DNA of 48,777 nt from an uncultured Anaerolineales bacterium. GTDB lineage: Bacteria > Chloroflexota > Anaerolineae > Anaerolineales > E44-bin32. Location of the stretch: the NCBI GenBank assembly GCA_965363875.1, contig CBDTTY010000001.1:1-48777 (forward strand), in the 5' to 3' direction. A model generated the notes under the pieces. That model searched no databases and was not told where the DNA came from. It saw nothing but the letters and a program-made list of their open reading frames with translations. Shown one piece after another: positions 1-48,777 of the stretch (positions are counted from its first letter, which is position 1; every line of letters starts with the position of its first letter). A program made the translations under genes and the position numbers.

Positions 1-279
1 ATTCGTTCGCGAGAGCAGGTCATCATTGGGATAGCCCCTGAGGGGACCCGCAGCAACTCAAATTATTGGAAGACAGGTTTTTACCGAATTGCACACCAAG
101 CTGCAGTTCCGATTGCTTTCGCGTTTTTAGATTATAGACGTAAAGTTGGCGGCATTGGTCCTTTGATGCAGACGACGGGTAATATCGAGGAAGACCTGAA
201 GGTGATCCGCGGTTATTACAAAGACGTCACCGCAAAGTACCCGGAGTTAGTAGGAGAGATAGCAATAAAACCAAGATAA
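1..279 (+). CDS. PlsC-type acyltransferase-like protein, C-terminal fragment (5' end outside window)
   Basis: Frame +1 is open from base 1 to TAA at 277-279. The translation IRSREQVIIGIAPEGTRSNSNYWKTGFYRIAHQAAVPIAFAFLDYRRK... contains the (A)PEGTR block typical of glycerolipid acyltransferases. It is absent from the ORF track because no start lies in the window. Confidence 0.6.
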   Translation: MRSREQVIIGIAPEGTRSNSNYWKTGFYRIAHQAAVPIAFAFLDYRRKVGGIGPLMQTTGNIEEDLKVIRGYYKDVTAKYPELVGEIAIKPR

Positions 280-366
280 GGGAATCAACTAAACGATGGA
301 GAGCATCTTCCACGAACACGTATTCTCTCTCGATGATTCAGAAAACCCCAGCCAGACAAACCTAGC

Positions 367-1362
367 TTACTTCTCGAAAATATCATGATAGCCGCGATCC
401 AACTCATCATCGGATAGATGTGCATAGCGCTGCGTAACGGCGATGTTGCGATGCCGGGCGAGCTCCTGAGCTAGCTTCAGATTGCCGCCAGAGCCACGCA
501 AAACTGTTGTAACGAAGTAATGCCGGAAAGAGTGGGGTGTGATCGTGCCTGCGGCTTCAGGACCGAGCGCTTCACTGACATGTTTGTGGACGATAGCACG
601 CCCAGTTGTCGTTGATATTGGTAATACTTTCTTCCCAGCCCCGAGATCGTGGCGGGCAAAGAGTGGGAGCGAAGACAAAGGCCGCCCGCTGCCACCGTCC
701 AGTTCGGATCTTAATCGTAGATAATCCTTCAGCGCAGCCAGAGAGCGTGATGAGAAACGCACGATCGATTCCCGATCGCCTTTACCGATCAGGACCGCTC
801 GTCCTTCATTCCAATCGATATCCGCACGGCGCAGGTTGCAGGCTTCGTGAACGCGGAGGCCTGTATCGGCGAGTGTTAGCAGGAAACCGCGGTCTCTTAG
901 ATTGCGCAGACGGTCTCGTTCATCATCAGCTGCCGAGTGGATGAGGTTATTCGCGTAGGCAATAGTAATTTCTATCTGCTTCCGCGGAAATTGGGGGAGG
1001 CGCTGACCGGGGCGGCGTCCACGACGGCGGATAAGCATTCGCATACGAGAGAGATTGATGTCGGCTAGTTCTTCAGCAACCAGGTATTCGTACCAGCCAG
1101 CGGTTGCTGTGAGATAGAGCTGTTCGCTTGCAGGCGCGTATGACTTTAGCGCAGCAGCGAAATCAGCGATCCAATCCTCCTTTGCTGCTGAGGTTTCAGT
1201 CTCAGTGGGATCAATCCCTAAACCAAAGAGCATTGCCTGGAAGGCATTAAGCGCATTGCGGTAAGTCCGGGTTGTATTTTCGCTGCGCGCAAGCGCAATT
1301 GTCCCTAAGTAATCCAGAATTGAGTCATCGATATTAATCCGCGCCACGTTTTTTTGCTCCAA
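367..1362 (-). CDS. Site-specific tyrosine recombinase (XerC/XerD-like integrase)
   Basis: 331-aa ORF with a TTG start. The N-terminal SAM-like core-binding region reads TRTYRNALNAFQAML. The C-terminal catalytic region has LADTGLRVHEA (Arg), HSFRHYFVT (His-x-x-Arg) and RYAHL (nucleophile Tyr). Confidence 0.9.
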   Translation of the reverse strand: MEQKNVARINIDDSILDYLGTIALARSENTTRTYRNALNAFQAMLFGLGIDPTETETSAAKEDWIADFAAALKSYAPASEQLYLTATAGWYEYLVAEELADINLSRMRMLIRRRGRRPGQRLPQFPRKQIEITIAYANNLIHSAADDERDRLRNLRDRGFLLTLADTGLRVHEACNLRRADIDWNEGRAVLIGKGDRESIVRFSSRSLAALKDYLRLRSELDGGSGRPLSSLPLFARHDLGAGKKVLPISTTTGRAIVHKHVSEALGPEAAGTITPHSFRHYFVTTVLRGSGGNLKLAQELARHRNIAVTQRYAHLSDDELDRGYHDIFEK

Positions 1363-1385
1363 TAGAAGATGGTACCGCTCTCTTG

Positions 1386-1423
1386 AGTATGCTTATTATA
1401 ATAGTACTTATCATAAGCATACT
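1386..1423. repeat. Perfect 11-bp inverted repeat (AGTATGCTTAT / ATAAGCATACT) with a 16-bp spacer, just upstream of the recombinase start
   Basis: Arms at 1386-1396 and 1413-1423 are exact reverse complements. The spacer contains the self-complementary ATTATAAT, which reads TATAAT on both strands, and an AGTACT palindrome. Confidence 0.8.
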
Positions 1424-1691
1424 GAATTTAGCATAAGAACTCCATTGGGTCAAGCCCCTGCCCCAGACAAACAGTTGGTTCTTTTTCGATAGCGTGTTGT
1501 GTTATTAAACTCTGAAATCTTTCATTCAGAAGGAAAGAAATGGTTTTGGATATGGAGAGCGTTGCCAGAGCTACACCCCCCTGCCCGTTTGAAGGGTCTC
1601 GGAAATGATTGATGTAACGGGATTGAAACGTAAAGAGACGCACGTATGTTCTAGGGGGGATAGTTCGGTACCCTATCAATGAATTGAAGAA

Positions 1692-2609
1692 TTATTCAAA
1701 GAGGGTATCCGCGGCTTCTACTGCAGATGATTCTGATTGAGAAGAAGAAGTGATTGCTCCGCCAAGGTGTGCACCATAAAGTATCACTAAACTGATGATG
1801 TAAAACCAAAGCATGAGCGCTACGATCGCCCCTAATGAGCCATAAACAAGTTCATAAGTGGCAATCCCGCTTGTAAGGTACCAGGTGAAGCCAGCTGAGG
1901 CGAGATCCCAGCCCAAGCCAGTCACCATGGCGCCAATGAGCGCTGCACGCCAAGGAACCTTTGTGTTTGGAGCCCAGAGAAAGAGCAGGAAGAACAAAAT
2001 AACTTTGGATGCCCATGAAAGGAAATGAGTGATGAAGGATTTGACTGGGAAAATCTCGGGTGACAAGAAAATTAGCTTTGCAGGGTCAAAGCGGGAAATG
2101 AAAGTAGAGACGGTTGAGAAGAACATATAGGCTGATAGAAGCACGATCACAATGGTTATGATCGAGAGCCCGGCAAGCCGGTTGCGAATGAAATTGCTAG
2201 GTTTTGTATCTGGCCAGGCTAGGCTTACGTTGTAGAACAAACTGGAAAAAACACCTGTCCCCGCCCAGATCAAGCCGACAAGACCGATTATGCGAACGGG
2301 TCCACGCAGGGCAATGACTTTCTGCAGGTTATCCTCGATTAAAGTCTGGGAGACGGGAAGAAAATTACCAATTAGCTCGGTAACCTGTGAAAATATGGTC
2401 TCTTCCTTGAGCACAAAACTTGCGGAAGCAATTAATGCGAGAAAGAATGGAAAGATAGAAAAAAGGGCGTAATATGCAAGGCTGGCAGCGACCGCTGCGC
2501 CACGGGCTTCTGAGAATCGCTCTAACGAGAGGGCAAGGATACCGAGCCCGCCTCGTGTCATGATGTTTAGCCGATTATATATCTGGCAGAGATATTCTTT
2601 CTTCGACAT
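1692..2609 (-). CDS. YihY/BrkB family inner-membrane protein
   Basis: 305-aa polytopic ORF. The N-terminal RFSEARGAAVAASLAYYALFSIFPFFL block is typical of the YihY (formerly 'RNase BN') family. Confidence 0.8.
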   Translation of the reverse strand: MSKKEYLCQIYNRLNIMTRGGLGILALSLERFSEARGAAVAASLAYYALFSIFPFFLALIASASFVLKEETIFSQVTELIGNFLPVSQTLIEDNLQKVIALRGPVRIIGLVGLIWAGTGVFSSLFYNVSLAWPDTKPSNFIRNRLAGLSIITIVIVLLSAYMFFSTVSTFISRFDPAKLIFLSPEIFPVKSFITHFLSWASKVILFFLLFLWAPNTKVPWRAALIGAMVTGLGWDLASAGFTWYLTSGIATYELVYGSLGAIVALMLWFYIISLVILYGAHLGGAITSSSQSESSAVEAADTLFE

Positions 2610-2714
2610 GTTTAGCTGATATATCCGCTGCGGATAGCAGAGATTATACAGCCTTCCTGGAAAATGGAAGCTATCAATTATTTGCTTCTAAATTTGTGTT
2701 TATTGAGGGGGTAA

Positions 2715-3749
2715 TTAATCGCTTGATTTGTTGGAGTTGTTAATAATCCGATGGATTTCACCCGAATCCCAGCACTTTTCCATCGCTTGCACAATGCCCG
2801 GGTCAAACTGCTTTCCTGAACCATTACGAATCTCTGTGTAGGCCACTTCAACGGGCATTGCCTGTCGGTAAGGTCGATCGGAGGTCATTGCGTCGAAGGC
2901 ATCGGCTACTGCAAGGAGCCGGGCACCCTCGGGGATTTCCTCACCGTTTAGTTGAGCAGGATAACCATTCCCATCCCAGCGTTCATGGTGATGCAAAACG
3001 AGCGGGATGGCGGGTGCAAGGTAAGGGATGTCGCGGATCATTAACGCGCCTACTTCAGGGTGTTTTCGCATCTCTACCCATTCTTCATCAGAGAGGGAAC
3101 TGTCTTTTCTCAATACCGATTCAGGTATGTAAATCTTCCCAATGTCATGCAAGATGGCGCCGAATTCAAGTATTTCAAGTCTGGCGTCATCCCATCCGAG
3201 TTGGTCAGCAAGAGCTCTTGCGTACAGGTTTAAACGCCTCATGTGTGCGTGCGTATAGGAGTCACGCGCTTCAATTGCATTTGCCAACACAAAAAGGCTG
3301 TCCCTATATGCGTGCTTAAGCTGGGCAAGCATAAGTTCGTCAGAACGCTGGAGCCGAGCACGAACGGCGGACAAGAGTTCCTGGGTTGTTACGGGCTTTG
3401 TGATGTAATCGTCAGCACCTAACGATTTGCCGGCGAAGATATCCTCACGGGTGCCCCTGGCGGTGAGGAAGATGAAAGGTATGCTAGACCCTCCCGGTTG
3501 ACGGCGAACGGCCTCAAACAATTCATAGCCATCCATTATCGGCATCGATATATCGGAAAGGATCAATGCAGGTTGGGTATGACCTAGAAGTTCCAGCGCG
3601 GCTTCCCCGTTGGAGGCTGAAATGACTTCAAAACCCGCGCCCTTGAGTACGTCCTGAAAGGCGATGAGCATCGCCGGATCATCCTCAACTACGAGGAGTT
3701 TAATCGGATCTTCCTGATGATCTGTTGAACTCGTTGTATCTTCAACCAT
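2715..3749 (-). CDS. Response regulator with HD-GYP domain (putative c-di-GMP phosphodiesterase)
   Basis: REC domain: LLVVEDDP...LILSDISMPIMDG...K. HD-GYP domain: HAHMRR, HDIGK, HHERWDGNGYP. The ATG at 3749 (MVEDTT...) is preferred over the TTG at 3770 given by the ORF track. Confidence 0.9.
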   Translation of the reverse strand: MVEDTTSSTDHQEDPIKLLVVEDDPAMLIAFQDVLKGAGFEVISASNGEAALELLGHTQPALILSDISMPIMDGYELFEAVRRQPGGSSIPFIFLTARGTREDIFAGKSLGADDYITKPVTTQELLSAVRARLQRSDELMLAQLKHAYRDSLFVLANAIEARDSYTHAHMRRLNLYARALADQLGWDDARLEILEFGAILHDIGKIYIPESVLRKDSSLSDEEWVEMRKHPEVGALMIRDIPYLAPAIPLVLHHHERWDGNGYPAQLNGEEIPEGARLLAVADAFDAMTSDRPYRQAMPVEVAYTEIRNGSGKQFDPGIVQAMEKCWDSGEIHRIINNSNKSSD

Positions 3750-3951
3750 TGACCAACCTTTACAGCACAATTATCACGTTCTATTCGCGATTCTGCTATA
3801 TGAAATTCGTACCCCCCCCTATATCATGATCTAGCCTGCCTGATTGTCTCTTGATTTCGTTTAGCAACCATGTACGCAATAGGTGAGTTTTCCTGACATT
3901 ATGTATTATGATTCCGCTTGGATTGATTAAGATTAGAAAACAGGGTATTGA

Positions 3952-5109
3952 ATGTCAAAGCGCTTGATTTCATTTCTCACGCTAGGATTAATCTTCGCCA
4001 CTCTTCTCTCATTCGCTGCTGGGTATTTTGCGCGTGAGATCTGGCCGCTTCCTACAGAACAACTGGTCCTTTTAAAGGAAGCCAGGAGACTTCTGGGGAT
4101 GCATTACCTCGACCCTCTGCCGGATGACGTGGAGCTTGAGCGGGGGATGATTCACGGAATGATGGGTGTATTACCTGATCCTTATAGCAGATATGTTGAA
4201 CCAGCTTCACACGAAATTCAAACGGACGACCTGGCAGGAGAATACGCGGGTATAGGAGCAGAAATTTCCAAAGGCGAGCAAGGCAAGTTCTACCTTGTCC
4301 CAATTGAAGGTGGACCAGCTGAAGTTGCAGGTATACTCGAAGGTGATGTCCTGCTTGCAATTGATGGCGTGTCGATTGACAAAGAAACCGCGCTTGAGTC
4401 AGTTATCACTCGTATTCGCGGACCCGAAGGTTCAGTGATCCGCTTGACAGTGGCTCCCCGGGATCCCCAGCATACCAACCTTGAGTTTGTAATCACTCGT
4501 GCCATCATCCCCCTACCCTCGGTAATGCACCACCTCCTCCCCGAAGAACAATGGGTGGGTGTTATCACCATTCGGCGCTTCAGCGAAAAAACTCCAGGTG
4601 AACTTGAGAAAGCCTATATGGAATTAATTAATCGAGAGGCTAGTTCTATCATTCTCGACTTACGGGATAATATCGGGGGTCTGCTCGATGCATCGATAGA
4701 TTCTTCACGGCTATTTCTTGAGGACGGGCTCGTCGTCGTTGAAGAGCGCAGTGGCATGGAGAGCCAGTTATTCTATGTTCACGAGAAAGGATTGGCAGCA
4801 GAGATTCCCATGGTCGTCTTGGTGAATGCCGGGACCGCGAGCGCAGCGGAAGTAGTAGCGGCGGCGCTTAAGGACAACGGCCGAGCACCATTAATTGGCG
4901 AGACTACTTTTGGCAAGGGGTCTGTGCAAGTGATTTTGGAGTTGAGCGATGGATCCAGTCTGCATGTGACGTCTGCTCGTTGGCTGACTCCCAATGGTCA
5001 CGTTATTGACAGTATAGGCCTTCTTCCGGATATCATTGTTGAACAAATAGATCCAAACGCGGATAATGGCATTGCCGTTGCTGTAGAATGGTTGCGGGAG
5101 CTTCGCTAA
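3952..5109 (+). CDS. Carboxy-terminal processing protease (peptidase S41) with PDZ domain
   Basis: 385 aa with an N-terminal TM or signal anchor. PDZ-like IEGGPAEVAGILEGDVLLAIDG. S41 catalytic region LVNAGTASAAEVVAAALKD...TFGKGSVQ. Confidence 0.9.
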   Translation: MSKRLISFLTLGLIFATLLSFAAGYFAREIWPLPTEQLVLLKEARRLLGMHYLDPLPDDVELERGMIHGMMGVLPDPYSRYVEPASHEIQTDDLAGEYAGIGAEISKGEQGKFYLVPIEGGPAEVAGILEGDVLLAIDGVSIDKETALESVITRIRGPEGSVIRLTVAPRDPQHTNLEFVITRAIIPLPSVMHHLLPEEQWVGVITIRRFSEKTPGELEKAYMELINREASSIILDLRDNIGGLLDASIDSSRLFLEDGLVVVEERSGMESQLFYVHEKGLAAEIPMVVLVNAGTASAAEVVAAALKDNGRAPLIGETTFGKGSVQVILELSDGSSLHVTSARWLTPNGHVIDSIGLLPDIIVEQIDPNADNGIAVAVEWLRELR

Positions 5110-5110
5110 G

Positions 5111-5584
5111 ATGGCCAAGAAGAAGAAGGATCCGTACAAGACAATCGCCAGGAATAAAAAGGCGGCACATGATTACGTCCTCGAGGATCGTCTTGAGGCA
5201 GGTATTGTATTGCGCGGAACTGAAATTAAATCAGCGAGGTTAGGCAATGTAAGCTTGAAGGAAGCATACGTTCAAATTTCTGAAGAAGAAGCATGGCTTG
5301 TGAATGCACATATCGCGCCATATCAGGCGGCAAGCTTGTTCAATCATGATCCTCGTCGTCGAAGGAAACTATTATTGCACCGAAGGGAAATATTACGCTT
5401 AGATGCCAAAATTCGGCAGCGTGGTTACACAGTTGTTCCGACGAGGATGTATCTGAAAAAGGGTCGTGCAAAAGTGGAGATCGCACTAGCCCGCGGGAAA
5501 CGACAGTATGATAAACGCAGAGAAATTGCAGAGAAGGATGCAGCCCGCGATATCGAGAGGTCCTTCGCGAGGAGAAAACAGTGA
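5111..5584 (+). CDS. smpB: SsrA-binding protein SmpB
   Basis: 157 aa. The sequence IARNKKAAHDYVLEDRLEAGIVLRGTEIKS...LLLHRREI...GYTVVP is canonical SmpB. The start lies 1 nt after the ctp stop. Confidence 0.95.
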   Translation: MAKKKKDPYKTIARNKKAAHDYVLEDRLEAGIVLRGTEIKSARLGNVSLKEAYVQISEEEAWLVNAHIAPYQAASLFNHDPRRRRKLLLHRREILRLDAKIRQRGYTVVPTRMYLKKGRAKVEIALARGKRQYDKRREIAEKDAARDIERSFARRKQ

Positions 5585-6366
5585 AGCCGAAATCAATCGC
5601 TTCAATTAATCAACTGCCGGAAAAGGAAAAAGAAGCCATATATACACGGTTCATTCCTAATGAACTGCTCCAGAAGTTCGAGATTCAATCGGATTTTACG
5701 GACTCTGAGGGAAGGTCACTTCTTACTCTGCGGTTTAACGAAGGCAGCACTGACGTTGTACTGGACCTGAGGCATGAATTTGGAGCCCAAGATCCTCTGC
5801 TCTACACGCATCTTACAGACACGATGAATGGTCAGATCCATGTTCTGCTTTACATTGTCAACGATCCTAACTCTCCACGCTTCGGTGTGGACAAAATGCC
5901 CGACGGAACGAAAACCGAATTTGGAGTATTCCGCAGGAATCTTGCTGAAGAGGAAAAAGCGCTTAATGCAGGTCTTGCTCCTGGTCAAGTGCGCCAGGGA
6001 TTGCGTTTACTAAAGCATGCAATCCCCGCCTTCGATGATTTCATACAGGGGCTGGGTCATGATGTATATTTCATAGATCCACTCTCTTACCACAACGCGA
6101 TCGTTTTCGAGCGGTATGGCTTTTTCTATCAAAAGGGTCGACGGTTTATGATACGGATTAATGAGGGATTCAAACCCGAATCTGACCTCTTCTTAAAATT
6201 AGATAGCTCAACGCCCTTCCGGAAGCCTGCATTTCATCGGAGTATACTGGGAAGGAGCTGGGCAATTCATGACTGTATCCTAGGGGAGCCTTATTCAGAT
6301 GTCATTATGTACAAAAAGATAGACATGAATGCCGGCCTGAATACTTTCCCTGAAGCAGAATGGTAA
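5581..6366 (+). CDS. Hypothetical protein, translationally coupled to smpB and upstream of ssrA
   Basis: 261-aa ORF with non-repetitive, globular-looking composition. Its GTG start overlaps the smpB stop (GTGA at 5581-5584). I recognise no motif. A weak GNAT-like tail (NAIVFERYGFFYQKG) is only an impression. Confidence 0.6.
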   Translation: MKPKSIASINQLPEKEKEAIYTRFIPNELLQKFEIQSDFTDSEGRSLLTLRFNEGSTDVVLDLRHEFGAQDPLLYTHLTDTMNGQIHVLLYIVNDPNSPRFGVDKMPDGTKTEFGVFRRNLAEEEKALNAGLAPGQVRQGLRLLKHAIPAFDDFIQGLGHDVYFIDPLSYHNAIVFERYGFFYQKGRRFMIRINEGFKPESDLFLKLDSSTPFRKPAFHRSILGRSWAIHDCILGEPYSDVIMYKKIDMNAGLNTFPEAEW

Positions 6367-6474
6367 AAATAATTGCGCATAGCCTTTTTGTATATAGAAG
6401 TAATAAATAATCAGTAGGTTTATTGATTAATGTGTGGCTATGCGCATTAAGCATATGCTGATTAGGATACCTTG

Positions 6475-6483
6475 TGATATACT
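6475..6483 (+). promoter_or_regulatory. Putative extended -10 promoter (TGaTATACT) for ssrA
   Basis: TG at 6475-6476 and TATACT at 6478-6483, 15 nt upstream of the mature tmRNA 5' end. This fits a short RNase P-processed leader. Confidence 0.45.
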
Positions 6484-6497
6484 GAAATTGTATCGAA

Positions 6498-6890
6498 GGG
6501 GATGAATGGTATCGACGGGGGTGGAGCGTCACAGATTGCAAACCGAGAGGCGCCGAACTCGTTAACTCAGCGCACACACAAGTGCCAATCGCACTGACTA
6601 TGCTGCTCTACCAGTAGCCGCGTAAGCGATTACATGTAGATCAGTGCTCTCCCAGGAGAGCTCGTCTCCTCAAGCTTCGCCCTAGCAGCGCGAGGAATGG
6701 CGATCAAAATGTTGGGGCTGGCAGGATTGGATCCACGACAGTTCTGTAAGAGCGGGTTTAGGCTCGCAGTGGATAGTTGAGTTGAACGTCTGTCAATCGA
6801 CGTCATCTCAGCAAAAACAAGGATTGACTATGTTTGTAGACATCTGCTGACTGAATCCTTCGGACGCGGGTTCGAATCCCGCCATCTCCA
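6498..6890 (+). ncRNA. ssrA: tmRNA (SsrA)
   Basis: The 5' GGGGATG pairs with the 3' CATCTCC, including the G3:U70 wobble that gives alanine identity. The T-arm is GCGGGTTCGAATCCCGC and the discriminator is A at 6890; CCA is not encoded. An internal tag frame, GCC AAT CGC ACT GAC TAT GCT GCT CTA CCA GTA GCC GCG TAA (6584-6625), encodes ANRTDYAALPVAA*. smpB lies 0.9 kb upstream. Confidence 0.93.
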
Positions 6891-6892
6891 CT

Positions 6893-6918
6893 AGAAGCCC
6901 CTTACGGGGCTTCTTTTT
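6893..6918 (+). terminator. Intrinsic terminator after ssrA
   Basis: AGAAGCCCC-TTAC-GGGGCTTCT hairpin followed by a T5 run. It abuts the stop codon of the convergent FHA gene. Confidence 0.8.
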
Positions 6919-7579
6919 ATGGTATGGGGTTTTCTAAACGGAAACCATGGCCCCTGACGGTTATTACATACTTACACTCTGAATCAACTTCGAAGATGCG
7001 GTCGCGTAATCGGCGAACTAAAGCATCAATCGCTTGATCGGAAACCCCTACTCCATCCGTACCGGGCCAAACATGCGAAGCAATCTCATCCCTCGTAACA
7101 ACACCCGAACTTTTATAAAGCAATTCAAGTAGCCGAAATTGCGGTGGTGAAAGAGGTGGGTCAATTTCCTGTTCGTTAACCCAGACACGATGAGCCTGAA
7201 CTTCCATTCGCAGCCGCCCGATACCAAAACGTATTGCTTCATCAACCGAAAGTGGAAGTGTCGCTTCCGAACCAATGAAATTGAGCTTGACCGCAAGAGC
7301 CACCTGGATCTCATCCCCATCTTGAAGCACAATTTCCGATTCAATACGTACACCATTCAAATGCGTATGGTTTTTACTGCATAAATCCTCGATTACGTAT
7401 CCGTCTGCTGTTCTTTTAATTCGAGCATGATGACGCGATACCTGTCTATCCAATAATACAATGTCGCAATCTTCACCTCTGCCGATAAGGAATGTCGAAT
7501 TAACCAATGGCCAACGAGTTCCTTTTAGATCGCCCTCAGGTGCTATTAAGAAAGGTGCCTCTTCCATTCGATTCTTCAT
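6917..7579 (-). CDS. FHA domain protein fused to an OmpR/PhoB-type winged-helix DNA-binding domain
   Basis: 220 aa. N-terminal FHA: FLIGRGEDCDIVLLDRQVSRHHARI...YVIEDLCSKNHTHLNG. C-terminal trans_reg_C-like: LSPPQFRLLELLYKSSGVVTRDEIASHVW...DALVRRLRDRI...ITVRGHGFRL. Confidence 0.85.
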   Translation of the reverse strand: MKNRMEEAPFLIAPEGDLKGTRWPLVNSTFLIGRGEDCDIVLLDRQVSRHHARIKRTADGYVIEDLCSKNHTHLNGVRIESEIVLQDGDEIQVALAVKLNFIGSEATLPLSVDEAIRFGIGRLRMEVQAHRVWVNEQEIDPPLSPPQFRLLELLYKSSGVVTRDEIASHVWPGTDGVGVSDQAIDALVRRLRDRIFEVDSECKYVITVRGHGFRLENPIP

Positions 7580-7715
7580 GCTTTCTTTTCAATAAGTCCA
7601 GTATCTTTATCCAGAGTATAATTCAATCGCTTTCCATGTGCATAATTTGAATACGCCAGATATTCCGCACGACTAGTATTTTCATAGGATATCTGGATGC
7701 GTTCCCGAGGTTATA

Positions 7716-8699
7716 TTGCCCGAACCGCTCAAGTCAGGTTATATCCTTAAAGACCGCTACGTCATCAAGAAGCCCATCGGTCGAGGTGGCATGGGTTCGT
7801 TATACCTTGCAGACGATAATCGTCTTGAAGGCCGCCGTTGCGCAATTAAAGAAGTTCAGCAAGATTCAGAACTTCCCTCCGATGTCTTAGAACAAGCTCG
7901 CGCTCAATTCTATCGAGAAGCGTCAGTTCTCGCCCAACTTGATCACCCCACCCTACCGAAGGTCTCTGACTATTTCTCCGATGAGGACCGAGATTATTTG
8001 GTAATGGATTATGTTCCCGGGGATGATCTAAAGACACTTATGGACCAAGCACGCAGAAAAGGCGAATTTTTGCGAATAGATGACCTTCTGACTTGGGGCA
8101 AACAGCTCGCAGATGCACTCGTATACCTTCACAACCAAGATCCGCCCGTCATTCATCGAGATATTAAACCCAGCAACTTGAAGCTCAATCAGCAAGGGTT
8201 GATCAAGCTCGTTGATTTTGGTTTGGTGAAACAATTGGTCCCAGATGAATTAACAATCACAGTTATTCAGGGTCGTGGAACTGCTTTATACACACCTTTA
8301 GAGCAGTACGGAGGAGATTCCGGTCATACAGATAAAAGGAGCGATATCTATGCGTTTGGTGCAACTTTCTACCATCTGCTGACCAACACGCCCCCACCTG
8401 AAGCGAAGCAGCGGTTCCTCATGCCCGAATCACTCCTTCCTCCGAGAGAGATCAACTCATCTATTCCCCGTAGCCTCGAGCAGGTAATCCTGAGTGCCAT
8501 GGCCCTTCATCCGGACGGAAGGCCGGATGATATGCTTTCCTTGCAGGATATACATCTTCGGGAGCACCACGTTGACCTCACGATTAACGGAGATCGCTTC
8601 TCCCAGGCGAAAGAATTGTTTCGATCTCCAGCGGATCGGCTTGTTCTGGGTGTAGCAATGGCGCTTGCGTTGATTGCAATCGTCACTTCTTTTATGTAA
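7716..8699 (+). CDS. Ser/Thr protein kinase (Hanks type) with a C-terminal transmembrane tail anchor
   Basis: 327 aa with a TTG start. Kinase motifs GRGGMGSLY, AIKEV, HRDIKPSNL, DFG and TPLEQ. The protein ends in the hydrophobic LVLGVAMALALIAIVTSFM* with no ectodomain. Confidence 0.9.
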   Translation: MPEPLKSGYILKDRYVIKKPIGRGGMGSLYLADDNRLEGRRCAIKEVQQDSELPSDVLEQARAQFYREASVLAQLDHPTLPKVSDYFSDEDRDYLVMDYVPGDDLKTLMDQARRKGEFLRIDDLLTWGKQLADALVYLHNQDPPVIHRDIKPSNLKLNQQGLIKLVDFGLVKQLVPDELTITVIQGRGTALYTPLEQYGGDSGHTDKRSDIYAFGATFYHLLTNTPPPEAKQRFLMPESLLPPREINSSIPRSLEQVILSAMALHPDGRPDDMLSLQDIHLREHHVDLTINGDRFSQAKELFRSPADRLVLGVAMALALIAIVTSFM

Positions 8700-11484
8700 G
8701 GTGTTTCTGGCACCAAATCTGTGTAAAAACAAATGCGGATGCCCCCGTAATAATCGCAACTATGAAACCCGAGAAAGGTCCCATTGCACTTAGTAAATTT
8801 GAAGCGCCCGGAAGATCTAGCGCTAAATAGTTATAGCCCAATAAGCCGCCTACTATCGGAAGTAAGACGCATCTAAGACGGATTTCTTCTGGGAAATTTT
8901 GACGAATTACAGTTGCATATCCCGCTCCCCCCACCACTGCTAACCCCAATGCCCCAAACATAAGTCCCACAAATCCAAGTTGATTCTCGCCTGGTATCTC
9001 TCCTGAATCCCCACCAGTTTGCGGTCCAGACGTCGGGGTTGGATCACTCGACTCCGGTGAGGGTTCAACTGTCAATGTCGGTGAAAGTGTTGGCGAAATC
9101 AACGTCGCCTGCGCAGGCACATCTACATCAACATTGAACTGCAGTATCTCAGATACTTGAGCTTTTCCACTTTGTGCAGTAATAGACAATAATCCTGTGC
9201 GTTCCAATGCGACATCGGTGCGCGCGATTCCGTCCACAGTAAATGCGTTAATCGTCGCCGTAGAAACTCCCTCAATTTGCTGTGTAATAATAAAATCTAC
9301 GGGTGTATTATCTGGAACTGGATAGCCGTTGTTGTCGACAATAACCGCTGTCTCGATCTTGAGGACATCTCCCACGCTGTATCCAGTCGGCGGTTCATCC
9401 GTTCCTTCATCGCTACCGCTCTCAATAATTAGTTGAATAATTTGATCAGGATTGGGTGATGTTGCCTCGATCAAGTCATACCCGATGCTTGCGACGCTTA
9501 CCGGAGAAGCCCCAGTAGCGCTCACTTCCTGGAAGAGTAATTTAGCTGCTACGTCAATAAAAGGTGAAGAGCCATCGTACAACGCGTGGTAAACATCAAT
9601 CTTGCTTACATCTGTGGCATCAAGGATATTCGGTGAATCGTGACCGAAAACGATAAGCTTCTTCGAGCTGGCTAGGTCCGGTCGCAAATCCAATAAAAGC
9701 TTAAGCGCATTTGCACCATATTCAGTGGATCTGCTATCTAGTACGCTAAATATTAACCAATCGCTTAAGCGTACAGCTTCGTCTATTTCATCAGTGGAGA
9801 TTAGAGGAACGGCGGGGACATCCACCGGTGTCTCACCGAGGTAATTTGAAAGATCCGCCATGCTATAGGAGCGCAGATTCCAACTCCCTACCTGACCGGC
9901 AGCAGCTGGCCCAAACAATCGGATTACGGCGTCCTCTAATGCGTTTAAAGGAATAACATCAATCTTATTACATGTTGAGCACTGACTAATCTGTCGCACG
10001 TCGCTAAAAAAAACGATCCTTTCGCCGATCTTTGGAGCTCCTTCTACGCGATCTTCAATTTCGTCCAGCGCAGGGCTCAGAAGTGTGGCGGCAGATTGCG
10101 CCACTTCATTCGCCAGGCTCATATCCAGGTTTGTCTCATCAAAAACATTCACATGATTCACGACATCTGGGTAAAAGAAAGATCCGCCATAGATCCTTGT
10201 CTTTAAGCGTAATATTCTCAGGACTGCGTCATCTACTTGCTTGGCAAATAACTCGTCTTCCTCATACTTGTTCGCGAAAAATTCAAGCGTATTTATTATT
10301 GTCGTGTACTCATCAGGATCGCTATTATCCCTAAAATCGGAAATTAGTAAGAGGTCATTCCCCGCGAGAAAGGCATCCCTGGCCACAAGGTGTGCTTGAA
10401 AAATCTGTTCTGATGGATCTTTAAAACGCCGGATCGCGTTTGATCCGAGCGAATCGCTCACCGTCACCCCACCACCCTCCCGCCAGTCACTTAGTGGTGA
10501 AAGTTCCATCAACGCCGTGAAAGCTTGCGAATCAAGGCTGATCGGTCGCGTTGTTGCGCGAATATTTCCGTGAAAACCCTGGTAGCGGATATGCCCTACT
10601 AAAAGCCCGTCAGCCGTTGCGGGGTTTTCCCCAGGCTGTGTGCTTGTGACATCAAGGAAGGGAGCTAGATCAGTTTGCGTGAGTTGATCAATAGTTTTTC
10701 GGACCGTTGCGACTTCCTCATCGATTGGACGGTCGCTGCTTCCTAAGCCCGGGAAGTGTTTCGCGATTACAGCCAACCCATCTTGTGATCCGATGTGAAG
10801 CCCGCGAATAAATTCCTTCCCCATGAGTCCGACCCAGAAGGGATCGCCACCGAATGATTGAACGCCGATATTCCCACCGGTAATCTGTGGTTGTTCAAGT
10901 ACATCCAATGAAGGCCCAATAACCATATTTATACCCAGGGCCTCGAGCTCTCTTCCGAGGATCTCACCCGTTTCCTGTGCCAGAGCTGGATTCCAAGTCG
11001 CTCCAATAGACATCTGAGAAGGGATTTCGGTCATCCCCTCGAGTATCTCGGGGATACCATTTGCGCTGCCTGGCTCCTCGCTAACAATGAAAAGCGGAAT
11101 GTAAACAGAGGTGCTGTCGCTACTAAATCGTAGTTCGTCGTCGCCACTTGATAACGCCGCTTCGTAGCGACTCTCTTGAAGGGTTCCTATCAGCGCTTGC
11201 AGCGCATTAAATGTTTCCGGCTGATCAGCAAAATTATCGTTTCCGCGATTTAGGAGAACTCCAGAGACATGATAGTTAACAATCAGATCGATGATCTGAT
11301 CGCTTGGCGTAACTGCTGAGCCATTTAATGTGACGATAAAAAGTTGGCCCACACGCTCGCTAGGCGTCATGGAATCAAGCAGCCCACTCGCAAGGTCTTT
11401 CTCCGGCGAGATAAATGGAGTTACCCCCAGGTTAAAGGGCACCACCAGGAGAATTATTAACAGTGCCCATCGAAATTTGCTCAT
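8692..11484 (-). CDS. Glycoside hydrolase family 3 (NagZ/beta-hexosaminidase-like) large exported, membrane-anchored protein
   Basis: 930 aa. Signal-like N-terminus WALLIILLVVPF. GH3 N-domain with KHFPGLGSSDRP. P/T/S-rich linker (TLSPTLTVEPSPESSDPTPTSGP), then about three C-terminal TM helices. Confidence 0.8.
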   Translation of the reverse strand: MSKFRWALLIILLVVPFNLGVTPFISPEKDLASGLLDSMTPSERVGQLFIVTLNGSAVTPSDQIIDLIVNYHVSGVLLNRGNDNFADQPETFNALQALIGTLQESRYEAALSSGDDELRFSSDSTSVYIPLFIVSEEPGSANGIPEILEGMTEIPSQMSIGATWNPALAQETGEILGRELEALGINMVIGPSLDVLEQPQITGGNIGVQSFGGDPFWVGLMGKEFIRGLHIGSQDGLAVIAKHFPGLGSSDRPIDEEVATVRKTIDQLTQTDLAPFLDVTSTQPGENPATADGLLVGHIRYQGFHGNIRATTRPISLDSQAFTALMELSPLSDWREGGGVTVSDSLGSNAIRRFKDPSEQIFQAHLVARDAFLAGNDLLLISDFRDNSDPDEYTTIINTLEFFANKYEEDELFAKQVDDAVLRILRLKTRIYGGSFFYPDVVNHVNVFDETNLDMSLANEVAQSAATLLSPALDEIEDRVEGAPKIGERIVFFSDVRQISQCSTCNKIDVIPLNALEDAVIRLFGPAAAGQVGSWNLRSYSMADLSNYLGETPVDVPAVPLISTDEIDEAVRLSDWLIFSVLDSRSTEYGANALKLLLDLRPDLASSKKLIVFGHDSPNILDATDVSKIDVYHALYDGSSPFIDVAAKLLFQEVSATGASPVSVASIGYDLIEATSPNPDQIIQLIIESGSDEGTDEPPTGYSVGDVLKIETAVIVDNNGYPVPDNTPVDFIITQQIEGVSTATINAFTVDGIARTDVALERTGLLSITAQSGKAQVSEILQFNVDVDVPAQATLISPTLSPTLTVEPSPESSDPTPTSGPQTGGDSGEIPGENQLGFVGLMFGALGLAVVGGAGYATVIRQNFPEEIRLRCVLLPIVGGLLGYNYLALDLPGASNLLSAMGPFSGFIVAIITGASAFVFTQIWCQKHLT

Positions 11485-11518
11485 AAGGTCAGTATACCTT
11501 CTCGAATATGTCTTTGTT

Positions 11519-12349
11519 TTAGTCTTGGAATTGGGCAGCCTCGGCCTGCAAGATCTTTCTCAGTTCAACCCTGCGTTTATGGCCCGACATTAACTCAAGT
11601 TTCCTGATGCCCAACGGATCTATATTCTCCCGGAGTAACTTCAAATCTTCTATGGAAGGAGGTTCGGTGATTTTTACTGGCTCCTCAATTTCAATATCAA
11701 AACCTGTTTTCGCTATCACTCTTTCAACAGCTATCCCCGGATGCACTGAAACCAATCGCATCTTTCCGTTTTTATAATCAAATGCGCCCAAATCGGAGAT
11801 TAAATATTTTGGCCCTGCTCCACGACGTCTAATGGGCTGATGGCCAAGACCCGAAAGGAAATCTAGCTCGCGAACAAAGGTCACCCTTGAATGCCGTGGA
11901 ACATACAAGTATATGTTATCCATAAGCACTGTCACATCAGGTATTCCGCCGGAGCCAGGCATCCTCATTCGCGGATGCGCAAAATCCTTTCCAAATGCGA
12001 TGTTATTGAAATTGCCAGCTTGATCGACCTGGCCAGGCCTGAAAAATTCTTTTGGTGTAATGCGTGGTAGAAGATCTGCTGCTGCCTGAACGAAACCTAC
12101 CGAAACCATTGCTTGACCAAGCCACAGCGCTTCCACATTCGCCAATCCAAGCTGTGCTCCCGTTCGACACAACGTCTGTCCAATTGCTGATGCAAAGTAT
12201 ATCTCCGAGGCATAGGCGTGCCATGCGAGCAGGTATCCGGCAGCTACAAGCGGAGTAGCAATCCCCTGTGCCACAACGTCACCGTCTTCGACCTGCCTGG
12301 CGATACAGGTACATATCAGCTCGTCAATAGACCACTGATCAGCAGCCAT
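11519..12349 (-). CDS. CoA-transferase family protein, beta-subunit-like
   Basis: 276 aa. The overall pattern (QGIATPLVAAGY...PGQVDQAGNFN...MPGSGGIPD...) resembles class I CoA-transferase B subunits (glutaconate/3-oxoacid type). No alpha subunit is adjacent. Confidence 0.6.
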   Translation of the reverse strand: MAADQWSIDELICTCIARQVEDGDVVAQGIATPLVAAGYLLAWHAYASEIYFASAIGQTLCRTGAQLGLANVEALWLGQAMVSVGFVQAAADLLPRITPKEFFRPGQVDQAGNFNNIAFGKDFAHPRMRMPGSGGIPDVTVLMDNIYLYVPRHSRVTFVRELDFLSGLGHQPIRRRGAGPKYLISDLGAFDYKNGKMRLVSVHPGIAVERVIAKTGFDIEIEEPVKITEPPSIEDLKLLRENIDPLGIRKLELMSGHKRRVELRKILQAEAAQFQD

Positions 12350-13124
12350 CGTTTGTCATCTCTTGTCTGGTCGTAAGCTCAATAACCCTTTTTGCAATGT
12401 CTGGCTTATCTGTAATCAATCCATCGACCCCCATAGAGAGCAATTTCATCATCTCGGATTCTTCGTTGACGGTCCACGCGTTTACTTTATTTCCAGCAGC
12501 GTGGTGTTTATCTATCATCCCCTGGTTAACTAATGATACCTCCGGGTGCAATGCAAAATAATCCGTAAACGCCTCGACGACGCCGCGTAGGATTTTAGGA
12601 CCGCCTCCGGTCAAGGCTGCACGGCGGATCTCTTCAGAAGCTCTCTGAGCCTTAATCAAAGCTATAGGGTTGAAAGACGATAAAAGAACACAGTCAGATA
12701 GACCCTTCTTCATCACTAAAGCAACTACGGTTTCTGGCAGGCGGTCGAACGGTGATGCGTAATTTTTCAACTCGACATTGATCAAGATCTTATTGCCAAC
12801 AACAGCAAATACTTCTTCCAAGGTCGGGATCTTCTCTTCGGCAAATCTAGCGTCGAACCTCGACCCTGCATCAAGCAGCTTAATTTCCGCGACCGACTTT
12901 GAGGCAACACTGCCGCTTCCGCTTGTCGTGCGCTCTAGAGATTGGTCATGAATAACAATAGGGGTGCCATCCGCAGTCAGCATTGCATCTAATTCAATAG
13001 CGTCCGCGCCCATCTCTACAGCAAGTTCAAATGCAGCGATCGTATTTTCGGGTGCATACATAGATGCCCCGCGGTGTGCGATCACCAGCGGGGCGGAGGA
13101 ATCCCAACTGCACATATCCGGCAT
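12339..13124 (-). CDS. Glycerophosphodiester phosphodiesterase (GDPD family)
   Basis: 261 aa. VIAHRGAS..APENT, ELD and HD motifs characteristic of GlpQ/UgpQ-type GDPD enzymes. It overlaps the downstream CoA-transferase gene by 11 nt. Confidence 0.88.
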   Translation of the reverse strand: MPDMCSWDSSAPLVIAHRGASMYAPENTIAAFELAVEMGADAIELDAMLTADGTPIVIHDQSLERTTSGSGSVASKSVAEIKLLDAGSRFDARFAEEKIPTLEEVFAVVGNKILINVELKNYASPFDRLPETVVALVMKKGLSDCVLLSSFNPIALIKAQRASEEIRRAALTGGGPKILRGVVEAFTDYFALHPEVSLVNQGMIDKHHAAGNKVNAWTVNEESEMMKLLSMGVDGLITDKPDIAKRVIELTTRQEMTNDGC

Positions 13125-13125
13125 A

Positions 13126-14478
13126 TTACAGCTCTACAAAATATGCTTCTGCCGCGCGATTGAGTAAATCTTTTGTCATCTTCGGATCGACGCTAATATA
13201 GCGAGAAATATCCAGTATTTGATCGCAAATATCGCGCGGGTGAGATGCTCTCATCTTTCGGTTGCGCTTTATATACCACTCCTGTAAAAGATATGCGAGA
13301 CCACTTTCTGAATATTCTACACCCTTAGATTCAGCAACCACTTTAAAGATGCCCCGGTATGCTTCATAGGATGGGTCTCCCACCTCGATTTTATGTCGTA
13401 AACGCCGCAAAAAGGCTTCGTCGACCAGGTCTTTTGGCGGAAGATTTGTTGAAAATACGACCAGTACATCGAAAGGAATTTCTACTTTCCTTCCTGTGTG
13501 AAGCGTGAGATAGTCAATCCTGTTTTCGAGAGGCACAATCCACCGATTAAGCAAGTCTCGTGGACGAACCTGCTGCCGGCCAAAGTCGTCGATCAGGAAA
13601 ACACCACCGTTGGCTTTTACTTGAAACGGTCCTTCGTAGAATTTATTCACATCGTCGAAAACAAGGTCTAATCCCTCCATCGTCAATTCGCCACCGGTGA
13701 CAATGAAGGGGCGACGGATCCGCACCCAACGCGGATCTCTCTTTGATGAGGTTTTGAGTGATCCGGTTCCTTCAGAGGAATGTTCTTCCTCTGGAGAAAG
13801 AACATGGTTTACCGAATCGTAGAGTTTCACAACCTGTCCATCGATATCGATGGCGTAGGGAATATACATGTCCTCTTCGAGAAGAATATTCCCGATCGCT
13901 TTGGCAATGGATGTTTTACCGTTTCCGGGTGGTCCGTAAAGGAATATCGAAGTACCCGAGTTAACCGCCGGTCCGATCTGATTGAATGTCACATCCGAGA
14001 GTACGAGATCAGTTAGGGCGGATCTCATCGTATGCTCATCGACCGTGGGTCTACCCCGGCTCTGTTTTAGGATTGAATCGTTATAAACTGCCAGCGGCAC
14101 CGGTGCTGGGCCTGCATATTGGCTGCGCTCTAGCGCTTCCCTCGCGCGCGCAATCCCAGCGCCGGTAATAGCATATTGATAGGATCCTTCGCCAAAGCCC
14201 ACCTGAGTTTTAACTTCAACGAACTTCTCTCGTTTTAGTACCTCCAGAATCTGATCCGTTAACCCCGCAAAGGGGAGCGACATCGCTTCGCTTACTTTGA
14301 AGCCGGTCATGTAGCCTCTGAAATACAATATCTTTAACGCCAAATCCTGAAGCCAAAGCTGAGAAAGGCCGGTGTCCGATACACGACTCACCGGCGGGGG
14401 CACAAAACGAAGATTTGAGGTCGTAGGCCGATCATCAACTGCCGCAGCTCTAACAGGGCTTCTTGGTAAAGACATCAC
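13126..14478 (-). CDS. AAA+ ATPase (classical AAA clade) with N-terminal winged-helix-like domain
   Basis: 450 aa. Walker A GPPGNGKTS, Walker B VFLIDDFG, sensor-1 VFSTNL, then DEAFLRRLRHKIEV (Arg-finger region). The first ~170 aa (LKILYFRGYMTGFKVSEAMSLPF...LKREKFVEVK) look wHTH-like. Its stop is 1 nt from the GDPD start. Confidence 0.75.
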   Translation of the reverse strand: MMSLPRSPVRAAAVDDRPTTSNLRFVPPPVSRVSDTGLSQLWLQDLALKILYFRGYMTGFKVSEAMSLPFAGLTDQILEVLKREKFVEVKTQVGFGEGSYQYAITGAGIARAREALERSQYAGPAPVPLAVYNDSILKQSRGRPTVDEHTMRSALTDLVLSDVTFNQIGPAVNSGTSIFLYGPPGNGKTSIAKAIGNILLEEDMYIPYAIDIDGQVVKLYDSVNHVLSPEEEHSSEGTGSLKTSSKRDPRWVRIRRPFIVTGGELTMEGLDLVFDDVNKFYEGPFQVKANGGVFLIDDFGRQQVRPRDLLNRWIVPLENRIDYLTLHTGRKVEIPFDVLVVFSTNLPPKDLVDEAFLRRLRHKIEVGDPSYEAYRGIFKVVAESKGVEYSESGLAYLLQEWYIKRNRKMRASHPRDICDQILDISRYISVDPKMTKDLLNRAAEAYFVEL

Positions 14479-14606
14479 ATATCTCCAATACTCTTCATAA
14501 ATGCTATGTACTATGTTTCAATAAGAGTAACCCGATTATATATACCCATACCGCCGTGAGCAAATAGTAAGTTGTGCCCACATAGATCGGAGGGTAAAAT
14601 ATCCCT

Positions 14607-15293
14607 ATGAAACTAAGCGTCGTAATACCCGTTTATAACGAAAACGATACCATCGAGGTGCTCCTCGAAAGAGTGATTTCTGTCGGGCTTGCAGATGAAA
14701 TCGTAATTGTCGATGATGGATCGACAGATGGAACGCGAAAGCTCTTGCAGGAACTTGCAACCGCTCATGAGATTATTCAACTCATTCTTCACGAAACTAA
14801 TCAGGGCAAAGGAGCTGCGGTACAAACAGGGTTCCAGGCAGCTACTGGCGATCTGATCCTTATTCAAGATGCTGATCTGGAATATGATCCCCGGGACTAC
14901 GTCACGCTTCTGCAACCCATTCGCGAGGGGGTTGCCGATGTAGTCTATGGGTCCAGATTTCTCGGTGCGCCTAGGCGCGTGACGATGTTCTGGCACATGA
15001 TTGCCAATAAAATGCTCACACTAATGACTAACATCCTCTTTAATAGCATCCTCACAGATATGGAGACCGGCTACAAACTCTTCAAGAGCGAAATAATCAA
15101 AGATATTCCGCTCCGCTCGAAGCGCTTTAATATTGAGCCTGAAATAACTGCGAAATTGCTCAAGCGAAAGGTTCGCATTTTTGAAGTTCCGATTACCTTT
15201 AACCCCCGCGAATATGACGAGGGAAAGAAAATCGGATTAGTAGATGCATTCGAGGCTGTTTGGTCGTTAATTAAATATCGGTTTATTGATTAA
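14607..15293 (+). CDS. Family 2 glycosyltransferase (polyprenol-phosphate sugar synthase-like)
   Basis: 228 aa. [28 protein letters not shown] and YGSRF motifs. GGAGGG Shine-Dalgarno upstream. Confidence 0.88.
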
Positions 15294-15418
15294 CTTCTTC
15301 CAAAAAGATTCGTGGATGCCATTCTTCGAGATTCAGGAGCCGAGAGCTCCTCATAATTGCAAACCCGCAAGCTGCCTGATTGGTTAGAATCCTTCCACTT
15401 GATAGGTTCCCCTTTTTT

Positions 15419-17104
15419 TTAAGAAAACTGAATATCTACAATATTCAGCTGAAGCGATTCGTACCCAAGGTAGCTATTCCTCTCCAATCGATAGGCGATA
15501 TCGATAAACTCTGGAAGCTGTTCAATAACATCTCCCATCCGGAATGCGATTGCATCGAAGGATATTGATGATTTCCGTAAGGTCATCTTCAGGTGCGATT
15601 TATCCGCCCCAACCAGACGCTTATCCCGAACTTGCACTTGCTCGGTACAGAATATTGGCCATTTATTTCCTTGACCACATGGTTGTAATAAATCGATAAA
15701 TTGCATTATTCTTTCGCCCAATTCATCAAATTCAGCTTTCGAATCAATCGCTATTGCAGGAATTAATTCCTCATCTCCCATTTCCTGCTCAGCAATGGCA
15801 AGCAAACGTTTCTGAAGCGCCTGAATATTTTCATTGCGGACGCTGAAACCTGCGGCTGCTTCGTGCCCTCCAAAGCGATCGAGAAGATCTGAGCATTTCT
15901 CCAGTGCTGCCGTTATATGAAAGCCAGGGATACTCCTTGCGGAAGCACGCGTATGACTCTCGCCGACTTTACCAACAATAGCTGGCCGATAATATTCATC
16001 GCAGATTCTTGAGGCCGCGAGGCCAACAACCCCTTCGTGAAAATCTGGTTCTGCAACTAATAATAGGGATTCAATATCGCTGCGCATAAAGTTCTCTATC
16101 GCTCGTTCGACTACATCTAGCGTAAGTTGTTTTCGCTTATTGTTTAACTGCTCGAGTTCTTTCGCTATCTCGCTCGCCGTCTGTGGTTCCTTGGCGACAA
16201 GCAACTTGTAGGCAGTGAGCGCTGATTGCACTCTTCCAGCTGCATTCAATCTGGGGCCCAGCCCAAAGCCGATTGAGGATGAATCAATCCCCCCTTCCCT
16301 ATAGCCTGAAACATTAATCAGCGCCTTTAACCCGATCCGTGGGGATGAGTTGATAACATCCAATCCCCTTGTAACAAGGGCCCGATTCTCGCCCGTCAGT
16401 GGAACCATATCGGCCACTGTTCCAATCGCGACAAAATCGAGAAGCGCCGTCTCTTTCGAAGAAGGCAGTCCCTTTTCTCTGAAAATCGCTTGTGCCAATC
16501 TGTAAGCGACTCCTACGCCAGCCAAGCCTTCATATGGATAGTTTGTGTCAGCCCGATGCGGATTAAGTAAAGCGAACGCTTCTGGTAGCGCGCCCCCTTG
16601 AATATGATGATCGGTGATGATTACATCAAGGCCCAGTTTAGTCGCCTTCGCCACTTCCTCGATGGCCCGTACGCCGCAATCGACGGTGATCAAGAGCTTG
16701 GCGTTCGACGCGGCGATACGCTCTACTGCCTGATGGTTGAGGCCGTATCCCTCTGTAAATCTGTCCGGGAAGTATACGTTGACGCATGCCCCAACCTCCC
16801 TGAGCGCCTCGGCCAGCAAGGCAGTTGCAGTGACACCATCTGCATCGTAGTCACCGTAGATTGTGATCTCCTGGCCCTCTTCTAGCGCCCTGTTGATCCT
16901 AGAAACCGCTTCCTTCATCTCCTTAATTAAATAGGGATCGGCTTCAATGAACGCGCCCGGATCCAGGAATTCATTGACTCTAGCTTCTGTTAAATATCCC
17001 CGATTAAAAAGTATCTGCTGTTCGATCCGGTTGAAGGCCCGCAGGGAGTTGCTTACTTCAGCAGGAGGGAAATTAGGGATTGTCCATTTCATTGTGCACG
17101 GCAC
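15419..17104 (-). CDS. recJ: Single-stranded-DNA-specific exonuclease RecJ
   Basis: 561 aa. DHH-family motifs IYGDYDADGVT, VDCG, ITDHH and GGHEAAAGF. The start is uncertain between GTG 17104 and ATG 17092. Confidence 0.92.
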   Translation of the reverse strand: MPCTMKWTIPNFPPAEVSNSLRAFNRIEQQILFNRGYLTEARVNEFLDPGAFIEADPYLIKEMKEAVSRINRALEEGQEITIYGDYDADGVTATALLAEALREVGACVNVYFPDRFTEGYGLNHQAVERIAASNAKLLITVDCGVRAIEEVAKATKLGLDVIITDHHIQGGALPEAFALLNPHRADTNYPYEGLAGVGVAYRLAQAIFREKGLPSSKETALLDFVAIGTVADMVPLTGENRALVTRGLDVINSSPRIGLKALINVSGYREGGIDSSSIGFGLGPRLNAAGRVQSALTAYKLLVAKEPQTASEIAKELEQLNNKRKQLTLDVVERAIENFMRSDIESLLLVAEPDFHEGVVGLAASRICDEYYRPAIVGKVGESHTRASARSIPGFHITAALEKCSDLLDRFGGHEAAAGFSVRNENIQALQKRLLAIAEQEMGDEELIPAIAIDSKAEFDELGERIMQFIDLLQPCGQGNKWPIFCTEQVQVRDKRLVGADKSHLKMTLRKSSISFDAIAFRMGDVIEQLPEFIDIAYRLERNSYLGYESLQLNIVDIQFS

Positions 17105-17237
17105 CCTTTTACTCTTGATGGAATATGTAGGTACGCCTTCATTTCCAAAGTGTACCTTACTATAAGTTTCTTAATAGCATTTACTTACTTGCCAGCGGCT
17201 GTGCATATGGTAAATCTTTCCGAAAAAACCCTGGATG

Positions 17238-17246
17238 TGCTACGAT
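17238..17246 (+). promoter_or_regulatory. Putative extended -10 (TGcTACGAT) 6 nt upstream of the fmt ATG
   Basis: TGCTACGAT at 17238-17246, ATG at 17253. There is no Shine-Dalgarno in between. Confidence 0.35.
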
Positions 17247-17252
17247 GACCCT

Positions 17253-18191
17253 ATGAACGTTGTCTTTATGGGCTCACCCGAATTCGCAATTCCATCTCTC
17301 AATGCTCTGTCCGCAAAGCATGATATTGAGCTCGTTGGAATATTTACTCAACCTGACCGCCCTGCCGGTCGGGGACGGAAAATTAGGTCTTCTCCCGTTA
17401 AGCTGCGCTGCAACGAGCTAGGAGTGAGTATCTATCAACCAGACTCCTTGAAATCACCTGATAATATACCAATTCTCCAATCCCTAAATCCTGAGCTTAT
17501 TGTCGTAGCTGCGTACGGCCTGATCCTGCCGCAAACACTTCTTGATCTACCTAAGTTTGGTTCCATTAATGTCCATGCTTCTCTGTTGCCGCGTTGGCGT
17601 GGAGCAGCCCCAATTCAAGCTGCAATCCACGCTGGAGATTCAGATACTGGCGTGACTATCATGAAAATGGGCCCCGGTCTTGATACGGGTCCGATACTAT
17701 CTCAACGTCGTATCTCAATCCTTTCGTCAGATACGGGAGGGTTATTATCGGAACGCCTTGCAGATCTAGGTGCCGAGCTGCTCCTGGAAACCATCTCGGG
17801 TTACATATCAGGAAAAATCCAACCCTACGAACAAGACGGGAAAAAAGCAACATATGCTCCTTTGCTAAAAAAATCTGACGGTCAATTAGATTTTCTGCGA
17901 CCCGCAATTGATCTTGAGCGTCAGATTCGGGCGTTTGACCCTTGGCCAACGTCATTTTTCGAATGGGGAAATAAGCGAATTCGCATCCACAAGGCTGATG
18001 CGCTCAGCGATGACACCTTTGAGCCTGGCGTTGTGGGAAAGATTGACGGCAAGCCGGCTATCGGCGCGAACCCGGGCACGCTCCTCCTGCAAATCGTTCA
18101 GCCAGCCGGTAGAAATGAGATGCCCGGTGAAGATTTTTTACGAGGCGCAGAAAGCATCTTGAACACCAACCTTTTCCCTAATCAGGTATGA
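17253..18191 (+). CDS. fmt: Methionyl-tRNA formyltransferase
   Basis: MNVVFMGSPEFAIPSL...IFTQPDRPAGRGRK...NVHASLLPRWRGAAPIQ is canonical Fmt. ATG 17253 is preferred to the ORF-track start at 17235. Confidence 0.93.
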   Translation: MNVVFMGSPEFAIPSLNALSAKHDIELVGIFTQPDRPAGRGRKIRSSPVKLRCNELGVSIYQPDSLKSPDNIPILQSLNPELIVVAAYGLILPQTLLDLPKFGSINVHASLLPRWRGAAPIQAAIHAGDSDTGVTIMKMGPGLDTGPILSQRRISILSSDTGGLLSERLADLGAELLLETISGYISGKIQPYEQDGKKATYAPLLKKSDGQLDFLRPAIDLERQIRAFDPWPTSFFEWGNKRIRIHKADALSDDTFEPGVVGKIDGKPAIGANPGTLLLQIVQPAGRNEMPGEDFLRGAESILNTNLFPNQV

Positions 18192-18634
18192 CAATGGAAC
18201 TCCAACTCCTTCGTACTCGCCATCCCCCCGAAATCTTCCTTCATCAACTTATTGAATTACTCCATTCCGAAGGCGTCAACATCAGCTTAGAAGAATTCCA
18301 TTCAAGAATTGATAAACTACCAGGAGATGATCGTCTCCTTTTAGCTGTAGAAGGAGAACACCTCTATGGCTATGCGCATCTCCGAATTGCGCATGATCTT
18401 ATCGATGCAGAGACAGCGGTCGTCGTATCCGTTGTTGTTCGCGCGGATAGGAGACGCCAAGGTGTCGGGAGCCGTCTTATAGCAGCAGCCGAGACTTGGG
18501 CGCGCCAATCAGGCCGCTCACGCCTTCTCCTGCGAACGGATGTTGTTCGCACAAGTGCACACGCATTCTTCGTCGCCTTAGGGTATGACGGAAGTTCAAC
18601 TCAGCTCGAATTCATCCGCCAGCTCTCCGAGTAA
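18188..18634 (+). CDS. GNAT family N-acetyltransferase
   Basis: 148 aa. The acetyl-CoA-binding motif A, RRQGVGSRLI, is followed by ...AHAFFVALGY. ATGA overlap with the fmt stop. Confidence 0.8.
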   Translation: MTMELQLLRTRHPPEIFLHQLIELLHSEGVNISLEEFHSRIDKLPGDDRLLLAVEGEHLYGYAHLRIAHDLIDAETAVVVSVVVRADRRRQGVGSRLIAAAETWARQSGRSRLLLRTDVVRTSAHAFFVALGYDGSSTQLEFIRQLSE

Positions 18635-18706
18635 TTTTCCCTCTCCTAGACAATTCACTCCCTTTCGCGTTGACAAGCACCTGTTCTATGAGAGAATGAC
18701 CGCGGG

Positions 18707-20272
18707 ATGTCCTCTCTTTCCACTCAGGTTCTCGTCATCGGCGGCGGAGCGACCGGGCTCGGCATTGCCTGGGATGCTGCTTTGCGCGGCCTTAAAGTTG
18801 TCCTTATCGAACAATCTGACATCGGTCAGGGAACCTCAGGTCGTCACCATGGATTGCTGCACTCTGGTGGTCGCTACGCCCTTTCCGATCCCGTCTCCGC
18901 GCGAGATTGCGCCTCAGAAAATCGCATTCTCAGAAAGATTGCCTCGCACACCATTGAAGATACTGGCGGACTTTTCGTAGCAACTCCGGCTGACCCAGTT
19001 GATTATCCTGACCGATGGTTTAGTGCATGCTCCCAATTAAACATTCCGGCAGAGGAGATTTCGCTCTCAGCAATGCTTGAAAGGGAGCCATTGCTTAATC
19101 CGAGAATTTCTCGATCCTTTCTCGTTCAAGACGCATCTATCGACTCCTTCGACCTTGCACACTTGTTAGTGAAAGGCATTCAGGAGCATGGCGGCGTTGT
19201 ACTACTGCGTCACAGATTAGAAAGCTTGATCGTACATCAAGATCGTTTGGTTGAAGCCAAGATCAGGGATTTATCAAACGGCAAAAGCCTGAGACTATCC
19301 GCTAACATCTTTGTCAATGCCGCGGGTCCGTGGGCAAAGACAATAACAACCATGGCGGGGGTTGAATTGCCCCTTGCCCTCGGCAAAGGGACACTTGTCG
19401 CCATGTCCCACCGTCTTGTCAATACCGTCGTTAACCGCTGCAAGTCACCCTCAGACGGCGATATTATCGTCCCCGTAGGTACAGTCGCAATCCTTGGAAC
19501 AACGGATGTTCCCGTCGAAGAACCCACTTCCCTTGATATTGAACCCTGGGAAGTTGATCTCTTGCTCGCGGAAGGAGATCTTCTTTTGCCGGGATTACGT
19601 GATAGCAGACCGATTCGTGCCTGGGCTGGTATTCGCCCGCTTTACCAACCAGCTGAGAACGGTGACGCACAAACCCGAGCCTTGCTCCGAGCACATGTGA
19701 TCCTGGACCACGAGGTGACCGATGGCCTTCAATGTTTTATCAGTGTGATCGGCGGCAAGCTGACGACTTTTAGATTGATGGCAGAGGAAGCGGTTGATCT
19801 TATTTGCGATAAGCTCGAGATCGATCAGAAGTGCTCCACTGCATCAACCCCCCTTGCGCATGATGGCAGCCAATTCCATAGGCTTACCTCCCGTTTAGAG
19901 AAGCTCGAGCACCAGCATTCTCACGCCAATACTGATCAGATAGTTTGTGAATGTGAGCTCGTCATGCGCGGCGATATTGAGTCCGCTCTTGAAAAATCTA
20001 TCTCTGGTACCGACATTGATGACCTCAGACGTTATCTGCGAATTGGAATGGGACCCTGTCAGGCTGGCTTTTGCGCTTACCGCACATACGCAATTACTTC
20101 TGAACACTCATCACCACCCCCCTCTTTAGAAGGTCTCCACAACTTTCTATTTGAGCGCTGGCGGGGAATAAGACCTGTTGCCTGGGGAAGCACACTCCAA
20201 CAAATGGAATTCTCCCGCCGCATTTACCTCGATTTGCTCGCAGCAGGCCCAGAATCGGAGAATCGTTCTTGA
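18707..20272 (+). CDS. glpA: Anaerobic glycerol-3-phosphate dehydrogenase subunit A
   Basis: 521 aa. FAD dinucleotide fold VLVIGGGATGLGIAWDAALRG, a DAO-type body, and a C-terminal BFD-like Cys cluster (VCECE...GPCQAGFC). Confidence 0.85.
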   Translation: MSSLSTQVLVIGGGATGLGIAWDAALRGLKVVLIEQSDIGQGTSGRHHGLLHSGGRYALSDPVSARDCASENRILRKIASHTIEDTGGLFVATPADPVDYPDRWFSACSQLNIPAEEISLSAMLEREPLLNPRISRSFLVQDASIDSFDLAHLLVKGIQEHGGVVLLRHRLESLIVHQDRLVEAKIRDLSNGKSLRLSANIFVNAAGPWAKTITTMAGVELPLALGKGTLVAMSHRLVNTVVNRCKSPSDGDIIVPVGTVAILGTTDVPVEEPTSLDIEPWEVDLLLAEGDLLLPGLRDSRPIRAWAGIRPLYQPAENGDAQTRALLRAHVILDHEVTDGLQCFISVIGGKLTTFRLMAEEAVDLICDKLEIDQKCSTASTPLAHDGSQFHRLTSRLEKLEHQHSHANTDQIVCECELVMRGDIESALEKSISGTDIDDLRRYLRIGMGPCQAGFCAYRTYAITSEHSSPPPSLEGLHNFLFERWRGIRPVAWGSTLQQMEFSRRIYLDLLAAGPESENRS

Positions 20273-21495
20273 CACATATCATTATCATTGGTGGTGGTCT
20301 CGCGGGGCTATTTGCGTCTATTGTCGCCGCCGATCGAGGAGCAAAAGTTACAAATGTCTTTAAAGGCCGCGGTGGGTTATCGCTATCCCATGGCTGCATC
20401 GATATCCTGGATAGAAGTGCCCCATCCAGATCACTGGCTCGCCTTCCAGACCACCACCCGTACAAACTCGTAGGAAAAGCCAATCTTAAGGATTCTGTTT
20501 CCAAGTTTCGAGATCTAATGCTGCATGCTGGATATCCATTTGTTGGAAAGCTCTCGAAGAGCATGTCTTTTCTTACTGCGCTGGGGTCCATCAAACGAAC
20601 ATCCTTTGCCCCCTCCGGCATCGCCAGGGGTGATCTCAACGCAGGCGGGTCAATCGTATTGGGACAATTCAGCGGTTTTCGTGATTTTTATCCCAGGATG
20701 ATTCATAAACGAGCGTCCAAAACCGGAGTCAAAATTGCGAAAGTCATAGATTTGCCCTTACTCGAAACTCCCGATCGTCGAGATGCGTATTCAATAGATT
20801 ACGCTTTACTCTTTGAAGATTCTGGATGGCGTGAGGAGATAATTCGCATGTGGAGGCCACTCCTTCCTGGCGTTAGACGTCTCGGGCTGCCAGCTGTCCT
20901 CGGCGTCCTAAATCATTGCGTGATACACGAAGAGCTTGAGGATTCGCTAGGTATCGAGATCTTTGAGATTCCTACGCTGCCACCATCGGTACCAGGACTG
21001 CGGATCGAGCGTATTCTTCTCCGGCAATCCCAGGCTCTCGGTGTAAAATTAATTGAGGGCGCCGGAGTGATTGGCCGTATTGATGGTCGAAGCCGTGGAA
21101 AACGCGTAGCCGGAGTAGTCCTGCATTCTACTGGTCGTACGATTCAACTCGACTCAGATGCAGTCCTGTTGGCGACAGGAGGCATTTTAAATGGTGGCCT
21201 GGTCGCCCAGCAGGATCATCGCATACGCGAATCTGTCTTCGACCTTCCGGTGCTCCATCCGACCAATCGTTCAGATTGGGTTGGGTTGTCACTTTTCCAT
21301 CGACAAGCATATGCAAGCACTGGCATTTTCGTTAATTCTCGCATGCAGCCACTCGGGCTTGACGAGAAACCAATGTTTAAGAATCTTTACGCTGCCGGCG
21401 GTCTTCTGGCAGGTTCAGATCGATCACTCGAGGGCAGCCGCCAAGGCATCGACCTCGCCACCGCGTATTGTGCCGTCAACGAAGCGCTGAGATGA
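20269..21495 (+). CDS. glpB: Anaerobic glycerol-3-phosphate dehydrogenase subunit B
   Basis: 408 aa. N-terminal IIIIGGGLAGLFA. Its TTG start overlaps the glpA stop. The size and the position after glpA fit GlpB. Confidence 0.75.
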   Translation: MTHIIIIGGGLAGLFASIVAADRGAKVTNVFKGRGGLSLSHGCIDILDRSAPSRSLARLPDHHPYKLVGKANLKDSVSKFRDLMLHAGYPFVGKLSKSMSFLTALGSIKRTSFAPSGIARGDLNAGGSIVLGQFSGFRDFYPRMIHKRASKTGVKIAKVIDLPLLETPDRRDAYSIDYALLFEDSGWREEIIRMWRPLLPGVRRLGLPAVLGVLNHCVIHEELEDSLGIEIFEIPTLPPSVPGLRIERILLRQSQALGVKLIEGAGVIGRIDGRSRGKRVAGVVLHSTGRTIQLDSDAVLLATGGILNGGLVAQQDHRIRESVFDLPVLHPTNRSDWVGLSLFHRQAYASTGIFVNSRMQPLGLDEKPMFKNLYAAGGLLAGSDRSLEGSRQGIDLATAYCAVNEALR

Positions 21496-21552
21496 CGTTC
21501 TGAGATTTGTTCTTAGATTATTCGCTTATTGAGTCCCAAGGATGGTATTTGA

Positions 21553-22185
21553 ATGGTTCACAAGATAACACTTCTTCGCCACGGTCTCTCCACCGGCAAT
21601 GAAAAGGGGATCATTCAAGGACAAAAGGACTATCCATTAGCTGAAGAAGGCATAGAACAGAGCCGCTCTTTATCTCGTTACTGGAAAGATCACGACGTTT
21701 CATTTCACGCGATAATTGCCAGCCCCCTTCTGCGAGCAAAACAAACTGCTGAAATCATTGCCTCCGTAATGAAGCTGCCTATTGATTTCGATGAGGCTTG
21801 GTGTGAGCGCCAATCAGGGAATGCTGAAGGAAAACCGTATACTGAAGTAAAACTCCAATATGCAGATCAACCCCACGATACTGCGTATGATCCAATCTTC
21901 GACTCCGGTGAAAGTAGATGGGATCTGTTTATCCGAGCGGCAAATGCGATGCAGCACCTTCTCCGACGCCCAGCAGGATCATACCTGGTCGTCAGCCATG
22001 GCGCGATTTTGGGAGCGGCGCTACATACCGTGCTCGGCCTTTCGCCATCTCCAGGAAGAGTCCGGCCAATGCGACTCGGGTTCGCAAACACGGGCTATGC
22101 GGTTTTAGCATTCGACGCTACTGAGGCTCGGTGGGAATTGCGCCATCTGAATGTAACCTGTCATCTCCTAAGAGGAACTGGATGA
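21553..22185 (+). CDS. Histidine phosphatase family protein (phosphoglycerate-mutase-like)
   Basis: 210 aa. LLRHGLSTGN (RHG motif), SPLLRAKQTA, VSHG. Confidence 0.85.
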   Translation: MVHKITLLRHGLSTGNEKGIIQGQKDYPLAEEGIEQSRSLSRYWKDHDVSFHAIIASPLLRAKQTAEIIASVMKLPIDFDEAWCERQSGNAEGKPYTEVKLQYADQPHDTAYDPIFDSGESRWDLFIRAANAMQHLLRRPAGSYLVVSHGAILGAALHTVLGLSPSPGRVRPMRLGFANTGYAVLAFDATEARWELRHLNVTCHLLRGTG

Positions 22186-22189
22186 AACT

Positions 22190-23785
22190 ATGCTAAACAA
22201 TGGCGGTCTGCTGCTTGAAAACGCCAAAATCTACACATTTGGTGACCCTCCCGGCCCAGTCGAGAGCCTGGCAATTCAAGACGGCCATATCCTAGCAATC
22301 GGCGATAGAGAGCATCTTCTACAAACGATTCCATCTAACTTTACAAAGTTCGACCTTGGTGGACGGGTAATCCTTCCCAGCTTGACTGACTCCCACATCC
22401 ACTTCGAGAAATTTTCGCTAAACCATGAGCAAATTAACTGTGACACAAATTCAGTCGACGAGTGTCTTGCCCGAATTCAGAGCAAAGCCAAGACGCTCCA
22501 ACCAGGTGAGTGGATCCGCGGGCATGGGTGGAACCAAAACTTGTGGGGACGATATGGCACTAAAGAGGAGCTTGATCGAGTCACGCCTAATAACCCCGCA
22601 TACATCACCGCGAAATCTCTCCACGCTGCTTGGGCGAATACTGCTGCCCTCAACCAGGCTGGGTTGAGCGCTAACTCAGTAGACCCGCCCAGAGGAAAGC
22701 TTCAGCGTCAAGAAGACGGAAGCCTGACCGGGATCCTTTACGAATTTGCCACGCTTCTCATCTCCGATCTCATCCCGCGACCTTCTCCCTCTGATCTATC
22801 CCAGATAATGCTGCGTGGACAAGATGAGCTTCTCCGCTTAGGCATCACCTCAATACATGATTTCGACGGCAAAAGGTGTCTTCAAGCGCTTCAACTGCTA
22901 AGAGAGGATTCGTTACAACGACTTCGAGTTGTAAAATCAATTCACTTTGATGATTTTGAAAGTACCATTGACGCCGGCTTGCGCACCGGTTTTGGGGATG
23001 AGTGGATCCGCATTGGTGCTGTGAAGTTGTTTTCTGATGGCGCCTTGGGACCACACACAGCAGCGTTGCTCAATCCCTACGAAGATGATGCAAGTAACTC
23101 GGGCTTCCTTCTTTTGACTGCTGAAGAAATTATAGAAATTGGTAAGAGAGCAGCTGTGAACGGACTAGCGCTCGCTATACATGCCATTGGCGATCGAGCA
23201 AACCGCACAGTTCTAGACGCATTTGAAGAATTGCGTACATTCGAAGTGACGAATCGCATCAAACCCCTTCCGCATCGAATCGAGCATCTCCAGTTAATCT
23301 CGCCAGAGGATATCCAAAGACCGGCTGATCTTGATATCATCGTATCGATGCAACCCATCCATGCAACATCTGATATGCAGATGGCTGATCGCTATTGGGG
23401 CGATAGAGTCCAACTAAGTTATGGGTGGCGCTCTCAAATTAGTGCGGGTTCGAAGCTGATATTCGGCTCAGATGCCCCTGTTGATTCTGCTAACCCTTTT
23501 ATCGGGATTCATGCCGCAGTTACCCGCAAACCACTTGGTTGTGATGCCAATCCCTTATCCTGGGTTCCCGATCAAAGAATCACTCTTCAAGAAGCCTTCA
23601 ATGCTTATTCAGTCTGGCCTGCACAATCAATAGGTCTCGGCTCTAAGCTGGGAAAGCTTCTTCCCGGATATCTCGCCGATCTTATCGTACTAGATGAGGA
23701 TCCATTCTTTCTAGAATATTCCGAATTGGCCACGATTAAACCTTCGGGGGTGATGGTAAATGGCCATTGGTACTTCTTAAACTAG
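22190..23785 (+). CDS. Amidohydrolase family metallo-hydrolase (YtcJ-like, Amidohydro_3)
   Basis: 531 aa. LTDSHIHF (HxH metal site), AIHAIGD, HRIEHLQ, FGSDAP. Confidence 0.82.
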   Translation: MLNNGGLLLENAKIYTFGDPPGPVESLAIQDGHILAIGDREHLLQTIPSNFTKFDLGGRVILPSLTDSHIHFEKFSLNHEQINCDTNSVDECLARIQSKAKTLQPGEWIRGHGWNQNLWGRYGTKEELDRVTPNNPAYITAKSLHAAWANTAALNQAGLSANSVDPPRGKLQRQEDGSLTGILYEFATLLISDLIPRPSPSDLSQIMLRGQDELLRLGITSIHDFDGKRCLQALQLLREDSLQRLRVVKSIHFDDFESTIDAGLRTGFGDEWIRIGAVKLFSDGALGPHTAALLNPYEDDASNSGFLLLTAEEIIEIGKRAAVNGLALAIHAIGDRANRTVLDAFEELRTFEVTNRIKPLPHRIEHLQLISPEDIQRPADLDIIVSMQPIHATSDMQMADRYWGDRVQLSYGWRSQISAGSKLIFGSDAPVDSANPFIGIHAAVTRKPLGCDANPLSWVPDQRITLQEAFNAYSVWPAQSIGLGSKLGKLLPGYLADLIVLDEDPFFLEYSELATIKPSGVMVNGHWYFLN

Positions 23786-25666
23786 GCGCCGCAAATCCCC
23801 TTCTCGAACCGTTACTCCAACCGCATCAAGATGTTCCATCAACGCTAGCGCGTATTTCCTTGATGTTTGAAATTTGTCACGAACATCTGCGACAGTAAGG
23901 GTTCCGCTTTCCCTTAGCTCTTCCTTGACTTGATCTACCATCCCCTCATATATATCTGCCTTAAAGATAACGTCCTCTGATGCTTGTACCAGTGATCCGC
24001 TCTCAAGCAGGAAACGGACGAGATCGTCTCCGATCTCCTGCGTCGTTTCTTTTAGTGATGGCGGAGCATAGGGATTAGATTCGAATTTCAATAGAAGTCG
24101 ATCCACCAACTTTTTCTCATTATCATCGAGCTGGATACTGTGCCCCTTTAAAGACACATACCCCGTAACGATCACAACAGTTCCATCTTTTACTGCCTGC
24201 TCTAGGAGGAAAGTTGCCAGTTTTGTCTCCATCCCCATTTTGCTGCGTAATTCTTCAATTGGCATCCCGATCTTGAGTGGATTTGCTTTATGGTAATCAG
24301 CCAAGTATTTTCGAATCCGGTCGACTATCGTCAGCCACGTGTTCTTATCCATGACTAACGAAGAAGCCTCTACAGATAACTCACTTTCATTGAGTGAGAT
24401 TAGTTCACCGTTTTGCACTAATTCTCGAATTGCGCCTTCTGCTTCATCATCCGAGATGCCCGCCTCTTTCAAAGCATCAGACAAGGGTACTGGACCTATC
24501 CTCTCGAGCGTTCGCTGCAAAACAGTTGCAGGTGTTCCTCTAAGAAAGGCTTCTAGCTGTTCAATTACAGCGTGGTCCTTTAAGCGATGTCTTCTTTTTG
24601 GATGCGCATCAGCAACTACGCCGCCTCCCAACGTTGAGCTGGGCGAAGGCCGCCGCAGTATAAATCGATCCCCCCGAATTAGGATGACGGGGGCTGAGAG
24701 GAGAAGCTGCAGCCAACCTTCATCGCCCGGCGTGATCTTCTCGCTCCCCAATAACCGAACCTTTGCTATGCGCTGCGCCGCACCTGCATACAATTTGACT
24801 TCCTGATTATGGCGCATTACATGATCTGCATCTGCCAACAATCGAAAGTGGACGTCGATCATGCTAGTCGATTTGTAGGATCCAGGTTTTATTACGACTT
24901 CTCCGCGCTCCACATCATCCACTTCTATTCCGCTGATATTCACCGCTACCCTGCTTCCCTGGAGGGCATGGTCTAATTTCTCTTTATGCGTTTGCAGGCC
25001 GCGTATTCTCCCTTTAGAACCACCCGGGTGGATCTCGACTGAATCGCCAATCTCAAATGTGCCATCGAGCAGCGTCCCCGTTACAACGGTCCCGAAACCA
25101 GCGATTGTAAATATCCGATCAATGGGCAACCGCGGAGCACCCCGATCCTTACGTCGAGGAATTTCCTTCAAGATATTTTGCAGCGATGTCACCAAATCGT
25201 CGAGACCTTCGCCCGTCTTTGCTGAGACGCGTACAATCGGTGATTGCCCAAGCGAAGAGACGCTTACTAGCTTCGATACATCCTCTTCAACCAATTCCAG
25301 CCATTCATCATCAACAATGTCGGTCTTCGTTAGCGCGATGATGCCTTTTTTTATATCTAGAAGATCCAAGATTGATAGGTGCTCTCGTGTTTGCGGCATT
25401 ACTCCCTCGTCTGCCGCAACGACAAAGAGAACCGCATCGATCCCCCCCGCTCCTGCTAACATGTTTTCGATAAAATCGCGATGTCCTGGAACGTCGACAA
25501 TACCAACGGATTCGCCATCCGGCAAAGTGAGCCAGGCGAATCCTAAATCGATCGTCATCTGTCTTCTTTGTTCTTCCGCCAGCCGGTCTGGATTGATCCC
25601 GGTTATCGCTTGAACGAGAGATGATTTACCGTGATCCACATGTCCTGCTGTTCCAATTACACGCAT
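23777..25666 (-). CDS. selB: Selenocysteine-specific translation elongation factor SelB
   Basis: MRVIGTAGHVDHGKSSL...DRLAEEQRRQMTIDLGFA...DVPGH...LTKTD is an EF-Tu-like GTPase. A long C-terminal winged-helix extension follows, and the total of ~630 aa is typical of bacterial SelB. ATG 25666 is preferred over the ORF-track TTG at 25681. Confidence 0.88.
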   Translation of the reverse strand: MRVIGTAGHVDHGKSSLVQAITGINPDRLAEEQRRQMTIDLGFAWLTLPDGESVGIVDVPGHRDFIENMLAGAGGIDAVLFVVAADEGVMPQTREHLSILDLLDIKKGIIALTKTDIVDDEWLELVEEDVSKLVSVSSLGQSPIVRVSAKTGEGLDDLVTSLQNILKEIPRRKDRGAPRLPIDRIFTIAGFGTVVTGTLLDGTFEIGDSVEIHPGGSKGRIRGLQTHKEKLDHALQGSRVAVNISGIEVDDVERGEVVIKPGSYKSTSMIDVHFRLLADADHVMRHNQEVKLYAGAAQRIAKVRLLGSEKITPGDEGWLQLLLSAPVILIRGDRFILRRPSPSSTLGGGVVADAHPKRRHRLKDHAVIEQLEAFLRGTPATVLQRTLERIGPVPLSDALKEAGISDDEAEGAIRELVQNGELISLNESELSVEASSLVMDKNTWLTIVDRIRKYLADYHKANPLKIGMPIEELRSKMGMETKLATFLLEQAVKDGTVVIVTGYVSLKGHSIQLDDNEKKLVDRLLLKFESNPYAPPSLKETTQEIGDDLVRFLLESGSLVQASEDVIFKADIYEGMVDQVKEELRESGTLTVADVRDKFQTSRKYALALMEHLDAVGVTVREGDLRRLV

Positions 25667-25697
25667 GGAAATTCCCTGCAAGTACTTAGTTAGAGGG

Positions 25698-26867
25698 TTA
25701 CCTGCCTCTTGAGTCTAATTCCGTCATCCATTCTCGAAGCGTAGACAACAGCTCGGCTAGTCGCCTTCTATCACTTATTTCGATCTCACCCAACCGATCG
25801 AGTCCATTGGTGAGCTTCGATGCAATCTCATCGCTCTCGGATCGCAGCTTATCGTGCAACCTCGTATGTTCGTTCCGGCGCTCATCCAAAGTTAAGGTGT
25901 ACGTGCTCCAGCGCCGGTGATCTTCTGATTGAAATTCTCCCCAGTTATGCTTCATCCGCTCTTCAGCAAGGCGCTGCATTTCACCTACCTCAGTTATCCT
26001 GCGCTCTAATCGTTCAATAACTTCTTCGAGGTCGCTCTGCATCTGCTTTAAAATACGATGTGTTTCTTCGTAGGCAATCATACGCTCATCGATCGTTTCA
26101 GCCCTTTTCTCGAAAGATGAATGGCTCTGCCCCCAATCCTTCAAAGTCTTCTCAAATCCAACAATTTTTAGCCCTTGACTCTCCATCCAGAGTTCCTGCG
26201 ATTCGCGGCGCTCTTTATCGCCCGCTTGAAATTCGTTCGCACGCACATCCAATCGACGAGATAAATTTTCCAAAGACTCTATTCTTGAATTCACCCCATC
26301 AAGACCTTTCTTGTGCCTTTCGAGTAGGCTTTCAGTTTTTGTTAGACGTTTACCAACATGCTTCTGATTTTCACTCAAGGAGACCGTAGTTCGTTTACCC
26401 GTTGCGAAATCTTCAACCATGCGCTCTTGCTGTTCTTTGATAGTATTGAGCTCGTTGTTTATTCGAATCTCCTCTTCTCGACGATCCTCCAGGAGTTGTT
26501 CGAATTTTTCTAGCCGCAATATCTCCTTACGAACATCTTCAAGTTTTTTAGAGAATCCTTTTTGGTCTGTCTTACGGAGGGCTTCAAGGCTTTTTTCTTT
26601 CTCGGTGCGTCTTTCTTCAACATCTTTTAATTGTCGCGATATCTCATTTCGATGCTTCGCTAAAGCATCATCCATTTTATGGATTCTCGTGGCAAGAGCC
26701 GCTGCTCGGGATGTTTCATCAGATAATCCCAGGATTTTTTGATCGAGTTTCTCAATGGTTTCTTCAAGATGTTTGTTTCGGTCAAAGAGGGCCTGCAACT
26801 GTTCAGAGTCTTTAATCCTCTGCTCATCAAGCCACTTAAGCCTTTTCTCAATCTGCTTTTGATCCAT
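25698..26867 (-). CDS. Coiled-coil protein of unknown function
   Basis: 389 aa, extremely E/K/R/L-rich with heptad-like stretches throughout and no TM segment. GGGAGG Shine-Dalgarno upstream of the ATG. I recognise no enzymatic motif. Confidence 0.7.
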   Translation of the reverse strand: MDQKQIEKRLKWLDEQRIKDSEQLQALFDRNKHLEETIEKLDQKILGLSDETSRAAALATRIHKMDDALAKHRNEISRQLKDVEERRTEKEKSLEALRKTDQKGFSKKLEDVRKEILRLEKFEQLLEDRREEEIRINNELNTIKEQQERMVEDFATGKRTTVSLSENQKHVGKRLTKTESLLERHKKGLDGVNSRIESLENLSRRLDVRANEFQAGDKERRESQELWMESQGLKIVGFEKTLKDWGQSHSSFEKRAETIDERMIAYEETHRILKQMQSDLEEVIERLERRITEVGEMQRLAEERMKHNWGEFQSEDHRRWSTYTLTLDERRNEHTRLHDKLRSESDEIASKLTNGLDRLGEIEISDRRRLAELLSTLREWMTELDSRGR

Positions 26868-26916
26868 ATTCCTACCTCCCGCGGAAAAGGCGATTAGTCA
26901 AGTAATTTGTAGATCA

Positions 26917-28308
26917 TTATAAAAATAGATTCGCAAGTCCAGACGCAACATCTTCGATCCAGGGAAAGACAAGCTGCGGGAATAGACCAAGAAGCAATAG
27001 CAAAATAATTCCACCCAGAAGGAAGACCCGGGGCTCTTTCGAAATCGCGATTGTATCCTCGCCATCCCCTCTTCCGAATAGGATTGCTGCCCATCTAATC
27101 ACGAGCACTCCCAATCCAACCATTGAGAACATGACCGTGCCTGCCGCAAGCCGATCTGCATGGAGCACTACGGTTAATAGAGACCATCTTCCAGGAAAGC
27201 CTGCTGTGAGCGGTGTTCCTGCAACTGTGAGCAATCCAACAAGAAATGCGGCTGCAGCAAAAGGCATTTTATAACCTACGCCTCGCATCTGACTGACTAA
27301 ACGCTCTGAATTACCTAAATACGATAACCCGAACGCAAGCACTCCAAGTGCAATCACGCGCACAGCGCTAAGGCTTAGCGCAATACGGAAGGCATCTTCT
27401 GTTCCTGACCCAACTGCGATCAATATCACACCTAAATCAACCAGCAATGCATATGCCATTAATTTCTTGATGTCCCTTTGACTGGCCGAGAGCAGAACCG
27501 CTAACACCGTTGTAATAATCCCCGCGATTCGAATCCCGTCGTAAATTAACGTTTGTTCTCTTAACCATGCATAACTGTCTAAAAATCTCAGCAGGAAGAA
27601 AAAGCCAGCACTCTGAAGGATGACCAGAATAAATACTAAAATATATGGATCTGACTCCTCTGCAGATTTTGGCAACCATAAATGGAAAGGTGGGACCGTC
27701 ATCAAAATAGCAAAGCCGAATCCGAGCATAAATGTCACCCGCATGGCCAGAACCGGAGTTGAGCTTGTTATTCCAGCAACCTCTAAAAACGAACCGGTGA
27801 ATAGGATACTGAGCATCGCAAATGTATATAGAATCAGCATTCTAATTGCGCCAGTGCTCCTGGGATGCTGTTGTGTAACTAGCACAAACACGGCACCCAT
27901 AGCTGCCAGTTCAATAAATACGGCCGCAAATACAAATGGATCGACCATGAGCGACGCGGCTACAATTCCCAGGATTAATAATGCAACAGATGGGAAGAAC
28001 CGATTTACATTGACAAACCACGCTGCAGGCATGAGAAAAGCGCCAGCCAGATAGAGAAAACCAATTAGAGGTCGTACATTCTCACTCAACGAAAACATAC
28101 GCCCCAAGATTATCCACTCACTCGCGAATTTAATTGAAAATTCCCCGAAGAGGAATGCCTCATCAAATGGTACCAACAACACAAATGCGGCAATGGATCC
28201 TGCCCCAATCGCAGCAGCAGACACGGCTGCCATTCGCTGGTGTCGCAGAACCAAGCATAACAGCGAATAAATAATGGTGAAAAGGAAAATAATCAGGCCC
28301 GCACTCAT
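26917..28308 (-). CDS. Divergent proton-antiporter-like membrane subunit (NuoN/MrpD, Proton_antipo_M-like)
   Basis: 463 aa with about 13-14 TM helices. It contains FIELAAM (TM5-like Glu), PPFHLWLP (P-x-H-x-W-L-P signature) and DIKKLMAYALLVDLG, where the canonical sequence is D-[IL]-K-[RK]-x-L-A-Y-S-S-x-x-H-x-G. Confidence 0.65.
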   Translation of the reverse strand: MSAGLIIFLFTIIYSLLCLVLRHQRMAAVSAAAIGAGSIAAFVLLVPFDEAFLFGEFSIKFASEWIILGRMFSLSENVRPLIGFLYLAGAFLMPAAWFVNVNRFFPSVALLILGIVAASLMVDPFVFAAVFIELAAMGAVFVLVTQQHPRSTGAIRMLILYTFAMLSILFTGSFLEVAGITSSTPVLAMRVTFMLGFGFAILMTVPPFHLWLPKSAEESDPYILVFILVILQSAGFFFLLRFLDSYAWLREQTLIYDGIRIAGIITTVLAVLLSASQRDIKKLMAYALLVDLGVILIAVGSGTEDAFRIALSLSAVRVIALGVLAFGLSYLGNSERLVSQMRGVGYKMPFAAAAFLVGLLTVAGTPLTAGFPGRWSLLTVVLHADRLAAGTVMFSMVGLGVLVIRWAAILFGRGDGEDTIAISKEPRVFLLGGIILLLLLGLFPQLVFPWIEDVASGLANLFL

Positions 28309-28922
28309 GGGTCACGATTCTCCGACATCGAATAACGTGTCTGGATAGAAATGATGTAACTGAATACGAGTACGATACCCAGATGAACCATTGCCAGCAA
28401 GGCAATCAACGCCAACGCAGGCTCGATGAACCCGTAGATTAATTCAGCGCCCGACACAAGTGTGAGCAAACCTATTCCGATCCTCAACAGATCCGTTCCT
28501 AATCCCAAATTCAATAGACTGGAAGCGACAAGGAATAAGGCACCCACACTCGCTTCCATTCTTATATCAAATTGTGCAAATAAATTACTTCTGGCAATAC
28601 TTACAGATGCAACCGTCACAAGAAGCAATGCAATGATACGAAAAGGTAGATTTGCGGATAGCAGCTGATCATCCCCTTGCAAGGGGTCATCACCAATTTG
28701 TCGAATTCCGAGGTACAAGATTACACATACCAGTAAGCCGGTTACCAATTTTGCAGCAACGCCTGCGGCCGGCAAACTCGTAGATGCCAGCCACGATACG
28801 GCTATGTATTGCACCGCTAGAATAAGCATTGATCTTGGTTGTGGTCTCATGAGAGCGAGAGCGCTCCCCGTAATGAAGAGAATGACCACAGGCAAAAACA
28901 AGTAATTATTGAGCCATGCCAT
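28305..28922 (-). CDS. Polytopic membrane protein (about 6-7 TM), possibly NuoJ/K- or MrpB/C-like
   Basis: 205 aa and almost entirely hydrophobic. Contains an intramembrane acidic residue (LVSGAELIYG). 4-nt overlap with the downstream antiporter-like gene and a 6-nt gap from the upstream one. Confidence 0.5.
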   Translation of the reverse strand: MAWLNNYLFLPVVILFITGSALALMRPQPRSMLILAVQYIAVSWLASTSLPAAGVAAKLVTGLLVCVILYLGIRQIGDDPLQGDDQLLSANLPFRIIALLLVTVASVSIARSNLFAQFDIRMEASVGALFLVASSLLNLGLGTDLLRIGIGLLTLVSGAELIYGFIEPALALIALLAMVHLGIVLVFSYIISIQTRYSMSENRDP

Positions 28923-28928
28923 CGAAGA

Positions 28929-30527
28929 TCACCTCAAAGCAAGAAGGAGTACCGCTATGAAAGCAAACATCCAAAGCATTGCAGCTTCTCCCTCGAATAG
29001 TTCGCCAATGGATCTTGCCATGCTAAGAAATTTCCGAAGGAAGTTCCATATCAGTGAGAATATCCATTGCGGATTTATGTGAAGGAACACAGATCTCCAT
29101 CGCTTAAATCCAATCCCTTGAAGGTTGCGCAATGCAAAGAAGGCACCCACACCTACGGCAACTGCTGCTACGGTAACGATTCCCCCCTCAATACTGGAAG
29201 TCCCTTCAATCCAGACACCCAGCCCTATACTTACCAAAACCGGTAATGCCAAGCCCATGCTGTACATGACACGAACGAGACTTTCACTGGTCGGCCAAGG
29301 CTCCTCTGGTGTAAAGAAGAGATGGATCGCACCAAGAGAGAGGCTGCTTAATCCAATTATTCCTATGAACGCCTGAATCCATGCTCCCTCATTCAACGCT
29401 GATTGACCCACCATCGTGGTAATCAACCCTCCTGGGCTCCACGGCATTCCAACCAGCAGCGCCGCGGCGAAAATTGGCCAAATGCGATGTGATGGGGTAT
29501 GGACTTGAATAAGCGACAGCAATGCCCCAACAAGCAACAGTAATATACTCGTCGCGACTAGGACATCACCACTCGCAGAAGCGTTACTGCTTGCCAGGAG
29601 TCCAACGCCGGCGAGACCCATAACAAAAAAAGGCCTTGCCAAGAATCGGTCCTCCTCCAACACCCAGCGAATTCCCCCGAACAGGATGCCGATCGCCCCT
29701 GCCATTGCTAGCCACAATCTTATTGTGGGAGGTGTCCCAATTTCAAGAAATCTCGCGAGCAGCAATAGCGCAAGCGCTGGCGGGAACAAACGCAACAATG
29801 AATCTGAGCCTCTCCGGAGAGGGGAAAGAGAAGGCAAAGCTAAATCCAATGGGATCGCTCCCAACCGCAATAAAACCCCCATGAGAAATAATATCGCTGC
29901 CGGTGTAGAGAAGGATGCAGCGTTAAGGCCTGCTCCAAATCCATCGATTGAGTTAATCCAGGCGGCCGCGACTATTGATAACACACTCAGCAAGTCGACA
30001 CCGGCTCGAACAATCGCTCTGCGTATCTCGCTCACGTTTTTCGCGAAGTAAATAAAGAAAACAAAAGAGCATAAATCCAATAAAGTTAATGTAAGTGCAA
30101 CTGTGAGCAAATTGATTGCGAAAACAACCAGCATGGCCAACGCTGTGAACGCAAACCAGAAAATCCGTACGCTTGTCGAGGCGCTATCCGATCTTGTTGC
30201 AGCAGTAAGAAACATCGATAGGAGAACGGTCGAGATGCAATATGCAAGTCCCCAGCTAATTCTGTCGAGTGAAAATTCCAGAGGCGTTTGAAATAAGTTT
30301 GCTGGTTGCCAGATTGGGAAACTAACAGCATTCGGTATCGCCGCGAGCATCAACAATGACAAAAACCAGATGATTAATACGAGCAACGTGCTTACAGCCC
30401 ATTGCGTCCGAGATGGGCGATTGCGGACCAGCCATGTTGCGCCCGCAGCGAGCAGGAGAGCGCTAATTGGAATAAATAGCATACTTATCTTGTGGAGAAG
30501 TTCCTCATCTTTTTCGACGTTTAGCAT
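28929..30527 (-). CDS. Polytopic membrane protein, remote NuoL/M/N-like with degenerate signature
   Basis: 532 aa with about 14 or more TM helices. The N-terminal FSLDRISWGLAYCISTVLL resembles the family's early D-x-L-S block. Where P-x-H-x-W-L-P is expected, the sequence reads GAIPLDLALPS. Confidence 0.45.
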   Translation of the reverse strand: MLNVEKDEELLHKISMLFIPISALLLAAGATWLVRNRPSRTQWAVSTLLVLIIWFLSLLMLAAIPNAVSFPIWQPANLFQTPLEFSLDRISWGLAYCISTVLLSMFLTAATRSDSASTSVRIFWFAFTALAMLVVFAINLLTVALTLTLLDLCSFVFFIYFAKNVSEIRRAIVRAGVDLLSVLSIVAAAWINSIDGFGAGLNAASFSTPAAILFLMGVLLRLGAIPLDLALPSLSPLRRGSDSLLRLFPPALALLLLARFLEIGTPPTIRLWLAMAGAIGILFGGIRWVLEEDRFLARPFFVMGLAGVGLLASSNASASGDVLVATSILLLLVGALLSLIQVHTPSHRIWPIFAAALLVGMPWSPGGLITTMVGQSALNEGAWIQAFIGIIGLSSLSLGAIHLFFTPEEPWPTSESLVRVMYSMGLALPVLVSIGLGVWIEGTSSIEGGIVTVAAVAVGVGAFFALRNLQGIGFKRWRSVFLHINPQWIFSLIWNFLRKFLSMARSIGELFEGEAAMLWMFAFIAVLLLALR

Positions 30528-30609
30528 ACCACGGAAGCGCCCTCATGCTATACTTTTTACGCTTCTTCGCACACGCCAATCACATGTCGATGAAAAGAGA
30601 ATTAATGAA

Positions 30610-32226
30610 ATGAACAAGCGAACCGCTCCCTCCAAGGGTAACCCCTCTCCGAGCGCTGTCTCAATCGACGGCAACCATCTAACACTTGCGCACTTGGAAT
30701 CCGTCGCTCGATTCAATGCTCGAGTTGATCTGGATAAATCAGCAAGAGATCGTATTGACCAATCTGCCAAGAACCTGAAAAAGCTTGCCTCTTCCAAGAC
30801 CCCAATCTATGGTGTGAATACTGGTTACGGCATTTTTGCAGATAGGCGTCTGGATTCCTCCCAAGCTTCGAAGATCTCTGAGAATCTAGTCCTGAGCCAC
30901 GCTGTTGCGGTCGGAGATCCCTTCCCGGAGGAGGTCGTAAGAGCTGCGATTCTTATTCGAGCAAACTCTCTTGCACATGGCTACTCTGGCGTTCGAACCG
31001 AAATCATCGACGTTCTTCTTTCGTTATTAAATAAAGGTGTGACCCCTTACATTCCCTCCCAAGGCTCGTTAGGCTCATCGGGTGATCTCGCACAATTAGC
31101 TCAACTCGCCCTTGTTATTACAAATTTCGACGCTCATGTGTTTGGCGATACTGAGGTGCAAGCCTGGTTCGAAGATTGCCTACTCCCTGGTCATGAGGCT
31201 ATGAGCAAAGCTGGTATCGAGCTTATCGGACTCGGCCCTAAAGAAGGCTTGGCGCTCACCAACGGCGCATCCTTCTCTACGGCCCTTCTTGCTTTGGCAG
31301 TCATCGATTCGCGTCGATTGCTTTTCTCGAATGAAATCGCTTCGTCTATGACCCTCGATGCCCTTCTCGGCGTTTCTGCCGCGCTCGATGAACGGGTCCA
31401 CGCAGCGAGACCTTACCCCGGCCAACAAGCAGTTGCTCTAAGGATGCGCAACCTCATTTCAGGCAGCCAGCTTATCGATAGCACTTCACGAGTGCAAGAC
31501 GCCTACAGCTTACGCTGTTGCCCTCAAATCCTAGGCCCGATTTGGGATACGCTCGCTTACGCCGATACGGTCAGCAACATTGAGATGAACTCCGCAACTG
31601 ATAACCCCCTGCTATTTGGCGATGATGTTCTCTCCGGGGGTAATTTCCATGGAGAACCCGTAGGTCTTGCCGCCGATTATCTAAAAATTGCGCTCTCAGA
31701 GGCTGGATCAATATCAGAACGGCGGGTCTTCAGGCTTTTATCTGCGGATATGAATGCTAACCTCCCAGCCATGCTTATCGCAGATCGCGGCAAGATCGGT
31801 CTCTACTCGGGCTTGATGATGCTTCATTACACAGCGGGCTCGTTGGCGCTTGAAAATCAAGCTCTGGCCAATCCTAATTCAACTTCTTCTGTGCCGACTT
31901 CTGCCGGCCAGGAAGATCATAACGCTAACTCGACTACAGCCGCCAGGAATCTCCGACTCATTGTTGAGAACTTGACCCGCATCACCGCAATCGAACTCAT
32001 CTGTGCTTCCCAGGCTCTTGATTTGCGCATGAAGGAAACCCCCGGGAAATCTCCAGGCACGGGAACACTTGCTGCGCTTAGACACATTCGTAAATCTGTC
32101 GGTTTTATCGAACACGATCGACCGTACTCAGCAGACATCAATCTCGTCAGTGAAGTAATCCGCTCTGGATCGCTGCTCACCGCCCTTCACAATGCGGGGT
32201 TTGATGATTACCCCCCTGTGCTATAA
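30610..32226 (+). CDS. hutH: Histidine ammonia-lyase family protein (MIO-dependent aromatic amino acid lyase)
   Basis: YGVNTGYG, GSLGSSGDLAQL (MIO region), LALTNG, NFHGEP and AGQEDHNANS. The start is set at ATG 30610 (MNKRT...), because the ORF-track extension to 30370 overlaps the divergent membrane gene. Confidence 0.85.
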   Translation: MNKRTAPSKGNPSPSAVSIDGNHLTLAHLESVARFNARVDLDKSARDRIDQSAKNLKKLASSKTPIYGVNTGYGIFADRRLDSSQASKISENLVLSHAVAVGDPFPEEVVRAAILIRANSLAHGYSGVRTEIIDVLLSLLNKGVTPYIPSQGSLGSSGDLAQLAQLALVITNFDAHVFGDTEVQAWFEDCLLPGHEAMSKAGIELIGLGPKEGLALTNGASFSTALLALAVIDSRRLLFSNEIASSMTLDALLGVSAALDERVHAARPYPGQQAVALRMRNLISGSQLIDSTSRVQDAYSLRCCPQILGPIWDTLAYADTVSNIEMNSATDNPLLFGDDVLSGGNFHGEPVGLAADYLKIALSEAGSISERRVFRLLSADMNANLPAMLIADRGKIGLYSGLMMLHYTAGSLALENQALANPNSTSSVPTSAGQEDHNANSTTAARNLRLIVENLTRITAIELICASQALDLRMKETPGKSPGTGTLAALRHIRKSVGFIEHDRPYSADINLVSEVIRSGSLLTALHNAGFDDYPPVL

Positions 32227-32227
32227 T
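32219..32227 (+). promoter_or_regulatory. Putative extended -10 promoter (TGcTATAAT) inside the last codons of hutH
   Basis: Perfect TGnTATAAT at 32219-32227. TTGATG lies at 32201-32206 (15-nt spacer). The predicted TSS is around 32234, 1-2 nt before the small-ORF ATG. Confidence 0.5.
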
Positions 32228-32235
32228 CTGTAATT

Positions 32236-32307
32236 ATGAATGCTGGGTCCACGCACCACACACGAAACGCATCAGCCCACCATCAAGTGGGCATAGTGAG
32301 CGCGTAG
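32236..32307 (+). CDS. Candidate leader peptide MNAGSTHHTRNASAHHQVGIVSA (two His-His pairs)
   Basis: Hand translation: ATG 32236 ... CAC CAC (32254-32259) ... CAC CAT (32278-32283) ... TAG 32305-32307. No Shine-Dalgarno, but it starts about 8 nt after a perfect extended -10. It is followed by a terminator and then hisS. Confidence 0.35.
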   Translation: MNAGSTHHTRNASAHHQVGIVSA

Positions 32308-32343
32308 ACCCACCCGCTCTGATAAGAAGGGATCGTTGATAAA

Positions 32344-32376
32344 GACGGCGTGGGCTGGGCTCAGGTCGTCTTTTTT
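32344..32376 (+). terminator. Intrinsic terminator/attenuator hairpin upstream of hisS
   Basis: GACGGCGTGGGC-TGG-GCTCAGGTCGTC gives 11 pairs (two G:U, one mismatch) followed by T6 at 32371-32376. It ends 15 nt before the hisS ATG, and the GGAGG Shine-Dalgarno (32382-32386) lies after it. Confidence 0.6.
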
Positions 32377-32391
32377 GTAATGGAGGCATTA

Positions 32392-33660
32392 ATGCCAATA
32401 ATTCAACCGGTTCGAGGCACGCGCGATTTCTACCCAGAGGATATGGCTTTTCGCCAGTGGCTCAATAATCAGATCCGCGAGGCATCCTCGCAATTTGGCT
32501 ATCAGGAATTCGACGGCCCCTTTCTGGAGCGCTTGGAACTCTATGCCGCTAAATCCGGTGATGAGCTCGTTAAAGAACAGTCTTACGTATTTCCCGATCG
32601 AAGCGGTTCTATGATCGCTCTCCGCCCTGAACTCACTCCATCCCTTGCACGTATGGTGGCGCAGCGCGGTAAAGGTCTTACGCTGCCTCTTCGCTGGTGG
32701 TCTTTTGGACCTTTTTGGCGATATGAGCGAAAGCAGAAAGGTCGGTCTCGGGAATTCTTCCAGTGGAATATCGACCTTATCGGCGTCAGTACCCCTGAAG
32801 CGGATGCCGAGCTAGTTGCGGTAGCAGCGACACTCTTTCGCAATGTTGGGCTGACAGCGGATATGATCCGCATTAAAGTGAACAACCGGCGCCTTGCAGA
32901 GAAACAGCTCGACAAAATCGGTATCCAGGGCGAGTTGCTGCCAATAACTTTTCGTCTTATCGATCGTCAAGATCGCATGGCACCAGAGGCATGGAAATCT
33001 TATGCGCTCGAAAGCGGATTAAACGAAGATCAATTTACTGGCCTCGTGAAGATGCTCGAGGATCTTGATGCCTGGAAATCTTCACCGGAAATGCTTCAAT
33101 ACTTCAAAGCCGCCGAAGCGCTCGGAGTGGATGAATATCTAGACTATGATCCAACCATAATCCGGGGACTTGACTACTACACTGGAACAGTTTACGAGGC
33201 CAGGGACGTCAAAGGCAATCATCGGTCGATCCTCGGCGGTGGTCGCTACGACGATCTTGTCTCCATTGTTGGTGGCAACCCGATCCCTGGGACGGGCTTC
33301 GCGATGGGAGATGTCGTATTCGGATTGGTCCTGGACGAAAACGGGATTAAACCTGATCTACGCGTGAGTCCTACGGACATCTTGATCACAACTTTTGAAG
33401 AGGCCGGTGAGAGCGCTTCTATTCAAATCGCTGCAGAGCTGCGCGAAGCTGGCTATCGTGTCGAGTGGTACCCGCAACCCGTACGCCTCCAACGGCAGCT
33501 AAAGTACGCAGATCGCAATGAAATCCCGCTGGTTGTAATTATTGGCCCCGATGAAATGGAGGCAGATAAAGTCTCTTTGAAGGATATGGTCTCTGGCGAG
33601 CAAGATACCTTTTCTCGTAGCGATCTTCTAGCACGGATAAAAGCCCGGTTGTCTGGGTAA
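32392..33660 (+). CDS. hisS: Histidine--tRNA ligase
   Basis: MPIIQPVRGTRDFYPEDM..., class II motifs LRPELTPSLARM, FGPFWRYERKQKGRSREFFQWN and GGGRYDDL. ATG 32392 with GGAGG 5 nt upstream is preferred over the ORF-track start at 32350, which lies inside the terminator. Confidence 0.93.
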   Translation: MPIIQPVRGTRDFYPEDMAFRQWLNNQIREASSQFGYQEFDGPFLERLELYAAKSGDELVKEQSYVFPDRSGSMIALRPELTPSLARMVAQRGKGLTLPLRWWSFGPFWRYERKQKGRSREFFQWNIDLIGVSTPEADAELVAVAATLFRNVGLTADMIRIKVNNRRLAEKQLDKIGIQGELLPITFRLIDRQDRMAPEAWKSYALESGLNEDQFTGLVKMLEDLDAWKSSPEMLQYFKAAEALGVDEYLDYDPTIIRGLDYYTGTVYEARDVKGNHRSILGGGRYDDLVSIVGGNPIPGTGFAMGDVVFGLVLDENGIKPDLRVSPTDILITTFEEAGESASIQIAAELREAGYRVEWYPQPVRLQRQLKYADRNEIPLVVIIGPDEMEADKVSLKDMVSGEQDTFSRSDLLARIKARLSG

Positions 33661-33694
33661 GTACGTTTCTTTTGTGGCTCGATACCTGCCTTCG

Positions 33695-33703
33695 TGTTAG
33701 AAT
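33695..33703 (+). promoter_or_regulatory. Putative extended -10 (TGtTAGAAT) upstream of tRNA-His
   Basis: TGTTAGAAT at 33695-33703, about 60 nt upstream of the tRNA 5' end. Confidence 0.35.
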
Positions 33704-33762
33704 AACGCTCGCATAAGTTGGGTGTCTTTCGTTTACTTTTTCGTGAAGATGCAGGTCAGCAT

Positions 33763-33835
33763 GGCGAGGGTAGTTCAGTGGCAGAACGCGCGCCTGTGGA
33801 GCGCGATGTCGCGGGTTCGAATCCCGTCCCTCGCC
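33763..33835 (+). tRNA. tRNA-His (anticodon GTG)
   Basis: Hand-folded cloverleaf. Acceptor stem GCGAGGG/CCCTCGC, with an encoded extra G-1 (33763) opposite discriminator C73 (33835), the hallmark of bacterial tRNA-His. D-arm GTTC/GAAC. Anticodon stem CGCGC/GCGCG with loop CTGTGGA (GTG at 33796-33798). T-arm GCGGG-TTCGAAT-CCCGT. CCA is not encoded. Confidence 0.93.
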
Positions 33836-33919
33836 CTGTAATAACTCCAATAGGAAAATTTTAGCTTGTCCTTTTGTGGATTTAGTTATGACCTGGAACC
33901 CTTCAGTCACCAATTGCAG

Positions 33920-33942
33920 AACGCCCGCCAGGGCGTTTTTTT
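33920..33942 (+). terminator. Intrinsic terminator downstream of tRNA-His
   Basis: AACGCCC-GCCA-GGGCGTT hairpin followed by a T7 run. Confidence 0.75.
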
Positions 33943-33947
33943 GAAGA

Positions 33948-34991
33948 TTAGCGAGCTATGCCGGTTATGGGATCCACCCCGATGTCGATGTAGCCATTGA
34001 TAAGATCTTGCAGTACCTCCTGCACCCACGCTTCTCGTCCAGGCGTCAATCGCTCAGAGTTGATATCCTCGATGATAATCGGCATGGACACAGTTCCTCC
34101 GCCATCGCCCATCCAAACGTTATCCCAGATTTCTGCGATTGCCAGTTCAGGTGCAGCCCGCACCGTCGCGATCCATTTCGCTCCAAGATCATCTCCTGGT
34201 GACGTGCCGCCAATATAGCTCAAATCTGGACCTTCGAGCATTTCCGCCGATGCTGTTCCGCTCAATTCAGGAGACAAGAAGATCGTATCCACATCCAGGT
34301 TAGCTAGTGTATCGATTGCATCCTGAACTGCTGAAACATCAGATGAAGATGCCTCAACGCCAAGCGGATATGAATGGAAAGGTGGATAAGCTTGTCGGCA
34401 CAATCCACAATAGAACTTCACCCCATTTTGAAACGCTAAATTACTAGCCTGTTCTTCCCCGGAGTTCAGCATTGACACAGCACCTACCCGCCAATCAGGT
34501 GTCACTACAGCTGATATAACACCGGCGATGAAGCCAACGTGATCTGAACCCATACCGTCTGGACCGATCCTCGTTAGATTGTCTGCCTCGCTTAAGCCAT
34601 GGATCCCAATAGCCACAAACTGCACCGCTGGATGTCGCGCCACCAAGTCATTTAATCCCTGATCAGGTGGAAGGTAAAAAACAACCTTTGCGTTCTGCTC
34701 GAGATCACTGTCAGAGATTTCAGCCAGGACGATAAATTCACTTCCTTCAGCTGCAGAGAGCGTTGTGATGAGGTCTTCCACTCTGGAAGTCATCCTCTCT
34801 GAGACCTCACCTCCGCTAACTAGATAGACCAGACCAGGCGCAGCCGTGGGCGATGCTGTTGGTATGATCGGCCGTTCCAGTGTGGGCGTTACTGGAGCCT
34901 GCCCATTGTCTCCTGCCCCGCCACAAGCGGTAAGCAGAATAAGAATTCCAAGCAAGGTAATTTTTAGTGTGTGATTGTTAGCGAATCGCAT
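33948..34991 (-). CDS. Lipoprotein, periplasmic-binding-protein-like (possibly BMP/PnrA family)
   Basis: 347 aa. Lipobox ILLTAC-GG after a hydrophobic signal. A P/T-rich linker is followed by an alpha/beta-looking body with HVGFIAGVISAVV. The family assignment is tentative. Confidence 0.5.
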   Translation of the reverse strand: MRFANNHTLKITLLGILILLTACGGAGDNGQAPVTPTLERPIIPTASPTAAPGLVYLVSGGEVSERMTSRVEDLITTLSAAEGSEFIVLAEISDSDLEQNAKVVFYLPPDQGLNDLVARHPAVQFVAIGIHGLSEADNLTRIGPDGMGSDHVGFIAGVISAVVTPDWRVGAVSMLNSGEEQASNLAFQNGVKFYCGLCRQAYPPFHSYPLGVEASSSDVSAVQDAIDTLANLDVDTIFLSPELSGTASAEMLEGPDLSYIGGTSPGDDLGAKWIATVRAAPELAIAEIWDNVWMGDGGGTVSMPIIIEDINSERLTPGREAWVQEVLQDLINGYIDIGVDPITGIAR

Positions 34992-35100
34992 TAATTATCT
35001 TCCCATCCATGATCACTATTTTACTATCTGTACTCAGCCCTTGACCATATCCCTCAAATGTGGAGAATTGAGTTTCGATTCTATCTATACATTCTTCCTG

Positions 35101-35130
35101 TTCACCAATTATTAAGAAATACGAGATAAT
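35101..35130 (+). promoter_or_regulatory. Putative promoter TTCACC-N18-GATAAT, 9 nt upstream of the L,D-transpeptidase ATG
   Basis: -35-like box at 35101-35106 and -10-like box at 35125-35130, with ATG at 35140. No Shine-Dalgarno. Confidence 0.3.
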
Positions 35131-35139
35131 ATTGGTCAC

Positions 35140-36237
35140 ATGAAACCATCTTCAAGAGTTGTCGAACGCATAAACCGTCGAGATGCGCTAAGAATGTCTG
35201 CCCTGGGTCTGGGCGGGTTTGCATCCCAGAGATTCCTGCGAGGACTCGCGTTACCGGATTTTCCAAGCGCAGAACGTCTCGGCAGAGTCGCATCGCCCAA
35301 TGTCGAGCTTCACATACGACCCGATTCAACCAGCCAAGCGATCGGGACCCTTTATGAGGATGCCGTCGTTCCCTGGCTGCGCGAGGTAGTCGGGCACCAT
35401 CCATACCGCTTTAACCAACGCTGGGTGGAAACTCCAGATGGCTATCTGTGGTCTGGTACAGTTCAGCCCGTCCAAAATGAACCGAACGAACCCGTAGACC
35501 TATTGCCCGAGACGAGCCTAGGTGAAGGGATGTGGGTTCAGGTGACGGTCCCCTGGGTGGATCTCATATTGGAAAACCCGCCTGCCCGTTCTCCCTGGTT
35601 GAAAGAAAGCCTAACTCCGCGTCTATCTTACAGCCAAATATTATGGGTTGACCAAATTCGCACAGACGATTCAGGCAATAACCCCCTCTACCGTATTAAT
35701 GAGCGTTACGGATATGGCGACATCTTCTGGGCTGATGCTCGTGCATTTCGGCCGCTTATTGAAGGTGATCTGTCTCCTATCCACCCGGAGGTTGAAGATA
35801 AACGGGTCGTAGTAAACCTGACATCTCAGACGCTGTCGTGTTTTGAAGGTAATCGTGAGGTCTTTTTCTGCCGCATTTCTTCTGGCGCAAAATTTAACGC
35901 CTCCGGTGAGCCGGTCGATGAGTGGGCTACTCCGATTGGTGGCTTCCAGATCTGGCGCAAGTTGATCTCGCTCCACATGAGCGGCGGAACGACTGGAGGC
36001 GGTTACGATCTACCAGGAATCGGTTGGGTAACCCTCTTCGTAGGCAATGGTGTAGCAATCCATTCAACCTTCTGGCACAACAATTTCGGTGTCCCCATGT
36101 CACATGGTTGTGTGAACGCACGACCTCAGGACGCTCAGTGGATTTTCCGCTGGACAACACCCTTCATCGACTATGACCCCGGCGATGCAACTGTCTCAAT
36201 GCCTGGAGGGACCCGCGTCTTTATTGCCGAAGAATGA
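35140..36237 (+). CDS. L,D-transpeptidase (YkuD domain) with Tat-type signal
   Basis: 365 aa. Twin-arginine N-terminus NRRDALRMSALGLGGFA. Catalytic block IHSTFWHNNFGVPMSHGCVNA (His ... SHGC). Confidence 0.85.
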   Translation: MKPSSRVVERINRRDALRMSALGLGGFASQRFLRGLALPDFPSAERLGRVASPNVELHIRPDSTSQAIGTLYEDAVVPWLREVVGHHPYRFNQRWVETPDGYLWSGTVQPVQNEPNEPVDLLPETSLGEGMWVQVTVPWVDLILENPPARSPWLKESLTPRLSYSQILWVDQIRTDDSGNNPLYRINERYGYGDIFWADARAFRPLIEGDLSPIHPEVEDKRVVVNLTSQTLSCFEGNREVFFCRISSGAKFNASGEPVDEWATPIGGFQIWRKLISLHMSGGTTGGGYDLPGIGWVTLFVGNGVAIHSTFWHNNFGVPMSHGCVNARPQDAQWIFRWTTPFIDYDPGDATVSMPGGTRVFIAEE

Positions 36238-36267
36238 TGTTTCACTTCTAAGACTGGAAATAAATGG

Positions 36268-37266
36268 ATGTTAGAAAAACGCGCAACAGCGATCGCTTCT
36301 CCAAACATCGCCTTCATCAAGTATTGGGGCAACCGCGATCCTGCACTCCGTCTTCCTGCCAACGCTTCCCTCTCCATGACGCTCTCGAATCTCCAAACGA
36401 ATACAACCGTAATTTTCGATGACCGCCTGGAAGCCGATCAAATCGAAATCAACGGAAGCCCCGCATCAGAGAAAGCGGCCAGCCGGGTTACGGTGCATTT
36501 GGATCTCATTCGCACTCTCTCAGGGCTTCCTTCCTTCGCCAATATACGCAGTCTAAGCAACTTCCCCGCTGGTGCAGGCATCGCCTCTTCAGCCTCAGCT
36601 TTCGCTGCCCTGACTGCAGCAGCTAGCAATGCGGCCGGGCTGGATCTAGACATGAAGCAGCTATCCATCCTCGCCCGTCGCGGTTCTGGATCTGCAGCTC
36701 GCTCAATTTTCGGCGGTTTCGTACAATTATTCTCGGGAGAAACTAACGAGGACGGGTACGCTGAGCAGCTTGTTCCTGCAGAACATTGGCAATTGGTCGA
36801 TCTCGTCGCAGTTGTCAAAAAAGAACACAAATCGACAGGATCATCCGCAGGCCACCTGCTTGCGCCCACAAGTCCAATTCAAGCAATCCGCATACAGGAT
36901 GCAGCACGTCGTCTGGAAATCTGTAAGAAAGCGATTCTGCAAAAGGACTTTCAAGCACTTGCTCAAATTGTTGAGCAGGACTCAAACTTGATGCATTCCG
37001 TGATGATGACATCAGACCCGCCGCTTCTATACTTGGAACCGGAGTCGATCAGCGTCATGAAGCATGTAACCCGCTGGCGAGAGGATGGTCTAGCTGTGTG
37101 TTACACAATCGACGCCGGACCTAATGTTCATTGCATTTGCTCTTTTGAGGATTCCCATGAAGTCGAGCGTCAGCTCCGTTCTATCGATGGCATTCTAGAT
37201 ATCTACCGCTGCTCACCCGGAAATGGCGTGGCTCTGACCGCGTCCAATGAACAATCACCCCAGTGA
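36268..37266 (+). CDS. Diphosphomevalonate decarboxylase family protein (GHMP kinase fold); the true substrate could be phosphomevalonate
   Basis: 332 aa. ASPNIAFIKYWGNRD, NFPAGAGIASSASAFAAL and RRGSGSAARS are hallmark MVD blocks. Confidence 0.85.
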   Translation: MLEKRATAIASPNIAFIKYWGNRDPALRLPANASLSMTLSNLQTNTTVIFDDRLEADQIEINGSPASEKAASRVTVHLDLIRTLSGLPSFANIRSLSNFPAGAGIASSASAFAALTAAASNAAGLDLDMKQLSILARRGSGSAARSIFGGFVQLFSGETNEDGYAEQLVPAEHWQLVDLVAVVKKEHKSTGSSAGHLLAPTSPIQAIRIQDAARRLEICKKAILQKDFQALAQIVEQDSNLMHSVMMTSDPPLLYLEPESISVMKHVTRWREDGLAVCYTIDAGPNVHCICSFEDSHEVERQLRSIDGILDIYRCSPGNGVALTASNEQSPQ

Positions 37267-37272
37267 TATAAT
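37264..37272 (+). promoter_or_regulatory. Putative extended -10 (TGaTATAAT) for the site-2 protease gene
   Basis: Perfect TGATATAAT overlapping the stop codon of the decarboxylase gene, 22 nt upstream of GTG 37294. Confidence 0.45.
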
Positions 37273-37293
37273 CGCGGCAAAACAAAGGCGTAG

Positions 37294-38349
37294 GTGAATT
37301 TCGTGTCAGATTTCTTTCTGTTCATAATCGTTCTCTCGGTGCTGCTAATAGGTCACGAGTTGGGCCACTTTCTCGTTGGTAAATGGCGCGGTGTGAAAAT
37401 CGATGAGTTTGGTTTAGGTTTCCCGCCTCGACTGCTGACCTTATTCGAAGCTGGCGGGGTTAAGTACTCTTTGAACTGGATCCCGTTCGGTGGCTTTGTC
37501 CGTTTCGCGGGAGAGGATGATCCAGATATACCGAACGGTCTTTCTTCATCGAGCAAACTGACACGTACGCTCGTCCTTTCTGCTGGTCCTGTAATGAATA
37601 TTCTCTTGGGCTTCCTTGCTTTTCTCCTGGCTTTCAAATTTGCTGCGCCCGATGTCAGCCGCGTTCTCATCGCTGAAGTCCTTGAAGAGACACCTGCCTA
37701 CGCTGCCGGGATGCTTGCCGGCGACATCGTCGAATTCGTCGATGACATTCCCGTCCAGGGCATAAGCGATATGCAGGAAGCCATTCATGCAAAACTCGGC
37801 GAAACAACGCTTATTGTTGTTGATCGAGACGGACAAATTGTTGAACTAGCCATGGTCCCACGCGTAGAATTCCCTGCCGATCAAGGACCCATTGGTGTGA
37901 CATTGAGTTTCCCCACCGCTCAGATGGGGTGGCTCGAAGCCTCTAAGTGGGGTGTGGATTCGGTCATAACCCAGATCACCGCGCTGGTCAAGCTTCCGGG
38001 ACGATTATTAAGCGGTCAAGCCTCACCTGAGGAAGCACGTCTTAGCGGTTTAAAAGGCATTCATGATATGTTGTCGTGGGCAAGCACAATCGATCGGGCA
38101 TCCGACCGACCCTTCATTACATTAAACTTAATCGGGGTTATTAGTATCGGCCTGGCATTAGCCAATCTACTGCCCTTCCCTGCTCTCGATGGTGGGCGAT
38201 TAATGTTTGTCCTTTACGAGGCAATCTTTGGGCGCCGAATATCTCCTCGATTCGAGGGTATCGCCCACGCCATCGGCTTTGCCATCCTAATTTTTCTCAT
38301 GGTCTATATCAACCTACAGGATTTCATCAATCCAATTTCTCTTCCTTAG
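37294..38349 (+). CDS. rseP: RIP metalloprotease (site-2 protease, M50, RseP-like) with PDZ domain
   Basis: 351 aa. HELGHF in TM1, PDZ-like ETPAYAAGMLAGDIVEFVDD, and NLLPFPALDGG. Confidence 0.9.
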   Translation: MNFVSDFFLFIIVLSVLLIGHELGHFLVGKWRGVKIDEFGLGFPPRLLTLFEAGGVKYSLNWIPFGGFVRFAGEDDPDIPNGLSSSSKLTRTLVLSAGPVMNILLGFLAFLLAFKFAAPDVSRVLIAEVLEETPAYAAGMLAGDIVEFVDDIPVQGISDMQEAIHAKLGETTLIVVDRDGQIVELAMVPRVEFPADQGPIGVTLSFPTAQMGWLEASKWGVDSVITQITALVKLPGRLLSGQASPEEARLSGLKGIHDMLSWASTIDRASDRPFITLNLIGVISIGLALANLLPFPALDGGRLMFVLYEAIFGRRISPRFEGIAHAIGFAILIFLMVYINLQDFINPISLP

Positions 38350-38369
38350 CATCCCTACTGCGACTTCCT

Positions 38370-39329
38370 ATGGATCAAGAACTAGACGAATTATTCTCGC
38401 TTTTGATGGATGAAGATCAGCTTCTGCCCATCGATGAACTCTCTGCGCTTTCTGATTTAGACACCCGCCAGCTCGATCGGTTCTCTATTTGCTGGCAATC
38501 ACTGTCTCCTCTGCGGCGCCGCACCTTGCTGGCGACACTCGGCCAACAAGCCGATGAGCATGTTGAGCTCTTATTCGATAGCATCAATCGTCTCGGCCTC
38601 GATGACCCCGACCCGAATATTAGAAAGATCGCGATTGGCAATCTATGGGAATCGACAGACCCATCTCTCCTTACAGCTTTCCTTACAACTTTTAACGAAG
38701 ATAGCTCTATTGAAGTGCGCACTGCTGCCGCGAATGCTCTTGGACGTTTCGTCCTTTTAGCAGAAATCGAAGATGTTTCTTTAGAGGAGTCAAACCAGAT
38801 CGTGGACGATCTTCTAGAAACCATAAGGGCTGGCGCCTCTTCTGAGTTACATTGCGCCTGTGTAAAATCCCTCGGCTTCTCTTCCCGTGAAGATGTGCAA
38901 GCGATCATCTCAGATGCGCACCACTCAGGAGATGAGGACTTATTGCAGTCTGCCTTATTAGCTATGGGTAGATCAGCTAACCCAGTTTGGAGACCCGAAA
39001 TTCTCCAGGAGTTAGATCACCACTCACCGCGAATTCGCGCCGAGGCAGCTCGCGCCGCAGGTGAACTTGAGCTTCACGATGCAGCACAATCTCTTGTGGA
39101 GCTTCTCGAAGACGTCAGCGATGAAGTAACTCACGTTGCGATATGGTCTTTGGGGCAGCTTGGTGGCGACGTGGCCAGAACAGCCCTATTAACAATCCAA
39201 GCCTCAGCAGCTGATCCCGAGACTGTCAAAAAAGCTGATGAAGCACTCGAACACCTGGCTTTTCTCGAAGGCACCCCTGATCTCTTGATCTTTGATTTCG
39301 ATGACCCTGCAGAGGATGCCGTGGATTGA
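38370..39329 (+). CDS. HEAT-repeat (PBS-lyase-like) protein
   Basis: 319 aa, acidic. Repeated D-x-x-x-VR-x-A-A-x-x-ALG-like units (PNIRKIAIGNLW, IEVRTAAANALG, PRIRAEAARAAG, EVTHVAIWSLG). Confidence 0.75.
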   Translation: MDQELDELFSLLMDEDQLLPIDELSALSDLDTRQLDRFSICWQSLSPLRRRTLLATLGQQADEHVELLFDSINRLGLDDPDPNIRKIAIGNLWESTDPSLLTAFLTTFNEDSSIEVRTAAANALGRFVLLAEIEDVSLEESNQIVDDLLETIRAGASSELHCACVKSLGFSSREDVQAIISDAHHSGDEDLLQSALLAMGRSANPVWRPEILQELDHHSPRIRAEAARAAGELELHDAAQSLVELLEDVSDEVTHVAIWSLGQLGGDVARTALLTIQASAADPETVKKADEALEHLAFLEGTPDLLIFDFDDPAEDAVD

Positions 39330-40237
39330 GGGAATTCCTAAGCCTTTTCACGAGTAATATTTTCCCGATCCTCGCTGTCGCTGGGGCGGGCTTTGTCCTC
39401 CAACGGAGAACGCGCCTTGATCCCCGACCCATCTCCGCTGCAATTTTTCACATCCTCGTACCCGCCCTCGTTTTTGACCTGGTACTCAAAACAGAAATTC
39501 CCAAGAATGATATCGTAAGCATGGTTATCCTTGCATCGGGCGTGATCGTCTTTATGCTCTTGCTCAGCTGGGCGCTCTCAAAACTTCTTCGCTTACCCCA
39601 AGCGCTGGCATCCGCCTTCATACTCAGCGTAGCGTTTATCAATTCAGGAAATTATGGTCTTTCGCTTAACCACTTTGCGTTGGGCGAAGCCGGCTTGCTC
39701 TGGGCAAGTATCTATTTCATCACGAGCGCTTTGTGGACTAACTCAGTGGGTGTTTACATCGCCAGCGCTGGGAGGATGGACCCGCTTCGTGCTGTAAAGA
39801 ATCTGGCCAGGGTGCCTGCCGTATATGCCATCTTTTTATCACTCATTCTGCGCGCTCTCAATATTAGCCTTCCGCAAGCCATTTCCCGACCGATCGAACT
39901 TCTGGCATCGGCAATGATTCCCATGATGCTGCTGGTTCTGGGAATGCAGATCAGCAAAGCGGGTCCTCCAAAGCGCCTCGGTTTACTATCTATCGTGGTC
40001 GCCCTTCGATTAATTCTCTCTCCAATCGTTGCCTGGTTCATGGCAAACGCGCTTCGTATGCCCATGATCGGCATGCAAGCAGGCGTTCTCGAGTCCGCCA
40101 TGCCTACTGCGGTCCTTGCCTCTATCCTTGCGCTCCAATACGATTCAGAACCTGACTTCGTCACTGGTGCAATTCTTGTATCAACGATGCTAAGCCCAAT
40201 CACATTGACGCCGCTTCTCTATTTTCTCGGGGTGTAG
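39326..40237 (+). CDS. AEC (auxin efflux carrier) family transporter
   Basis: 303 aa with about 10 TM. Typical AEC N-terminus (IFPILAVAGAGFVL) and C-terminal half (MPTAVLASILALQYD). 4-nt overlap with the HEAT gene. Confidence 0.8.
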   Translation: MREFLSLFTSNIFPILAVAGAGFVLQRRTRLDPRPISAAIFHILVPALVFDLVLKTEIPKNDIVSMVILASGVIVFMLLLSWALSKLLRLPQALASAFILSVAFINSGNYGLSLNHFALGEAGLLWASIYFITSALWTNSVGVYIASAGRMDPLRAVKNLARVPAVYAIFLSLILRALNISLPQAISRPIELLASAMIPMMLLVLGMQISKAGPPKRLGLLSIVVALRLILSPIVAWFMANALRMPMIGMQAGVLESAMPTAVLASILALQYDSEPDFVTGAILVSTMLSPITLTPLLYFLGV

Positions 40238-40413
40238 CCATCAGACAACTGCCGCCCATCCTGCTTGTTGCTTTATTACTTCTTTCTCCGCTGGAACCTG
40301 TTTCAGCCCAGGCGGACGAGATTCACGTCGATTCACACGCCGATTATAAATATGGTTCAACCATCAACTTCAGCGCGCAAATTCAAGCTGTAAGCGAAGT
40401 AATTCGTGCGGCA

Positions 40414-41436
40414 GTGTTCATCCGCGAGGGCTCATCTGAATTTACAAACGTCGCCATTGCTGTCCTTTCAGACGGCTCTACGACCTCAGCGGAAGCAATT
40501 GAAGATGTTCAGTCGCTCGGGGTAGAGCCATTTTCCACAATCACTTACTGGTGGCAGATCGACTTCGCAGATGGCAGCAACTACGTCACAGACCCCGCAT
40601 CCTTTGTTTACGAGGATAATCGTTTCAATTGGCACTCCCTTAGCAATCCCAACATCACCGTCCATTGGATAGAAGGTGATATAACCCGTGGTCAGGATAT
40701 CCTCAACTTGGCGAATGATTCCATTTTGAAAATTCAGCGCGATCTCGCACTGCCAGCTCTGGATCATGTGTCTATTTACATCTACCCTAAAGTTAGTCAG
40801 CTTCAATCAAGTATACGCATGGGCGGTGCGACATGGGTCGGCGGGCATACCCAACCAGAATTGAGTACCATACTTTTGGCCGCGCCAACTGGCGTAGAGG
40901 GTCAAATCTCTCTGGAACGCGATCTCCCCCACGAGCTTGTTCATATCCTGCTTTACGAACGCATGGGCGACCCATATCACAACCTACCCACCTGGCTCAA
41001 CGAAGGACTGGCCACGCTCCAAGAAGGCGTGCCCAATCCTGCTTACATCTTCGAGTTGGATCGCGCCGCCCGCGAGAACGCGCTAATTTCAATGCACTCC
41101 CTGTGTGCATCCTTCCCTATTTCTGAAGAGGATGCCTTGCTGGCATACGCACAGAGCGCATCCTTCACACAATATTTGCTTGACATTTATGGTGTTGGCG
41201 GTGTGGCACTGCTTTTAGATGCTTATCAGGAAGGAACAAGCTGTGAAGGCGGTGTTCAACGGGTGTATCAACGTCCCCTCTCTCAATTAGAAAACGAGTG
41301 GAGGTGGACGTCACTCTCAAACCCCAATCTGCTCGATTTCGCCCAGCCGCTTCTACCTTGGCTTCTACTCGGTTTCTCCGTTCTCGTCGTATTCTGCGTC
41401 ATTTTTCTACTTAGCCGCCGGCAACACAAGGGATAG
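40414..41436 (+). CDS. Zincin-like (peptidase MA-like, HExxH) exported protein with C-terminal TM anchor. The start is probably upstream of the listed GTG.
   Basis: Contains HELVHIL...EGLA (HExxH plus a downstream Glu) and a C-terminal TM helix, LLPWLLLGFSVLVVFCVIFLL. The frame stays open back to 40156 and encodes a signal-peptide-like segment from about 40240 (see findings). Confidence 0.7.
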   Translation: MFIREGSSEFTNVAIAVLSDGSTTSAEAIEDVQSLGVEPFSTITYWWQIDFADGSNYVTDPASFVYEDNRFNWHSLSNPNITVHWIEGDITRGQDILNLANDSILKIQRDLALPALDHVSIYIYPKVSQLQSSIRMGGATWVGGHTQPELSTILLAAPTGVEGQISLERDLPHELVHILLYERMGDPYHNLPTWLNEGLATLQEGVPNPAYIFELDRAARENALISMHSLCASFPISEEDALLAYAQSASFTQYLLDIYGVGGVALLLDAYQEGTSCEGGVQRVYQRPLSQLENEWRWTSLSNPNLLDFAQPLLPWLLLGFSVLVVFCVIFLLSRRQHKG

Positions 41437-41443
41437 AAATACT

Positions 41444-41989
41444 ATGAACTCATTTAAAACTCTCGTATTCGATCTTGAGACAAAGCGCCTTGCAGATGAG
41501 GTCGGCGGTTGGGACCATATCGATAAGATGGGCCTCTCTGCTGGCGTAACCTATCACGTCGAAGAGGATGGCTGGTCCTTATTCAAAGAGGATGATGCTG
41601 GTGCGCTCCTTGACGAACTTGCTTCCGCATCCAAAGTCGTCGGCTTCAATCTCATCCGTTTTGACTACACAGTTCTTAAACCCTATGGGCTTTCTATCGA
41701 TCGGTCCTTGGTAGAGAAGACCGCAGACATGCTTGCAGACATCTCGCTAACACTTGGATTTCGAGTCGGCCTAGATCACCTCGCAGAGGCAACTCTGGAT
41801 GAAAGCAAGTCCGCTGACGGTCTTGCCGCGGTTGAATGGTACAAGAAAGGCGAGATTGACAAGGTTTTGGCGTATTGCAAACAGGATGTTTGGGTTACGT
41901 ACCGTCTGTGGGGGTATGGTCGCGACCACGGCCATATTTTTCGGCGTGATCGAAGTGGCAGCAAAAAGAAGATCCCGGTGTCCTGGTAA
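41444..41989 (+). CDS. RNase H-like / DEDD-type 3'-5' exonuclease domain protein
   Basis: 181 aa. LVFDLET (Exo I D-x-E), GFNLIRFD (Exo II), YCKQDVWVT (Exo III-like). Confidence 0.6.
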   Translation: MNSFKTLVFDLETKRLADEVGGWDHIDKMGLSAGVTYHVEEDGWSLFKEDDAGALLDELASASKVVGFNLIRFDYTVLKPYGLSIDRSLVEKTADMLADISLTLGFRVGLDHLAEATLDESKSADGLAAVEWYKKGEIDKVLAYCKQDVWVTYRLWGYGRDHGHIFRRDRSGSKKKIPVSW

Positions 41990-42007
41990 AAAACTGCCGG
42001 GTTCGCC

Positions 42008-43633
42008 TTAGAGCGATCTTTTACCGATCAGTTCCGCAAATTCGCTCCCGTCTGATGTTTCTGAACGCCACACAATCGCATCATGGCCTCGATCAGCAGA
42101 CAAAGTAAAAGCAAATGCTGCAGCAATTCCAGGTTGGGCACGAACCATCCGGTAGAACTCTATATATTGGCGAGCCTTCGTACTATCCGCTATGCCTTGG
42201 ATGGGGTTGCAGAACTCAGTAATAATGAGTTGCTTATCCGGGAATTTGTCTCGATATACCTCGAATGCACGCCCCTTATTGCGCTCTCTTAGAGAGGCCT
42301 GATCCGTCCAATAGCAATTCACGCCAACCCAATCAGCATTCTGGACAGCGCTCACCGCTTCATTGAGAAATTGAGCATCATCTGCTCTCCACCCTGGGAG
42401 AAGTTCACCCTGAGATAAACCAGGGAATCCGACCTTGGCCTCGGGGAAACGCGCCTTAATCATCTGGGTTACTTTTGTAAACCACTGTGAGAACTCCAAC
42501 CCATCACGCCAGGACCGCCGCCACCCTGAGTTTTGGACGTTCGGATTGCTGTGGATTTCAAAATATCTGATCCCGGATCGATACAGCCGTCCAAAATTGT
42601 TTTCAATCGATGCGAAAAATCTTTCTGTGGAGATTGCCTCGCCAGAAAAATCTCCCGTCACACGCACAACGATGAACATCGCCGGATTCAACCCTCGGAT
42701 GCGTTCGATCGTATCGAGACTTTCGTCAAGCTCCAGCTTGACAGCTTCTAACCTCGCCAATCTTATTAGGTTAAGATCTTCGTCTTGTAATGGCTCTCCC
42801 ACCCTTGCGTGTGCACCGAGAAGGCATTTTTCATGATTAAGGCGTGAGGGTTCGAACGATTTCTTCGCCGCCGGCCATATAAGAAACGGCGTTGGGTCGA
42901 TGATGTCCTTTGGGTAATTCGTCTCCCCGCGGTCGGTCGCTCCATCTCTCTTCAACGTTAAGTGCAGGTGTGAACCAGTAGATGCTCCAGTGGAGTTCGC
43001 TCTCCCAAGCAGCTCGCCGGCCTTCAATTCCTGTCCCACCTGCACCAATGGTCGCGCAAGATGCCCATATACGGTTTTGTACCCATCTTTATGTCGTACA
43101 CGAACATGTTTCCCATAAGCGTGCACCCTGGGGTCTGGGTTATTATGAACCCGATAGACGACACCGTCGGCGCAGCAATAGATGTTGGTGTTATTCAAAG
43201 CGCGGATATCTACGCCCTCATGGCCTGGCATGCCAAAACGGCTGTATATCTGTGGATTTGCCCCATATTCTTGAGTGATAAATGAGTAATCGGTGGGCCA
43301 AAGCAAGTAGAAAGATTTGCGTTTTTGCCCGTAGCGATCTTCATCGGCGATTCGCAGTGCGAATTCCTCCTGCAACCCTTCCGCGGTGTCCGTGGAAATC
43401 GGGTCAAGGCGAACTCCAGGGTGCTGCGAAAAAAACCACTCATCAAGTTGACTATATTCAGGATATCCGCCGGGAACAACGGGGAAAGTTATCACCTGGG
43501 CAGGCGCCATGTATTGCGCTGCAGTTTGAGGGTCCTGGGTCAAGTTCGGTCCATACTGCAGAACATATTCAGTACATGAGCGAACCCATGTCCAGTAATT
43601 CTCACGCGGGAGCAAAATCACTTGGTGTTCCAT
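42008..43633 (-). CDS. M23 (LytM-type) metallopeptidase fused to a TIM-barrel glycoside-hydrolase-like domain; no signal peptide
   Basis: 541 aa. M23 motifs MPGHEGVDI...VYGHL...STGSHLHLTL. The C-terminal ~270 aa carry FEIHSNPN and LIITEFCNP, reminiscent of clan GH-A beta-4 and beta-7 motifs. Confidence 0.7.
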   Translation of the reverse strand: MEHQVILLPRENYWTWVRSCTEYVLQYGPNLTQDPQTAAQYMAPAQVITFPVVPGGYPEYSQLDEWFFSQHPGVRLDPISTDTAEGLQEEFALRIADEDRYGQKRKSFYLLWPTDYSFITQEYGANPQIYSRFGMPGHEGVDIRALNNTNIYCCADGVVYRVHNNPDPRVHAYGKHVRVRHKDGYKTVYGHLARPLVQVGQELKAGELLGRANSTGASTGSHLHLTLKRDGATDRGETNYPKDIIDPTPFLIWPAAKKSFEPSRLNHEKCLLGAHARVGEPLQDEDLNLIRLARLEAVKLELDESLDTIERIRGLNPAMFIVVRVTGDFSGEAISTERFFASIENNFGRLYRSGIRYFEIHSNPNVQNSGWRRSWRDGLEFSQWFTKVTQMIKARFPEAKVGFPGLSQGELLPGWRADDAQFLNEAVSAVQNADWVGVNCYWTDQASLRERNKGRAFEVYRDKFPDKQLIITEFCNPIQGIADSTKARQYIEFYRMVRAQPGIAAAFAFTLSADRGHDAIVWRSETSDGSEFAELIGKRSL

Positions 43634-43635
43634 GC

Positions 43636-44340
43636 TCAGTTATTAAACCCCATGCCTTTTGATTTCATCGAAACGTAGCGGTTTTTTCCGATTACGAGAT
43701 GATCAAGCACCTCAATATCGAGAAGCTTCCCGGCACCCACAATTGCCCGAGTTACAGCAACATCTTCAGGACTGGGCGTTGGGTCGCCGCTCGGATGATT
43801 ATGCGCAACAATTATGGCAGCAGCATTGCGCCGCACTGCTTCCCGAAAGACCTCACCTACTCTAATAACAGAACTGTTAAGCGATCCACGGTATACATCT
43901 TCAACCTTAATGACTTGATTTCGTGTATCTAATAGCAGTACTCGTAAGTGCTCCTGCTCTAATGCACCCATTTCATAGAGAACTAGATTTGCAGCATCCT
44001 GCGGTGACTGGATTCGCGGTTTGTCCTCTTGGTTCACTGTAGCAAATCTACGTCCTAACTCAACCGCTGCTTGTATTTGAGTGGCCTTTGCGAACCCGAT
44101 TCCCCGTTTACTCTCAAGTTCAGGAAGCGAGATGCGATGTAATCCGGCAAGGCCTCCGACCTCCATCAATAGTGTCTGCGCTAACTGAACAGCGTTCATC
44201 CCTTTGATACCCGTCCTAAGCATAATGGCCAGTAACTCTGCATTGGATAGAGCCCCGGGACCTAAAGCGGCGAGCCGTTCACGTGGGCGATCGCCAGAGT
44301 CAAGATCCATAATCCGGTAGCCCAACTGTTTATCCCCCAT
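43636..44340 (-). CDS. radC: RadC-family JAB/MPN domain protein
   Basis: GDRPRERL...[14 protein letters not shown] (HhH region) and the JAMM motif [16 protein letters not shown]. The start is set at ATG 44340 (MGDKQ...), because the ORF-track extension to 44511 overlaps the divergent gene and its promoter. Confidence 0.88.
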
Positions 44341-44454
44341 ATCACACCCCCATTCAGTGCAAATTGCGTGCCGAAGCCGATGACAGCGACTATACTTCAG
44401 TGGAATCTCGCTGTCAAAGTGGCCCAGAATTTGCATCGCCATGAGTAAACTGCA

Positions 44455-44463
44455 TGCTATAAT
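44455..44463 (+). promoter_or_regulatory. Putative extended -10 (TGcTATAAT) for the zinc-ribbon membrane protein gene
   Basis: Perfect TGCTATAAT, followed by the AGGAG Shine-Dalgarno (44474-44478) and ATG 44484. Confidence 0.45.
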
Positions 44464-44483
44464 GCCGCTCGTCAGGAGTGCCC

Positions 44484-44975
44484 ATGCTGGATATTTTCGG
44501 AATCGCTTCATTAGGAAAATTCTTTACATATATCACGGCCTTTTTCGGTGCCTTCTTGGCTGCTTTATGGCTGAGTCTGATTTTTTGGACGCTCAGGGAT
44601 ATCCGCTCCAGGTCCCACGATAAACTCGTACACATTCTCACGGTTATCCTGGTGGCCATCTTGAATCTCCCTGGACTTATCATCTACCTCATAATCCGCC
44701 CATCCCTGACGCTTGCTGAGGAGTACCAGCTTTCGCTAGAAGAAGAGGCGCTCCTTTCGCAAGTTGAGGAGCGTTTGTTATGTCCAGGATGTGGAAGTCA
44801 TACGGAAAAGAATTGGCAAGTTTGCGCTCATTGCCACACTCGACTCCGAAAAGTATGCCGTCAGTGTGGCCAGCTTCTACAGCTCCCCTGGCAGATTTGT
44901 CCTCACTGCACAACACCTGTACCAGGGTCGTCCACCGAAGCTCAATCAGGGGATATACCACCAATTACAGGCTAG
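44484..44975 (+). CDS. Membrane protein with PLD-nuclease-N-like TM domain and double zinc ribbon
   Basis: Two N-terminal TM helices with WTLRDIRSR between them. The C-terminus carries CPGC...CAHC...CRQC...CPHC, four CxxC pairs. A GTG at 44478 is an alternative start. Confidence 0.7.
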
Positions 44976-45003
44976 CACTCGAACCTGTACATCTCGTAAA
45001 TAA

Positions 45004-45036
45004 AAGAAACTGGCGAATAGAACTCGCCAGTTTCTT
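45004..45036. terminator. Bidirectional intrinsic terminator between convergent genes
   Basis: Perfect 12-bp stem AAGAAACTGGCG / CGCCAGTTTCTT with a 9-nt loop. T-rich tracts flank it on both strands. Confidence 0.8.
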
Positions 45037-45065
45037 CTTAATTAACTGTCCGCTGTAAAGTAACG

Positions 45066-46400
<1,335 letters not shown>

Positions 46401-46458
46401 TTATAAACCGTATCCATCTATTCGAGATCACTTCTTGATCTACTTACCAAAACCCTCG

Positions 46459-46467
46459 TGATAGAAT
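46459..46467 (+). promoter_or_regulatory. Putative extended -10 (TGaTAGAAT) 6 nt upstream of the mnmA ATG
   Basis: TGATAGAAT at 46459-46467, ATG at 46474, no Shine-Dalgarno. Confidence 0.4.
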
Positions 46468-46473
46468 CCAACA

Positions 46474-47544
46474 ATGACTCCACAAAACAATACAGTTGCC
46501 ATAGCGATGAGTGGGGGTGTCGATAGCTCGGTTGCAGCCGCCCTTCTTGTTGAGCAAGGTTTCGATGTCTTCGGCGTAATGCTCCGCCTTTGGTCTGCTG
46601 GACCAGAGACAAGCAACCGATGTTGCTCCCCGGAAGATGTCTCCCTTGCCAGGCGAGTGGCGAGTCAACTCGACATACCCTTCCACACCCTGGATGTCAA
46701 AGACACGTTTAAGAGAGAGGTTGTCGATCCTTTTATTGATGACTATGCGCAAGGAAGAACACCGAACCCCTGTATGCGATGTAATCGAATAATCCGCTGG
46801 GGCTTCCTTCTAGAAAGCGTCGTCGCAATGGGCGCAAGTCGCCTGGCAACGGGTCACTACGCACGGATACACCATGGAGGAGATCGCTATCACTTATTCC
46901 GAGCTAAGGATAAAAACAAGGATCAAACATACGTTCTCAGCGTTCTGCAGCAACATCAACTCGCACGCACTATATTCCCCCTGGGCGATATCAACAAAAA
47001 CAAAGTTCGTGAACAAGCTGCAAAACTCAATCTCCCAATCGCTGACCGGGCCGAGAGCCAGGACCTATGTTTCGTGGGCGACCAGGATTATCGAGAATTC
47101 CTCTCCGACCAGGGAATTCAACTATCCCCCCCGGGTCCCATTCTCGATGAGAAAGGTGAAATTCTCGGTGAGCATTCGGGTTTAGCAAATTACACAATCG
47201 GGCAGCGCAAAGGCATCGGAGTTTCGAAATCGTTTCCACTCTATGTAATAAACAAGAATATGGGGGATAATGTTCTCGTCGTCGGTCCCAAGGACAGACT
47301 CGGCCGTACGAGCTTCAATATCGGGCAGGCAAATTGGATTTCTGGCTCTCCGCCTAAAGACGGCAGCCCCTTACTTGTAAGAGTGCGATATAAGGCAGAG
47401 GAAGTCGGCGCAACCCTTCGTGCCCTTGATCATGCTCATGCAGAAATCCAACTTCTTAAACCGCTCCCTGACGTAACCCCCGGGCAGTACGCAGTGTTTT
47501 ACGAGGGGGAAGAATGCCTAGGAGGAGGGATAATCCTTCCATGA
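46474..47544 (+). CDS. mnmA: tRNA-specific 2-thiouridylase MnmA
   Basis: 356 aa. PP-loop VAIAMSGGVDSSVAA, then CCS...D, NPCMRCN, ATGHYAR and KDQTYVL. Confidence 0.94.
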   Translation: MTPQNNTVAIAMSGGVDSSVAAALLVEQGFDVFGVMLRLWSAGPETSNRCCSPEDVSLARRVASQLDIPFHTLDVKDTFKREVVDPFIDDYAQGRTPNPCMRCNRIIRWGFLLESVVAMGASRLATGHYARIHHGGDRYHLFRAKDKNKDQTYVLSVLQQHQLARTIFPLGDINKNKVREQAAKLNLPIADRAESQDLCFVGDQDYREFLSDQGIQLSPPGPILDEKGEILGEHSGLANYTIGQRKGIGVSKSFPLYVINKNMGDNVLVVGPKDRLGRTSFNIGQANWISGSPPKDGSPLLVRVRYKAEEVGATLRALDHAHAEIQLLKPLPDVTPGQYAVFYEGEECLGGGIILP

Positions 47545-47831
47545 CTCTTCATGGCTTTATCCTGGGGTTGACCATCGCCTCGGCTTGTGCCTTCCTTTTC
47601 CACATCCTTCGCGGCGGCAGTCTCAAACGTATCGTAATATATTTGGTATCTGCGTGGGTCGGATTCTTTTCAGGTCACCTGCTTGGCGAACTAATCAATT
47701 GGCAATTGCTAAGGCTAGGCTCTATCAACTTGTTCCCTGCGCTTCTGGGAACGATACTGAGCCTTGTTCTAACTGCCATCTTGGTCAAACCTAATTCCCG
47801 CTCACAAAAAAAGTCCCGCCGCCGTCGTTAG
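47541..47831 (+). CDS. Small membrane protein (3 TM) with a basic tail
   Basis: ATGA overlap with the mnmA stop, and GGAGGAGGG 11 nt upstream. MTLHGFILGLTIASACAFLF...; the C-terminus is SRSQKKSRRRR. Confidence 0.6.
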   Translation: MTLHGFILGLTIASACAFLFHILRGGSLKRIVIYLVSAWVGFFSGHLLGELINWQLLRLGSINLFPALLGTILSLVLTAILVKPNSRSQKKSRRRR

Positions 47832-47855
47832 ACACAAATTCAGCGATTTTGCTTG

Positions 47856-47864
47856 TGTTATAAT
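47856..47864 (+). promoter_or_regulatory. Putative extended -10 (TGtTATAAT) 8 nt upstream of ATG 47873
   Basis: Perfect TGTTATAAT, with no Shine-Dalgarno before the ATG. Confidence 0.45.
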
Positions 47865-47872
47865 CGACATCA

Positions 47873-48328
47873 ATGACTGAAAAAGATACTTTGACACCAT
47901 CAACTGACACATCTTCGCCCGTTGAGGCCACCCCTTCGGGCGATAAGATTCCCACGATATGGATCGTACTGGGAGTGGTGATTGTTCTTTTGCTTATCGC
48001 AGGAATTATTGTCGCTGCGACCGTAATGGTTCAAAATCCCGCACAAACTGAAACCTTTCGCGACATTATGATAATTTTTATGGCCTTCGAATCTCTAATC
48101 ATCGGCCTAGCACTTATTATCATGCTTGTTCAGCTAGCCCGCCTGACGAACCTCCTTCAATACGAGATCAGGCCGATACTCGAAGCCACAAACGAGACAG
48201 TCGGTTCGTTGCGCGGAACTACTAAATTTCTCAGCGATAACCTTGTTGCACCTGTTGTCAAAGCGAACAGCTCATTCGCGGCGCTAAGACGCGCAATCGA
48301 GTTGTTTGACTTTCGCCGCCCTAAGTAA
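47873..48328 (+). CDS. Membrane protein, possibly DUF948/YtxG-like
   Basis: 151 aa. Two TM helices followed by an amphipathic helical tail. It sits immediately upstream of a YtxH-like gene, as in Firmicutes ytxG-ytxH. The family call is tentative. Confidence 0.45.
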   Translation: MTEKDTLTPSTDTSSPVEATPSGDKIPTIWIVLGVVIVLLLIAGIIVAATVMVQNPAQTETFRDIMIIFMAFESLIIGLALIIMLVQLARLTNLLQYEIRPILEATNETVGSLRGTTKFLSDNLVAPVVKANSSFAALRRAIELFDFRRPK

Positions 48329-48364
48329 ATTTGAATAAAGAAATTAACAAAAGGAGAACGGATT

Positions 48365-48709
48365 ATGTCGGATAATAACAGTGATTTTGGTGCCTTCGTC
48401 TCAGGCTTTTTAATTGGCGGTCTAGTCGGCGCGGCTGTCTCTCTGCTCTTTGCCCCGCAGTCTGGAGAGGAGACCCGAACCCTAATCTATGACAAGGGTA
48501 TTGAGTTGAAGGATCAAGCCGGAGGTGTCATTGATGATACGCGTGCTCGCGCGGAAGATCTCGCCAAAGAGGCAAAATTAATGGCCGAGGATCTTCAGAA
48601 GCGAGGCAAGGGTGTCATTGAAGACCAGAAGAAGAAATCCACAAAAGAAGCAGCTCCAGAGAAGAAAGCTTCTACCACCAAGAAGAAAGACGACACTGCG
48701 AAAAAATAG
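48365..48709 (+). CDS. YtxH domain-containing protein
   Basis: 114 aa. FLIGGLVGAAVSLLFAPQSGEETR is the YtxH signature, followed by a charged helical tail. AAGGAG Shine-Dalgarno upstream. Confidence 0.8.
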   Translation: MSDNNSDFGAFVSGFLIGGLVGAAVSLLFAPQSGEETRTLIYDKGIELKDQAGGVIDDTRARAEDLAKEAKLMAEDLQKRGKGVIEDQKKKSTKEAAPEKKASTTKKKDDTAKK

Positions 48710-48732
48710 CTTCATCTGCAACTCTGTTCATT

Positions 48733-48768
48733 AATAGGACGCCTCAATGAGGCGTCCTATTTCATATT
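48733..48768 (+). terminator. Intrinsic terminator after the YtxH-like gene
   Basis: Perfect 13-bp stem AATAGGACGCCTC-AAT-GAGGCGTCCTATT followed by a T-rich tract. Confidence 0.75.
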
Positions 48769-48777
48769 CTCCCTTCA

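Follow-up and report, generated by a model that had tools for sequence, protein, structure and literature searches.

How is hisS, the gene for histidine--tRNA ligase, regulated in an Anaerolineales (Chloroflexota) genome, and what is the role of the 165-nt spacer that separates it from hutH? The window analyzed here is a stretch of 48,777 nucleotides, and all features described lie on its + strand. There, hutH, identified by a profile search score above the NF006871 cut-off, ends at 32226, and hisS (32392..33660) encodes a 422-aa protein with the Pfam domains tRNA-synt_His and HGTP_anticodon. This protein scored 351.6 bits against the TIGR00442 equivalog (cut-off 286.75) and fell below the hisZ cut-off. 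In the clade alignment, a stop codon interrupts the frame that begins at an in-frame ATG at 32380 in relatives.

The initial annotation of this DNA had proposed a His-codon attenuator in the spacer. Direct inspection of the sequence recovered every feature that it had listed, confirming that the leader elements before hisS are real. We consider it probable that the hisS leader is a ribosome-mediated (leader-peptide) transcription attenuator that makes hisS transcription respond to how much charged tRNA-His is available. Support for the annotation's interpretation is wholly computational, and comprises the parts and their conservation, the in-frame His codons, the mutually exclusive helices, the stop-adjacent strand of the alternative pairing, and the absence of a T-box.

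The promoter and the leader ORF

The leader begins with an extended -10 promoter element, TGCTATAAT (32219..32227), read directly from the sequence and predicted to be active, which overlaps the end of hutH such that the hutH stop codon TAA falls within it. This element, part of the original proposal, recurs in related loci as a TGnTAnAAT box located 140-230 nt upstream of hisS, whichever gene precedes. A consensus promoter scan did not call the hisS-leader promoter, because a good -35 is absent.

The box is followed after 8 nt (6-10 nt in 30 related leaders) by the ATG of a 23-codon ORF (32236..32307) that lacks a Shine-Dalgarno sequence. Its translation gave MNAGSTHHTRNASAHHQVGIVSA, with the two His pairs where the annotation had placed them and thus 4 His in 23 codons. 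Elsewhere in the window, mnmA is preceded by the same -10 box, its ATG follows after 6 nt, and a Shine-Dalgarno sequence is likewise missing, which makes the proposed leaderless start of the leader ORF plausible. As judged from the -10-ATG spacing and the missing Shine-Dalgarno sequence, the leader ORF is presumably leaderless, with a transcription start site predicted close to its ATG.

The first His pair (CAC CAC, codons 7-8, 32254..32259) lies at the 3′ edge of a segment that we call region 1, and the second (CAC CAT, codons 15-16, 32278..32283) lies in the 5′ strand of a hairpin internal to the ORF. In the seven-member clade to which the window belongs, codons 8 and 16 are invariant, and codons 7 and 15 specify His in 4/7 and 6/7 members, respectively. 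The ORF ends with the stop codon TAG (32305-32307), and 24 nt separate the last His codon from the C-rich box next to this stop.

In comparisons with the six close relatives, identity was 84-93% in the leader but only 47-72% at four-fold degenerate sites in the neighboring hisS. Conservation of the leader greatly exceeds that of synonymous hisS sites, which points to selection acting on the leader. Its predicted fold has a z of -3.6, and none of 200 shuffled sequences folded as well.

Conservation across related hisS loci

For a broader comparison, 160 related Anaerolineae hisS loci were collected (counts are over 161), and leaders were clustered at 70% identity. A permissive scan that took the most His-rich ORF in 420 nt was dropped as unspecific, because it flagged 86/161 loci, and was replaced by ORFs defined via the -10 box and by curation. 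A shared layout was found in at least 45/161 loci, representing 17 leader-sequence clusters. It consists of a TGnTAnAAT box, an ATG usually 6-10 nt on, an ORF of 10-30 codons that has no Shine-Dalgarno sequence and contains 2-7 His codons, a stop codon abutting a C-rich box, an intrinsic terminator, and then a Shine-Dalgarno sequence and hisS. The 17 clusters thus have in common the small ORF with His codons in frame, the box at its stop and the terminator, the pattern of conservation that the annotation had asked to be examined. The number of His codons varies, with a single one in the L106 leader and two each in L012, L015, L020 and L098.

His is the commonest residue (16%) across clusters, although the ORF was picked blind to His content, simply as the first one with an ATG downstream of the box. 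Among 15 non-redundant leaders, 48 CAY codons are in frame, vs. 6 and 17 in the other two frames; shuffling gave 12.4 ± 3.3, and 0/2000 shuffles reached 48. By these counts, the predicted leader ORF is enriched in codons cognate to hisS, as expected of an attenuator.

The conserved position of the ORF, together with the capacity of His-rich peptides to bind metals, could instead suggest that its His-rich product has a function of its own as a micropeptide, such as metal binding, the ORF being merely co-transcribed with hisS. The peptides are otherwise unrelated between clusters, as illustrated by MNTPIGTTNHHHHHHAHQPMS, MNIHLLIHIHHHGKIMGI and MNHHLQHTHCL; only the content of His and the segments that pair in the RNA persist, while sequence and length (10-30 residues) vary. 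A terminator moreover parts the ORF from hisS in nearly all curated loci. On this evidence we find a micropeptide function scarcely credible, and retain the attenuator reading.

In Anaerolineaceae, most hisS genes carry a short leader from which the attenuator is absent. Bellilinea and two Anaerolinea species have such short hisS leaders, and no cultured isolate among the loci has the His leader. A scan of about 1 Mb, covering hisS-centred loci only, returned no other leaders of the box-ATG-short ORF-terminator type; its hits were hisS leaders and false ORFs that are tRNA-His genes behind their own promoters. In the window, a tRNA-His gene adjoins hisS; a separate TGnTAGAAT promoter for this gene lies in its spacer, which makes it less likely that the attenuator drives the tRNA as well.

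Alternative pairings and the terminator

The annotation had pointed to CCCAC boxes at 32276-32280 and 32309-32313 and GTGGG boxes at 32287-32291 and 32350-32354, all of which are present. The long helix it described between 32244-32254 and 32302-32312 is part of the minimum-free-energy fold. Its 5′ strand, region 1 (32244..32254), would sequester the stop-adjacent box and so act as an anti-antiterminator; all 7 clade sequences keep the helix 100% paired, the two single changes being compatible with wobble pairing. The hairpin GCCCAC/GTGGGC within the ORF (32275..32292, -11.4 kcal/mol) is likewise present, with a compensatory G-C to A-U change in L004 and an A-U to G-U change in L002. This hairpin may cause RNA polymerase to pause, or serve as an alternative pairing partner.

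Region 2 (32302..32316), comprising the ORF end, the TAG stop and the box ACCCACCCG, is the candidate antiterminator strand, with region 1 and the terminator 5′ arm as its alternative partners. Its duplex with the 5′ arm has a predicted energy of -16.5 kcal/mol. The antiterminator pairing joins the box at 32308-32316 to 32346-32354, the box strand starting 1 nt after TAG. Between this box and the terminator hairpin, the minimum-free-energy structure contains a small hairpin (32313..32331), whose CCC overlaps the box; it is 97.6% paired within the clade, without informative variation.

The intrinsic terminator, a AAAGACGGCGTGGGC/GCTCAGGTCGTCTTT hairpin ending in T6 (32341..32376, -19.6 kcal/mol), also agrees with the original proposal: the hairpin spans 32341-32373, the T6 tract 32371-32376, and GGAGG and ATG 32392 follow downstream. 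Its inner stem was detected by a consensus scan. An automated search found a hairpin and T-rich tract between leader ORF and hisS in 40/42 curated His-leader loci; the two misses were L025, where the assembly is broken, and L018, where only an interrupted T run follows the hairpin. Across clades the terminator helix is 87.4% paired, with 3 compensatory pairs. A predicted intrinsic terminator therefore lies between leader ORF and hisS, as in an attenuator.

The pairing of CCCAC (32309-32313) with GTGGG (32350-32354) inferred in the annotation is also conserved across clades. In 23 cross-clade sequences, which were also used to define the helix, 84.6% of antiterminator cells are paired, vs. 36-45% in slid controls. 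Compensatory change was found at one antiterminator pair only (columns 20-60): 15 sequences have A-U and 4 have G-C there, at a column bulged in the terminator. Formation of the terminator helix precludes the antiterminator helix, and vice versa. In 15/17 clusters, the segment that pairs best with the 5′ arm overlaps or abuts the stop codon, lying between -16 and +8 nt of it (chance 0.30, p about 1e-6). From these comparisons, the predicted alternative antiterminator pairing uses the terminator 5′ arm, as attenuation would demand.

This pairing also bears on whether the locus is regulated at all. The element lies directly 3′ of hutH and its promoter escaped the consensus scan, so the hairpin and T6 could simply terminate hutH transcription, with a -10-like box that is fortuitous or constitutive and an ORF that arose by chance. 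However, the order and spacing of box, ORF and terminator are kept where the upstream gene is not hutH, the leader is conserved much beyond neutral sites, and both the in-frame His enrichment and the pairing of the stop-adjacent box with the terminator are highly non-random. We therefore judge an unregulated hutH terminator to be extremely unlikely, and an attenuator the better description of the spacer.

The proposed attenuator would operate as follows. Transcription would start a few bases past TGCTATAAT, at the AUG of the 23-codon leader ORF or immediately beside it, so that a ribosome could engage the 5′ end with no need of a Shine-Dalgarno sequence. When His-tRNA-His is plentiful, the ribosome would reach the TAG at 32305 and shield the neighboring box ACCCACCCG with its footprint; once the ribosome has left, or if translation does not occur, region 1 would hold the box instead. 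With the box covered or held, the G-rich 5′ arm would pair with the 3′ arm, and RNA polymerase would halt at T6. When His-tRNA-His is scarce, the ribosome would stall at His codons, and a stall on codons 7-8 would cover region 1. The exposed box would then pair with GTGGG/CGG of the 5′ arm once this is made, no terminator would form, and polymerase would continue into hisS. The order of helix switching and the roles of the second His pair and the internal hairpin are conjectural parts of this scheme. In this predicted geometry the antiterminator is blocked by a ribosome that has reached the stop codon but not by one still at the His codons, as an attenuator would need.

The switch was modeled by folding nascent transcripts ending at the terminator loop, with ribosome masks at His or stop codons. 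With no ribosome, regions 1 and 2 paired and the terminator 5′ arm was free. With a ribosome mask at His7, 32306-32320 paired with 32343-32356; a ribosome placed at His15 or His16 left regions 1 and 2 able to pair around it. Across loci, occupancy of the 5′ arm was only slightly higher for His stalls than for stop codons (25/41 loci, Wilcoxon p = 0.08), which does not clearly separate the two states. Equilibrium folding of the full leader with ribosome masks did not separate the His-stall and stop-codon states, because the terminator is too stable at equilibrium. The window sequence also allows the terminator 5′ arm to pair with region 1 or with the GCCCAC inside the ORF, so the switch is not uniquely defined.

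Ribosome sensing could also be real and act through Rho access, mRNA stability or hisS translation rather than through intrinsic termination. The window terminator is imperfect, with G-U pairs and a bulge, and a precedent exists in mycobacteria, where leaderless Cys-rich short ORFs act by ribosome-binding-site sequestration, with no terminator (bioRxiv 10.1101/834739). The hisS Shine-Dalgarno sequence GGAGG (32382..32386), read from the sequence and conserved in the clade alignment, lies 3′ of the terminator, outside every predicted helix; it is unpaired in all predicted folds and hence unsequestered. A G+C-rich hairpin with a U tract is in place in nearly all curated His-leader loci, and the alternative pairing specifically targets the terminator 5′ arm. 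We accordingly give an output other than intrinsic termination very little credence, and take transcription attenuation as the output in what follows.

Relation to known regulatory systems

Searches of the window with the Rfam T-box (RF00230) and His_leader (RF00514) models, a check that the annotation had called for, gave no match even at E<=10, and neither model matched at gathering threshold in 20 related loci. No other Rfam family matched the hisS leader. These results bear on another possible sensor, in which the leader would recognize the uncharged tRNA-His CCCA 3′ end as a minimal T-box-like element, or HisRS or a small molecule, with the His codons incidental. In His T-boxes, UGGG pairs with the tRNA-His CCCA 3′ end, and the UGGG inside the 5′-arm GUGGG could do the same; other clades, however, swap the CCCA motif for GCCUGC or GCUCAC with the pairing kept, and the CCCAC boxes are unsupported as tRNA-His 3′-end mimics because of this substitution. 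Part of the CAC content does lie inside the pairing boxes, but His runs such as HHHHHH are found outside any pairing box in related leaders, and the CAY frame bias would be needless for an untranslated RNA. Some long related hisS leaders have a terminator without a His ORF, as expected if the codons were incidental, yet the leader, at about 140 nt, offers no Stem I-like platform, and the T-box model finds nothing in the window. A sensor other than the ribosome is in our view very unlikely, and the translating ribosome is the preferred one.

The Firmicutes hisS T-box (RF00230) serves the same gene, responds to the same tRNA-His charging signal and has the same terminator/antiterminator output, but binds tRNA directly, whereas the sensor proposed for the hisS leader is a translating ribosome. 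Enterobacterial hisL (RF00514) shares with it a short ORF, clustered His codons, alternative hairpins and, by prediction here, readthrough when His-tRNA-His is scarce, without any match in sequence or structure. It differs further in regulating a biosynthetic operon, whereas the Anaerolineales leader precedes a synthetase gene, and in carrying 7 His in a row, compared with the 2+2 arrangement and leaderless-type start of the Chloroflexota leader.

A peptide-type attenuator on hisS, which the annotation had called unusual, is less so in light of precedents on pheST, Streptomyces trpS and leuS, and a Bacillus hisS paralog. In gamma-proteobacteria, pheST is controlled by a leader-peptide attenuator with the pheM leader. 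Leader-peptide attenuators have been predicted for Streptomyces trpS and leuS (PMC1262725). Likened by description, these systems place an attenuator with cognate codons before a synthetase gene, as here, and differ from the hisS leader in amino acid, phylum and sequence.

Further parallels come from Firmicutes, in which His leaders have been predicted for his operons (PMC9413887), and from the Bacillus cereus group, in which a His leader peptide is predicted before a hisS paralog (hisS*) and hisZ (Naville & Gautheret 2010, PMC2965389). Like the hisS leader, these are computational predictions of a His-codon ORF with a terminator outside Proteobacteria, and, compared by description only, they sit upstream of a hisS-family gene, as in the window. 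In Bacillus, however, the canonical hisS keeps its T-box and the leader is on the paralog and hisZ, whereas the Anaerolineales leader is on the hisS-equivalog gene adjoining tRNA-His. The mycobacterial polycysteine ORFs, in which a sensory ORF sits at a leaderless 5′ end and ribosomes stall on cognate codons, resemble what is proposed for it; they differ in exerting translational control, whereas the predicted output of the hisS leader is a terminator and its Shine-Dalgarno sequence is free.

The hisS leader thus joins a kind already known or predicted, that of leader-peptide attenuators on synthetase genes, and since the mechanism is a textbook one, the gain is in breadth rather than in a new principle. 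A full-text literature search found no report of leader-peptide attenuation in Chloroflexota, and the leader would extend classical attenuation to this phylum with an element that matches no Rfam family. More speculatively, and with low probability, the hisS leader might belong to a Chloroflexota-specific system in which leaderless sensory ORFs occupy, on several synthetase and amino-acid genes, the position of T-boxes in other monoderm-type lineages; the CCCA-containing boxes might in addition read the free 3′ end of uncharged tRNA-His, as part of a hybrid ribosome/tRNA sensor. The -10-ATG spacing that the leader has in common with mnmA adds indirect evidence for leaderless translation in these organisms. 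For many Anaerolineales metagenome-assembled genomes, the layout provides a recognizable conserved small ORF and attenuator for annotation. If the proposed mechanism holds, it would represent convergence on another independent sensor of tRNA-His charging for hisS, with a ribosome here serving the role that the T-box has in Firmicutes.

The hutH–hisS spacer and its flanking genes

Direct reading of the window sequence matched exactly the parts of the hutH–hisS spacer described in the initial annotation. A perfect extended -10 element, TGCTATAAT (32219-32227), contains the TAA stop of hutH, which ends at 32226, and is followed after 8 bases by the ATG of a 23-codon leader ORF (32236-32307), MNAGSTHHTRNASAHHQVGIVSA, in which codons 7-8 and 15-16 are His pairs. 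Its TAG stop (32305-32307), with ACCCACCCG directly 3′, precedes a terminator hairpin (32341-32373, -19.6 kcal/mol) closed by a T6 tract (32371-32376), 3′ of which lie the GGAGG (32382-32386) and ATG (32392) of hisS, all on the plus strand. The fold of the leader beats 200/200 shuffles (z = -3.6). Neither of the families named in the initial annotation, T-box and His_leader, nor any other was matched by an Rfam search of the element, even at E ≤ 10. A further small ORF, MLGPRTTHETHQPTIKWA (32240-32296), overlaps the leader ORF in a different frame; it occurs only in the window sequence and is probably fortuitous, because its ATG is missing from the closest relatives.

The hutH product matches Pfam Lyase_aromatic and NCBIfam histidine ammonia-lyase. 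Scores of 351.6 bits against TIGR00442 (cut-off 286.75) and under the hisZ cut-off identify hisS as encoding a true histidine–tRNA ligase. In the 5′ region of hutH (30370-30700), the longest ORF begins at 30370, yet the enzyme domain begins only at about residue 104. ATG 30610 is the likely true start, and in the protein begun there the NCBIfam alignment starts at residue 16. Upstream of this ATG is a TGCTATACT box (30546-30554), and a 9-codon ORF, MSMKRELMK (30584-30613), overlaps it in an ATGA arrangement. Read-through transcripts from hutH would have the leader ORF in their interior, without a Shine-Dalgarno sequence, because the -10 box of hisS coincides in part with the hutH stop; they would probably end at the attenuator.

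A tRNA-His(GTG) gene without encoded CCA (33764-33836) lies downstream; of 60 loci scanned, 53 have tRNA-His(GTG) in the same orientation 30-120 nt 3′ of hisS, with the leader present or absent. The tRNA gene has its own TGnTAGAAT promoter-like box in the hisS–tRNA spacer (33695-33703 in the window), and is therefore a conserved neighbour not clearly within the attenuated transcript. gcccgccagggcgttttttt (33921-33945), an inverted repeat that is G+C-rich and carries a T7 tract, lies 3′ of tRNA-His and just before a convergent minus-strand gene (33948-34991), and is probably a shared terminator. The side-by-side arrangement of hutH (histidine degradation), hisS and tRNA-His is seen in the window clade (30370-33836 in the window) and in three other collected loci (L007-L009).

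No Shine-Dalgarno sequence is found 5′ of the leader ORF, and in 30 leaders 6-10 nt separate the -10 box from the ATG. The same spacing occurs at mnmA (46474-47544; identified by Pfam, with the domain starting at residue 7), where TGATAGAAT, six bases and ATG follow one another without a Shine-Dalgarno sequence (46459-46476). A second protein gene likewise starts 8 nt after a TGnTAnAAT box without one (47856-47875), suggesting that this organism routinely uses leaderless mRNAs. The spacing shared with mnmA makes leaderless initiation plausible here, with transcription presumed to start at or next to the leader ATG. The window also contains a tmRNA gene (6498-6893, tag peptide ANRTDYAALPVAA) with a TGATATACT box at 6475.

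Conservation of the leader and its His codons

HisRS relatives place the window host in the Anaerolineales (Chloroflexota), the closest genomes encoding HisRS 88-93% identical to that of the window. Comparison of 160 hisS loci, drawn equally from GTDB species genomes and from metagenomes (80 each), revealed two kinds, short loci without a leader and long-leader loci of the window type. The short kind, in many loci with a -10 box just 30-60 nt upstream of hisS, takes in every cultured Anaerolinea and Bellilinea species among those collected. The ORF, in-frame His codons, C-rich box and terminator noted in the window recur in at least 45 of the 160 loci, both behind hutH and behind other genes. 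In these, a TGnTAnAAT box 140-230 nt upstream of hisS is followed by an ATG (6-10 nt further in most, 20-35 nt in a few clades), an ORF of 10-30 codons with 2-7 His (a single His in one), its stop, the C-rich box, a G+C-rich hairpin with U tract, a Shine-Dalgarno sequence and hisS.

The window leader is 84-93% identical to those of six relatives, whereas in the hisS next to it identity at four-fold degenerate sites is 47-72%; the leader is therefore under purifying selection. Save for their His content, leader peptides of different sequence clusters are unrelated, as in MNTPIGTTNHHHHHHAHQPMS, MNTQTVRPIHHHFHAHHHLGYCRLGRV, MNIHLLIHIHHHGKIMGI, MNHHLQHTHCL and MFVINCAHHHASSFHG. When the ORF was chosen blind to content (first ATG ORF after the box, ≥9 codons), His was the commonest residue (16% of 494). 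Among 15 non-redundant leaders, CAY triplets numbered 48 in the ORF frame vs. 6 and 17 in the other frames; shuffled ORFs gave 12.4 ± 3.3, and 48 was reached in 0/2000 shuffles. Such a frame bias is predicted by a translated regulatory ORF and not by an untranslated RNA motif.

Long leaders of about 150-190 nt with a TGCTATAAT box also occur upstream of hisS at L005/L084/L085, L006/L088, L010/L021, L011, L093, L095, L112 and L117, with clear terminator-like hairpins at L006/L088 and L010/L021. No convincing His-rich ORF and no Rfam match was found in these loci.

Terminator, and proposed antiterminator and mechanism

An automated search detected a terminator hairpin with T-rich tail in 40 of 42 curated leaders, the others being L025 (broken assembly) and L018 (interrupted T run). 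Across 23 leaders drawn from different clusters, pairing in the terminator helix is 87.4%, and 3 of its pairs are compensatory. In the proposed antiterminator, the stop-adjacent box pairs with distal bases of the 5′ arm of the terminator; the window partners are CCCAC 32309-32313 with GTGGG 32350-32354, plus CCG with CGG. In the same alignment the antiterminator is 84.6% paired, vs. 36-45% with partner columns slid, and has 14 C-to-U changes facing G. At one pair, 15 sequences have A-U and 4 have G-C; its column is bulged in the terminator, so this covariation supports the antiterminator specifically. In a position-free search of each leader, the 14-nt stretch binding the 5′ arm best fell within -16 to +8 nt of the stop codon end in 15 of 17 clusters (chance 0.30, binomial p ~ 1e-6).

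In the window's own clade (7 close sequences, low power), four helices were tested: 32244-32254 with 32302-32312, the internal hairpin (32275-32292), a small hairpin (32313-32331) and the terminator. They are 98.8% paired, with one unpaired cell in each of the last three and a single compensatory change (G-C to A-U in L004).

A ribosome at the leader stop codon would cover the adjoining box, allowing the terminator to form. Without a ribosome the box would be held by the upstream strand 32244-32254, as in the nascent-transcript fold, and the terminator would form too. Stalling at His7 or His8 would instead place a ribosome over that strand and free the box, which in the corresponding fold pairs with the 5′ arm (32306-32320 with 32343-32356); this pairing would block termination. 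The logic is that of His T-boxes and pheST, with HisRS rising as tRNA-His charging drops. The parts fit this classical attenuation model. Ribosome-mask folding of 41 loci gave a weak trend towards the expected outcome (p = 0.08), and two other segments of the window, 32244-32254 and the GCCCAC within the ORF, are also able to pair with the terminator 5′ arm. When a ribosome sits at the second His pair, the internal hairpin is melted, and pairing of 32244-32254 with 32302-32312 around the ribosome is still allowed by the model; a role for this hairpin as a polymerase pause signal is speculation. The His frame bias, the conserved layout and the terminator and antiterminator pairing across relatives support the initial interpretation, and we consider it quite probable that the element is a His-responsive, ribosome-mediated transcription attenuator.

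Relation to known attenuators

His-codon leader attenuators are classical in enterobacterial his operons (RF00514), and pheST is a known case on a synthetase gene. Unlike the former, the window element does not match the RF00514 model. Leader-peptide attenuators have been predicted for Streptomyces trpS and leuS (PMC1262725). Predicted His leaders precede hisZ and a paralog of hisS in the Bacillus cereus group (PMC2965389), as well as the his operons of some Firmicutes (PMC9413887). Leaderless sensory ORFs for cysteine, acting on the ribosome-binding site, are documented in mycobacteria (bioRxiv 10.1101/834739). The full-text literature searched contained no report of a Chloroflexi hisS leader. 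The element is clean and conserved, and has apparently gone undescribed. As its textbook mechanism is already known for synthetase genes and his operons, its novelty lies in the family, phylum and target gene. It introduces no new principle; it represents a conserved regulatory element in an understudied phylum.
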